Below, one piece after another: positions 1 through 64,000 of a stretch of DNA of 64,000 nucleotides; position 1 is the stretch's first letter; each line of letters opens with the position of its first letter. Position numbers and translations under genes: made by a program. A model generated the notes under the pieces. The model was given only the letters and a program-made list of their open reading frames with translations, searched no databases and had not been told where the DNA came from. The DNA lies in contig JAKMXF010000024.1 of assembly GCA_024704765.1 (NCBI GenBank), positions 25,218 through 89,217 on the forward strand, in the 5' to 3' direction. The stretch comes from Oopsacas minuta (taxonomy: Eukaryota; Animalia; Porifera).

Positions 1-1407
1 AAAGAATTTGACAAAGCAATTCAAATAAACAGCAAAACATTAATATACCACGTACGAAAATTGGCCTGTATCTGGTCTATGAGTGAGCATAACAAATGCC
101 TTGACTTAATCAATCAACTTCTAATACAATACAATTGTGATTCTAACTTGCTTGTGTTACGAGCTGTACTGTATTATTCCTATGGCAAACACACAAAATG
201 TTTTGAAGATGTGCATCAAACGCTTAATATTGATAGTAACAATGCAATTGCATTGAGTTTGAATGATAAGTTAGCCTCAGCTGCTGCACACCATAAGGAG
301 CAAGCATTATCTTTGCATATGCAGAACAAAAATAGAGAAGCTCTCAAGAAAATAAATCTAGCGATTGAGACAAATCCAGCATGTGCAGATTTTAACATAT
401 TTCGCGGTGTTGTGTACCGAAATTTACACGACTATTCTTCTGCGGCAGATGACTTCTTAATAGCTCTGAATAAATGCAACCATGATCAGGATAATCCTAC
501 TTACTGGGACAGTAATAAACAACTAATCCTGACTTACAATGATTTCGCCGTTCATTGTTATAAAAAGAAATTTTACGAGGAAGCTCTTCAGCTACTTAAC
601 AAGGGAATTGAATCTGAGAAAAATGAGAAAGGATTGTATATGAATAGAGGTGATTGTTATTTGCAATTGGGACATTATGATTTTGCACGTTCTGATTATG
701 AACAAGCTCTTCAAATTGATGAGACCAGCTCCCTGGCAAAATCTAGACTTGCTTTTGTTTATTACTCAAAGGGAAATGATTCATTTTCTCAATCAAAATA
801 CTCAACAGCAACTGAACAGTTTTCACAGGCTATTGAATTTGCACCTGCTATTACTCATTTCTACTTCTGCCGAGCTAAATCCAGACTAGTTGAGGGTAAA
901 ATCGAAGAAAGCAAAATCGATGCTCTGATCTCACTTTTGCTGTCCCCAGGGATTGAGTTCGATCCTGCGCTTAGAAGCAGATTGTTTCCAGATGCTAGAA
1001 CTCCAGAACATCTATTACAATCTCCTGAAGGTAAAATAGCAATTGAATACATGCGTAGGATAAATTGCGATACAAGAAGCCTAGAATTAGCCAATACTAT
1101 TCCAAAGGAAATTCAAAGTCAAAGTCATTCTGTAGAGAATACTTCTCAATTAGAAGATAATGAAATTATTGATGAAGAAAATACTATGCAAGCTGTAAGC
1201 AAATTTTGTAGTCAAGACCTTATTGTTGCACCACGCGCGTGGAATGTAATATCAGACAACTTGCCTGCTATTCCAGCTGCATCTGACAGTAATGGTATTA
1301 TGCCAGATCTGAAAAAATGCATGGATGAAATAGAATTTCATAAACAGATATATTACACAAGGAAGAGGATTGATGGAGAAGTTGAGGAATATTTTAAGAA
1401 TAATTAA
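1..1407 (+). CDS. TTC16: Tetratricopeptide repeat protein 16-like, 5'-partial, no intron in the visible part
   Basis: Frame 1 is open from base 1 (KEFDKAIQINSK...), so the TTG at 61 is not the start. Tandem TPR repeats. QLILTYNDFAVHCYKK and EKGLYMNRGDCYLQLG match TTC16 as I recall it. Confidence 0.8.
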   Translation, partial: KEFDKAIQINSKTLIYHVRKLACIWSMSEHNKCLDLINQLLIQYNCDSNLLVLRAVLYYSYGKHTKCFEDVHQTLNIDSNNAIALSLNDKLASAAAHHKEQALSLHMQNKNREALKKINLAIETNPACADFNIFRGVVYRNLHDYSSAADDFLIALNKCNHDQDNPTYWDSNKQLILTYNDFAVHCYKKKFYEEALQLLNKGIESEKNEKGLYMNRGDCYLQLGHYDFARSDYEQALQIDETSSLAKSRLAFVYYSKGNDSFSQSKYSTATEQFSQAIEFAPAITHFYFCRAKSRLVEGKIEESKIDALISLLLSPGIEFDPALRSRLFPDARTPEHLLQSPEGKIAIEYMRRINCDTRSLELANTIPKEIQSQSHSVENTSQLEDNEIIDEENTMQAVSKFCSQDLIVAPRAWNVISDNLPAIPAASDSNGIMPDLKKCMDEIEFHKQIYYTRKRIDGEVEEYFKNN

Positions 1408-1783
1408 TTCACTTCATTACTACTCGATCACATTACTCACTCACTAATTCATTTATTGATGTATACCAATACCATAATTATATTATCAATTTTTGATTAT
1501 TTTAATTATGGCGATATGTGAATGGTATGTACTTGAAAATGGACTGCAATATTTGATAATGGGATAAATCTTTCTCAGCTAAACATTTAGCTAAGAAAGA
1601 TCTTAGTAAGTATCTAATTCTTTGGTTAATTTCGCAGTTTATAGATGCCTAACACCTGTGGTTCAAACTTTTCGAACTTTTAAGATATATATTATTTAAT
1701 TGATTGATGGAGCTTAATACAAATCTAATTGAAATCATTAGAATTGAAGAAATGAGTATTTTCTAACAGTTAATGAGAGATAA

Positions 1784-2824
1784 TTACGCTATTATTCTGT
1801 CAATACATTGCATCCATGATATTTTCTCATCTTGATCTGCAACACAGAATTTGTATGCTCTCTCTGGTGTTCTGATTGTAAATACGAACTTTGTCGGTGC
1901 AGGGACTTTATGCTCTGAACATCCATCTTCTACTGAATATGAATCAGCTGAATTGAGATCAAATTCTCCTTTCGGGAATGCGGAAGTTTCATCTTCGAAA
2001 TATTGTACTTTATTGTTGCTGATTTTAACCCAGCGTTTTCGCCACTTATCCTTTACTCTTGGACCTGTTTTGAACATGTAACCTGTCTTGACATGCTCCT
2101 TACTTCTAGTTAATTCACTACATTCTTTTGCTAGATTTTGTTGTGAAGCAAGTATCGCGTAATACCATTCGATTGTTTCCCTGGGTGTTTCGCCATATAC
2201 GTAGTACGTTCTTGTCATTTCGTCATGAGGGGTATGAGAAATCGCGATTACGTATGGTTTGCCAGGCACAGTTTGTATAGAAATGTTCGTAGCCGCGAGT
2301 TGTAACACTGCTTTTGGCTGTGTAGTTTCTCTTCTGGTAAAATATTGTAATACTTCCTCTTTTATCTCAAAATGTCTTTGTTTCCAACATTCATTTATTT
2401 TGCTTTTCTTATACAAAAATCCGCTTTTGAATTCTTTGAATCCACAGTAAGGATCTGTCTTTGATTCGCTACTAAACAATTTCCTAACGTATTTATCCTG
2501 TATATATTCAGATTTTATGATGTACAGTGACTCTAATACTGGTTTGAGATAAAATTCAGGTCGACAATCCTCTAAATTATCCGCTATCTCATTCCCAACA
2601 GCTCTGCCCAATTCTTCTTCTGTCCAATTATCGCATTGAAAGGACTTTACCTGTTCCTCATCTCCTTCTATCATATATTTATGTATAATAGCGCATTCTA
2701 CACAAAGAAAGCAACCAAATCTAAGATCACACCATGCTACATCCTTTCCATCACAATCCGCACACTTCCTAATATTCTCTTCTAAGTATTGTTGTGCATT
2801 TACACCTTGAAATGTCATTGCCAT
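1784..2824 (-). CDS. ADAP1: ArfGAP with dual PH domains (centaurin-alpha/ADAP1-like), single exon
   Basis: CADC-x16-CVEC ArfGAP zinc finger followed by two PH domains (KSGFLYKK...WKQRHF; KTGYMFKTGP...WRKRWV). Confidence 0.85.
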   Translation of the reverse strand: MAMTFQGVNAQQYLEENIRKCADCDGKDVAWCDLRFGCFLCVECAIIHKYMIEGDEEQVKSFQCDNWTEEELGRAVGNEIADNLEDCRPEFYLKPVLESLYIIKSEYIQDKYVRKLFSSESKTDPYCGFKEFKSGFLYKKSKINECWKQRHFEIKEEVLQYFTRRETTQPKAVLQLAATNISIQTVPGKPYVIAISHTPHDEMTRTYYVYGETPRETIEWYYAILASQQNLAKECSELTRSKEHVKTGYMFKTGPRVKDKWRKRWVKISNNKVQYFEDETSAFPKGEFDLNSADSYSVEDGCSEHKVPAPTKFVFTIRTPERAYKFCVADQDEKISWMQCIDRIIA

Positions 2825-3299
2825 TTTTCTTTTTGTATATTTATTTCTTATTTTATGTTACTTTGTATCCCTCTATTTATACTGTTTTGATATATAGCAT
2901 ACATAATGTGTTTAAGGTTTATTGTCTACGACTCTATGTCATATTAATGTATTTTCATATTCCTGATACATAATGTTGAAATATTTAAAACTTGTTTATA
3001 TTCTTTCGTCATCAAATTAATATAATTTTTTCCTAAGACATCAGTTGATATTGTTAATGTAATTTCAGTTCGGTTTTGCAATTACACTTTAATAAAGTTT
3101 AAGTTATATTTAGAATTTAGAATGATATTGAATTTTATTCCTGAAATGTATTCAAATATTTTGTATTTGTAATTCTACGCGAGTTCAGTCGACATATTTG
3201 TGTACAGGCCCAATTACTTTTCCATAAAAATATTCATTTTGTCAGTGTTATTAGTTAAATATTCTCCTATAATAATAGTATTAATATTATTAGAATTAT

Positions 3300-6200
3300 A
3301 TGTCGAATGAGTGCAAATTAGAATTTGAAGATTTTGATGATTTTGATGAGTTAGATGAATTGGATGGAATTGACTGGAATAATTCAGAATTGCAAATAAT
3401 TGAACAAAAGAGTTCTAATCTCAATTACAACACTACTACAGGTTAAATTCTTAATACAATTTGTAGCTAATTACTTTCTTACATATTGTTCTACAATTCG
3501 TTCTTTCACAGTCAATTCCAGTTATATCGCAGCTCAAGGGACCGCGATAATTACATCGATATAAGCGGACTTCAATATAATCGATGAATTTTGTATTTTT
3601 TGACGGTTTGTGTCCATATTTGTGTAATCGATATAACCCGGGTAATTCTATATATCCGTGTTCGATATAACAGGACATCGGTTATATCGAACTCTGCTCA
3701 TATAGGAACAATTAATGGGTCCCTCAGCATATCGTAATGGTTTCGCTCTCTGCTTCCTAGCCAAGGTTTTTGTTGAAATGTATTGCTCGCTCTAATACAT
3801 ATTTTATAACTTTGCAGATAACCATCCTACCAACAGCTATACACCAGACAAACAACATATAATAGGATTTGATGAGGAGTGTGGAAAGACCTGGCATTAT
3901 CCTATAGACTTTCCACTGAGAGATTATCAGTTCTCAATAGTGAGAAAATGTTTGTTTAATAATACGTTGGTTTGTTTACCTACTGGATTGGGTAAGACAT
4001 TTATAGCTGCGGTAGTAATGCTTAACTTCTATCGATGGTATCCTCAAGGCAAGATTGTCTTCTTAGCCCCGACTAAACCTCTAGTCAACCAACAGGTAAA
4101 TTTAGCTTACACAGTAGAATGCGATTAATTGGGTCACTTTAATTCTGAATCTTCCAATGTGAAAAGTGTTGAAGTTAAGTGGATTCTTATGTATATCAAT
4201 TTATTGTCAATTTGACATTCATTTCCCCCAGTGTTCGTTTAAGGGAATTCGCACGGTATTCCCCAGGAATTTTCAGTTAAAAATAGTCGATCTCCTGGAT
4301 ATTTGCCCGAATTTATCACATTTTTTCCAGTTCCTCCCTGATTTTTTATTGTACCCAGTGAAATTTGACCCCCGAAAGTTATAGTAGACACAGATTTTGT
4401 CTACTTACAATTACCAATGTAATAATACACTTTCCATGTTTTGAGACAACTCTCTGATAATTACTTTCCTTCATTTGTAAATTGTTGTTACACGTAAATG
4501 ATTATGGAAATTTGAAGAAAATATCAAAGATTCAATATTGCATATTTCATAAATCTGTTTCATTGTAGGTACCATCTGGTGCTGTAAAATGTAAAAGACG
4601 TATGTATAATTTGTTTCGCGTGAACTGTATACGATTATCTATCATTTTATAAATATACAATCGACTCTAAATTCGGCTACATCGACATACGATTAACAAA
4701 GAACTTCCCGATTTAGCTGTGTCTATAGAATACGTGTGTTTGTAGATTAATGCTTGTTGCAAAATTACAGCTCTACCTCGTTACGAAGTAGTAGAGCTGA
4801 CAGGAGCTACTTCTTCTCTGAAACGAGTAAACCTTTGGAGAGATAATCGAGTATTCTTTTTGACTCCACAAGTTATGCAGAATGATCTTTCATCTGGTAT
4901 TTGTCCAGCTAAAGATATTGTTTGTTGCGTATTAGATGAAGCACATAAGGCTTTAGGTAATTATGCATACACTCAAGTAGTGAAAGAGTTGTTAGTGAAT
5001 AGTGTTAAATTTCGTGTGCTGGCTCTCAGCGCTACTCCAGGTGATGATCTATCTGCAATTCAGGAGGTAAGTTATCTAATGTTTTCTTTGTAGTTAAGTG
5101 GTTGTCTCTAACTAGCTGATATTGTTTAATAATTACCAACAAAGTCCCGATTTTCGGCCATGCAATTTAGAGTTATTTCCTGCTAAAGCTTGTGCTAAAC
5201 ATCTCCAGTATTTGTGAATAAAATCTATCTCGCTTATAGATTTTTTGATGAAATTTACGCCTCGTTTGACTATGCAACAAATCAGGATAATTAGTTTCTC
5301 AACATTTCAGTAAGTATTTCCAAAATTTGAAAATTATTTTTACCAAAAAATACCCACGACAATAATATGCACCGAGCTAATGCAATACGGTATTTGTTTA
5401 TTTATTTATTTGTTACTAAACAGTTACACATATTTATAAATTCAATTGTTGATAATGCTCAGGATGATATTCACATCATATTTTGTGTTGGCTATTTTGA
5501 AGTTGTATAATTTGACAACGAATTTGCAAAATTGACACGCTTGGAGTCAAAAAGATTTCATCTTGCAAAGACCTTCCCTCGTCCTCCCACTACTGTCTGC
5601 TCGGCCTTGACTTCTGCTAGATGTGTTTACCGATAATAAAAATTCCTCGTATAACTAATGTATAAATACAGTCAAACCTACGATAATTACTTGTACCCTC
5701 TCAATTGTATATATTTTTATTTGACTCAATTTTGCTCAGTCACGGGTATAAATGATATTTCATTTTCTTTACGACATGTTAAGAAAGATTCTTATATGAT
5801 TATCACCTAATAATAATTACACAATATACTACTACATCTTACTTAATAATCATTTATTAGGTAATTAATAATTTGTTGATCAATTGCATTGAACTACGGA
5901 CAGAAGAATCTATTGATGTAATTCCTTATACACATCATAAGAAAGTTGAAAAGTATGTCGTGAAGATAGAAGGAACATTAGGAGAGATTCATTCAAAGTT
6001 TTTAAATGTTCTAAGTGGGATTGTTAAGAAACTTCATTCTCAAAAAGCTGTGTATACAGAAGATCCTAAGAGATTGTGTAGATACCAATTGATTAAGGTA
6101 GTTAATATTTCTATAGCGAATTTATAGGAATTGTTCAAACTCATTCCATAGAAACTATACAGATTTGCTAATCAGGAATCCGTATAAATTGCCTGGCATG

Positions 6201-9200
6201 AACTTGACACAAATAAACTGAATTGGCGGAATCGACTGCACTTTGGTTGTATTACATTAGCTAAAATACGGATTCTGTAGTAATAATTGTATCTTTTAGG
6301 CACGTGAAAACTTCCGTAGCTCCGTATCAGGAGCATTCATAGGACCAGTAGAGGGAGAATTTGCTGTAGGAATATCATTATATCATTCTTACGAGCAGCT
6401 ATACTCTAGTGGTATTAGAGCTTGTTATCAATCTATCAAGAGACTACTCTCAGATGGAAAATCATCTGCTCGTTTGCGTTCAGAGGTTATTAGGAATGTA
6501 GAGCTGAATCAAGTTATGTCTAAGATGGAGAAACTTGTTGATTCTATGCACAAGTTCTTCATACGTACTAATTCTATGGATCCTAATCTGAGTATTGTAT
6601 CGTTTGGTGATGCTTCTTTTGACGTAAGTTTAGTTTATATTTAATCAAATATTAAATATTTGAATTCAATTTGCTGATTTTACTGATGCTATATTTATAT
6701 TTGCACACACATCGATTTTTGTTTCCATATATGGAGATAAAATTAGATTCAACATTTCAACGATATACTTGTCGTTATATTTTACAGTAATATTCACTTT
6801 ACAAGAGGTTATTCATTAAACTGTATGAAGAAACAGAAAGGCAGTTTTCTAAGAAACGCTGCCTTTTTAAATATTATCTGTCAGGTTGATTAACCTGATT
6901 TCCTTTTTTATAGCAAAACTGATTTCTACAGTATTGCGTATAACTAATAAGAGATTATTCATAAATAATGATTTGATTACTTAAAAGTCAATTTTAAGTG
7001 AAATAATTTCAGTGTAATTTGCATAATAAAATTAGCTATTTTTAAGCTACCCTTATAGCCCTGTAATATGTCTTCCATTATTTCTAGTTAACATCAACTC
7101 TAGCCAGTGATGATTTCTTCTACAGTCACCCTAAGCTCTTGAAACTTGAAGAAATAGTAGTATCACATTTTAGGAAAGCTACTACAGATAACACCACGAA
7201 TACTCGTGTAATGATTTTCAGTAGTTTTAGAGATAGTGTAGAAGAGATTAGTGTTATGTTACATAGACACGCGCCTCTGGTTAGAGTTATGTGTTTCTAT
7301 GGACATGGCAATAAACCGACAGGGACTAAAGGGCAAAAAGGATTTACCCAGAAGGAACAATTGAAAGTTATGGAGAGATTCAGGGAAGGTGGATATAATG
7401 TTCTTGTGTCTACCTGTGTTGGAGAAGAAGGATTAGATATAGGAGATGTTGATCTTATTGTATGTTTTGATTCTCCTAAAGCTCCTACTAGATATGTTCA
7501 GAGAATGGGGAGAACTGGTGAGTTACGAGAATAACTTTTTGCCATATCGAATTTTATATGGAGATTGTTGTGTATTTTGATTTTCCAAACTTTTATGGAA
7601 TAAACTATTTATCGAAAATTGAAATAATTCTTTCGAAGTACAGTGAATTTCGCCTTTTATCAATCGTATTTGCATGGATTTCTTTGCTAATACGCGAATT
7701 TGCAATTATGCAAACTATTTATCATACAAAAATGCATTCTATGTCTCCGAAAAAGTCGTTAAAAATGCGGATTTTTTCGAATACTAATAGGTGAATGAGC
7801 TGTAACCAGAATGGGCAAATCAAAATCAAATTTAAGCGTACAATTATTATTACTAATAATTCTAGGATTAATACTTTTGTATAATAAATGTAGCTGCATT
7901 AATAACTAATGTTAAACATCCCATGTACAAACCCTCTGGTAAAATAAATGACTAATATATAATCAGTGTGCTTCTCAGTATTATTTCATAATTATACGTT
8001 GCGGTGTATAATTTGATATTTTGTAATAAATTTATAACATTTTTACTATGGAAACACAAACCCAATCATGGCTAATTACTGTTAACGAAATAATGCTGGG
8101 TTTCTGTATAACAAATATGTATTGATTCTCTGCTTGAATATTTTCTGGATAATCGCGTGTATAAGAAAATCGTATATAGTAGCTCGTGATTACAGGAATT
8201 GACGATTACATCCTAATCTACATCCTATATGCGAAGATGGATACAGGATAAGTGGAATGCAGCAGGGCAATCTCATTAATGATACGGATAAATCCCAGTA
8301 TGATTACCACAAAAAAATGAGGTTAAGAAATATAGCAGCGGGTTTTGTACATATTGATCCACAATGCACAATCAAGTCACACAAAATACCTGCAATAACA
8401 AATATTATACTAAACGAATATAACACAGTCGTGATATTGCTTAAACCTCCATTATTAAGAGTTATAAGGACTGCTCTACCTACTATCATTCCTTGATGCA
8501 ATAGCCCTATGCACACGTATGAATAACACTCGTTCATTTGGCAAGATATCCAGCAAGATCCGCGCACAACCAGCATGTGTGATTTGTTTCTTGCCATATT
8601 TTAATGTGAGACTTTTCCCACTAACATATCTTATAGGATCTGTGAATTATTACGCCTAATCATAGCTATGGCCTACGTATAATATTTCACATTGTTGCTT
8701 TTCACTGACAATAATAATTGTATTAAATAATAAAACAGTGGATATATCGCTCATAAGGACATTTCTATTTCATTTTGTACTAGGTCGCAAGAGGGAAGGT
8801 CGTATCGTAATGCTACTCTCTGAAGGCAAGGAGGAACAAGCTTATCAGAAGTGTCAAACTTCGAAAAAGCACATCTATAAGATAGTAACAGAAGGTCATA
8901 AACATCTTAACTTCCACAGAGACTCTCCTAAAATGGTTCCAAAACACATATCACCACAACCTAGTAAACTCTATCTCCAGCAGCAACAGCAGGAAGAAGA
9001 AGAGAAAATACCCCCGGCTATATTTTCACGGGGCCTCCGTAATAATAAGAAAGGTAAAAAGATTCTTGAGAACTATCCAGGATTTTCATCTGCAGCTAGC
9101 GAGTTTAATAAGAACAGAGATCAATTTAGTCTATCTAAAGAGGATTTGAATAGATGGACAGTTAAGTATTGTTTGAGTCAGAATGATACTCTTAGAATAC

Positions 9201-12200
9201 AACAGAGATTATCTGCTTACACAGGTCATAGGCCAATGCTATTTCTAATGGATGAACAACAGCGTAGAGGTAATATAGTATAGATTTATGTACCATGGAC
9301 TGCAATTAAAAAACATATTTCGTACATTTAGCAATTCAATTTATATACAATGAATACTCGGTTGAAAGTAAGAAATACGAATATGATTAAGTTCAATCGA
9401 TTCCGTTCTAAGTGTGACGCTCGTAATGAATCGGAACACTAAAGATTAGCACTAGGTTCTACATTTACCACAATAATGTTCGTACTTTTTTGACTTTCGA
9501 ATCTTTCCTACTTTTTTTACATTAAAAACCCAAATATTCTCGCCTGCATTCAGTTCAAATAGAATATTGTCAGATTTCGTATATATTTGTAGCAGAATAC
9601 GGAATTCAATATTTCATCGAAACTCGAAAGAAATACAAATTATTTTGATATTTACTATCTCTATTCTACAGAAATCAGTTCTATCCCTGTTCCGGATAAT
9701 ACAGAACCAGTAGATTGTTCTAAATGGTTAGACTGGCAGTCTAGCATACAGACGGGTACTATATCTCATTCTACAGCCTCTAAATCTCTCATTGATTGTA
9801 TAAAAACAATAGATAATCTTAAGAATTCTGATACAGCAGCAGATGAGCATAGAGCTGCTCTACAGATTGATAGAACAGATAGTCACGAGGATCAGTCTAT
9901 ACACACCGGATTAACCCAATTGACTTTAAGGTTAGCAATGATTAATTGATTATCTGCTTTATGTACAAACTCTATGGGCACCAAGGGAACATAGATCTCT
10001 TACAGGTCTATGTATTAAACTGTAATATTCATTAAAAAGTATTTAGGGAAAAATAATACAATCGATAATGATTAAAAGGGTCCGTTCAAACATTATGTAA
10101 CGCTACCAAGGTAAGAGGTCAAATTTTAGGAAATTTTGCGTTATGTAACGTTTGAACAGCCCCAAAAATATTACAGGTTTCGTATTAACGTGAGTACGTA
10201 TACTGATTTAATTGAAAAGAAATTGGCTTATGTGGATTAATTAACAGAAAATTTCTCTAAACATTGAAACCCCAAAATGAATAGCTCAGTATTGGGACGC
10301 GAACTGCCATTTCAAAATTTCCCTACACAAACATTTCCATTACCGAATTGATGTATAACAACTATAACATATTGACTAGCTATTCTCTTTCTAGAACAAA
10401 TATCAATAAGATACCTTCAAAATCTCACTTACCAAGAAATAAGAAGAAACACACTAAAATAGATAATTCTAATTCTGATTCAGACATAGAACATTCTATA
10501 ACTCCAACCGGTACCGATAATATTATTAAATTCCCAGATAAACCAGATAATATTGATATGAATCATCCTTTCGCTTCAGCTACTGTTAGGCAGAAAATTT
10601 TCGCACTCGAATCATCTTCCGATGAAATAAACTCTGATGACAGTCAGGCACACAAATCACGAAATTTTCCATCACCTCCACCAGCTCAATGCGAAGATTC
10701 AGTTAATTCTATTGAAGATTTATTAAACACACCTCGTTACACAAGAAATAAACCTGTTCTTCCTTTATCTTTGGAAGAATCAACTGATCAATCAATCCAC
10801 AGTTCACCAAATAAGATCAACATCATGGATGAAGAATCAGTGGAACTTGTATTTGTTGATGGTAACACCTCGAATAATAATACACCTATTCAGACAAGTT
10901 TTGACATCCATGTTGCCCCAAAACATACGCTCGCTTCTCCCCTACAGTATGATTCATCTATAAATGGACCAGGGATTAGTATGTTGTCAAAAACAAGTAC
11001 TCCAAATAAATCATCTAATTTTATTGATCCTGACGTCATCTGTATTGTTAGATCCAATGAGAATCCTAAAAACTGCACTACAATATCTCCTATGTTGAAC
11101 CCGATCACTTCATCATCCTTTCTTGAGGATATCCCTGGTCCTGCTAATGGAAACACCAATAGAGTTCGTAGAAAAGCAAAAACGCCAAATTTCGAGTCAT
11201 CTGATTCTGAAAATGAAGCTCTAAAAAGTCTATGTAGAAAACGTAAATTCCAATTCAAACGTCAAATAATTTCATCACAATTCAGTCCAGTTGCCACAGT
11301 AGTGAATAACCCCAAGAAAAAACGAAAACTGAATTATTTTATTGATCACGAGGCAATTGAGAGTGATGGAGAATATTCTCAAGATTCATTTCAATCCCTT
11401 CCTACAACCAGTACATCTAACGCAGACACAAATACTGAAGAAATCAGTGTTATATCACGTTTGATAGCTGATACAAGTGGTAGTGCTACAGGCATTAATG
11501 AGTCTAGTATGTATGCTAGATATGTTCATGATCTTATTTCCCCTCCTATAAATCAAGCCTGTAAACTGGTTATTGATCCTAAGAGACACAGGACACTAGC
11601 TACTGCTGGGAAGAATATCCTCAAGTGAGTTTGATAATTAACTAAAAAGTAACTTCTATGTTAATATGGCTTAGTATGCTAATTAAATAGTGGTAGTGTA
11701 TTGTTAAACAGCTGGCATTTGGTAATGCTAATAGTTTCGCATATTATTACTCCGCATTACACTGTGGACCTATTTCCCGAGAGTTTATTAATACAGCAGA
11801 AATTCCCTATTTGGTCCAATTGAATTTAGCAGCTCTAGGGTAAAATAATAACAGACAAAACACTATTGATTTTGTAATAATAGTTCGATTTAACACTTTC
11901 TAAACAGGTCATTAAATGACAAAAACTACCAAAAAAACCTGACTTATACTGTATTATCAATTGGTATGTATTTATAGACTTGAACAGTTATCAGACTACT
12001 CCATATAAGTTCACCATTCGAAATTTGTGTTAAAACGAGCGGCTGCGCACACTTTTTCGGTGTAGATGAGTTATCCGTCCTCCTTACTTCTAATTCTTAT
12101 AATCCGTCTTATACAAACTATTTCTTTTCCCCCTAGTTTATTGGCAATCATATCCAATGATCTACATTATATCTGTATACGTAATAATCTCAGATAATAT

Positions 12201-15200
12201 TGTGATCATTTTGAGCCCTATTATTAAATAATAAACATTTCTAGAAATGTTATTAGTATATTATAGCGGACGTATTTAATATTTAAACTTCCTTAAATCC
12301 TTAATTGTGGTGTTTTCTGCATAATTATACTTATCATTCACATAAATATTACCACTATAAATATACATTATAAGAAAATTGACCGAAATTGACCAATTAA
12401 CTTAACGAGAATTGAATTGTCAGATTGCATGTATTCTAGATCAAATGACTGTTAAGCTCTAGGAAATAATGATTAACCCTATAGACTTTAACCCTATCTA
12501 ATTACCATTACAATTACGATACTTGTATCAGGCTTCTAGGATGCTACTTCTTGCAAACCTCACTAGAAGTACAAGCTATGTAACTCATACTTGTTTTTCT
12601 GGGGACAAATTATATGACATGATCCAATATACGCATTTATTTACACTCAATCTATCGAATTGAAAATAGTACCTAATAGTTAAATTCCAAAGTCCATTAA
12701 TGTAACTATTATACAAAACCCCAGAAAAGCTCCCAGAATACTAACATAGTCTCAATGCAATAGATAAGTATATAAGCCAGTGAATAGAAAGATTTTATCA
12801 AATTCATAATTTTTAACAATCTTGAAATTGTAATATATTTTTGATTCTGCCTGAATTCACGAAAATGCAATCCCTTTTTTATTTATTCTTGTTGGTAACA
12901 GTTTTTAACTTTTCTTTCGTTTACGGTAACAAAGTCAATTGCTTTGGTTTTCAAACTTGTCGTAATGGTATTTGTATTGAAGGTCCAGAATGCGCTTGTG
13001 ATGAAGGATTTTATGGAGATTTTTGTGATTACAGAAATGTTGATATTTCTGAATCAAATAAATGTGAGAATGTTCCCGGAGCTACTATGCTAGACTGCAA
13101 AAATGAGGGTGTTTGTATTGCTTTCGGTACAATGTCATTTTGTGCATGTATTAAAACAGAATTCACTGGTCCATTATGTCAATACAATCGTACTTGTGAG
13201 TCAACTTGTCTGCGAGATGATATAAATGGTAGGCCATATTGTCCAGCTGGAAAGACTCGATTGTATGAATCTTGTCAAGATAACGGTCTGCAATCTACAA
13301 CGATGTTTGTTTCCGAACTAACCTCTGAACTCCCTGAAATCACCAATCCTGCTGCTACTACTACAACTGGCACTAGCGTTAATGTATTCAATAATTTCAC
13401 TCGCAATAACGAGACTTTGAGTGAAGAAGTATTCATAATAATTCTTGTTTCAGTCAATGTAGTATTTCTACTGATAATATTCGTGATATCAATCAGTCTA
13501 TTCTGTGTTATCTGTTTCGTTGTAAGAGCTATGAATCGTAAGAATAAAAAACCAGGATTTCCATCTCGTCGTTTTGACCCAGAAGCACGTTCTACTCTAC
13601 CAGCACCAAATGCAATCTCTACTTCAATTCAAGCCCCTTCCGTCCCAACAAATGAGTATGAAGCACCTTATGACTGTCTACCTAGAGTACAAGCTGCTCG
13701 ACCTTACGAAATACCCAGACAACCAATGCGGGTACCGATCTCCATTCAACGGAACCGTTTTCCTGACACATATCGCGTTAACAACCACACTTACTCTATT
13801 CACAGTAATATATCTGGTATGTACTTTCAAATACAAGAATTCCATGACAACAATGACGAAGCTATAGCTCCTAGTTATGCTGTAATTGTTCCTAGTGCGA
13901 AAGATAGGGAGAGTAAAGTTAATGGTTGTACAGGTAGCTCTTTGAGGAAGAAGACTCCCCCGCCTATTGCTCCTAAGCCTACACAATCCCCTATGACATA
14001 CTGGGAGCCAGGGAAGGACTTTCCATCTCTCTTTGATCAAATGCATCGATCTCGTTACAAGGAAATTAAGCCAGAAAATCTGAAACTATTCAATTTAGTC
14101 GGAAAAGGTGAATTTGGAGATGTTTGGAAAGGTACACTAGAGACACCAATTGGTGAGATACCAGTAGCGATCAAACTATTGAATGAATCCCTAGGAAAAC
14201 AAGAGAACATATCCTTCCTACAAGAAGCAGCAATAATAGGCCAGTTTAATCACGTGAATGTCTTGAAGCTTATAGGTGTAGTAACCCTTTCTGAACCAAA
14301 GTTAATAATATCAGAGCTAATGGAAATACAACTGAGAGACTATCTTATTAATCTCAGAAAGAGGGCATCACTTCCTTTTGGTGAAATCTCTGGTATTTTC
14401 CTTGGATTTTGTAGAGGTATTGCACTGGGTATGTCATACCTTTCACAGAAAGGATTCATCCATCGTGATCTTGCTGCTAGAAATATTCTGCTTGATACGC
14501 AGAATGAGTGTAAAATTGCGGATTTTGGCATGACTCGACGCTTAATGGATTCCGATTATTACAAAATGAATGACACAGCTGTAATCCCTTTGAAATGGTC
14601 AGCACCTGAATCTGTGTTTTTTAAGAAATTCCATTCAAAGAGTGATGTTTGGAGCTTTGCAATGGTTCTATTCGAAATTTGGAGTTTAGGCTCGAAACCA
14701 TGGCCTTTTGATAAACTCAATTCAGTCGTGAACAAACTCAATCAATCAATTTTACTACAACCTCCAACTGGTTGCCCTCGTGACATATATATAATCATGG
14801 TTCTATGCTGGCACCCTGAGGCAGACAAACGTCCTTCCTTCACCGAATTGTGTAGAATGTTTAACGACACAAACATTGTCTCACTACAACCTCCACCTGG
14901 CAATGATAAGAGCACTGTATTAGGTGAGGACCTATGCTATAGTGAAGATCTATACGAAGACCTACAATTCTCCTATAGAAAACAAACTCAATGACTACAT
15001 GTGGTTATGAACAATACAAATTTGTAACTTATATGTGAAATATTATAAGAATTGTTTTTATTGTAATTCATACTATTAATGCGAAAATGGAGTTTATTTT
15101 ATTGGTTCAGAAAATTGGAAATAAACCTCATAGAATGTTCGTCATAAATATATTTTATAAGCAATAACGAGGAATTTTCTGAGGAATATTACTTTTGAGG

Positions 15201-18200
15201 GCAAATATTGTGTACATTCTAAAGATTCGAATATTCAGCTTTATAGCCGCTAAAATTATGGTTCTAGTTATTATTATCCTCCCTTTCTCGATGAGATCTC
15301 ACGACAAATAGGTGAAAATCATAATAATAACATGTATAGCTATAGCATTCTATACACTAAGGCAGCGGTTTCCAACCTGGGGTCTATGTACCCCTTGGTG
15401 ATCCACGGACGATAGAAGGGGTCCACAGTCTATGGGAGGGGTTCCACGAGATATGTTAAAGTTGGTATAGGGGGTCCACGGCTGATAAAGATTGGGAACC
15501 GCTGCACTAGGGCAATAATCATCCGCTGAGATTTTATTCTAGAGCTATGTATGTACCAGGAAATAATTGAACTTGTAAACAATTGAATATCAGCTTTGTA
15601 ATTCTATTTTACACAATTCTATAATTGGAATGCTTTTTAGTTATTTCTTAATTATATTCATCCGTCACATCTTGAAATTACCTTATCAATTTCTTGTTGG
15701 CTACACACTTCTGCTGAAAACTAATCATATATTATTGCAGCATTATCTTATCAACTACAATACCAATATTGGTTGTAGGTATTAGCTGATTCAAGCTCTC
15801 CTACTCATCATGTTATTGATACCACAAAAATGAGATTAACCTTCAACAATAACATTCAATGTTTGCGAAACTCCTTATTAGGTTATGTCGTTCTGTACTT
15901 TACTACTCCTCAAGTATAATTTGTTTTAATGATATTGCATCCATAAACTTCCTTTCGATTGTACAATATTTTAGTTTTCGCAGGTTTTTAGGATGTTGAA
16001 TAAACTCTAATTATTTATGAATTATGTCATAATTAATATTTCACGTAAAATACTCTGAAATATGATGTAGTACATTTTAATGGTTATTGAAGCATTTGGC
16101 AATAATTTTCATTGGAATTTACATTTTTGTTGTTTTATTTCTTACAAAGAATTTATCATAGTAATCTTCCTCAAAGTTGATATAACCCTCAGCAAAAGCA
16201 AATGTGTCGAGTTTCAATTGTTTATTAATAATTGCGAAATTTGAGCTTAAACCGAAGTGAATTCTATGATTCGTCGTATAAATTGGCATACAGGTAGATC
16301 TGGTTTTACACCCATTTTTTCAACAATTACATTACACGAAGTTGTCTTTCTACTATAAATATTTTTACACAATTTATTATCTTTCAAAATATTCTACATT
16401 GAGAAGGTAGCTGACAAAAACACGAGGGACGATACCCGTATGATTTCTAATGGAATTACCATTTTATGTAAGAACTGTGACCATTCCTTATATAGTCATA
16501 GATTTTTACTGGCGCCTCCTGGACGGTAATTATATATATCAACAATATATTAATTACTCTAAATCATCACAAATTGAATCATTAATATTCCCATTACATC
16601 GATTACGCAAATACTAGAGTAGTAGGCACACAGGACAATATACCACCCTTTCTATAATGTAAGCACATTTTCAAGGTAATTCCGATAAAAGCACCAAGTA
16701 AGGGTAGTTAATATTATAAGGCCGAATAACCATAATTAGTTCGTGTGCCAGTAAGAGGCGTGTTTGATTCTTTTTTGAATAATTTTTAATAATCACATTT
16801 GATAATACATAGAATTACGTACGATGATTTTTTAAGGGATACTCTTTTGCCCAATAGCTATTTGAAATTCCCCAAATTCTTTCCAAGAGTCCAAATATTT
16901 TCCATTCTTTTGATTCTTACCGTTCCAAATTTTGATATTAATCTGACATAATGCGGTGAAATTTGATAATTTTTCACTATTCTGTAATTATTAATAATTA
17001 TATCTTACCTTGTCACTTGCTTATAATATGAATTAATATTAATATATTTACCATGTAAGTTCGAATTTATTGACCTTAGCTCACTATTCATATTCTAATT
17101 GGTTAAATGATTAATTATTAATCAATTCTGTTTCATAGAATTCCATTATCTACTTTCGCATTATTTCATGATATATTATAGATTTAATGAGAGACAATTT
17201 GATTCAATAATCACAGATTCTTCAGGCGATATTGAAGCTGAAGAAGTGTACGGTCCCATAGATGAAGAAGAAGAAGAGAGATTATACTTTGAATCTATAG
17301 CAAACAAAAAATCAAATGCTGATACAATATTTACTCCACCAAGATCAGTTAAACAGGTTAAACCTGATAATTCAGTTATTCTAATAGAAGATACTGTTGA
17401 GCTGTTATTAGCAGGTAGTATTGATAATAAGGAGCATGTTGAGGCGAGCTTCTCTCTTGGCATGGATGAATGGTTAGGTGATCTTGAAGTATTTGATTCT
17501 ATTGAGGAGCATAAGCAATTAATTGTAGACAAAGATAATAGTTCGAAAGTGAACATATCTCCTCCTGAAAATCCGACATTTTCGCTTGGTGAGTAATTTG
17601 TATGAAATTCCATATTATTGCAACTGGGAACTCAGTTAGTACGTACTCGGCTTATGACTTACTTTTCTCCAATACGGTTTTTCTATTTTAGTACTAATTG
17701 TATAGGAAGAATATTCGGATAAGACGTACTTGGTTTAGAACATATTACTAAATTTTGTTTCCTGAAGGGCTACGTCTTATCCGATTTCTACTATACCATA
17801 ATTGGATATATTAATTGTTATATTTAATATTAGTAATTATTGAAGGAAAATGTCAGGGTAATTTCACAATACGGCTAACCTCACTATATATTCATATCTG
17901 TATTGAGGAGTTAAGATAATTAGTCAAATGTTAAGCTAATCAGAATTTGGATTGTTGTCATTATACTATAATGATTATTCCTGATTTATATTGAATCATC
18001 ATTTATATGCAAATGTACATCTAATTTTATGTTAAACAATCATTCGAATGCTGACTCATTAGGAATGGATGACTGGTGGGAAGATATTGCTCCCAAAGAT
18101 CTTGATACTGATTTTCTAACTAACAACCAACCCACAAGCCCTCCTACTGAACCCTTTAGTAAACCTTCAACACTGTCCCTTTCAACAACAACAACAACTT

Positions 18201-19066
18201 CTACTCCTGTGCTCTCCACACCAAAAGAACTTACGCAACCTACACAATTATTGCCTACATCACCATCTCCAATATGTTTACCTAGAAAATCTATTCAGAT
18301 TGAATCATTTTCAAGTACATTTAATTCACCAATTTATTCAAACAAAACTACACACGCCGCTGTTATGACGTCATCTTTAAATGACAGTGATTCTCCTCTT
18401 ATAATATTCGCAGATAGTCGTGAGGTGTCTGGCTCTCAAATCCTCTCTTCTCTACGTATTAAACATAATATTATTATACAAGTATACTCGCTTAAACAAT
18501 GTAGTTATGTAGTTAGCTCGAGGATGGCAGTTGATCGACAAAACTTTTCAGATTTATCACAGCCAAATTCGACTCAGAAAATAATCGACAGAGCTCGTAG
18601 TATGTGTGAGTTATATGAGAGAGGTAGTATTATCATTGAAAAAGACCGTTTCAATGCAAAATTACATGGAGCTATAAAACCCTGTGTATTATCAAGGAAT
18701 CAGTTGTTCCTTTCGAATCTAGCTAGATTATGTAAATCTAGACTATCAGTTTTGTATAGTGGATCTGAACAGAATACTATTGACATTCTTGTTTCTTTGT
18801 CGAAAAAAGAAGCGAAGCGAGGTCATAAGATTATCGGATCTCTTACACAAATTGACACGTCCCTTTTCAAATTCCTATGTTGTATCCCTAGGATTAATCC
18901 ACCAGTTGCCTTAGGTTTGGCAACTTATCTACGAAATCTTGATCAACTATCTTCTATCACTCCAGAGGAATTGAAGAAGAATTGTCATGGAATTACAAAG
19001 GAACAAATTGACTCAATCCAAAAGATATTTGCACATCGTTTCAGATCATTTGCTCTTGTTCAGTAG
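3300..19066 (+). CDS. FANCM: Fanconi anemia group M helicase/translocase. Approximate exons 3300-3441, 3818-4095, 4746-5066, 5861-6097, 6300-6623, 7088-7517, 8784-9269, 9672-9930, 10290 (or 10380)-11624, 17182-17588, 18063-19066
   Basis: PTGLGKT, DEAH, LSATPG, YSHPKL, QRMGRTGR helicase motifs. FIDHEA...[17 protein letters not shown] resembles the FANCM central motif. ERCC4-like and HhH C-terminus ([10 protein letters not shown]...[12 protein letters not shown]). All GT-AG junctions checked by hand are phase-compatible. Confidence 0.9.
3509..3695. mobile_element. pogo/Tigger-like MITE in FANCM intron 1
   Basis: Starts CAGTCAATTCCAGTTATATCGCAGCTCAAGGGACCGCGA and has repeated CGATATAA subterminal motifs. 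A related copy lies at 36782-36949. Confidence 0.55.
7900..8600 (-). pseudogene. Possible decayed rhodopsin-class GPCR-like sequence in a FANCM intron
   Basis: Broken hydrophobic frames: [33 protein letters not shown], and [17 protein letters not shown] (resembles TM3 before the DRY motif). Many stops and frameshifts. Confidence 0.3.
12865..14994 (+). CDS. Intronless EGF-repeat receptor tyrosine kinase nested in FANCM intron 9
   Basis: First ATG at 12865 gives a signal peptide ([21 protein letters not shown]). EGF-like Cys repeats, a TM helix, and a kinase domain with [35 protein letters not shown]. Confidence 0.92.
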   Translation: MQSLFYLFLLVTVFNFSFVYGNKVNCFGFQTCRNGICIEGPECACDEGFYGDFCDYRNVDISESNKCENVPGATMLDCKNEGVCIAFGTMSFCACIKTEFTGPLCQYNRTCESTCLRDDINGRPYCPAGKTRLYESCQDNGLQSTTMFVSELTSELPEITNPAATTTTGTSVNVFNNFTRNNETLSEEVFIIILVSVNVVFLLIIFVISISLFCVICFVVRAMNRKNKKPGFPSRRFDPEARSTLPAPNAISTSIQAPSVPTNEYEAPYDCLPRVQAARPYEIPRQPMRVPISIQRNRFPDTYRVNNHTYSIHSNISGMYFQIQEFHDNNDEAIAPSYAVIVPSAKDRESKVNGCTGSSLRKKTPPPIAPKPTQSPMTYWEPGKDFPSLFDQMHRSRYKEIKPENLKLFNLVGKGEFGDVWKGTLETPIGEIPVAIKLLNESLGKQENISFLQEAAIIGQFNHVNVLKLIGVVTLSEPKLIISELMEIQLRDYLINLRKRASLPFGEISGIFLGFCRGIALGMSYLSQKGFIHRDLAARNILLDTQNECKIADFGMTRRLMDSDYYKMNDTAVIPLKWSAPESVFFKKFHSKSDVWSFAMVLFEIWSLGSKPWPFDKLNSVVNKLNQSILLQPPTGCPRDIYIIMVLCWHPEADKRPSFTELCRMFNDTNIVSLQPPPGNDKSTVLGEDLCYSEDLYEDLQFSYRKQTQ
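15363..15504. mobile_element. hAT (Charlie-like) MITE, 142 bp
   Basis: TIRs CAGCGGTTTCCAA / TTGGGAACCGCTG. 8-bp TSD CACTAAGG / CACTAGGG. Confidence 0.85.
17625..17794. mobile_element. Tigger-like MITE family member in FANCM intron 10
   Basis: Shares CGGATAAGACGTAC and TTTTGTTTCCTGAAG..TACGTCTTATCCGA..TCTACT motifs with copies at about 34779, 35563 and 37540. Confidence 0.55.
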
Positions 19067-19604
19067 AGAGATCTGTTGACCTCAATTATAAGATAATTCA
19101 TTAATGTGAATATGTTTTCTGTAGTTTATTTTGCGTCATGTCTGCATGATTATCAAGCTTTGAATAGTAAATGAAATTACACAACTGGCCGATCTTGATT
19201 TCTTCCACAGAATTTGCTCATGTTATTTCAATATGTTCCGAGTTGCATATAGAATTTCGTATTCTGAATAGTTTGGGAAAACAGTTAGTTTTGACACTCA
19301 AGTTTATGAAAGTTTATTAGACTATAACTTTGTCTATACAGTGAGCTACAATCATACATATCCAGTTGAACCTTCATAAACCTGCACTCGTTTGGACATG
19401 AAATTTTGTCGGTTTAGCAAATGGTCGGATTGTGCAGGTGAATATGTATTTTCGCAAGGCCATTCAGATCAGAAATACTGTCGGTTTATACAGGTTCCAC
19501 CCAATGTATATATACATTTGTATAAATTTTTTGTTTACTAATATACCGGTAACTAGTTTAACTAGCCAAAAGTTCCCTACCATTATAATTTTAGTAGAAT
19601 TAAC

Positions 19605-22600
19605 ATGTGTGATGCAAGAGTAGTCCCTAATATTATAACACATGTAGAGATAGACAAGGTATCTCTCTCCTTCTACTCTGATGAAGAAATCAAGAAACTC
19701 AGTGTACAGAAGATATACAATCCTGTAATATTTGATTCTCTGCTCTACCCATTACCAGGAGGAGCACATGATTCAGCATTAGGTCCAATGGACAATAACG
19801 AATCATGTGTAACATGTGGACTACGTGCTTCCTTCTGTCCAGGACATTTCGGACATATTCAACTACCTTTGATAGTGTATAACCCAGTCATGTTCCATCT
19901 CTTGTATAAATTATTGAAAAAGAGTTGTTTCGTCTGTCACCGTTTCCTATTCAAATCTCCACTTGATGTGATTATGCTTGAAGGCAAGTTGAGGCTTGCT
20001 TCTGCAGGTTTTGTACCTGAAGCTATACAGTTAGAAGAAATAATTTTAAGCGAGGAAATGAAGGAATCTAATCCTGATAATATCCAGGAAGCAATTGATC
20101 TTATTATAGCAGATAAGTTAGGAGATACTGAGGAAATAGATGAGAGAGAAACACGTCACGTAAAACAGTACAAGAATACTCTGATTAACGATCTGTTACG
20201 CGCCTCGGGGGCTGCTACAACCTGTAAAAACTGTGAAGCACCTGTTCGTGTTGTGAGACAAGATTTCTGTTCTAAATTCTCACTAATGCCTTTGTCTGGT
20301 AGAAAAGTTAAGAGATATTTGGATGCCTGGGATAAAGTCCATACTAATTCGTTAGATAATTCTGATATGACAGATCAAGAGGAAGAAGAGCTGTTAATTT
20401 CACGAAAAGAAATCGATATGAAATGGTGCACTACGAATGTCCTCATTACTCCATTGGAGGTGAGAGAACATATGCAACAGTTGTGGCAATCGGAGACTAG
20501 TTTAATAAACGCGCTTTTTAACGGTTATTCTAAGTCAAATGCAGGTCAAAAATTTGACCATAGTATTTTCTTCCTGTCAATATTACCAGTTACTCCAAGT
20601 AATTGTAGACCCATGGCTCATTTTAACGGACAGTCATACGAGGGCCCACAAACTGCCAATATTAAGAACATTCTCATTCGTGTTACAGAGATGCAAAAAG
20701 CAATGAAAGACTTGAAAGAGAAAGAAGATAAAACAACCAAAGATTACGAGCAATTTCAATATATTTGGGGACAATTACAGAATTCTGTGAATGGATTCTT
20801 CGACTCAGATTTGAATTATATAAGAACACAGAAAATATCTACAGGAATTCGTCAATTATTAGAACATAAACAGGGATTATTCAGACAGCACATGATGGGG
20901 AAACGAGTTGACTACTCAGCTCGATCTGTTATATCCCCAGACTTGAATATAGACGTTGACGAAATAGGAATTCCAATGGTATTTGCTACAAACTTGACTT
21001 TTCCTGAACCTGTGACGCCTTGGAATGTGAAACATCTGAGACAGGCTATTGTAAACGGGCCTCTTGTACATCCAGGTGCAACACATGTTGAAGATTCTGA
21101 CGGAACACGTATCCTCCTAAACGCGAAAAATAAATCACAACGTGAAGCAATCGCTAGACAACTTTTAACACCATCCACACTCGGTAAGGCACAAGTCTCT
21201 AAGAAAGTACACAGACATTTACATAACGGAGATATCCTATTAGTAAATCGGCAACCTACTCTACATAGACCTTCTATTATGGCTCATAAAGCACGTGTAT
21301 TATCCGATGAGAAGACATTACGACTACACTATGCTAACTGTAAGGCTTATAATGCAGATTTTGATGGTGATGAAATGAATATTCATTTACCACAGAACCA
21401 AATCGCTCGTTCTGAAGCTATCAATCTACTTTCTACACCACATCAATATCTAACACCAAAGGATGGGTCACCTTTAAGCGGACTGATACAGGATCATGTT
21501 ATTGGGGGTGTGTTGCTAACCATTAGAGGTAGAATGTTGGATGTACAATTATACCAGCAATTAGTCTACTCTGCACTACCTGAATTCAATCATAGAATTA
21601 TTCTAATCCCTCCCTGCCAGATTAAACCTAAAAAGAGATGGTCAGGGAAACAAGTCATATCCACTATCCTGATGAATTTACTACCAAAAAGTGAAGAATT
21701 GATATCATTACAGGGTAAGACTAAAACAGGAAGTATGCTATGGAGTCAAGAACGGCACATGAGTGAAAATGAGGTGATTATTCAGAATGGAGAGCTTCTA
21801 TGTGGAGTTCTGGATAAGAGCCAATTTGGTTCTTCTCAGTTTGGTCTTGTACATGGATGTCATGAGTTGTATGGGTCTGTTGTTTCTAGCAAGCTTTTGT
21901 CAGCTTTCGCGCGGTTATTCACAGTATTTCTACAGTACCATGGATTTACTATGGGCATACAAGATCTCCTATTGACTGAGGAAGGTGAGAAACTTCGCGA
22001 TTCTATCCTGGCTAAATCAGAAACAGCTGGAATAACCGCGGCTAGAGAATTATTTTCTGCAGAAAATGACGATGAAGCGACTCTACGCGAAAAGTATAAA
22101 CAGCTCTATCTAACTGGAGGCCCTTCTGCGAAAGTTCGAGCTGATATGGCATTCAAAAAGCAAGCCAATATAATCAACAACGAACTGAACACAAAACTAA
22201 ACACAATGTATCTGAAAGCCTTCCCACATAATGCATTACATTTAATGGTAGACGCTGGAGCTAAAGGATCAGCTGTTAATAGACTACAGATATCGGCTTT
22301 ACTCGGTCAGATAGAGTTAGAGGGTGCTAGACCTCCTCTCATGACGTCAGGACGCTCCTTACCCTGCTCAGAACCATACGACCTAAATTTGAAAGCAGGC
22401 GGTTTTGTGAGCGGCCGATTTTTAACTGGTATATCTCCACGCGAGTACTTCTTTCATTGCATGGCAGGTCGCGAAGGCCTAATTGATACAGCTGTAAAGA
22501 CAAGTCGTAGTGGATACTTACAGCGCTGTTTAGTGAAACATTTGGAGGGATTAAAGGTTAATTACGATCTGACTGTGAGAGATAGCGATGGTTCTGTGAT

Positions 22601-25600
22601 ACAATTCTTGTATGGAGAAGATGGTATCAATCCTGAATACACGGCCTATTTAAATCCAGAACAGTTTAGATTTGTTACAAAAAATATAACTGCGATGAAT
22701 CGTAGGTTATTATCAGAATCAGCTGTTCCGCAACTTAAGCCAGGTTTGGCAAGGGAATATATTGACAAGATTAATGCGAAAGTTAGCAAGCGCGCTCGTA
22801 AGCTAAATAGCACTAATTCTGAGTATCTTTTGTGTAAAAGCAGTCAAGCTAATCCATTTCTAACCTTCTACAGTCAGTATAGTAAAGGATTTCGTATTGA
22901 CTCTAGTCAAGATATAGAAATGCCAGAGTTAAACTATAGAAAGCTATGGCAATTAGCTGCAGTAGATCACTGGTATCATTTGACTGAAGATGAGATGGAT
23001 AGATATTACAAATATTCTCAAACTTGTTACGATACTGTGCAGAGTGTTTATCAACCTGATGTCCATATAGGTAAGTGTATTTATAGTCTGTTGGTTATTT
23101 TGTATGAGAAATTTTATAGCAGGTACGTATAAATTATCTGTTCAATAGTCCATTCAGCCGAGTGTAAGCCCAGTAGGAATATTAAGGGCTGAGAGTGAAG
23201 TTATAATTCATTAACTCCTACAAACGTCAAAACGAAGCAGCAGTTTTGAGTTAGAAATAGTCAGCTAAATATGATTCTAGATATTTATTTGTTGATTTAT
23301 TTGTTGAAATTTCGTTACAGTGAGTGAAAATACTGACAATTTCTTTCTTTGGTATTTGTATATAAACTGTAACTTTTTCCCAATATCGATTGGTGATAAG
23401 CAAATATGGGCGAATGCGAAGTATAATATTGATTTATACTGCATTACTCTAATTATTTAAAGGTAGCATATCTGAGAAAATGCAGTGTTTGATTTCAAAC
23501 TATCTCTCCACTGAATTCGATACAACAGCTGACATAACTCCAGAAGAATTCCGCACATGTATGGAATTGAAGTATCTTAACTCTCTATGTCAGCCTGGAG
23601 ATCCTGTGGGGCTGTTAGCAGCTCAGTCAATCGGGGAACCTTCTACACAGATGACACTAAATACATTTCATTTCGCAGGGCGTGGTGAAATGAACGTAAC
23701 CCTAGGTATACCACGTTTGAGGGAAATTATTATGACTGCTTCTGGTAAGATAAGCACACCCTGTATTGAGATCCCGCTGTTGAAAGGACTTGATAAGAAT
23801 ATAGCGCAAGAAGTAGAGAGGTCTCTCAAGAAGATTACAGTTGAAGAAGTGCTAGAGAAGTTTGAAGTGTTTGATAGTATCGTTTCTGATGCCTCACACT
23901 CAAGGTATGTGATAAAGATACATCAACCTTTATATAATACTAATTTTCCCAGAATTACTAGTACGATTAATTTCTCTAATAACCTATAGATAACCTCTAT
24001 AAGAGGAGATTCGTGACCGCGAATATTCTGATACCCCCATTCTCCACTTTTAATTTTAACTGTTCTGTGAATGTCCTTCATCAATTTATTCGAGTAATTT
24101 GAATTTGACCCAAAAGTTATGCTAGAACTTCACTTCAACCGTAATCAGGACATAGAGGTAACCGGGAATGTATATTCAAATTTTGATATTATTAAACTCA
24201 GGGATCCCGAAATTTTGGTGGCTGTTTGGTGTAATTTGTGAGGTCAGAGGGCTTAGCGCCCTCCTAAACAAAACATAAGAAACTAACCCCGTGTCGGCTG
24301 GACACTTTTATGAACATAGGAATGATATGGAATACTAATTTATTCGCAAATAATCTCTGGGTAGGTAAGATTACAGAGTTAGAGTAAGTATCTAGTATAC
24401 ATTAGTTTACTGGGGAAGCCTAAATATACAAAACATGAGGGCTAACCTATAGTTTAATCCCTCAGGTAAATATAAAGTAAAGTTCACTGGTGAATCAGCT
24501 CATCTGATATCTCACATTTTCATCCTGCATATTTCCTGGATAATCTTCTGCCAGAAGGTCCGGATTGTTGTTATTATCATTTCTCATTGCTCCATACTCT
24601 GGAGTATCTGTTTCTTTGACTTCATCTAGATTTCGTAATTCATCCACGCAATTATAGAATGATTCATTATTGTCATTTCTGTAGAAATTAGCCCCTTGTG
24701 TTTGTTCGGCCTTTAGGAGTTTTAGCATTTTGCTATCCTTCCTAACAAAGTAAATGAAAATAATAATAATCACAAATATTAGAATAACATTGGCAACCAA
24801 CGAAATACCCATAAGAATAGCTGTTGGTATTATCCATTGAGATTCAGTTTGTATTGGAATACATGGAGATGTTTGATTTAGTTGAAGATTTCCTTGTGAA
24901 TTGACGTTTGGACAAGAATAGTTAGAGATTGAAAGATTGAATCCGCCTTTACAAAGATAATTACTCTCCAAGAGATTAATGCAGCTTTCACCCATCAATT
25001 CGCATTCTACACCTTCCTCGCAATGAGTTTCGTTGTGCAGTTCGTGTCCATTTTGGCAATAACACTGATACGAACCAATCGTATTTCTACACCCAAACTC
25101 ACAGCCTCCATTCCATTCCTGACACTCATTAATATCATCACAATCATATCCATTACTAGCTAGTTCGTATCCTACGTCACACACACAATAGTACGAACCA
25201 TCTGTGTTCTCACAGGCCTGGGTACAATTGGTTACCTCTTCACACTCGTTGATATCTCCACATTGAATTATGGCATTCAATTCATATCCTATGGGACAAT
25301 CACAGAAATAGCTGTCTTCTGTATTCTGGCATATTTGATTAATTGGACAAGTATTAGACTTGTCGAAGCACTGAAGTGATTCAGATTGAGAGCAATTTAC
25401 ATACAGCTGGGGATTAGTAATATCCTCATGGAATACGTTATATGGTTCAAAACATTCTCCATAGTAAATACCTATGCCAAATTGAGATACACGTGACACC
25501 CACTCTAAATTACAGTCACATGTAAGTGGATTGTCTACATATAGATTAATTAGTGAGTTCATTTGTTGGAAAATAATCGAGTCGAGTGTTTGATAATCAT

Positions 25601-28600
25601 TATACTGTATGTGTAGCTCTTCAACAGATTTTGTTTGTAAGAACGCTGCAGTAGGAAATCCTCGATTCTCAGACAAACTCAAATAGGTCAAAGCAATTAG
25701 ACCAACAAAAACGTTCCTCGAAGCAGACCTAATTTTATTATTTGCTAGAGAGAGTTGTAGCATATTTGGCATTTCTGTGAAGACGCCATCTTCAATGAAT
25801 CTTATTTTGTTCGAGCCCAAGTTTAAATAAGTCAACATTACCAAGTTTCTAAATGCATCTTTAGTTATACCATTGAAATACGAGGAGACAAGGTCTATAA
25901 ACTTCAAGTTTGATAATCCACTGACAATTGTGCTATCGAATGTTTGTGAGTTTGGACCCGTTATCCTAGCGGAAAGATAAGTCAGATAATGAAGATTTGT
26001 GAACGATGGTGCCGTTTTTGATTCAAGATAACTAATGTATATACTCTGGAGGCCTGTATAGTTATTAAAGAAGTTATACGACTCAAGTTCAACACGATAG
26101 CTACAATATATCCTAGTTAAGCCGGTATTTTGACTAGATGTAGTTAAACGCATGTTCTCTGAATCTCTGCTATTGTACAAGTACAGCAGTTGTATATTAT
26201 AAGGTAGATCTAGGTCTATAGTAAATTCTCCGTATGTCGTCGAGTAGTAGTTTTTATATATATACATAGTTCTAAGTGTAGATCTCTGGCTGCCGCAACT
26301 ATACACCAGTGCTTTCATCAATTGAGTGTCATTATTGGAGATGTAACACCTCATATAGGAATAATAATCATTACAATATCCTGCTCCATTTCCGCAACTC
26401 GAATCGACAACCACAACATAATAATACATACATATTACCAAACCTAGCAACAAGCATATATTCCCGATATTCTTCATGTCAAAATAAAATTCAATTACCT
26501 TTTGTTCAGCAAATTGATAGCAATGAGTTGATGAAATAATTGTAATACGTATTCTTATATGATAAAAATCTGTTTTTATTCATTTCACGATAAACGTAGT
26601 GTGGACTGATACTGATATCTTGTTGTAGTCAACTTGCGTGGGGGCGAATGTAGGTTGATAATTTGTAGTACAATTTATTATCAAAAAATTCATTATCACT
26701 TTATTGATGATTTAATCACAACCGATATCACATATTTTTAGTGTAACTCTTGTTGGGAGATGACCTCGAGCTGCACTCCCAGTCTATTGGCTACATAACT
26801 AGAAATTTTTTAATTTAACACAATATTATAATTCAAGAAAAGTTATAGAATTCCTCACTTTAAGAGGCTAATGTCAAGGATGTATATATTGTTAATCTTA
26901 TCAGTAGACCCTTGCTAATCCGAACAGGGCCAACCTTTGGCAGCCTTTTCAACGTATTTCGCTAATCCTAACGATTTATTTTACATTGCGACAGTGCTGT
27001 TCGGAATTAGCGATGGTGTACTGTATCGCCACTCCCCATAACTGAAATATATATTATTAGAATGATGGATAATCAATGATTCTAATTTTGTAGGTTCCGC
27101 AAGGTAAAACTCAAACTCTCTCTTCTTCCTAAAAAGTATTTGAAATCTACATTCGGATTAACGCCCAAACAGATTCTCTCTTACGTAGAAACTAAGTTTA
27201 TTCGTATATTACTAACTACCATAACTAGAATGGTTAAAAATCAGCATGATACCCTCTCGAAAGTTAAAGTTGATAAGATTATTGATGAGAACAAGGAGCA
27301 CACTCTCAAGGGAGGAGAAGATGATGAGGATGAGGATGGTACCAGAAATAAAAGTGAGTATTTATATAAACAGAAGTAGGTTGATATATTTTAATACGTG
27401 TATTGCGATATTTGTCAGAAAACTGGTATTCATTGAGGTTTATGGAAGACATCACGTTTTGAGGCCGTTTCAAAATTGTAATCGAGGTTTCTTATTTATT
27501 CGTCGATCTAATGGATCTTTCCCATGGTAGTCAATCATAGCTGTTAGGGAAACACGAAATTTATACATCTAAATGAGCATACTTTCCTTGAATAATAGCA
27601 CGTCCCTTTTACTTTCATAAGTCGCTTCACTTTTCAAAGAAAATTAATTTGGATGTGGGCTATAAGTACAACGGATATATGAACATGCCGGATCTAAGCA
27701 CCATCCTCTGGAAAACGGTTCTCATATACTCTTGCATATTTATTTTGCCGATTTTAGGAATATATAAGCTACTCCTAAGAAGGTTCTTAATTTCTTATAA
27801 CCGGCATCTTCTGTATTACTTTCTATATTATCATATGTTATATATGTATTATTCGTTTAGATGAAAAGCTTCACGACAACATCCTAGAACAATTAGACTC
27901 AACAGATTCAGGAGGTGAGCTAGAAGCAATTGATACAGAAGCTGGTAAGAAGACTGGAGAACAACGTCAGTATGTAAAGTATGATGACGACGATGATGAT
28001 GATGATGATAATGATGTAGCTGATGAGAATGATAGTCAGAGTAGAAGTGATGGAGAAAATGAGCAGGATAAGAAACAAAATGGTAATTTTCTGATCTTGA
28101 AAGAAACATTAATTTACAAAATGGCACAGCACATACGTAGTATATTATTAATTAATAGGAAAACACTAAATACCATGAACAATGAAATGTGTCCTGTCAA
28201 GCCAAAACCAATGTGTTAGGAGTATACTTATACTTCATTGCATTGGTGCAACTAGGCTCATGCGTCTGGGTGGGCAGTGGGCACTCAAATTCCAGGTAGG
28301 CACGTGCCCACCCATAATGACCCTAGTTGCGCCTATTTTCATTGTATTACTTAAGTAGACGATGAAAATGCAGCAACAATGGACATGACAGAGCATTTAG
28401 AAGACAACATATTAACCTCCCCTACACAACAAGAACAAACTACTTCTACACAAACTGAGCGTGCTAAGAAGGTTCTTGGAACCTTCCCACAGGTTAAACA
28501 GTACACATATGATCAAGAGAAATACAGATGGTGTGAGATTACATTCTCACTGTCTCTATCCACCTGTTTCATAAGAATAGCTCCCGTGCTTACTAACTTA

Positions 28601-29107
28601 GTAACACGCTGTGTTGTACGTCAAGCTGATGGAATTAAACGTGCTTTTATTAAGGAAGAAAACGGAAAAATATCCATTACAACGGATGGAGCTAATATTA
28701 AAGAGCTATGGCAATACCATGATAAACTGGATATGAATAGATTGTATACAAACGATATTATGCTGATAGCTAATACTTATGGTATAGAAGCAGCTACCAA
28801 GGCAATTTCTAGAGAATTAAGCTCTATATTCAAAATGTATGGGATTAATATTGATCCACGTCATCTCAGTTTAATTGCTGATTATCAGACTGTAGACGGA
28901 CGTTTCCGTGGTTGCAATAGGATTTCAATGGAATGCAATACGTCACCATTCCAACAGATGTCTTTTGAAACTCCGATGAAGTTTCTGAAAGATTCTGCTA
29001 TAGGCCGTATGACTGAGTTTATGGACTCTCCATCAGCTAATATCATGTCTGGACAGTTGGTAAAATCAGGAACAGGTTGTTTCGACCTTATTCAGAAATT
29101 GTTTTAG
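19605..29107 (+). CDS. POLR1A: RNA polymerase I largest subunit. Exons 19605-23070, 23463-23904, 27094-27353, 27861-28082, 28359-29107
   Basis: CVTC...CPGHFGHI zinc site, [16 protein letters not shown], catalytic [62 protein letters not shown] (Pol I type), [12 protein letters not shown]. Splice phases checked. Confidence 0.95.
24495..26477 (-). CDS. Intronless type I membrane protein (signal peptide, LRRs, LRRCT, calcium-binding EGF repeats, TM, Tyr-containing tail), nested antisense in POLR1A intron 2
   Basis: LxxLxLxxNxI repeats, [11 protein letters not shown] cap, DINEC-type EGF repeats, hydrophobic TM segment. Confidence 0.9.
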
Positions 29108-29392
29108 TATGATTTTCATCAAATCTCTAGCAAATCTTAATTTCGATATTGAATAAATTACTCATACTTATAGTGCCCTTTGAAGAGAGATTGGTCACTT
29201 GCCTATTGATTTGTGCTCAGTCCATAGCGACAATGAAAATAATGTAAGTACACTGGGGTGTGCTAGTGTCATTTTTCGATTTCCCAGGATCGCGGACATA
29301 CGGACGTACCATATCTTCAATGGAATTAGAATTTGAACAGCACTAATATTCGGTTTACTATACACTTTGGCCATATTAAGTAAACTTATCAC

Positions 29393-29504
29393 CAGACCTG
29401 GGGTTGATTACTGGTGAGTGATTATGATTATGATTATGATTACAGGAAAAGTTGTAATTGATTACAATTGATTACGATTGTAATCATAATCAACCCCAGG
29501 CCTG
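29393..29504. mobile_element. hAT MITE, 112 bp, between POLR1A and DHX9
   Basis: 18-bp TIRs CAGACCTGGGGTTGATTA / TAATCAACCCCAGGCCTG (1 mismatch). Perfect 8-bp TSD CTTATCAC. Internal GATTAT repeats. Confidence 0.88.
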
Positions 29505-29565
29505 CTTATCACATTATTATCATTATCATAAAAATACTTAACAGATTTAATTCTTATACTAGATA

Positions 29566-32500
29566 ATGCTACGTGATGCAAAGGCATTTCTGAAAAGCTT
29601 TAACGATAGGCGCAAGACATCAGGTGCTGAGTATACTGTAGAGAATGAGACAGGTGATTATTCAAACCAAAACTATTTCTACTGTGAGTGTAGGATACCC
29701 GGTTTTGAGAATATCGGAGTAGGAGAGTCTCACTTAAAAAGATTCGCTGAACACCGCGCGGCTAAACACCTCTGCCAACAACTGAGAGATATGGGACTAG
29801 TGGATGAAGATGTCAGTATACAAATAGGACTAGATGATCCCGACCCTCCTTCTGAAGAGGAGACTGTTGTATACACAGGAATAGTAGCTCCACAGATTAC
29901 AGTAGAAGAGAGGAAGGTAATATTTAGTGGACCATTTATATATGTATGGACTATACGGAGGAAGATGTCTGTTTTAGAGTATCCACAGTGATACTGCTTT
30001 GTTTAGAGATTTTTCTGTTTTTATACTCAACTTTTACGTACGCATATCCTGTAGTGTTCGACCATTAATCATTCGCCAAATAGTAACTTTTTCAAAGACT
30101 GTGAGTCTCATCTCCCATGTTTGGAAATAATTCTTCCACTAGCAACAGTAGCGAGTTTGCGTATTAGCAAGGGAAATTCGTGAAAATACGACTTGGTAAA
30201 TGCGAACTCTACGGTATACAGATATATTAGAAATACCTGCTGGTATCAAAGTAGGAAAAATGATCCCAAACAAATTTAAATTGCAATTCCTTCACTTAAC
30301 ATCGAAGTAAATATCTTGGTTCTTGGGATCTATTAGAGACACAATTATTGTTAAGAAATTACGGTGCATGCATATAATTGTGTTTCAAATATATTATGTA
30401 ATTCTATAGAGGCCTGCTCCTCCCTCACAGTCTGAAGTGTACGGAGCTGGAGGATGGAGCTTAATTAACGCTAAATCTCGTCTCAATCTATACATGCAGC
30501 AAACCAAACAGACCAAAGAGATGAACATATATGCAGTAGGGCCTGACCACCACAAGTCATTTATAGGTGAAATATCACTTTATGTTCCTTCTTGCAGGAA
30601 CTACATCACGATCAAGGTTAGTACAATATTTTAATATATGGTGTGTATACTGTAGCAGCCATAACGTGTATAGAATTGTATGAAATGCAACTTCAAAACA
30701 ATTTTTGGCCGATCTGGAATTTTATAATTTTTGCATTGTAGTTCTGTATCCCATTCTGGAATTTGAAATTTCCATTCTGTTTTATTTCAGAATAGCCACA
30801 ATAATTACACTGAATGAGTATTAATTACATGAAATATTATGAGTTGATTAATATACAAGTACAAATACATTACTGTATTGCCTCAGGAGGCCACCCGAGC
30901 AGTTTGTTTAGTCCTCCCTTTCCTTTAGCTGGCTTCCCGTATCTCATTTCTAGCTCATAAGTAGGCAACTCTTTCATTTTATATGCCATTTTGCCTGAAG
31001 TTGTTTCTGGATATTTCCTTTCTGTATTTTTATCAATTTTATCTGCTTCGCCCGTTTTCCCTGATTCGTGATTTTTCTCATCTTCTTTCTGAGCTCTAAG
31101 GAACCCCCAATCATTATCCCATTGCTTCTGGGATTTTAACTCTAGCTTAACGTGATCTCTCCATATCTTGTCTTGATTTACAAAGTTGCATTTGAGGATT
31201 GTGCTTTTCGAACTCATATTGACAGCATTCTGTCATACGATTTCATTCTTATACTTGTAATTTTGATTGTTTATTTGCTATGACCTGACAGGTATTATCA
31301 TCAATTATCAGTTGGTAAGAGGATAGTTAAGTAATTTGATTAATTATATTCAAACAAAAAATAGCTAGTCTATAGCCTAGACAGTTAGGATTAAAATTTG
31401 GAATTGGATTAAGTGGATATTGAAATCATTGGATTAGTTGGAATACTTGGATACACTCCTGGATATCTTATATTATCTCGGGATTTACATCTCATCCGAG
31501 GGGAATTTTTAATGCTGGGAAATTTCTATTTTTAGTTTATTATTATTTTTAATTGTTTGAAATTAGTTATTCATTAAATATTTTGACTTTTTCATTCTTA
31601 GTCTTACCTGAGAATTCTAATAATATTCCATTTTCTTTACTCCTGTACGGATGCAGACATCCTGTGTGTATAGTTCTGGACTCGAATTTAACTCTAAATC
31701 CTGTCACAGTAATATGTATATTTAATATTTATTCATCAGGAACATGGGAGCACTAAGAAAGTAGCTAGTAACACCTGTGCTCTATCTGCCCTCTCTAAGC
31801 TGTACATGATGGGAGCTATTGAGGAGTTTCAGAGTAAAGAAGAAAAGAAATTAGCTCTGTCTAGAGAGATGCCGGAGTTAACGATTCCTCAAGAGTTAGT
31901 TGAACGAGCTGAAGTAATGTTAGCAGGTTAGATAAATTGATATTTGATATTGGTAAAGAGATGCAAATCAAAACGTTCAATATATATCCCTTGACTTTAT
32001 GCACATATCCCACCTCTCTGGCAATTTTTCTATATCAGTGGAAATAATACTGGAGGTGTCACTTTTCACACTGTTCCACTTAGTACTTGAGACTCTAAAT
32101 CTCTAATTACGCAAGGGCCTCTTCATTTCCCCAACAAACTGAGGCCATCCTCTTACACCCGTGTACTTGTTTCCTTGGTGGGAGCACGTTCATTCATCAC
32201 TGCTCTTCCATTGTTCTCTGGTTCGTAATGAAACCACGATTCGTCTTTCAAGATACGATCCAAAAGTTTGCATTCAAGAAATACGGTGGAACTCAGACAA
32301 TACGTACCCTTTCGTGAAACAAATTCTTATACTTACTACAGCTTATCCAAATAGGAATTGTATATGAAGTAGTGTGTATTTATAGAGTGTACGTCTTATC
32401 TGAGTTCCACTGTAGACATGTTGGATACTGAAGGTCCAGTCCCTGGCGTTTGTAGTCATCATCAATATTCTAGTTTTGGACGCATGGTTTCTGCTATCAA

Positions 32501-35500
32501 TTGGAGTTTTTGGTCGGCATTGTGATTGGAAAACTTTCAGCTCGCCCTCGACGCAACGTTGTTCTTGGTATCGGACTCCGAATACATAGCACTGAGCATG
32601 AACATTGATATTCTTATTGCTGATGTGAATATTCTCTGCTGCGTCCATTCAAAAGTATAAGAATAATTAATTATTAAGGACTTGCAGCTGTTAATCTAAA
32701 GATTACATTGACACTCACTATTCCCATTGGATGACGTCACAGAATACTTAGACTTTATCCGCAGTTTACTCACCAAGTTTCTAAATTGATTACAATACCA
32801 TCGTCTCCACTTAATTGGGAGATACTATCTGTCCCAATTAAGTAGAATTTTCTTCTCTGAATGAAATTTGTATTTCTCGTTGGGTGATCTAAATTCCTTC
32901 TTTCACAGAATAGACGTTTAGTATTTATAGCATTCCTGAATATTCCCTTTCTTTCCAGCAGTTACCATCATTTGTATAGATTCTATTATAATTGGAACAT
33001 CCACCCATACCTATCAGTCTCCCTCTAGAGATGCAGATTGGCTCCTGAATACAATTCATGTCTCTGTTACAGATCTTTACTTTAATGTTAGTTATCATTT
33101 ATCTACCCTGAGGTCTTGCTATCTCATTTTGTTTCAAACAGTTATTCCTCTTTATTTACGCGGTTTACTTGTCCAACCATCATTTAATTGAAGTAACATA
33201 TTCTCGCCTGATATACAGGAAAATCTTATATAGTTAAAATCTTCCAGATTGTTAATAAAATCAAACATACGAATTATTATTGTGAATATTATGACATATT
33301 TCTCCTACAATAATCCAGAGAGAGTACTGCTAGGATGCTGAATATCTCAATTAGTATGTATATGTAACTCTCTAGTATATAGCTCTGTCCACCCTTGGAA
33401 ACTATTTGACTCCCTGTTAGGATTTGCCCAAATATTTCTCAGATTCGTTACAACTATGGTTATAACAGTATATTGTACTTCTCCTTTAGAGAGAGGTATC
33501 CAGTTGGTAGAAGAATCTCCAGATGAACCTATTTCTGTTATAACAGAGAAACCTCAGACCGGAGTATTTCCTACATCTCAGAGCGAAGTGAGTAACTAAT
33601 TACTTAATCAGTTAACATCCCGTAACTCCACACCCTTAAAATCTGTTCGAATAATCGAATATTCGAGTTAACGGATGCGATAAGTACTAAAAGTACAACG
33701 AAGGAAGTGAATATTCGTTCGAGATACGAATGTTCGAGTTAACCGAGTTAGCGGATGTTGACTGTAATTTATATCCAATCAGATATTTTAATGAAGTAGG
33801 AATAAAGGGCTTATGATTATTTAGGACTAAATTTACATATGTTAATATATTTTAGCTAAATTTAGAATCTATTACAGTTTAGTTCATAACTTCGTAATCA
33901 ATTGTATTCCTTTTTCGCAAAAATATTTGTTTATCGTATTCGTGTGCGTGTGTATAGGTAATCCAATGGGCAGAACCTCACATTGACTGGAACCCTTGGA
34001 CAGGTCGTTCCACCACCGTTCAACTACACCTCGGGCATTCTAATGAGGAGAGAGATCATCTTGAGAATCAACGTCTCTTAGAAGAATACAGGATGTCTAG
34101 TGACTCAGCTTCAGGGAAAGCAAGATTACAAAGCAGGCAACAGTTGACTATTTCATCTAGAAGAGATGATATATTGCGATTAGTAGAACAGAATCAGGTA
34201 TATATTCGCTTTTGTAACTGTTTCGTGATATTCGCGAAAATTTGCCAAAGCCTCCTTTCTCGCGAAATCATTTGTATTTTTGGGTCTATTGGAAGACCGA
34301 AAAACATTCCATTATTTAATGGTCGAATCATTACTTGATTTCTTTCTTGAAAAACTGTTTTCTTTTTACGATTTAAATTATATGTCAAAGCTTCACTGTA
34401 GATATAGGATATTACGTATATCTGTTTGCATTTCGCATTCTATTATTTACAGGTTGTATTGATTCGCGGAGACACCGGCTCAGGCAAGACAACACAAGTA
34501 CCTCAGTTCATTCTAGACAGCTACATAGAGAAGGGGTGTGGTTCTAAATGCAATATACTTGTCACACAGCCTAGACGTATATCTGCTATAGCAGTTAGTG
34601 AAAGAGTAGCTGCAGAGAGAGGAGAACAATTGGGTATATCTGTCGGATACAGTGTTAGATTTGATAATGAATTACCGAGACAGCTGGGTTCTATACTATA
34701 CTGTACTACAGGGATTCTGTGTAGGAAGTTGGAATTAGGTTAGTGCTAACTGCTAGTAAAGATATTTTAGATGTAATTACAGTAGAACTCGGATTATGCG
34801 CTCTACTTTTTCAAACCAAAAATTTACTTCTCATTCATTTTAGGTACACTGTTAGTAAGTACTAGTTTTGTTTCCTGAAGAGATACGTCTTATGTTTGCT
34901 GTAATTTTGTACGTATTTCCATGATAGCCGTTTCGCTCTATCGGAACATTTTTCAATAATATTTTCGTTTAACGTATATCAATAATTGAACACGCTAAAT
35001 ATCAAAATTTTCTCATTACTTAGGTCTAAATGGCATTTCTCATCTAATTATGGATGAAGTACATGAACGTGATATCAATACAGATTTTCTATTCGTTGCG
35101 ATCCGTGATATGATGCGAACATATCCAAGCTTCCATGTTGTAATAATGTCTGCTACTGTTGATACTACAATATTCTCTAATTTCTTCTTCAACTGTCCTG
35201 TTGTTGAAGTTTTGGGAAAGATGTTTCCAGTACAAGAATACTTTTTAGAGGATGCGATTGAGTTTCTAGAATTTCACCCTCCCCCATCTAAAATACCTCC
35301 AGCTGATGATGAATTCGTTGGAGACAGTAACAAGAATTTGGAATGTGATAGGCTTGTTTACAAAACATCAACTTGTTTGGCCATGGCTAAAATGGTTGAG
35401 AGAGAGGTTAGTTAGTTATTAGGACACATTTCTAGGGTCATAATAAAATTAATTCTGTTCACCAATTATAAGAATTTTTAAGGTATTTAAGTTTGTTTCA

Positions 35501-38500
35501 AAGTAATACTGTTGAGTTAATTGAAATTACATCATATGCCTAAAAGGTTATGGAAAACTACCGTAGTAGAACTCGGATGAGACCTATCCCCTTATTAGAC
35601 CAAAATTATTACAGACCAACCGAGTTATACTGTATTTTAAATGACGAATACACGAAATTACTATAGAGCTACTTTATTTGTAAACTGTCTACAACTCGCA
35701 TATAAGGTAATACAAAATTTGTTCAATAACTTGAGGAATTGCTTTAATTATCGAAGAAAAAACCTTGCCATAAATAGACAGCCTACATATATGATTAGTC
35801 ATTACTTATTATCCTATGAATTCTCTTAATCAATTCAAAATCATTATCTAGATTAGTTTTGAGCTCATCGAGAGTCTACTGGACTATTTCTCAACTCTTA
35901 ACCTAGAAGGATCAGTCCTTATCTTCCTACCTGGATGGAATCTCATATACGCATTGAGTCAATATTTAACAGAAAATCCTAAATTTTCTCCTTCCAAATA
36001 CCTAATACTACCTTTACATTCATCAGTACCAAGAGAAGATCAAGCAAAAATATTCCATCCAACTCTCCCGGGCGTAACAAAGGTTATAATAGCCACAAAT
36101 ATAGCAGAGACAAGTATTACAATTAATGACGTCGTATTTGTGATAGATTCAGCTAAAGCAAAGATCAAACACTTTACTTCTTATAATAATATGACTCATT
36201 ATATTACTGTTTGGGCTTCTAAGACTAATTTGGAGCAGAGGATGGGGAGAGCTGGGAGAGTACAAGCTGGATTCTGTTTCCATCTATGTTCTAAAGCTAG
36301 ATACGAGTGAGTTATCTTTATAAACTGTATTATCCGAAGTTATAGCTTAGTTGATCAAGGTTGTATTATACTTAGGAGGTATGGGGCATCCCCCTAACAG
36401 TAGATTAATCAGAAATTTTCCTTTATTCTCATGTATTTATAGTGCTCTCCCTCAACACATGATACCAGAGATATTGAGATCACCTCTACTAGACATTGTG
36501 CTTAACATCAAACTGTTGATGCTAGGAGATATCAGCAACTATCTATCTCGTTGTATAGAGCCTCCAACTGATGTAGCTATACAGGAAGCTATATATCTTC
36601 TGAAGGTTAAGAATGCTCTTGATATGGAGGAGAATATTACGCCATTAGGCAGTATTGTAGCAAGGTAATTTTTGTTACAACTTCCACCAAGGGCAATCTG
36701 AAGTTTCCATTATTCATTGTGATAGGAAATGAGACGTTGAGACTGTATTTTGGCGTGACCGTTATTGCAGGTTTTTATTTACAGTCAATTCCCGTTTTAT
36801 CGAAGCTCAAGGGACCGCGAAAATCACTTCGCGAAGTCCGATCTAGTCGATAAAATGTCTGCCGCTTTGACCCTATTTGTACAATTTCAGACTTCGATAT
36901 TTACCGAGTATTTCCATCTCTGTATGTTCGATTTAACGGGAGTTGAATATTGAAGACGACTCACCAATTTTATCTCCTCCAACAATAATATCATTTCCTT
37001 ATTCTATAGACTTCCTCTTGAACCAAGAATAGCCTACATGCTAATACTGAGTACTCTATTTGGAGAAGGAGATACCTTCACTACAATAACTGCTGCTATG
37101 AGCTTTCAGGAACCTTACATTATAAAAGGCAAGCGTCTAATGTACAGACATAGAAACTTGGGTAAAGCTAAATTCAGTGATCACATCTCATTGAATAATG
37201 TCTACCAGAATTGGTTAGTTCATAAAGAGCGTAGTAATGTGGACGCGGAAAATTTTTGTTACCAATTCCAATTGAATAAAAACTCGTTAAATATGGTACA
37301 TGATGCTAAACAACAGTTACAGAGGATTCTAATGGACCAGGGATTTCCTGAAGAGTGTTTTATGCGGAAACATTCAAAGTTCGTTGAACCAGAAAATGCT
37401 TTTGTGATAACAGCTTTGTTGTGTGTAGGGTTATACCCTAATGTAGCTGTTATTGAGGAGAAGAGAAAGGTAAGTTTTACAGGTGAAGTTAAAATTAATT
37501 AATATCTAGCATTCAATACAATTGAATCTAGTTTGTAGTGTAGTAGAGGTAATTTCTTCTTGACATAAGACGTACTTCAGTTAGTACGTGCTAATTTTTG
37601 TTTCTCGAGGGATATGTCTTATCTGAGTTATACTTTATGTTTTAAGGATATAAATTGTACTATTCTTATACCTGAAATCCACTGTAGTTATCAAATATAT
37701 GATCATGTTTACGAGTAGAATATTTACTATATGTTTCAACTTCTAGCTTCGTCTCCCAGAAAAGAAGCATGCTCTCATCCACAAGACCTCTAACCTATGT
37801 CCAATGACACACAGTGAGGACATGTTGTACCCCTCTCCTTATGTCATATTCAGTGAGAAGTTACGTACAAAAACAGTATCAGCTAAACAGCTTACAATGG
37901 TAGAGCTAATACATTTAGCTTTATTCGGTTCAAATATCATTACAGCTTATGAATATATATCGACAATGGATTCCTGGATTGATTTTGTGTTACCATTCAG
38001 ACACGCGGCGATTATAGGAGGCATTAGAGAAGCTCTATCCGAACTATTAAGTCAAGTTGCTATCAATCCCCCTTCAGCATTATTGATGCAACCTAGTGAT
38101 GTAGAGCTAATTGACTTGATAACAGAACTTACTAAATTAGAAACTTATCCAGATAAACATGAATTTAGACTACATAATACTGGCGGTTTTTCACAAAGTG
38201 GACGATATCATAGACGTGGTAACAGGTATCCCTCTGCTTCTTCATACCCCCAACAATCCTACGTACCTCAACAACCAGCACCTACTCACCCAGGGTATAA
38301 CTACCAGTCTGTAACATCACCTATAAGCTACATGGATACAGGAGATTATCAGGGTGGGTATACTGAGCAAGCTGAATGGAACCCTAGTCCTAGAGGGAGA
38401 TTCCAACATAGAGGAGGGTATAGAGGTCACAGGAGACAAAGGTCAAGGTTCAATCGAGGTGGTAGGCAACCTTTTAGGTCTGGTCATAGATATAGAGGTG

Positions 38501-38532
38501 GTGGTTTTCGCGGTAGAAGAACTTATTATTAG
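29566..38532 (+). CDS. DHX9: ATP-dependent RNA helicase A, multi-exon (29566-29916, 30410-30616, 31740-31926, 33490-33587, 33958-34197, then exons near 34452, 35023, 35854, 36442, 37010 and 37747-38532)
   Basis: Two dsRBDs ([11 protein letters not shown]...VGPDHHKSF; EHGSTKKVA), [43 protein letters not shown], and an RGG-rich C-terminus. Confidence 0.93.
30870..31217 (-). CDS. C20orf85/CIMIP1-like ciliary protein, intronless, nested antisense in DHX9 intron 2
   Basis: [36 protein letters not shown] and the C-terminal GWPPEAIQ resemble the C20orf85 family as recalled. Confidence 0.7.
   Translation of the reverse strand: MSSKSTILKCNFVNQDKIWRDHVKLELKSQKQWDNDWGFLRAQKEDEKNHESGKTGEADKIDKNTERKYPETTSGKMAYKMKELPTYELEMRYGKPAKGKGGLNKLLGWPPEAIQ
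32050..32650 (-). mobile_element. Degenerate mariner (Tc1/mariner) transposase relic in DHX9 intron 3
   Basis: Minus-strand fragments [16 protein letters not shown] and MASVCWG resemble the mariner motifs LDRIVTGDE-W-HYYEPE and VMASVFWD. Interrupted by stops and frameshifts. Confidence 0.55.
33609..33764. mobile_element. Tigger-like MITE in a DHX9 intron
   Basis: Imperfect TIRs CAGTTAACATCCCGTAACTC vs reverse complement CAGTCAACATCCGCTAACTC. The right end is followed by TA. Confidence 0.55.
34779..34893. mobile_element. Tigger-like MITE, right end truncated
   Basis: Starts TA|CAGTAGAACTCGGATTA. Shares TTTTGTTTCCTGAAG.GATACGTCTTAT with the 17625 copy. Confidence 0.5.
35563..35634. mobile_element. 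Internally deleted Tigger-like MITE
   Basis: GTAGAACTCGGATGAGAC...CCGAGTTATACTGTA inverted ends. Confidence 0.5.
36782..36949. mobile_element. pogo/Tigger-like MITE, same family as 3509-3695
   Basis: TA|CAGTCAATTCCCGTT...AACGGGAGTTGA inverted ends and a shared AGCTCAAGGGACCGCGA. Confidence 0.6.
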
Positions 38533-39177
38533 CTCATTCATATTTTTGTACATAGTATTTAACATAGAGAAATCAGAACCTTATTTCGCTAGTTAACCAG
38601 CTAAATAATGTTCTGGTTCTTCTATATAGAATTTGTATTAGTATTTTCTAAATTGTATTTTGCGATTGAGCTTTTGATACAAGCTGTCTTTTATATTAAT
38701 AAGAGCGGTTTCTGATCGGTATTAACGTTTCTCTTTGTGAAGAAATTGAATGAATTTAAAGTTAATAATTCTTCGAGAAGAGAATTAACATTTACGATCA
38801 ATTACTGCTCAATTCAATGTACTCTAAGCTTGTATTGAAAGGAGAAATATTTATAAAATACTGTATTTATTACGGCGACACAAATACCTGACCAAATGTG
38901 ACCAATATATATCCGCAGGTGATTGACCACTGGAAATGGGATTATTTTATTTTTAACTGTGCTTATTAATGATATTTCAATTTGTTTTTTTATAATGTAT
39001 GATCTTTGATCAATTTATTTTTATTGTTTGTACTGGACTAACAGACTGACTGGCTCGAAATAAACTTACAGTATGTAATAGATATAGTGATAACGCTGGG
39101 CACCGATATTTATACCAATATATCACTATATCCATTATGTACTGAAATATATTTAGTGTAGCAAAAAGACATACGAA

Positions 39178-39921
39178 ATGTCTAGTATTTTTGATTTGCT
39201 ATTTCAACACACCAATCGATTCAATGAGAGACATACTCCAGGTCCTGATGACACAAGGCGTCACACCACACCACAACACCATAATATATTCAGCGAGCTT
39301 GATCGTATCATGCATGAGATGATGCGGGAACATTTTCAAAGTATGAATACTTTTCTCAGTCCTGATCCCCATCACTTCCATCCTGAAGATAAAAGTCAAG
39401 ATTCTAACTTGAGAGATCGAATGCTTAAAAACCCCGACAAAGACTACCATGAGTACCCAGGTAGAAATTACTATGTTCCGAATAAGGACATAGATCTTGA
39501 CGGTACAATCCAGAATAATCCTAAACTAATCGATCAAATTTTTGAAGAAACTCCACCAACTCAACAACCTAGTAACCAATTCCGACATCAAGAATTTAAT
39601 CCTTTTTCTCAGTTTTTCACGCCTCAAAATTCGCAAAGTGGGTTCACATTTCAATCAGTTGTGGTTACTAGGGGAGAAGATGGAAAATTAAAATATGAAA
39701 AGCGCGAAATTCGCGAGGACGCAGATGGAAATCGACAAGAGACCATAACTTCATCAGATGATGATGATAATAATAATAATAATAATGATGATGTAGGTCA
39801 ACAATTCTTACAACGAAAACCAATACAATACCAAAACAGAATTACTAGTCCCGGGCTATTCACCGGTCAATATGGAGTATTTAGTAGAATTAAGGATTGG
39901 TTCTATCCTCCTAACAACTAA
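39178..39921 (+). CDS. HAX1: HCLS1-associated protein X-1-like, intronless
   Basis: LRDRMLK, KDIDLDG and FQSVVVTRGEDGKLKYEKREIREDADGNRQETIT match the HAX1 pattern as recalled. Confidence 0.7.
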   Translation: MSSIFDLLFQHTNRFNERHTPGPDDTRRHTTPQHHNIFSELDRIMHEMMREHFQSMNTFLSPDPHHFHPEDKSQDSNLRDRMLKNPDKDYHEYPGRNYYVPNKDIDLDGTIQNNPKLIDQIFEETPPTQQPSNQFRHQEFNPFSQFFTPQNSQSGFTFQSVVVTRGEDGKLKYEKREIREDADGNRQETITSSDDDDNNNNNNDDVGQQFLQRKPIQYQNRITSPGLFTGQYGVFSRIKDWFYPPNN

Positions 39922-40843
39922 TTTATCTTAATGTTATATTAATAACTAACTCCATTGGTAATAGCTCTTATTATCTGATAATTGAACACAATAAAATTAT
40001 TGGGAGGGAATTATAGCATATTTTTGCATTTGTTGTTATTATTATATGTCAATTTCTTGAAAATTTGATGATTTTCTAAGAGCACACATTTTGGCCCAAA
40101 TCTACTATATTTTAGAACTCTTTTATTATTAATAAATTCATAAACAGATAGCACGTCAAGAGTGACGGTTAAGTCTGGTCGATTTAGCCACGTTTCACTA
40201 TATGGCTATGTGTATGCATCTACCAAAATTGTACTGTAAAATTACTTATTTAACAGGAGCTATTTTTTCACTTCCTGTCTTCAAATTCTGTTGACCAATT
40301 GACCAGTGCAGTTTATCTTGTTAGCTAGCTAGAAAATAGTTTTGTGATTATTCAATTCTCCCATAAACTCAACACAGATCGTATATATGTAAATATATTT
40401 TGATTTAACTCTTGATAATTGGTACATTTATGTAAGATATTTCCTAGGGTGAATTAATTTCCAATGCTTCCTACAGTGTTTTTTTCAAAATATCAATTAT
40501 TCAAAGAAAATAACTTCCAGCATAGCAGTTGCAGGCAATTCGGCACGTGCCGTTATACATCATCAATTTTCCAGTAAACAACATTATAACTTATTAACAC
40601 AATAATTGTTAATATCCAAATTTGATGAAATAGGCGTCATATGTGTTAGCATCTGGTAAACATGTTATTGCATATTACAGGTTATTCCAATTCTCCATAC
40701 GTATTAATATTGTCATCCGTTTATTATTCAATATTTCAAGAGATAATTACTTTTCTATTGTTTGCTCTAAATATATTTGCTATTTATTAACTGAGCTCAC
40801 ATTTCTATTTTCTAGTCATGATCTACTACCAAATCATCGAACA

Positions 40844-42700
40844 ATGAAGCTAATATCAACTTTTCTAATTTTTTTAATTTGTTGCTATTTCGTGGTTTTC
40901 CTCACAAACAGTGAAGATATTGTTGAAGAAGAATGGCTTAGCATCGAGCAATTCCACCGGAAACTTGACACAGATGAAGATGGTACAATTCGACAAGATG
41001 AAGTGATCGAAGACATGAATGATTACAATAATCTCCAAGAAACTAAACTCAAAATGAATTTTGATGAAACACCTCTCTCTCTTCGAAGTCTAATGCAACA
41101 ATGGACACAAAATCCAGTCAGATCGTGGACGCCAGTACAAGTCGCACATTGGGCTAAAGTTACAGTAAAAATGCCTGAGATTTTAGGTCAAATACACGAA
41201 AAGAAGGTATCAGGAATGATACTACCAACAATGGCAGTAGACAGAGATCAGTTAATGCGTATATTTCCGGGGTTAGATCAATCACAAGCTGACAGGTTCA
41301 TGCTATACGCATTCAAGCTGGTTATCTCAGGGCCTTCTGATAACGAGATACCCTCTCTATACGATGATAGCAATCAAGATTGGGTAGCTTTTGAACACAT
41401 TGTGGTTTTCTTTAAAGAAATGGATAAAGACGATGATGGTTGTGTTGATTTGGATGAAGCTGACGGTGTCAGAGATGAACCTAGTGACTCTACAAATACT
41501 CCTTGCGATGAGATCAGTATTGAACACAGGACATTAAGTGAAGTATGGGAATATTGGTCAAAAGTAAATATTGTTAGGGATTGGACTGTTGAAGAAGTAG
41601 GCGCATGGCTTGATCAGGAAGGGCTAGGGAAATACATTGAAGTGTTCGCAGCTCAAAAGGTTGTGGGGTTACATATGCCTAAAATAGCTGCTAATCCTAA
41701 GACAGGCTTTCTACGTGAACTTAATGTTAATAAGGAAGATCGTAAGAAATTAATGATTAGCGCAATTTCATTAGTTTTATTCGGCCCACCAAAAGTTATG
41801 TCCCGCTCCAATCTGCTCGCGGATACATTATTCGCGATTTTATGTATCTTTATTTCTGCTGGCGCTCTGTGGTATGGTAATAAGCAACGCGTGCTTAAAA
41901 ACCAATTCGAGTCTAAATTCGTAGAAAGCGAAAATAGTTTAGACGAGATTAAATCTCAATTACAAGAATTGAATGAGATAGGAAAGTCAATTGATGAAAA
42001 ACAAGATGAGATATCTGATATCACTGAGACTACATTATTGTCTCCTATAGAATCAACATCAGAAGAACGAGTTGTGATTAAGTATCAAACACCAGATGAA
42101 CTAATTTCATTACTACGATTCACATATCTCCGTGAATACGAATTCTATGATATTAAAAAGCAAGATATCGAACTGCTGATTGACAAAGCTAGACGTCAAC
42201 ACGATAGTTTGAAACGTAAACATGGAAATATCCTGAGTGCTCTATTCATATCAAATACAAGAGTTTTGGATAATAACGAAGTATTAATGGTTGATACTAA
42301 ATCACGTTTAGATCGTCTTACCCACGATATGCAGGAACTTAACCAGCGTTGGCAGAAAATGGAATCTATCACGCAAACTTCTCTAATACAACACTCTTCA
42401 TCTCGTCGATGTGTTAATGAAAACTCTTATAACCAGTTAGGAAGTCAAAATCTGTTGAATAACATAGGATCAACTGAATGCCTCGTTACTGATGCTAATA
42501 ATAACGGAGAAAGCTTGTGTGAAATTGAAATGCTCCGGAGTACTTCATGTCCAAAGTTGAATATAAATGCCCCCGGAGCTGATGCTGAGTCTGAGAGAAG
42601 GAAAAAGACTTCTTTTAGAAAGTCTATTACCAAACCTATTAAAAAGTACATTACTAGTGATGGAAAACGAGATTCACCTACTGAGGGAGAAAATCAATAA
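40844..42700 (+). CDS. STIM: STIM-family ER calcium sensor with two tandem EF-SAM modules, intronless
   Basis: ATG at 40844 gives a signal peptide. EF loops DTDEDGTIRQDE and DKDDDGCVDLDE, each followed by a SAM domain ending (VIS/VLF)GP. TM helix, coiled coil, and a CAD/SOAR-like segment PDELISLLRFTYLREYEFYDIKKQ...LNQRWQKME. Confidence 0.88.
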   Translation: MKLISTFLIFLICCYFVVFLTNSEDIVEEEWLSIEQFHRKLDTDEDGTIRQDEVIEDMNDYNNLQETKLKMNFDETPLSLRSLMQQWTQNPVRSWTPVQVAHWAKVTVKMPEILGQIHEKKVSGMILPTMAVDRDQLMRIFPGLDQSQADRFMLYAFKLVISGPSDNEIPSLYDDSNQDWVAFEHIVVFFKEMDKDDDGCVDLDEADGVRDEPSDSTNTPCDEISIEHRTLSEVWEYWSKVNIVRDWTVEEVGAWLDQEGLGKYIEVFAAQKVVGLHMPKIAANPKTGFLRELNVNKEDRKKLMISAISLVLFGPPKVMSRSNLLADTLFAILCIFISAGALWYGNKQRVLKNQFESKFVESENSLDEIKSQLQELNEIGKSIDEKQDEISDITETTLLSPIESTSEERVVIKYQTPDELISLLRFTYLREYEFYDIKKQDIELLIDKARRQHDSLKRKHGNILSALFISNTRVLDNNEVLMVDTKSRLDRLTHDMQELNQRWQKMESITQTSLIQHSSSRRCVNENSYNQLGSQNLLNNIGSTECLVTDANNNGESLCEIEMLRSTSCPKLNINAPGADAESERRKKTSFRKSITKPIKKYITSDGKRDSPTEGENQ

Positions 42701-43343
42701 GATTCCCGATAGTTTCATTGTGCTATTATTATTAATATTATTATATAATTATACTTTTACTTCTAGAGTCATTCTAACTTTATTTCGTATGTGTATGCGT
42801 ATGAGAACTTAGTTTGTAAATTTGTGTTCTTCCCACACTTCTTTCTAGTTATTACGTGTATGATATGTTAATTTAATTATATTTAAAGATATATTGGAAA
42901 AAATGAAGGCTACGTCAGTGTCAGGAAAATTGAATGCTTTTTGGATTGAAATTATTTCGAACTTTTTGGCCGGTGGCTTTACTACACATTTTTGTTATGA
43001 AAATTATTATTACTATTAAAACTGGCCAATTTAGATGCCTTTTAGTGATGGATACTTGCCAACCTTCCAAGGTTTTGACTTTTGATTGAGGGAAGAATTT
43101 CTAAATCCAGAGAAATACTGGATATTTCTGGCTTTTTCTCGTAAAATGGAAAAATCATATTTTTTGCATATAAAATTAGAAATCCAGATAAAATTTTGAA
43201 AATCCAGGGAAACAGCTACAAGGAAAGTTACAATTTGTTTGTGAGTATGGTAAATTGGCGATGATATAGGTAATAGCTAATTGTCAGTGAAAATTATATT
43301 TACACATATATTAAAAATTTATTCTGTCTTAGTATATCCATAT

Positions 43344-43795
43344 ATGGAAACAAATTCTGATAATCCCCTCAGTGTTGATAGAATAAAATTGAGTGAAAAG
43401 TTGCAATCACTTTCACCAATACAAAGATTACTTATTCCAGAAGAGTTTAGTCAACTCGCTATTTCATATCTTAACAAAAATAGTCCAGATTTAGTTTCCA
43501 AATCTGAAGATAATCCTATAAGAAACAAAAATGCTGCAATAGAAATAGCCAAATTCTTGAAAATACAGAAAATATTCCTGCGGATAAATTGGTTTTTGTA
43601 CCTCAAGATTTCATAATGCCTCCAGCTAGTGACTACACTCTTGAATCAGTAAGTAAGCAAGGAGTAGGAGAGACGAGTTTAGGAAAGATTGAAAATATGA
43701 AAGAAACAAAAATAGAAACTTCATCTAGTAACCCTCTAGCTTCAAAGCTAAATCGAGTAGAAGATCTTGAAGGATGGCTAGATGAATTTTTATAA
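43344..43795 (+). CDS. Short AVEN-like C-terminal region split by a frameshift near 43514-43545
   Basis: SVDRIKLSEKLQSLSPIQRLLIPEEFSQ and the terminal VEDLEGWLDEFL recall AVEN motifs. The two halves lie in different frames with no clear intron. Confidence 0.4.
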
Positions 43796-44135
43796 ATTGC
43801 GTGAATGTCTATAATTACTTTTAAACTGTCCTTACTTTACTTTACTTTACTTTACTTTCCGATGCGACGCTCATCAATGTATTATTTGCAGGTTCATACA
43901 CCCCAAGTTACGAACCAAATGCTGGTTTGGCCAGTACTTCATCAGCCATCCATTTTCACATTTAACTTCTTTACATAGGCCAATTCTCCATTCAATATAA
44001 TGGTTATACATTTCATTGAAACTATTGTCAATATTTCTATATTTTACATAAACATTGTAAATGTGTGGCCAGCTTTTGAATTTTAGTAGATTGGGGTCTA
44101 TGTAGTATGTAGTTACTGGTTTATAGTATACAGAC

Positions 44136-44412
44136 CAAGCTTGGACCCGGCCAACCGTCACTAATTTTTCAGTTAATCAGCAATTATTTGAATTTTTCTT
44201 TAAGGCAGTAATAAAAATTGTTTATTCTTTCATTATTCACTTTTAAATCCATACTACATGTGATTAATATTCCCTTTTCAACATCTATAATTGCATAAGG
44301 TCCAACACTAAGCAAGGATTTTGTAGAAAACTGGTTTATAGCGGGTCGTAACAGACCAGTCCACCTGGTCAGAGCTCACCGGGCCATGAAATCTTGACCC
44401 AGTCCAAGCCTG
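44136..44412. mobile_element. Probable hAT MITE
   Basis: Ends CAAGCTTGGAC / GTCCAAGCCTG. Candidate 8-bp TSD ATACAGAC / ATATTGAC (6 of 8 match). Confidence 0.5.
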
Positions 44413-44871
44413 ATATTGACAAAGTAATTTGTTTCCAGTGTATAGTGTAGGGGGGATATGTCGATGCAGCTCCCATATCTTATCCGAATAACAGGCAGCT
44501 TCCTTCTATTAATCCTTTATTCATAAATCTTCGTACAATGTCGAGTAAATTATAAACATAAGATACGGATATTTATTAGACATTACTACTGGTAACGGTG
44601 ATGATATTTGTCAATTTTGTCAGTTCGCAGGCTCCACAATTTGTATTGATGATTCATCACTATCTTATCATTTACGTTATTTATATGAATAATTAGAATT
44701 TTGTCATATCAGCGATTCATTTATGAGAAATTACTGATTTAATTATATAAATCTTTTGGTGTAACGCTTGTGTGTTCGATTAGAAATAAGATAGGCTCAA
44801 CCATTAATTAACTTATATAAAATTTATAGTATCGATTATACACATTTAGATGCTAAAACATTCTAGCAAAA

Positions 44872-46044
44872 ATGAGTTCTAATCTTCCACAATGTATGAC
44901 AGTAAATCTGTCACCAATTCTGGACTTTTTCAATTGTCCTATTTGTACAGAACAGCTGACAAACACGTGTACAACTGTATGCGGACATAGATTCTGCCAT
45001 AAATGCATTGAAGAGTGTATTGATCGGCGATCTCAATGTCCTCTATGTATGAGATTTTTAAACAGTTCACATGTCAGTAAGGATTTTCAATATGACGAGC
45101 TTATTCGTGTTGTTATCGATCAGAAGGTCAAGGGAGAAGAATTATATTTTAAACGCTTAGCCGATGAAGCTACTCAAAACGCGTTCAGTAAAGAAGAGAA
45201 TTTAAGTCCTGTAGAACAAGTTCTGCAAAAACATTTGAAGAATAGCCTCGCTTCATATGAGAGTTATCTTCATAAGATAAAACTTGACTACAGTCGTAAG
45301 CTCGAGGAATGTAAACAGAAAATGACGTCACGTCGTATGCAATCCTTAAGTATGAATGGGAAAGTAGAATTGAAGCAGAAAGAGATAGAAGCTGAATGCA
45401 AGAAGGAGCAACAGAAAATACAGGATGAATTGGATCGTGCTATAGAGCTCCTGGCTCAGAGTTATGACATGTATCTGTCAAAAAATCTCCCTCAACCCTC
45501 AACACTCCCTGTAAAATCTACACTATTCATTGAATGCTTTGACCTTACAATCCCTGACTTCGAAATTGGCCCAATGGAACGTATTTCTGAGATAATTCCA
45601 AGGTTAACTGACACAATTCACTGTCTTGGCCATGACATAATCGGCGTAGGAAAGGATGTTAAGTTCCTGTTAGCGAAAGGTAATACATATCGCGAGGATA
45701 ACGTGAAAGGCGCTGAGGCAGAAAGCGACAGTATCATACAGCTAGAACTCAACACAAAACCCGTGATCGAATGCGGTTTACAACCAGGTGGCGAAATTCG
45801 TATCACAGGACAACTTCTCCAAAGATCTGATCTCCCAAAACAGTGTATTATTAAAACTTTCACCGTTGGGAACAAAGTAGACTATTCTACATGTACAACA
45901 TGTAATATTAACTGGGTATGTGAAACATGTGCTGAAACATGCCACGCGAAACATGACACTAAACCATACATAGCTGGACACAGTCCTCAATGGCCTTGTT
46001 GTTATTGTCCTAAGAAAAAACTGTGTAAAATCAAGAACAACTAA
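44872..46044 (+). CDS. RING-HC E3 ligase with coiled coil and C-terminal UBR-box-like zinc finger, intronless
   Basis: CPIC...CGHRFCHKC...CPLC RING. C-terminal CTTC...CETCAETCHAKH...CCYC...C. Confidence 0.8.
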   Translation: MSSNLPQCMTVNLSPILDFFNCPICTEQLTNTCTTVCGHRFCHKCIEECIDRRSQCPLCMRFLNSSHVSKDFQYDELIRVVIDQKVKGEELYFKRLADEATQNAFSKEENLSPVEQVLQKHLKNSLASYESYLHKIKLDYSRKLEECKQKMTSRRMQSLSMNGKVELKQKEIEAECKKEQQKIQDELDRAIELLAQSYDMYLSKNLPQPSTLPVKSTLFIECFDLTIPDFEIGPMERISEIIPRLTDTIHCLGHDIIGVGKDVKFLLAKGNTYREDNVKGAEAESDSIIQLELNTKPVIECGLQPGGEIRITGQLLQRSDLPKQCIIKTFTVGNKVDYSTCTTCNINWVCETCAETCHAKHDTKPYIAGHSPQWPCCYCPKKKLCKIKNN

Positions 46045-46260
46045 TTTTGTTATTTTGTGACTTTTATATGCTAAGAATTTGTTTGAAAATACTCTTTTCT
46101 CATTTATAGAGGTTTTGGAATATCTGTGGTGAATTATTAATGATTTTTGTTTTTATACTTTCTTACATTTGTGAAGTTATTGAGTAAATCATCAGAAATG
46201 TTTGTATTTACCTTACGTCAGCTCTTCCCAAACTTTTTATTGTAAGCAACTTATAGGTAG

Positions 46261-48204
46261 ATGAAGCGCTCAAGTATCTTTCAAGACCCAAAGGGACGTG
46301 AATCACTTGCTCTCCTCTTAGACTATGATTTCGAAAATCCTCCAATTATCCAAGAACAAGCTCAAAGGAGGAAACCTTCTTTCGCTCCTACTCGTCTCAA
46401 ATCAGCTCACTCCACTTTTGATCTAAAAGGCTCCCAATCCATAGCCCGTGATAGCAAATCATTCGCTCCTTCCAAAAGCACATCAATGTCCCACCTATCC
46501 ATGAGTTCTATTCCAATGACCACACCTGTTGCTAGGCCGAGTTCAGTGCATCCAAAAAATGTTTTGGAAACTCCCAAAATACCTACTAGTGGAGTGGAAC
46601 CTCGGATTTTTCGCGAGAAGGACTTTATTCATACATCAGCAAAACTAGTCCATTCTTTCCTTACTGAAAAGGGTTATCCCAAACCGATTGCATTGAAATC
46701 TCTGCTGAATCCTGAATCATATGAGGTCCTGAATATATTTTCATATCTCCTTTCTTTCCTGGATTCTCAACTCGCTAGTGAAATTCGTGTGAAAGAAGAT
46801 ATACCAAATGTACTAGCATTTATTGGCTACCCGTACACTATTAAGAAATCTACAATCTCGGCTTTGAACACTCCCCATAACTGGCCGAGTATTCTAGCAT
46901 CGATCAGGTTCATAGTTGAGCGATTAGAAGAGGTTCTGCCACATGATTTGGGAATCGATATTCTCTTCCCTCCAGCTTCATTCTCAGAGGATGCAGGTTC
47001 TAATGAACAATTCAAAGAAAATGTGATTCGTAATAGCCAGATGTATTTGCATCGGGATGATCCAGAAATGCTTGAGTCATTTCGGAAAGAAACTGATGAA
47101 CATTATAGAGTTACACTGAGTGAACTGAGATCAGAAAAAGAAAATTTGATAGAGAAACGCGATGAATTTGCCGCACTAAACCAGGAAATGGATAACTCTA
47201 CACTTGCTGTATGCCAAAATTTGTATCAAGAGAAAATTGACCAACTTTTTATGAAGCAACAGGAATTAACTTCTATTCAGGAACACACAGGCTCTAACTT
47301 AGAAGAAAAGAAAAGACTCGATCAGGAATTGTTTAACATTCAAAGGCAAATAACTGAAGAAGATCACAAACTTGAGACTTTGTCAAAACAAATTCAATGT
47401 CAAGAGATCAATATTGATACTGCAATTGAATTGAAAGATGATACTACCTCAATCCGACTTGAAATTGATCGACAACGTACTCTCATCTCAAATTACAATG
47501 ACAAGATAATTGGGTTACGAATGCAACATTCTAAACGTATGTCTAAAGTACGTGCTGGTATGTCACAGACAAATATTGCTTTAAAACAAATAACATTGTG
47601 GTATCAAGGTTGCTATGATGGGATAGCTGATCAGCTGGGTATTCAGTATGAGAATGCAAACTACGAATTCATGAAAAGCCCCGAACAATTGAGTAATGAA
47701 ATTCAACGTAACATGGATATTCTACAGCAGGTGAGATTTTTGGCAAATTCTACCAAAGCAAAATTGCTGCAAACTGAGATTGAAGCGAATTCTAAAATGG
47801 AATCACTGAGGAATAGCATTGTAGAAGCTGGACTTGAAATTAAGGAGTATGAGAATGAAATGCAGTTACTACAAGAGGCGAATGAAAGCCTTCAAAAGAA
47901 GAAAACGAATTTGCAGAAAGAGCAGAGTGATAAGAAAATACAACTTAACCAGGAGGTATACCAGTTGAGAAGAGATTGTGAAGAGAGTGCGAGGTTAGTA
48001 GCACAGCTAGAGACAGAGAGAGAGCAGGTGATCAGCTCGGGTCAGGAAGAGAATAAAAGGATGCATTTAGATATACATTCTCTGTGTGCTAAGATTGAGA
48101 ATATGATGGATCAGATAGTGAAAGTCTCTGATGAAGAAACTGCTATTCTATCAATTCTAGAACAAATGCATGGAGCATATGCGGCTATGTTTTCTAAAGA
48201 ATAG
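46261..48204 (+). CDS. NDC80: Kinetochore protein NDC80/HEC1, intronless
   Basis: Basic unstructured N-tail, HEC1 CH domain (FLTEKGY, IGYPY, TPHNWPSILA) and a long coiled coil. Confidence 0.9.
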   Translation: MKRSSIFQDPKGRESLALLLDYDFENPPIIQEQAQRRKPSFAPTRLKSAHSTFDLKGSQSIARDSKSFAPSKSTSMSHLSMSSIPMTTPVARPSSVHPKNVLETPKIPTSGVEPRIFREKDFIHTSAKLVHSFLTEKGYPKPIALKSLLNPESYEVLNIFSYLLSFLDSQLASEIRVKEDIPNVLAFIGYPYTIKKSTISALNTPHNWPSILASIRFIVERLEEVLPHDLGIDILFPPASFSEDAGSNEQFKENVIRNSQMYLHRDDPEMLESFRKETDEHYRVTLSELRSEKENLIEKRDEFAALNQEMDNSTLAVCQNLYQEKIDQLFMKQQELTSIQEHTGSNLEEKKRLDQELFNIQRQITEEDHKLETLSKQIQCQEINIDTAIELKDDTTSIRLEIDRQRTLISNYNDKIIGLRMQHSKRMSKVRAGMSQTNIALKQITLWYQGCYDGIADQLGIQYENANYEFMKSPEQLSNEIQRNMDILQQVRFLANSTKAKLLQTEIEANSKMESLRNSIVEAGLEIKEYENEMQLLQEANESLQKKKTNLQKEQSDKKIQLNQEVYQLRRDCEESARLVAQLETEREQVISSGQEENKRMHLDIHSLCAKIENMMDQIVKVSDEETAILSILEQMHGAYAAMFSKE

Positions 48205-48738
48205 TCTGCTTAACGAATTCCGGCATTGATTGACTTCATACATTTGTTAGAAAATCTAATAACGATCACTTTATATGGTAAGGGCTGTCAGTTCTAAATC
48301 TCTTATATTTCATGCTTCTTTGTGAAATTCTGGTCATTCCTTGATTTTGAATATTATATGTGCACTAGCTTTAAAATACAGTACTTTTTGAGCTCTATTT
48401 TTACTGTACCGACTAATACTATTACATCGTATAGTGGGCCTCTGCTCTAAAATTGTTGACTTAGCATATATATATATATATATGTTTTCGCTCTGCTTTT
48501 TCACACCTTTAGAGATTAAAACAACAAATTTGGCATATATACTCGTGGTGACATCTAGATGTGCACCTGACATTTGAAATTTTCTTATATGTATATTTTC
48601 ACACATTTTGACACCCCTATATTTTAGCTGTCGAGTTTTCCAATTCGAATTAAAGGCATAAAATGGTTCTGGTGGAGTGTATGTAATTTTATTTGCATTG
48701 TAATATATTTATATTGACAGTATACTGTAATCCCATTG

Positions 48739-48804
48739 ATCAATAAACTCTTTAGTGCATATACACTTAATATCAATAAACTCTTTAGTGCATATACACT
48801 TAAT
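48739..48804. repeat. 33-bp tandem duplication
   Basis: ATCAATAAACTCTTTAGTGCATATACACTTAAT x2. Confidence 0.85.
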
Positions 48805-49163
48805 ATTAATAATATGATTAATCATATTTTCACACATTTTTCTCAATATTTCAAAATTTCCTAGAGATCAGCTTCCACCTGCTATTTAGGGGTAAATAGG
48901 ACGTAGAATTCTTTCAACTATAGAATACGATTATTTATATGCTAAAATGTATATTTAATAGAATAATATAGTTTCGATAATCCACTGAAAAAAAATTGGT
49001 GAAATTTAAGTCGGCACAGACGTGATTTGAGATTTTTATTTTCAACCCTATTAGACTGTTTTGATATTATTAGCATAATCAACTAGTGCCTAACATTATA
49101 ACATACTTCGATATGATAACTATATTGTGAAAGTGTTAGTTTATCAGCTGTAACAATCTCATA

Positions 49164-49688
49164 ATGTCTGGCATAACTAGTTCAAAATTCACTACAAGTT
49201 ATGACCCTCTCCTAGCTGGTAGTATTGATGGCACTGATACGAAACCTCATGATAGTGCAGTAGCACGAGCAATACACTGTGAATACACTCCAAAGTCTGA
49301 TCCTATATTAGCTGATTATACACTATTTGTTGCTAGACTAAATCCTCTAACAAAGGAAATTACACTAAAAGAATATTTCTCTCGTTATGGGACAGTTAGG
49401 AAAGTTACAATCGTACGGGACATAGTTACCGGAGAGTCTAAATGTTATGCTTTTGTTATTTTCAAACACCGTAGAGATGTGGAGTATGCTTATAACAGAG
49501 CACACCACAAGCTAATAGACGATCGTGAGATTATTGTGGATTATGAGTTGCAGCATAAATTGGTTGGTTGGAAGCCTAGGAGGCTGGGAGGAGGTTTGGG
49601 AGGTAAGAAGGAGTCGGGGCAGCTAAGGTTTGGAGGGAGGGAACGTCCTTTTGCTCAACCTATTGTGCGTGAACGTGAAGGGAATTAA
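49164..49688 (+). CDS. SNRNP35: U11/U12 snRNP 35 kDa protein (RRM), short C-terminus
   Basis: YDPLLAGSIDGTDTKPHDSAVARA, TLFVARLN, RDIVTGESKCYAFV, GWKPRRLGGGLGGKKESGQLRFGGRERPF. Confidence 0.93.
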   Translation: MSGITSSKFTTSYDPLLAGSIDGTDTKPHDSAVARAIHCEYTPKSDPILADYTLFVARLNPLTKEITLKEYFSRYGTVRKVTIVRDIVTGESKCYAFVIFKHRRDVEYAYNRAHHKLIDDREIIVDYELQHKLVGWKPRRLGGGLGGKKESGQLRFGGRERPFAQPIVREREGN

Positions 49689-50658
49689 TTATTTATCATT
49701 TGTCTATAAATACCGTTGCTGATAAACTTGTTTCAGGTTTACGATTACAATCATCTAAGTATCTGGCTTGTGGAAAGCCATCATAATTATCTCATTAATG
49801 TGAAGTTAGTGACGTCATTTAATTAAAAGTTTTTGGAAATTATTTAAATGATAGTAGAAAGTGCTAGACGAAGCACTGTGAATAATATTGATATTACGTC
49901 ATCATTTTAATTGTTCTACCTGAATTGTATTGAGAAATTCGAGTAGCAAATAATTGTCGTTTAGCTATTTAAATTTCATTGGTTTTGGACATATTTTACG
50001 TGTGTAGTAGAATTTATTCAGACATAGCAAAATAAAGGAATTTTGCTAGCCAATGTAATTTAGCGACTACGAGTCGCTTCGCTTCCTCGTGCTGCTCTGC
50101 TTACGAAAACTGTGCTCGTATTGGACTCGGCACCTCGAAGTTAGCAAACTAAAAATTGCAAGATTGAATTGATAAATCAATAGTCTAACTATTTATTTAC
50201 AATATATTCATAAAATAACGATAAATTTACATTTGAGAAACTTGAAAATAGGAAATTCGGATTCAGCGTACTCTGTTACCCCCTTGTAATCATTAAGAGC
50301 AAGTCTCTACGTATATTTTGAGATTTCAACTATTTGTTTACTTAATATTCATAAAACAACAATAAATTTACATACAATTAATTCAAATGAGTGAAAATCA
50401 GATTCAGCACATTCGATATATTTGTCAAGTTTTATTCAATTCTGTGTACTTTCTTGCATCAAGATAAATATAGTTATACGATATCTCAGTATTGAGAAAT
50501 TCGAGTTCGATACAACATTCTATGAATATTAGTCTGGTTCCAAATCCTGAAAAGTGAGCTGGAACAACCGTGTTAACACCTCTAAATTTCAAGAAATGGA
50601 ACTAGACTATATTCGAGAAATTATAACTCAAAATTCTCCTTTATACAGCTGATTAGAA

Positions 50659-51780
50659 ATGACACATATAATATTATGTATAAACCAGAAACACCAATTA
50701 ATGACTGATATCTTCATAGCGAAAGAGCAAGCAGCTGATCAGTTGAAAAATGAATTTTATTCCGCAGTAAAGATACAGGCTTGGTTCCGAGGAGTACGTC
50801 TACGTGCTTACATAAAGCACCTCAACAACTCAGCAACTATAATACAGAAACACTGGAGATCTTACATGGCACGTGGCATATTCCGCAGAATGGTATCGTC
50901 CACACTTGAACAAATGCGTATAGCTCATTATAACACAATGGCTACTGTAATACAAAAGGTATGGAGAGGATATTACGTCAGAAAACATGTACATAACTTC
51001 TATGCTAGACAGAGATACCTAGAGGCTATTGTTGATATCAATAATTATGTGTTAGAAGATTTGTATAAATACGAAGATATTGTGATTGCGAAGGCTGAGA
51101 AATCACGAGCTGAAAAATTAGAAAATGATAGACTCCTAAAGGCTACCCGTAATCACTTCATGTTGAGTACTAATCAATCAGCTGGAGTATATGCATTGTC
51201 TAAATGCAGAGAAAATAACGAAATAGAGTTGATAATGCGAAATTTGACATCTCACGATATCGAGAATATTCGTCAGAAAAATTCACCCGACTATTATTCC
51301 CCATCAGCTTGTACTGCACCTAGCAGGGATCTGTACAATTCCGCGAATTCTGACACTCCATCTTATGATGCTAGTTTAGCTAGCGAAAGTTCTAAACAAT
51401 CTCCTTTACCGAAAATTGTCACTTCAAGTAGGAAGCAGCAAGGCCCATTCAAATCCATAGAGCAGGTAGAAATGATAAAAAGCAAACCTTTGCAACCTAC
51501 GCTACGTGTTTCCACGGATTTCTATTCAGTAGAAAAGGCCAGATACTCAATGATAGCTAAAGAGGAAGTGAAACAAGTTATAGATGATCGTTTCTCTCCC
51601 TTCAAAACTGTACGACACACGCATGTACCAATGCTGCATACAGAATCCCAATACAGTACTTTGAAGTATGGTAATGCGCATTTCCGTGAAGAAGATGAGA
51701 GCAGGTTAACTCTTAAAGATAGGTTTAAGACTGTTCTTCCTCCGATTAAAGTGTTTGATCATGCTAACTCATCATTTTAA
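50659..51780 (+). CDS. SPATA17: Spermatogenesis-associated protein 17 (IQ motifs)
   Basis: AVKIQAWFRGVRLRAYIKHLN, ATIIQKHWRSY and ATVIQKVWRGYYVRK IQ motifs. The exact start is uncertain. Confidence 0.82.
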   Translation: MTHIILCINQKHQLMTDIFIAKEQAADQLKNEFYSAVKIQAWFRGVRLRAYIKHLNNSATIIQKHWRSYMARGIFRRMVSSTLEQMRIAHYNTMATVIQKVWRGYYVRKHVHNFYARQRYLEAIVDINNYVLEDLYKYEDIVIAKAEKSRAEKLENDRLLKATRNHFMLSTNQSAGVYALSKCRENNEIELIMRNLTSHDIENIRQKNSPDYYSPSACTAPSRDLYNSANSDTPSYDASLASESSKQSPLPKIVTSSRKQQGPFKSIEQVEMIKSKPLQPTLRVSTDFYSVEKARYSMIAKEEVKQVIDDRFSPFKTVRHTHVPMLHTESQYSTLKYGNAHFREEDESRLTLKDRFKTVLPPIKVFDHANSSF

Positions 51781-52268
51781 CTACACCTTTGTATTTACAT
51801 GTGTATTTAACCAGAATTAAACTGTGCTAATTGAAATTATATATATTCACGTATAACCTCTATTATCAGTTAGATTGCTAAATCTATATTCATATTCAGT
51901 ATTCTGAGTCCTCATCGTCCAGCTGAATTCTAAGTTTATCTTATCTATCTTTCTGAGTTAAATTTTGTCTTCTCAGATAGGTCATGTCTCAGTTCTCATA
52001 TTTATTTGAGTACATTATCATAGGAATTAACGTTCTACTTTATTGACGCGATTTGCTACAAATTTCCTATTATAAGGGGTGATGTGTTATTATTTGGGTG
52101 AGGCTATTGCCGCCAACAGGTAAACATTCGAAAAACTCCAATATTTAAAAGCATGACATTTTCTAACTTTAAGGAGTTTTTTGTTACGTAACGTTAGAAC
52201 GACCAAATCTAGACTTGTATTAAATATCACATATGAATTTATTTAATACTTTTTTTGAGAATTATAGA

Positions 52269-53495
52269 ATGGCTACTGCTCCAAAGCCTCCTGGAGTAGA
52301 AGATAGCTTTGAACTTCAAATAAGTCGAATAAAACGTCAAATTGATGACAAATTTTGTAAAATAACAAATTATTTGAAAAAGAGGAAAGACCAACTTTTG
52401 AGGGAATTGGAAGAAATTCACAAACATAATAAACTGGAAAATGACAAACATAAACAATATATATACGAAATTACAAAAACTCAAAAGTTTATTGGAGAAA
52501 ATATAGAATCAACCACAATGAAAGGAACTCAAACTGAAATGATGAAAATCCTAGAACAGAAACAGAAAGAGATAGAATCTGAATGGAAACCCAAACATAT
52601 TTCATTTGAATTTGATAATACACTATTCGATATGATTAATGGATTTGGTAAGATTAGTGTTGTTAATTCAAGTTACTCATGTCTACCAGTTGTAGATTAT
52701 AAAGGTAAAGTGAAACCAGTAGTGAGTGTAGGTACTGGAGGTAGTGGTGAAGGACAATTCAGCTATCCATGGGGAGTTGCTGTTGATTACAGAACAGATA
52801 ACATCTATGTAGCAGATCGTAACAACAGAGTACAGGTATTCAGTAAAGATGGTAAATTCTTGTTTCTATTTGGTGCTGATAAGATGAACTGTCCTGTCTG
52901 TATTACTATTGATAAAGAGAGAGTATTTGTGAGTCAGAATGGAGCAGGTTGTTTGTTGATATTTGATTTGAAAGGAAATTTTATCAAACAAATAGGTACT
53001 CCAGGTAGTGGAGAAGGACAATTCAACGATCCTCGTGGTATTGCTATCAATGTAGATAATGGAGATATTTATGTATGTGATTGCTCTAACAACAGAATAC
53101 AAATATTCTCACAAGATTATTCTTACAAATCTCAGTTTGGAATTGGTATAGTCAAATATCCAGTGGACATACAACTGACTAAAGATACTATATTTGTATT
53201 GACTAATTATAATTCCTTTCTCTACTTTTTCAACTATAATTTTAATCAAGTACAGAACACTGTATGTGATTCTATTAACAAACATTTGAATCGTCCGTAT
53301 TCATTCCTGATTGATGGAGCTGGTAATTTCATTATTTCGAATCACAACAGTAATAATGTTATTATATTTGATAATACAGGGCAATTACTTCATAAACTCA
53401 CTAACTCACTATCAGAACCTATTGGAGTTGATCTGAACTCTAAGGGAGGAATTATTGTTGTAGATAACAAAAACAACAATCTTCTCATATTCTAG
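52269..53495 (+). CDS. Coiled-coil plus NHL-repeat beta-propeller protein (TRIM-NHL-like, no RING or B-box)
   Basis: GSGEGQFSYPWGVAVD and GSGEGQFNDPRGIAIN NHL repeats. The start is 52233 or 52269. Confidence 0.88.
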   Translation: MATAPKPPGVEDSFELQISRIKRQIDDKFCKITNYLKKRKDQLLRELEEIHKHNKLENDKHKQYIYEITKTQKFIGENIESTTMKGTQTEMMKILEQKQKEIESEWKPKHISFEFDNTLFDMINGFGKISVVNSSYSCLPVVDYKGKVKPVVSVGTGGSGEGQFSYPWGVAVDYRTDNIYVADRNNRVQVFSKDGKFLFLFGADKMNCPVCITIDKERVFVSQNGAGCLLIFDLKGNFIKQIGTPGSGEGQFNDPRGIAINVDNGDIYVCDCSNNRIQIFSQDYSYKSQFGIGIVKYPVDIQLTKDTIFVLTNYNSFLYFFNYNFNQVQNTVCDSINKHLNRPYSFLIDGAGNFIISNHNSNNVIIFDNTGQLLHKLTNSLSEPIGVDLNSKGGIIVVDNKNNNLLIF

Positions 53496-54230
53496 TTACA
53501 TATGTTGTCTTAATAATTTTGCTGAATATGATTTAACCTAATACATTTATTGATAGTACATTAATTATTGTTTTCTGATTTTCTCTGTTTTATATTTTAT
53601 TTTGAATATTTATCTTTTCAAATGTTAATTTTATAATTTTATGTTAATTCTATTGCCGATTTGTTAATTTTAGTGTTCCTATAGGGAGATGCTCTAATGG
53701 CATGGACGATGTGCGACACAACCCTGTCATGCGAAATCTAGCAGTCCGATTCACATGATAATTGGTGCATATGTATTGGATCTGAGAATTGCCCTTCGGG
53801 TATGAATTGTTTCGAAAGTGAATATTTCAAACCTTCCTTTGTAATATTCTAAAGGATGCTATAATTAGGTTTCAACATGTTGTCAGGGGTAATTGGGTGC
53901 GTAGAGTCCGATTTTTTGAGAATTTCATAACTCGAAAGTAACTAATTCACAAATTTATCATATGAATAATCATATTCTACACCTTTTTGCATATTATTGA
54001 ATATGATGCTAGGGACTTCGTTTTACTGCTAGTTGGGGTAATCGAGCATGTAGATTTCAATTTTCACATTTTCAAATCTATATCTACATGATTTATCATA
54101 TGATTAATCATAACACAAATATATAATCCTGAGCTGCACTCCCAGGCTGTCTGCTGGACATTTGATATATATTTGCCTACTCTGTAAACGCCTTGAGACT
54201 CTAGTGAAAGATGTACTAAATGCTGCACTC

Positions 54231-54774
<544 letters not shown>

Positions 54775-54836
<62 letters not shown>
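54775..54836. repeat. (TAT)~20 array between pLTR copies 1 and 2
   Basis: 62-nt perfect array. Confidence 0.97.
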
Positions 54837-54839
<3 letters not shown>

Positions 54840-55281
54840 AAAGAGTATATGTAGATTTAATAGTAGTAGACAATAACATAATTTGTTTCGCTGGCTATTT
54901 ATCCAGCTCATCAGTACAAACACAACTCTAGTACTAAATATAACTGATTGCTGCTATTCTAAGGTTTGAAGGAACATTCTAGATTTCTGAGTAACAAAGG
55001 ATGATAAAGCGTATCTGGGCTTACTAATATTATTTATGGGAGTTACTATATAAAGTGGATTTGAGCAATGGTGGTTTCTGAAAAAGTTGATTGCTGACAG
55101 GCTATGTAATCATGTTTGGTTTAGAGATGATCATTTGAATTTTCTGAACTAGTATATTCTAAATCAGTTGTAATTGTGGTATTGATTGTGACATCTGGAG
55201 TATTATCGGGTTCTTCGTTAGGTGGTTGACTAATAGTTTCGTAGAAAGGTTCTTGAATCGTAAAGATTTGTTGTATACTAC
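54837..55281 (-). repeat. 3' pseudo-LTR (copy 2) of the full-length element
   Basis: Contains the last codons of ORF2 (SSIQQ...NDHL*) and the 3' UTR. Appears identical to copy 3. Confidence 0.93.
54861..54937 (-). ncRNA. Type I hammerhead ribozyme (copy 2)
   Basis: Same core as copy 1. Predicted cleavage between 54869 and 54868. Confidence 0.9.
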
Positions 55282-57403
55282 TATTATTATTATTATTAAA
55301 ATAGTAGCCACTTCTGAGTCGTTCCGCCCACTTTGTCTCCAAGGTAGTGATAGTTTTTGACGGAGTGCGGAAGTGGGCGGGAATAAGTTGAAGGATTTCC
55401 CAGGTGAGTTGGTTATTTTTATTAAGGTGTTGAGCGATTCTATGCAAATGTGGGCGTTGTAAAATATTTCGGCGAGTTGCGCCTGCTTGGCCAACATACA
55501 TAACTGTTGGATGGTCTGGGTGTCTCAATGCGTAGATCATGCGATAAGTAGCGCAGGGTATTATTGGAGTATTTATTTTGGAATGCACTGTGGGGTTATA
55601 GTGGTCACATATTCTACATATGTCGTCGTGATCCACATCAGGGATGTAAGGATGTCCTACAGGTGGTTTTGAGTATGAAATGAGAGCTTTTAATGGAGCT
55701 AGAGGTATTGTGTAAATAAGTTTTATGGGTTTGTTTATTATTAGAGGAGCTAGTTGACTATAGGTTGGGCGGGTTTGAGACCAAGATGTTAATATTGCAG
55801 TATAGGGTTCTTCTTGTTGTTGATTGGTAGTGGAGTGTTTTATAATAGGGAAATAGGCTGTCGTGGTCATTATTTCAATTGCGTGTTTAAGTGGGTACGA
55901 AGCTCTGTTTAAGAGTGGAAGGTAGTAAGATAACAAATTGTTTAATGTTTTATGAGGGTGAGTGGTTTGGGTTGCTAGTCGGAAGGCATATCCTGTTGGG
56001 ATGTTTTGAAGATCATGAGGGTGATAACTGTGATAGTGTAATGGAACCGGATTTCTCTCTTTTGATTTATAAGGAATTAAGGTTTTTGATTCTGGGAGAT
56101 ACTGGATATCTTGCAGGAAGTTATCTGGCGCTTCCTTTAACAAGTATGGTGTAAGCAACTCTTGAGGTATTGGAAAGGTAGCTGTAAGGTCGTCAAAGTA
56201 TACTGAGAACTTTTCCATAGGTGGTGGGATGTAATTTCTGAGGAGATATGCAGTGGCCAATTGGGCGAGTTCTGGAGAACAACTAAGTCCCTGAGGTATA
56301 CCTGTTGGGCCTAAATGATAAATCTTCTCTCCATCTGTTATAAAGTTCATGTTTAGGGTTTTTTCAATTAAGTTATTAAGTGATTCGTTTTGTGGTATGA
56401 AGAAATCTAATGCAGCTTCAATAAGGGAGTGTGGAGTTGAGGGGTAGAAATCTTTTACGTCCTGTGCGTAGAGTTTTAATGGGGGTCCGTATTCGAATAA
56501 GGAATTTAAGGCATCTTTGGCGTCCTTATGATGGTAAGGCTGTTGTCTAATTATGGGTTGAAGCATGGGGGTGATAATTGATGAGGATAGTGAGGTTAAC
56601 GAAGATGCATGGTTAACCACAGGTCTAAAGAACGGAAGAAGAGTTATAGGATCCGAACTGAAGGTGAAAATGTTTGTGAGTTCGTAATGTTCTACAGCTG
56701 GGAAGGTGTCTTTGTGGATTTTTACCTTAAAATAAAAGGTAGGTGTTCTATCGTCCTCTTGTAATGTCTGTAATTCTGGGTTATACAAGAGTAATGCTTC
56801 TCTAAGTTTTCTGGTTAAGATTATTGCTTGCCAAGGGGATATTTGTTGTTTATCTTGGGTATAAGCGTTATATATCCTGTTCAATGTCTTTTTAGTTATG
56901 ATGACTAGGCCCGTTCCTTTGTCTACAGGGAGGATTGTGGCTTTTTCCTTTTTTAAGTTTTGTTTTATATCTTCTAGGTTCATTTTGAAAGTTTCATACG
57001 TTTTTCTCTTGAAGTGGGGAATTTGGAAGTGGGTCAATGGGGGTAGATTCTCATTTAATCTGAGGGCATGCATAAATGGGCTTTGGAATGGTGTTGCATT
57101 TTCTGTAGGAATTTGGAAATTTAGGCCAAACGTCAACAAAGTTTGTAAGGTTACTGCCATGTGTTTTCTAATAGTATGTTCTATGAAAATGTTTGGGGGA
57201 CTAAAATGGGTGAAGACTAGAGGTTCTGGATGTTGGATTGTGTGGGGAATATTCGGGGATAAAAGGTCCAGATGGTGTTTTGATTTTTCGTGTGGGGTGT
57301 CTAGATGCTCGCAAATGGAACATGAATGGCTTTTATATGTTGTGGCTGCTAGTTTGAGGGTACCTCCCGGGTCAAGCAGCGTGACCCGGTGGCGTCCTAA
57401 AAA
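55121..57403 (-). CDS. PLE ORF2: reverse transcriptase plus GIY-YIG endonuclease. The frame is open 81 codons upstream of the first AUG (57160)
   Basis: LLTFGLNFQIP, PVDKGTGLVII, TPTFYFKVKIHK, FRPVV, QDVKDFYPSTP, GIPQGLSCSPELA, VYFDD, LHYHSYHP RT motifs. CRIC...C linker, then MIYAL...MYVGQ and LETKW (GIY-YIG). No stop in this frame from 57403 to 55124 (57161-57403 translated by hand). Confidence 0.92.
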   Translation of the reverse strand, partial: FLGRHRVTLLDPGGTLKLAATTYKSHSCSICEHLDTPHEKSKHHLDLLSPNIPHTIQHPEPLVFTHFSPPNIFIEHTIRKHMAVTLQTLLTFGLNFQIPTENATPFQSPFMHALRLNENLPPLTHFQIPHFKRKTYETFKMNLEDIKQNLKKEKATILPVDKGTGLVIITKKTLNRIYNAYTQDKQQISPWQAIILTRKLREALLLYNPELQTLQEDDRTPTFYFKVKIHKDTFPAVEHYELTNIFTFSSDPITLLPFFRPVVNHASSLTSLSSSIITPMLQPIIRQQPYHHKDAKDALNSLFEYGPPLKLYAQDVKDFYPSTPHSLIEAALDFFIPQNESLNNLIEKTLNMNFITDGEKIYHLGPTGIPQGLSCSPELAQLATAYLLRNYIPPPMEKFSVYFDDLTATFPIPQELLTPYLLKEAPDNFLQDIQYLPESKTLIPYKSKERNPVPLHYHSYHPHDLQNIPTGYAFRLATQTTHPHKTLNNLLSYYLPLLNRASYPLKHAIEIMTTTAYFPIIKHSTTNQQQEEPYTAILTSWSQTRPTYSQLAPLIINKPIKLIYTIPLAPLKALISYSKPPVGHPYIPDVDHDDICRICDHYNPTVHSKINTPIIPCATYRMIYALRHPDHPTVMYVGQAGATRRNILQRPHLHRIAQHLNKNNQLTWEILQLIPAHFRTPSKTITTLETKWAERLRSGYYFNNNNNSSIQQIFTIQEPFYETISQPPNEEPDNTPDVTINTTITTDLEYTSSENSNDHL

Positions 57404-57406
57404 TTA
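57345..57406 (-). promoter_or_regulatory. Predicted -1 ribosomal frameshift signal: U_AAU_UUU_UAG plus H-type pseudoknot
   Basis: Stem 1 CCGGGUCA/UGACCCGG (8 bp, 57389-57382 with 57374-57367). Loop GCUGCU pairs with AGCAGC (57350-57345). ORF2 is in the -1 frame and opens exactly at the U-run. Confidence 0.72.
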
Positions 57407-58749
57407 GGAATATCGAACGTGGCTAATGATGGGAGTGGTTTTAGGGTTAGTGTTTGCTGTGTCCATATAGAGTTCTCTGGGGCTACTTCATGGGTGCAAT
57501 TTCTGGCTTTACATTCTCTAGCATTTGGGTCTGGACAGACTCTTTCCGTTATATGGCACAATCTATCTGGAAAGTGCTTTGAGCTGTTTTGTAGATTTCT
57601 GGGCTTTCCGCATTTGGCGCACATTCCATATTGTGAGCAGGTTTTTACTAAGGCGTATCTAATTGCTTTTTTGGTGTCTTCGTGATGAGGATTTTCGGTT
57701 GTGTTATAGAATGATGCTTGTTTGTTTAAGGATGGGGATAGGGGGCAACCATATCGTTCTGTGTGGTTTGGGTGGTCTAGAGTTATGACTTTGTATAATT
57801 CTTTGAAGTTTTCTCTAATATTTGCTGGGAGACTAAGAGCAATAGTATCCACGTCCTTTTTGGTTGCTTGTATGTGGATGCTTTCCATGTGCTTTTGTTT
57901 AGCACCAGCTAACATAGCTGATGCATTAACGCAATGAGTACAGGGATACTGAGTATTTGGGCAAGGTTTAATTTTAGGAATGAACTTGAAGGGCTGTTTT
58001 CTTGCTGTGCCAGCGTCTGTACCGGCAATTTGAGCATAGGTGTGGGTTTTTGGGCCTTGAGCAGCTTTAGTTAATAGTGGATGGGTAGATAGGCGTTGGA
58101 TAACTATTGATTTGAGTATGTTTTTGTGGAGTTCATAGAGTTCTAGCTCTGCTAGAGATTGGACGAGCACTAAAGTTTCAATTACATTTTGGAGGGCTGG
58201 ATGTTTGAACATAGGGGCTAGGTTTGCCACTTCTGGATTATTTGCTTGGAAGGTTTCTCTCTCGCCATTTTGAAGTACTAATTCTGATAGGCCTAAGGAT
58301 GATGCTTTAATGAGATACGGATTTTGTTGTTCTGAAGTTGAAGTATAGAGCAGCTCTTCTGGTATTGGCTTATCAGCTGCTTCCAGGTAGGCTGCTAGGA
58401 AAGTGTCCGCTAAGAGATTCTTAAGATTGTTAGGGATTGCTTGCCTGATTTGTTGACACAAAGAGGCTAATTCTGGGTGTTGTTTTAATTTCTGGGCCGG
58501 AACAATAGTGGGAGGGAGATTCTTTCCTGATGCAATCTGTTGTGCATCCTGGATAATTGGATGTTGTTCGGTTGTGATAGATAGATGTTGAGAGCTATCC
58601 TTTTGATTTGGATTTTGATTCCTTGGTTGTGGGCCAAAAGGTCTACCGCTTCTAGTACGGTATGGGCTAGTGTGGGTGTCACGCCAGTTTTGACCGACGG
58701 ACCGCCCTCGGTGTCCCCTAGAGGACCCCCGTGGATTATATGTTGCCAT
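57397..58749 (-). CDS. PLE ORF1, 450 aa: Arg/Gly-rich N-terminus, helical middle, Cys/His-rich C-terminus (Gag-like, putative nucleic-acid binding)
   Basis: Intact ORF inside the element, starting 38 nt after the 5' pLTR. MATYNPRGSSRGHRGRS; CPNTQYPCTHC; CAKCGKPRN...HFPDRLC; CPDPNARECKARNCTH. Confidence 0.85.
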   Translation of the reverse strand: MATYNPRGSSRGHRGRSVGQNWRDTHTSPYRTRSGRPFGPQPRNQNPNQKDSSQHLSITTEQHPIIQDAQQIASGKNLPPTIVPAQKLKQHPELASLCQQIRQAIPNNLKNLLADTFLAAYLEAADKPIPEELLYTSTSEQQNPYLIKASSLGLSELVLQNGERETFQANNPEVANLAPMFKHPALQNVIETLVLVQSLAELELYELHKNILKSIVIQRLSTHPLLTKAAQGPKTHTYAQIAGTDAGTARKQPFKFIPKIKPCPNTQYPCTHCVNASAMLAGAKQKHMESIHIQATKKDVDTIALSLPANIRENFKELYKVITLDHPNHTERYGCPLSPSLNKQASFYNTTENPHHEDTKKAIRYALVKTCSQYGMCAKCGKPRNLQNSSKHFPDRLCHITERVCPDPNARECKARNCTHEVAPENSIWTQQTLTLKPLPSLATFDIPNF

Positions 58750-58787
58750 AGTCTACGGTTATTGTTTTGACTATATAGGCTATATCA

Positions 58788-59232
58788 ACTAAAGAGTATA
58801 TGTAGATTTAATAGTAGTAGACAATAACATAATTTGTTTCGCTGGCTATTTATCCAGCTCATCAGTACAAACACAACTCTAGTACTAAATATAACTGATT
58901 GCTGCTATTCTAAGGTTTGAAGGAACATTCTAGATTTCTGAGTAACAAAGGATGATAAAGCGTATCTGGGCTTACTAATATTATTTATGGGAGTTACTAT
59001 ATAAAGTGGATTTGAGCAATGGTGGTTTCTGAAAAAGTTGATTGCTGACAGGCTATGTAATCATGTTTGGTTTAGAGATGATCATTTGAATTTTCTGAAC
59101 TAGTATATTCTAAATCAGTTGTAATTGTGGTATTGATTGTGACATCTGGAGTATTATCGGGTTCTTCGTTAGGTGGTTGACTAATAGTTTCGTAGAAAGG
59201 TTCTTGAATCGTAAAGATTTGTTGTATACTAC
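58788..59232 (-). repeat. 5' pseudo-LTR (copy 3)
   Basis: Direct repeat of 54837-55281 at a 3951-bp offset. Confidence 0.93.
58812..58888 (-). ncRNA. Type I hammerhead ribozyme (copy 3)
   Basis: Same core. Predicted cleavage between 58820 and 58819, 70 nt upstream of the ORF1 AUG. Confidence 0.9.
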
Positions 59233-59364
<132 letters not shown>

Positions 59365-59511
59365 NTCTCACTGGGATGGGAGAAACAAGCTAGTCTAATG
59401 ATAATTATGGTAACAGATGATAATAACCATTATACTAATACACACAGTTTAGATTAAATAGTTGAGTAAAAGAAACTAAAGTCAAAATTCACAGCTTAAA
59501 TAACAACAATT

Positions 59512-60039
59512 TCAGCGAGCAGATTAGGTACGCACTGAGTTTGAGCTGAACTAAGATCCAAAGGTCCGTTGTGTTATTATCATGAATATTAACATTTTAT
59601 GCCAGATATGTGGGCCTGTCACTGGAAAATTTTTCTTCTCGGGATAGAGGCCGATATGGCGTCTAAACAAGACGTGAAATTTGGTATATCTGAGCTGGAC
59701 CAAAATTTTGTGACAACCTCTGGTGGAGACTTTCTACAAACACATCTTGGCCGTTCCGTTCAGTAAATAGAGAAGGCTTTGTTATTTTGTGATTGTGCCA
59801 TTGTAATTCTTGTAATTTTGTTATTTAAGTGGATATTCTTTGTGACCTAGTTGGTTGCTACTGAGAATAAGAGGCTAGTGACTCTAGTGAAAAGATAATG
59901 TAGGCACAGCAATTATAGAAGGTTTTAACAATAATACAAAATACACATATTACGTAAATATTTGTTGGCAAAGAAACAACTGCCAAATTCACATTGTAAT
60001 TAACAATAATTTTCAGCGCGTACCTTATCTACGCGCTGA
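59512..60039. mobile_element. MITE-like element with 27-bp palindromic TIRs (copy A)
   Basis: Left TCAGCGAGCAGATTAGGTACGCACTGA, right TCAGCGCGTACCTTATCTACGCGCTGA. The body is homologous to 61233-61658. Confidence 0.7.
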
Positions 60040-60268
60040 GTACTCCACATGAATATCTGAGTAGAGATTTTCATGTGGATTTTTGGTCAAGTTGAAGCTC
60101 CAAGACCAATTTGACCAAACTTGACCATATATGTCGACCATCATGATACAAAATTTATAAAAAGTGTGGCCATATCCCAAGAAAGTTTGAGAAACCCTAC
60201 TTTATTTAGTAGGCTTAATTATATATAGATTTGGTTAGTTGGAATCTTGGTATATACGAAAATACTAC

Positions 60269-60349
60269 ATATACCAGATATACCAGATATACCAGATATA
60301 CCAGATATACCAGATATACCAGATATACCAGATATACGAGATATACGAG
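60269..60349. repeat. 9-bp tandem repeat (ATATACCAG)7(ATATACGAG)2
   Basis: Read directly from the sequence. Confidence 0.95.
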
Positions 60350-60373
60350 AGTGTGGGAATTGCGAAATTCGAA

Positions 60374-60442
60374 TTCAAAATAGCATACCATTATAATTCA
60401 TTCCTTCAAAATAGCATACCATTATAATTCATTCCTTCAAAA
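60374..60442. repeat. 31-bp tandem duplication
   Basis: TTCAAAATAGCATACCATTATAATTCATTCC x2 plus a partial third unit. Confidence 0.9.
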
Positions 60443-60562
60443 CAAATACACAGACACACAAATCAGTTCAGATTTAATAATTAGAATATATTAACGAAGA
60501 GAGGCCAGAATCAATTGGAAACGAGTAAAAATGTTGGATCCACAGTTATTTGAAGAATTTTA

Positions 60563-60931
60563 CTATTTGGCCTCAAATCCATACAACACTTTTCCTCTTC
60601 GTTTAAGGGCATAAAGAACATCTAATGCCAAGACAGTTTTCCGTTTTGCGTGCTCTGCATATAAAACCGAATCCTTCAGGATAGATTCCAAAAATATTCT
60701 CAAAACTTGTCTAGCCTCGTCGTAAATTAGTCCGCTTATTCTTTTAACTCCACCTCGTCTCGCCAGCCGCCGAATATCCCCGCTAGATATTCCGTAAATA
60801 TGACCTCTAATTTGACGACGATGTCTTGCATATCGAATTTTCTTCCCTTTTCCCCTTCCTCCAATGTCACTTTTTCTAGCTGATTGAGTTGACTCATTAT
60901 TTACGTTAATACGATATGACGTATTAGGCAT
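60563..60931 (-). CDS. Divergent histone H4 variant with N-terminal extension, 122 aa from the first ATG (the ORF-track start at 60961 is TTG)
   Basis: [33 protein letters not shown] and LYGF match the H4 fold. The tail is strongly altered. Confidence 0.88.
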
Positions 60932-60987
60932 GGTATGCAATTGACTAATGACTGATTTCAAAAGATATATATAAATAAAAATGTATA

Positions 60988-61038
60988 TACCGTTTACCTC
61001 GAATAATCGCCCCCGCTATTATTCGAGGGATTACGGTA
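60988..61038. mobile_element. Tiny fold-back MITE remnant upstream of the H4 variant
   Basis: TACCGTTTACCTCGAATAA...TTATTCGAGGGATTACGGTA inverted repeat. Confidence 0.55.
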
Positions 61039-61232
61039 TGCACAGTGAAGAAATCAAGAATTGGTAATATAAATGTCCAAATAGGCAACATTCTTAGGAA
61101 GCGCCTATACAATGAAGTGAAATTCTAGCTATTCATGAGGCTATTGGAAATGTAACCATATGGAATCCAAACTAATTAGTGATATGAATTTTAAATACAA
61201 AATCAATACAGAATCGTTAAATAACAACAATT

Positions 61233-61658
61233 CCAGTGTGTAGATTAGGTACGAGCTGAACTGAGGTTTAAAGGTCCGTTGTGTATATTATCATGAATAT
61301 TACCATCTTATGCCAGATATGTGGGGCCTTCACTGGAAACTTTGTCCTCACGGGATAGAGGCCGGCCTGGCGTCTAAACAAGGCGTGAAAGTTGGTATAT
61401 CTGGGTCGGACCAAAAGTCAGGGGGGCCAAAATTTTGTGACAAACTCTAGTGTAGACTTGCCTACAAGCACAACTTGGCCGTTCCGTAAATTTAGGTCTC
61501 CAAATCCGAAAAGATAATTGTAGGCATGGCAATTTTAGAAGGTTTAACAATAATATAAAATACACAAATTAGGTAAATAATTATTGGTAAAGAAACAAAA
61601 GTCAAATTCACATTGTAAATAACCATAGTTTCCAGCTCGTACCTAATCCACGCGCTGA
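61233..61658. mobile_element. MITE-like element with palindromic TIRs (copy B)
   Basis: Left CCAGTGTGTAGATTAGGTACGAGCTGA, right CCAGCTCGTACCTAATCCACGCGCTGA. Same orientation as copy A. Confidence 0.7.
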
Positions 61659-61768
61659 GTACTTGTTAATATATGGAAAATCTCTGTGACCACAGTGTGG
61701 TCAAGTTTGGTCATATGACCACAGGTTGAGAGATCCTCTACTAAAGATAAGGCCTTCACTACTTTTGA

Positions 61769-62035
61769 CCAGGGATAACAGGAAGTGGATATATCTGATT
61801 GGTAATTGTATAAAATTACCAATCAAATATATGCAAATTTTAGAGAATCGTTAACGTTAATTCTAACGATTATCGAGTTATTAGTGGATATTGAGAAAGT
61901 ATGTGAGATCCATGATTTGTGTGATAACTTAGAAACGTGCGAACTTTTTCATGACAAATTTAAAATGTACAATTTTCTACTATCGGCGATTCTAGAATTT
62001 CCCATTAATATATATCCACTTCCTGCTATCCCTGG
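61769..62035. mobile_element. MITE with 26-bp TIRs
   Basis: CCAGGGATAACAGGAAGTGGATATAT / ATATATCCACTTCCTGCTATCCCTGG (1 mismatch). No TSD found. Confidence 0.65.
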
Positions 62036-62282
62036 TTCAGTGCATTGCTTATTCACTATCTAACTCAGGGGTTCCCAACCTTTTGTAGCCCATGTCCTAT
62101 TATGCAAAAAGGATATTCACCGCTTACCCCCCATTGTAAATTACAACTTTCATTACCATTATATATTGACTGAGAATATGCTAATTAGGCTTCTTTGGTA
62201 AAAGTTATATGAATTCATTTGTTATTTCAAAGGTCTATTACTTGACAAATTAATACTCAATTGTGTGTAATAGAAAAGTAAT

Positions 62283-62966
62283 TAAAAGGCTCCCAATCCA
62301 AAGTCCGTGATAGTAAATTATTCGCTCCTTCCAAAAGCACATCAATGTCCCACCTATCCATGAGTCCATTCCAATGACCACACCTGTTGCTAGGCAGAGT
62401 TCAGTACATCCAAAAAATGTTTTGGAAACTCCCAAAATACCAACTAGTGGAGTGAAACCTCGGATTTTTCGCGAGAAAGACTTTATTCATACATCAGCAA
62501 AACTAGTCCATTCTTTCCTTACTGAAAAAGGTTATCCCAAGCCGATTATACTGAAATCTCTGCTGAATCCTGAATCATATGAGGTCCTGAATATATTTTC
62601 ATATCTCCTTTCTTTCCTGGATTCTCAACTCGCTAGTGAAATCCGTGTGAAAGAAGATATACCAAATGTACTAGCATTTATTGGCTACCCGTACACTATT
62701 AAGAAATCTACAATCTCGGCTTTGAACACTCCCCATAACTGGCCGAGTATTCTAGCATCGATCAGGTTCATAGTTGAGCGATTAGAAGAGGTTCTGCCAC
62801 ATGATTTGGGAATCGATATTCTCTTCCCTCCAGCTTCATTCTCAGAGGATGCAGGTTCTAACAAACAATTCAAAGAGAATGTGATTCGTAATAGTAAGAT
62901 GTTTCTGCCTAGGGATGATCCAGAAATGCTTGAGTCATTTCGGAAAGAAACTGATAAACATTATAG
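62283..62966 (+). pseudogene. NDC80: Partial duplicate of NDC80 (about 46424-47108), 5'-truncated, with a 1-bp deletion, ending at a sequencing adapter
   Basis: Near-identical DNA with scattered substitutions. GAGTTCTATT becomes GAGTCCATT. Confidence 0.8.
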
Positions 62967-62985
62967 CTGTCTCTTATACACATCT
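62967..62985 (+). other. Nextera/Tn5 mosaic-end adapter (library artefact)
   Basis: Exact 19-mer CTGTCTCTTATACACATCT at the point where NDC80 homology stops. Confidence 0.95.
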
Positions 62986-63270
62986 TTTAGTTCTTTTAAT
63001 TCAAATTAACTGTAATTAATGCGAACCTTGTAATTGCTTATTAGATGCTAATATTTCAATATCTGGAATATAACTTGATGCTGATATCCTTAAATCTTCT
63101 CTGAAGTCAAGTTGCCTGCGGTGTTTTGACCTAAGAAAATTTGCTGAAGAAAACGTTTTCTCACGAAAATATGTTATTGGAAATGGAAGCAAAAGCAATC
63201 TTTCAGCTTTTTTGAAAAGATTTGGTGCTACCCCCTTCACTAAAAACCAGAATTTAGTTTTGTTAGCACA

Positions 63271-63575
63271 AGAATATTCGATTGTAATGGTCAGATTATG
63301 TTTAAATTTGGAGATGAGGAAGGAGAAGGAAAGATGTATCGTCCAAATGGGTTAGCTTAAACCACATTTTTTCTATATTACAATTCTAACAATATTCTTA
63401 TTACCCATCATTCTAATTTCTCTTCTTCTAACTCTATTTCTATTTTCAACTCTCAATTTGATTTGATACACAAGAGATATCTATAGCTTATCCTAACGGT
63501 ATTACAGTAGATAACAGAGGAAGTATTATTGTAGTTTGTAGAGGATGTGAACACCCTCGTCTCAATATCTTTTGA
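63271..63575 (+). pseudogene. Decayed NHL-repeat gene fragment
   Basis: RIFDCNGQIMFKFGDEEGEGKMYRPNGLA* and YPNGITVDNRGSIIVVCRGCEHPRLNIF* resemble the NHL blades of 52269-53495, with stops and frameshifts. Confidence 0.5.
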
Positions 63576-64000
63576 TAATTTTTTTATTTTACAGTATACT
63601 TACACTCGTTTATGTTACCTTTTAAGAATAACTCATATGTTACATTCAAATAAATTATATTTTTCCCATATTATATATTATTCCTTGCTTATAGAGGATG
63701 CCTTTATGTTATAACGACGCCATAAGCCCGCACTCCCCTTCTATTTCTAGTTTTGCGATTAACTTCAAATTGCTAATCTAAAACCGTGATACGATACTCC
63801 CATAATTCAGATATCAGTAATTCCTCTCCTTTGGCGTTTTCCCAATAATGAAGTGTGATGAGGGCGCTCCTCATTAAAGTTAAGCTATTTCTTATAAAAC
63901 TTGGTGCAAAGTTGACTCCCGCGCTCGTACTATGTATACAGAGGTTGCCATCAATTTAACTCAAGTTTGACTGTTCTAATGTACTATATTCGTAATATTC

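Follow-up and report, generated by a model that had tools for sequence, protein, structure and literature searches.

A candidate -1 frameshift signal with a predicted pseudoknot at the ORF1/ORF2 junction of a Penelope-like retroelement from Oopsacas minuta

The region described here, part of a 64,000-nucleotide stretch of Oopsacas minuta DNA (the window), is the ORF1/ORF2 junction of a Penelope-like retroelement (PLE) inserted in (AAT)n. The -1 offset of the two reading frames and a uniquely strong predicted pseudoknot make it likely that the copying enzyme of this element is produced by ribosomal frameshifting. Judged from the sequence, a -1 shift that would yield an ORF1-RT-EN fusion has a probability of roughly 0.7; the frames predict a fusion of 1209 aa, in line with the length of about 1210 aa anticipated in the original prediction.

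Reading frames and slip site

ORF1 (57397..58749, - strand) terminates with CCU AAU UUU UAG. The -1 frame contains a UAA at 57406-57404 and thereafter stays open for 760 codons (57403-55121), and no Met occurs in it before codon 82 (AUG 57160), which leaves 81 AUG-less codons (57161..57403, - strand); the frame layout that had been read from the letters is thus confirmed on - strand coordinates. The candidate slip site, U_AAU_UUU_UAG, lies at 57397..57406 on the same strand. As had been pointed out beforehand, U_AAU_UUU does not fit the X_XXY_YYZ heptamer, which applies to the window and to one of its diverged variants (V2), whereas the A_AAU_UUU_UAG of another variant (V4) does fit. A canonical heptamer alone says little, however, because nine others occur elsewhere in the element, four of them in the ORF1 frame.

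Predicted pseudoknot

Downstream of the ORF1 stop, pairing potential predicts an H-type pseudoknot (57345..57389, - strand) of the sort expected for the stimulator of a -1 frameshift. Stem 1 (57389-57382 with 57374-57367) starts ten nt after the UUU codon and comprises eight Watson-Crick pairs, stem 2 (57380-57375 with 57350-57345) comprises six pairs, zero bases lie between the stems, loop 1 is a single nt (57381), and the long loop of 16 nt contains a GAGG/CCUC hairpin, all of which reproduces the geometry first proposed. A perfect 8+6 H-type pseudoknot is unique in the 64-kb window with both strands scanned (128 kb), and none arose when the 80 nt behind the stop were dinucleotide-shuffled (0/3000) or when the whole element was shuffled (0/100); with G-U pairs permitted, the window holds 98 patterns of the 8+6 type. 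The impression of a GC-rich patch in an AT-rich element was likewise borne out, with 65% GC at 57396-57345 vs 41% element-wide. Equally GC-rich stretches of 52 nt number 24 out of 3578, and those listed fall here or at the 5' end of ORF1. When only nested pairing is allowed, without the pseudoknot, the fold of the 101-nt region does not stand out (z = -1.0), and the loop hairpin competes with a 3-bp extension of stem 1 at equal energy (-18.6 vs -18.5 kcal/mol).

The N-terminus of ORF2

The AUG-less codons encode a conserved H-x-C-xx-C...H motif, starting from 57328. In an alignment of the ORF2 N-terminus with 16 relatives (28-41% identity), H26 is found in 12, C28 in 12, C31 in 11 and H44 in 14, while Met at position 82 is found in none. 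Since the motif ahead of the AUG is conserved and Met82 is not, ORF2 is not simply initiated at 57160. A start at this AUG, which had originally been set against frameshifting, was thus rejected, as an out-of-frame AUG at 57323 also comes earlier.

Second copy, contig pieces and variants

The stretch 57300-57440 was compared with 11 contig pieces from four runs and two samples, three of the runs representing one sample that is possibly the window's own source, and no gap was found in 11/11 pieces; in the near-identical sample, the pieces of greatest depth are identical to the window. A second genomic copy, whose ORF1 is 98.7% identical, has been annotated as a pair of neighboring genes, and its ORF1 also ends at IPNF. 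Two ORFs rather than a single one are therefore seen in the window copy, in the second copy and in all contig pieces. As the 11 pieces are free of indels and the second copy has two ORFs, the frame break is not a copying or assembly error, and an assembly indel at the junction was rejected.

The stems were compared in four diverged variants (V1-V4) read from contig differences. V4, which comes from another organism and is represented by one contig at a depth of 5.4, retains 8/8 pairs of stem 1 and 5/6 of stem 2, with synonymous changes at all three altered ORF1 codons. V2 shows two pair-preserving G-C to U-G double changes, one per stem, and one broken pair in stem 1; the probability of these double changes arising by chance is 0.0014 under a uniform null and 0.03 under a G/C-transversion null. 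In V1 and V3 the U-run is broken and stem 1 is reduced to 6/8 and 5/8 pairs, respectively, two breaks being common to both, and gaps are present nearby as well. V1 and V3 look like decayed copies, or they may be a live subfamily without the frameshift signal. Stem conservation, which had been proposed as a check, is hence found in V4 and in the paired changes of V2, but not in V1 and V3. Taken with the absence of indels, the second copy, the motif before the AUG and the V4 heptamer, the -1 frameshift reading of the original prediction is the best supported one, with the reservation that V1 and V3 break the signal.

Besides, we asked how well peptides at the junction of the relatives could encode a GC-rich stem. 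In this post hoc comparison, made from peptides alone with no DNA of the relatives, a score of at least 28 was reached by 6/9 relatives vs 3/80 control zones; the other 3/9 relatives scored 23-26, and the window itself scored 26, a value equalled by 9/80 controls. DNA of close relatives was found for 0/109 candidates in viral_contigs and 0/38 in genome_contigs, and a scan of metagenome_contigs gave three distant loci among 186 candidates.

Proposed mechanism and alternatives

We surmise that a minority of ribosomes would slip one base back on the AAU-UUU-UAG run, where the predicted downstream pseudoknot would hold them, and that most would stop at UAG and release the 450-aa ORF1 protein, presumably an abundant RNA-binding partner of the element RNA. 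The slip may occur by two routes. In a one-tRNA slip, tRNA-Phe would move from UUU to the overlapping U_UUU with UAG waiting in the A site, and the spacer to stem 1, counted from UAG, would be 7 nt. In a tandem slip on (A/U)_AAU_UUU, the spacer counted from the heptamer would be 10 nt, or 6 nt with the three-pair extension of stem 1, the usual distance to a frameshift stimulator being 5-9 nt according to a passage of PMC7618472. Both routes would create an identical junction peptide, IPNF followed by LGRH. The one-tRNA slip suits the window's family better, because the U of this family would give poor P-site re-pairing in the tandem slip, which in turn fits the A variant V4. A slip of a single tRNA at the stop, as originally suggested, is thus favored for the window's family, but UAG is absent in 3/4 variants, which makes a stop-dependent route weaker as a general rule. 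In the literature searched, we found no passage that directly describes a -1 slip at a stop codon in a eukaryote.

A separate ORF2 could instead be translated by termination and re-initiation, or from an internal start near the ORF1 stop, with the structure slowing the small subunit, much as in the translation of LINE ORF2. ACG 57382 and CUG 57379 lie in the ORF2 frame between the stop, from which they are 14-17 nt distant, and the conserved motif, and a separate ORF2 would likewise account for the conservation of this motif before the AUG. In V4, an in-frame AUG at 57382, located in loop 1 where the window has ACG, would permit such a start with the motif retained. Nevertheless, we regard this explanation as unlikely: the candidate start codons sit within the pseudoknot, the codon at 57382 is AGG in V3 and ACG in the window's family, the AUG is known from the single V4 contig, and re-initiation has no need for the -1 frame to begin exactly at the U-run or for the canonical heptamer of V4.

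Splicing is considerably less probable, although UUUUUAG/G (57397/57396) matches a 3' splice site, as the original prediction had noted, so that removal of an intron would give ORF2. Introns are present in some PLEs, as stated in parts of PMC8557442 and PMC3846280, and a donor-like GTAAG occurs in the pseudo-LTR at 58975. However, an in-frame join requires a phase-1 donor, and none of the 12 phase-1 GT sites in ORF1 is a GTRAG, which makes splicing a weak alternative in the window sequence. Use of 4/12 of these sites, including 57512, at once the best and the nearest, would create a UGA stop, and the sole GTRAG (58975) would bypass ORF1, with no AUG left in frame ahead of 57160. In addition, only 4 nt separate a branch-like CUAAU from the AG, which is missing in 3/4 variants, and the pseudoknot is left unexplained.

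We assign an equally low likelihood to the idea that the pseudoknot serves mainly for UAG readthrough, reverse transcription or packaging, with the RT made by a rare leak or by polymerase slippage on the T-run. A run of five T is short for polymerase slippage, and readthrough into the RT was rejected, as it would add merely 16 residues before a UAG at 57351. The sizes of spacer, stems and loops (7, 8, 6, 1, 16) do come near those of MuLV (8, 8, 7, 1, 18) and FeLV (8, 8, 6, 2, 18). The 6-bp stem 2, the 1-nt loop 1, the stacked stems and the 7-nt spacer after UAG are shared with the CPK-1 class and with MuLV/FeLV as described in part of PMC3835772. Of the retroviral and coronaviral designs that had been invoked, the geometry relative to UAG resembles gammaretroviral readthrough pseudoknots more closely than it does coronaviral pseudoknots. 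Since ORF2 lies in the -1 frame, such a MuLV-like geometry would drive a shift and not readthrough. Unlike the retroviral signals, the window's family has a non-canonical heptamer, and the element is neither an LTR retrotransposon nor a retrovirus.

The least probable explanation, an originally single long ORF of which a copy or the assembly lost a T-run base, with the stems incidental or in another RNA role, is largely refuted: one added base in the T-run would fuse the frames, and the relative P0136, perhaps P0065 too, is in frame across the junction, but the gap-free contig pieces include a second organism, the second copy bears the same stop, no fused relative of about 1200 aa appears in five matches of 418-1330 aa or, as weak evidence, in three matches of 274-2000 aa, and the unique pseudoknot is located right at the break.

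Element layout and encoded proteins

The element is surrounded by (AAT)n and located among host genes, not attached to telomeric repeats. An (AAT)n tract (59234-59362) precedes the 448-nt 5' pseudo-LTR (58783..59230, - strand), to which the 3' pseudo-LTR (54832..55279, - strand) is 99.8% identical. A third tandem copy (54325..54772, - strand; 98%) is flanked by (AAT)n at 54776-54835 and 54233-54328. The pseudo-LTRs are thus in partial tandem, with three 448-nt copies at 98-99.8% identity, and ORF2 extends into the repeat. No further copy of the element was found in the 64-kb window. A hammerhead-ribozyme-like core with CUGAUGA, GAAA and GUC lies inside the pseudo-LTR (58803..58879, - strand), its position being transferred from the copy at 54345-54421 through the 98% identical repeat. 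In the latter copy, Rfam HH9 matches with an E of 0.33 at 19.6 bits, short of its gathering score (52), and the predicted cut after 58820 would fall 70 nt upstream of the ORF1 AUG.

ORF1 encodes 450 aa with an Arg/Gly-rich N-terminus and a Cys/His-rich C-terminal half, 11/12 Cys residues being within residues 263-418. No Pfam family, zf-CCHC included, was matched at E 1, and the Atlas model (pLDDT 0.35) gave no usable match, so that 'Gag-like', the label used at the outset, is no more than a putative description of ORF1. Protein searches with ORF1 matched P0006, P0007 and P0136 only. In P0136, the ORF2 motif is preceded in frame by a segment with weak similarity to ORF1 (E 0.006-0.04 among 145 proteins). 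P0065 resembles the ORF1 end by eye, at an E of about 6-9; as this is not significant, we do not count the resemblance as support.

ORF2 (55121..57403, - strand) comprises a PLE-type RT, a thumb, a CxxC linker and a GIY-YIG-like domain. The RT contains DKG at 56923 and YFDD at 56200, which we take to be the motifs so named in PLE-type RTs. PLEs form the sister group to telomerase RTs. The RT encoded here (Pfam RVT_1, E 2e-8; model pLDDT 74) is related to telomerase RT, its five best Foldseek rows being TERT; a PDB sequence search gave one weak match. In a tree of 26 rows, with no named PLE references among them, the RT family forms one side of a long branch.

A C-terminal GIY-YIG nuclease domain appears to be carried by the element. 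The region in question (55301..55681, - strand) reads IY...YVG...R...H...E without an internal CxxC. Pfam GIY-YIG was matched over positions 3-76/78 at an E of 0.04, under the cutoff, in 1/18 rows. The three best Foldseek rows are I-TevI (E 0.3-0.6), which ranks 32nd in VIA-align (Z 2.9), where the GIY-YIG fold is not singled out, and a PDB sequence search with the region gave no match. Some aligned relatives are devoid of the GIY-YIG motif residues, and a CxxC between the GIY motif and the YIG motif is found in 0/18 aligned rows. The RT-EN linker is H-x3-CxxC in the window (at 55618) and takes a three-Cys form in several relatives.

Relation to known elements

Athena is reportedly the PLE clade meant by a published drawing of an ORF1 frameshift with a pseudoknot. 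For some PLEs, a pseudoknot-associated frameshift downstream of ORF1 has thus been drawn before: the Fig. 1 legend of PMC8557442, in which the clade is left unnamed, mentions that ORF1 may be set apart by a frameshift accompanied by a pseudoknot. Athena/Terminons and Coprina, which are EN-less and have two ORFs, likewise place ORF1 upstream of a TERT-related RT, whereas the window element has an apparent C-terminal GIY-YIG domain, and (AAT)n instead of telomeric repeats. The ORF1 described in the Fig. 1 legend of PMC8557442 is coiled-coil, in contrast to the Cys/His-rich ORF1 found here.

Canonical C-terminal EN+ PLEs (Penelope/Poseidon, Neptune, Nematis and Hydra), as covered in PMC8557442, resemble the window element in their pseudo-LTR tandems and microsatellite target, and also in having a hammerhead and the order of RT, CxxC linker and GIY-YIG, to which the candidate hammerhead-like core and the apparent GIY-YIG domain found here would correspond. 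These PLEs are described there as single-ORF, and an excerpt of PMC6431247 divides PLEs into those with a single ORF and EN and those with two ORFs and no EN; the window element differs by its two ORFs and its long-branch RT family. The CCHH motif of Penelope/Poseidon, Neptune and Nematis, with two Cys between GIY and YIG, is absent here. The internal CxxC of EN is absent from Hydra as well, but Hydra has DKT where the window has DKG. Neptune/Nematis linkers are CX2-5CxxC, next to which the window has H-x3-CxxC and several relatives the three-Cys form. Chlamys-2/-5 from Chara braunii have an upstream ORF containing a zinc knuckle that is gag-like, and a 3' hammerhead, and the supplement rows of PMC8557442 on them make no mention of a frameshift; these belong to the N-terminal-EN clade, and ORF1 here has no zf-CCHC match.

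What appears to be new is that two ORFs and a putative C-terminal nuclease are combined within an RT family on a long branch. Searches of a mostly non-subscription literature found neither this family nor a frameshifting PLE with two ORFs and a C-terminal EN described; the figures and consensus files of the Craig et al. supplements may hold a similar family. We speculate, as a tentative proposal that is rather doubtful as a whole, that the element represents an undescribed deep PLE lineage with a C-terminal GIY-YIG nuclease and a separate zinc-binding ORF1, in which a 'shifty stop' would set the ORF1:RT ratio: a gammaretrovirus-like pseudoknot 7 nt after UAG would make a single P-site tRNA-Phe slip by -1, with no readthrough, and the stem would be kept lineage-wide by entirely different sequences.

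By combining two ORFs and an apparent C-terminal nuclease with a candidate frameshift signal, the element would form a bridge between the one-ORF/EN and two-ORF/no-EN classes of PLEs, and it is relevant to the way in which PLEs acquired their nucleases and ORF1 proteins. The junction also constitutes a compact natural test of -1 frameshifting vs readthrough with a MuLV-shaped pseudoknot after UAG, for which the slip site offers natural A and U variants. Since annotation divides the element and has its RT begin at a Met kept in none of the relatives, elements of this kind are probably misread in genomes.

A genuine frame break separates ORF1 from ORF2

A retroelement of about 4.9 kb on the minus strand contains the junction under study, at which ORF1 (450 aa, 58749-57397, minus strand) is followed in the -1 frame by ORF2 (760 codons from stop to stop, 57403-55121, minus strand). 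This junction feature is real: all 11 contig pieces from four sequencing runs have zero gaps in 57300-57440, and the deepest pieces of three runs (X1, X2 and X4, a single sample and perhaps the window's own source) match the window exactly, the fourth run (X5) stemming from another organism and study. A second genomic copy, located on a contig that differs in length, is annotated as two adjacent genes, and its ORF1 also ends with IPNF. No fused relative of about 1200 aa occurred among the protein matches, which is weak evidence.

For the region of ORF2 before AUG 57160, 16 relatives were selected whose matches extend into it. Among them, H26 is kept in 12, C28 in 12, C31 in 11 and H44 in 14, the missing residues mostly reflecting relatives with a later protein start, and this motif probably binds zinc. 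None of the 16 has Met at position 82, the residue encoded by AUG 57160. Given the conserved motif upstream and the missing Met82, entry into ORF2 must precede AUG 57160, which counters the start at this codon that the original prediction had named as speaking against frameshifting.

We consider it fairly probable (about 0.7) that a -1 frameshift yields an ORF1-ORF2 fusion. The majority of ribosomes would halt at UAG and release the ORF1 protein, while some would slip into the -1 frame and produce a fusion of 1209 aa. Of the fusion of about 1210 aa proposed originally, the -1 break and the length hold, and the slip itself is graded as likely. The main rival is re-initiation of ORF2 at 57382/57379. 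Splicing of ORF1 to ORF2, the other route suggested earlier, is poorly supported, as none of the 12 phase-1 GT sites in ORF1 is GTRAG, four of them would create a stop, and use of the lone GTRAG, in the 448-nt pseudo-LTR, would strip the start codon. This one donor-like site of the element (58975, minus strand) lies 38 nt before a pyrimidine-rich CAG, and a short 5' intron from it is possible.

The predicted pseudoknot and the proposed mode of slippage

The stop, -1 frame, stems and loops described for the junction were all found present. The predicted pseudoknot comprises an 8-bp stem 1, a 1-nt loop, a 6-bp stem 2 and a 16-nt loop, and is the sole perfect 8+6 pseudoknot in the window on either strand; with G-U pairs permitted, the pattern is frequent (98 in the window). 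None of 3000 shuffles of the 80-nt stretch behind the stop produced a perfect one, nor did any of 100 shuffles of the whole element. The nested fold alone is ordinary (z -1.0), and the loop hairpin has the same energy as a three-pair extension of stem 1.

Usual spacers behind slip sites are 5-9 nt or 6-9 nt according to the available portions of PMC7618472 and PMC3835772, respectively. The spacer here is 10 nt from the AAU_UUU heptamer, 6 nt with the stem 1 extension, and 7 nt from UAG. Counted from UAG, spacer, stems and loops (7, 8, 6, 1, 16) are close to those of the MuLV readthrough pseudoknot (8, 8, 7, 1, 18), and the FeLV readthrough pseudoknot has likewise similar dimensions, whereas UAG readthrough in this element would run just 16 residues before ending. 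This geometry and the shorter spacer from UAG favour the single-tRNA slippage at the stop suggested originally: in the window's family, ribosomes would pause at the stop and tRNA-Phe would slip on U_UUU. Tandem slippage is the favoured mode in the variant with the A form of the heptamer (V4), and both modes would produce an identical junction.

Variants and distant relatives

Phasing of contig differences by depth gave four diverged junction variants. V4 (X5, depth 5.4) carries the canonical heptamer in A_AAU_UUU_UAG, retains 8/8 pairs of stem 1 and 5/6 of stem 2, and also contains an in-frame AUG in loop 1. In V2 (X1, depth 34), each of the two stems has undergone a double change from G-C to U-G (chance of the pair 0.0014 or 0.03 under two nulls), one base pair is broken and UAG is absent. 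In V1 and V3, the U-run and stem 1 are both disrupted, two disruptions being common to both, and UAG is lost with gaps close by; V1 additionally has an 805-nt deletion, and both look like decayed copies. The slip site itself (57409-57395, minus strand) can form a perfect 6-bp hairpin, one pair of which uses the U that opens the window's heptamer; both changes there in V2 retain pairing as G-U.

A strong GC-rich stem is encodable at the junction position in 6/9 relatives versus 3/80 control zones (RESG/IPDS in three close relatives, RGVG/DPPS in one), the window and three relatives not exceeding background, in a post hoc test on protein sequences that reveals encodability and nothing more. The related protein P0136 contains, in frame and upstream of the ORF2 motif, a segment with weak likeness to ORF1. 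This suggests that a distant member shares the gene order, and P0136 may be either naturally fused or derived from a decayed copy. ORF2 likewise overlaps ORF1 in the -1 frame in three distant RT elements (L001 1205-1433, L002 1520-1664, L003 1349-1652) that have two ORFs and no evident nuclease. Two of the three share a canonical G_GGU_UUU, in frame with ORF1 and at identical KGF codons, and the hairpins that follow it are only modest.

ORF2 affiliation and comparison with known elements

By its anatomy the element is a Penelope-like element (PLE). ORF2 hits Pfam RVT_1, and its model (pLDDT 74, 47 sequences) returns telomerase RTs in the top five Foldseek rows. The tail resembles a GIY-YIG nuclease by motif, with weak matches to Pfam GIY-YIG (E 0.04) and to I-TevI in the first Foldseek row (E 0.3); VIA-align did not bear out this likeness (rank 32). 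Near-identical proteins are annotated in the glass sponge Oopsacas minuta, and about 120 of 127 hits are related proteins, for the most part fragments. A tree was built from 26 RT cores, hand-chosen among 145 proteins and three loci and none of them from a named PLE; in it, a long branch sets the family's 11 rows apart from the rest (support 100/100). By eye, the stretch from YFDD to the thumb HSYHP (56200-56030, minus strand) appears shorter in this family than in the distant RTs among the hits.

The proposed working mode resembles that of retroviral gag-pol recoding and of two-ORF PLEs lacking the endonuclease (EN). In Athena, ORF1 can be set apart by a frameshift with a pseudoknot; Athena and Coprina are EN-less and telomeric, whereas the present element appears to carry an EN and lies in (AAT)n. 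Canonical EN+ PLE clades have a single ORF and a CCHH motif, and it has neither of these. The accessible parts of PMC8557442 likewise describe canonical EN+ PLEs as single-ORF, state in the Fig. 1 legend that a frameshift with a pseudoknot can separate ORF1 in PLEs, and mention two Chara Chlamys families whose upstream ORF carries a gag-like knuckle. PLEs have either one ORF with EN or two ORFs without it, as stated in the available section of PMC6431247. Nothing comparable appears in the accessible portions of PMC3846280, PMC11167929, 10.64898/2026.07.22.740005, PMC10280926 and PMC5009743, and the literature searched yielded no two-ORF PLE with a C-terminal EN and a frameshift.

Element anatomy and surroundings

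On the minus strand, an (AAT)n tract lies 5' of the first 448-nt repeat (59230-58783), and two further copies follow ORF2, each set off by (AAT)n. These two are 507 nt apart, similar to retrozyme monomers. Each repeat contains a hammerhead-like core (58803-58879, 54852-54928 and 54345-54421, minus strand; Rfam E 0.33, under the family threshold). In the first repeat, cleavage is predicted after 58820, 70 nt upstream of the ORF1 AUG, and the message might then start with an uncapped end. ORF2 crosses a short (AAT) tract and continues into the pseudo-LTR (55300-55121, minus strand); its last ~55 codons vary with insertion context, because the tail of the second copy (P0008) differs beyond the Asn run. 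A 25-nt direct repeat (54185-54209 and 59868-59892, 80% alike) lies outside both element ends. Nearby, an ORF at 60563-61015 (minus strand) may encode a strongly diverged histone H4-like protein with a long N-terminal extension, and the host-like ORFs at 50653-53495 and 62317-63009 (plus strand) may encode IQ-motif-like, coiled-coil plus NHL-repeat-like, and Ndc80-like proteins.
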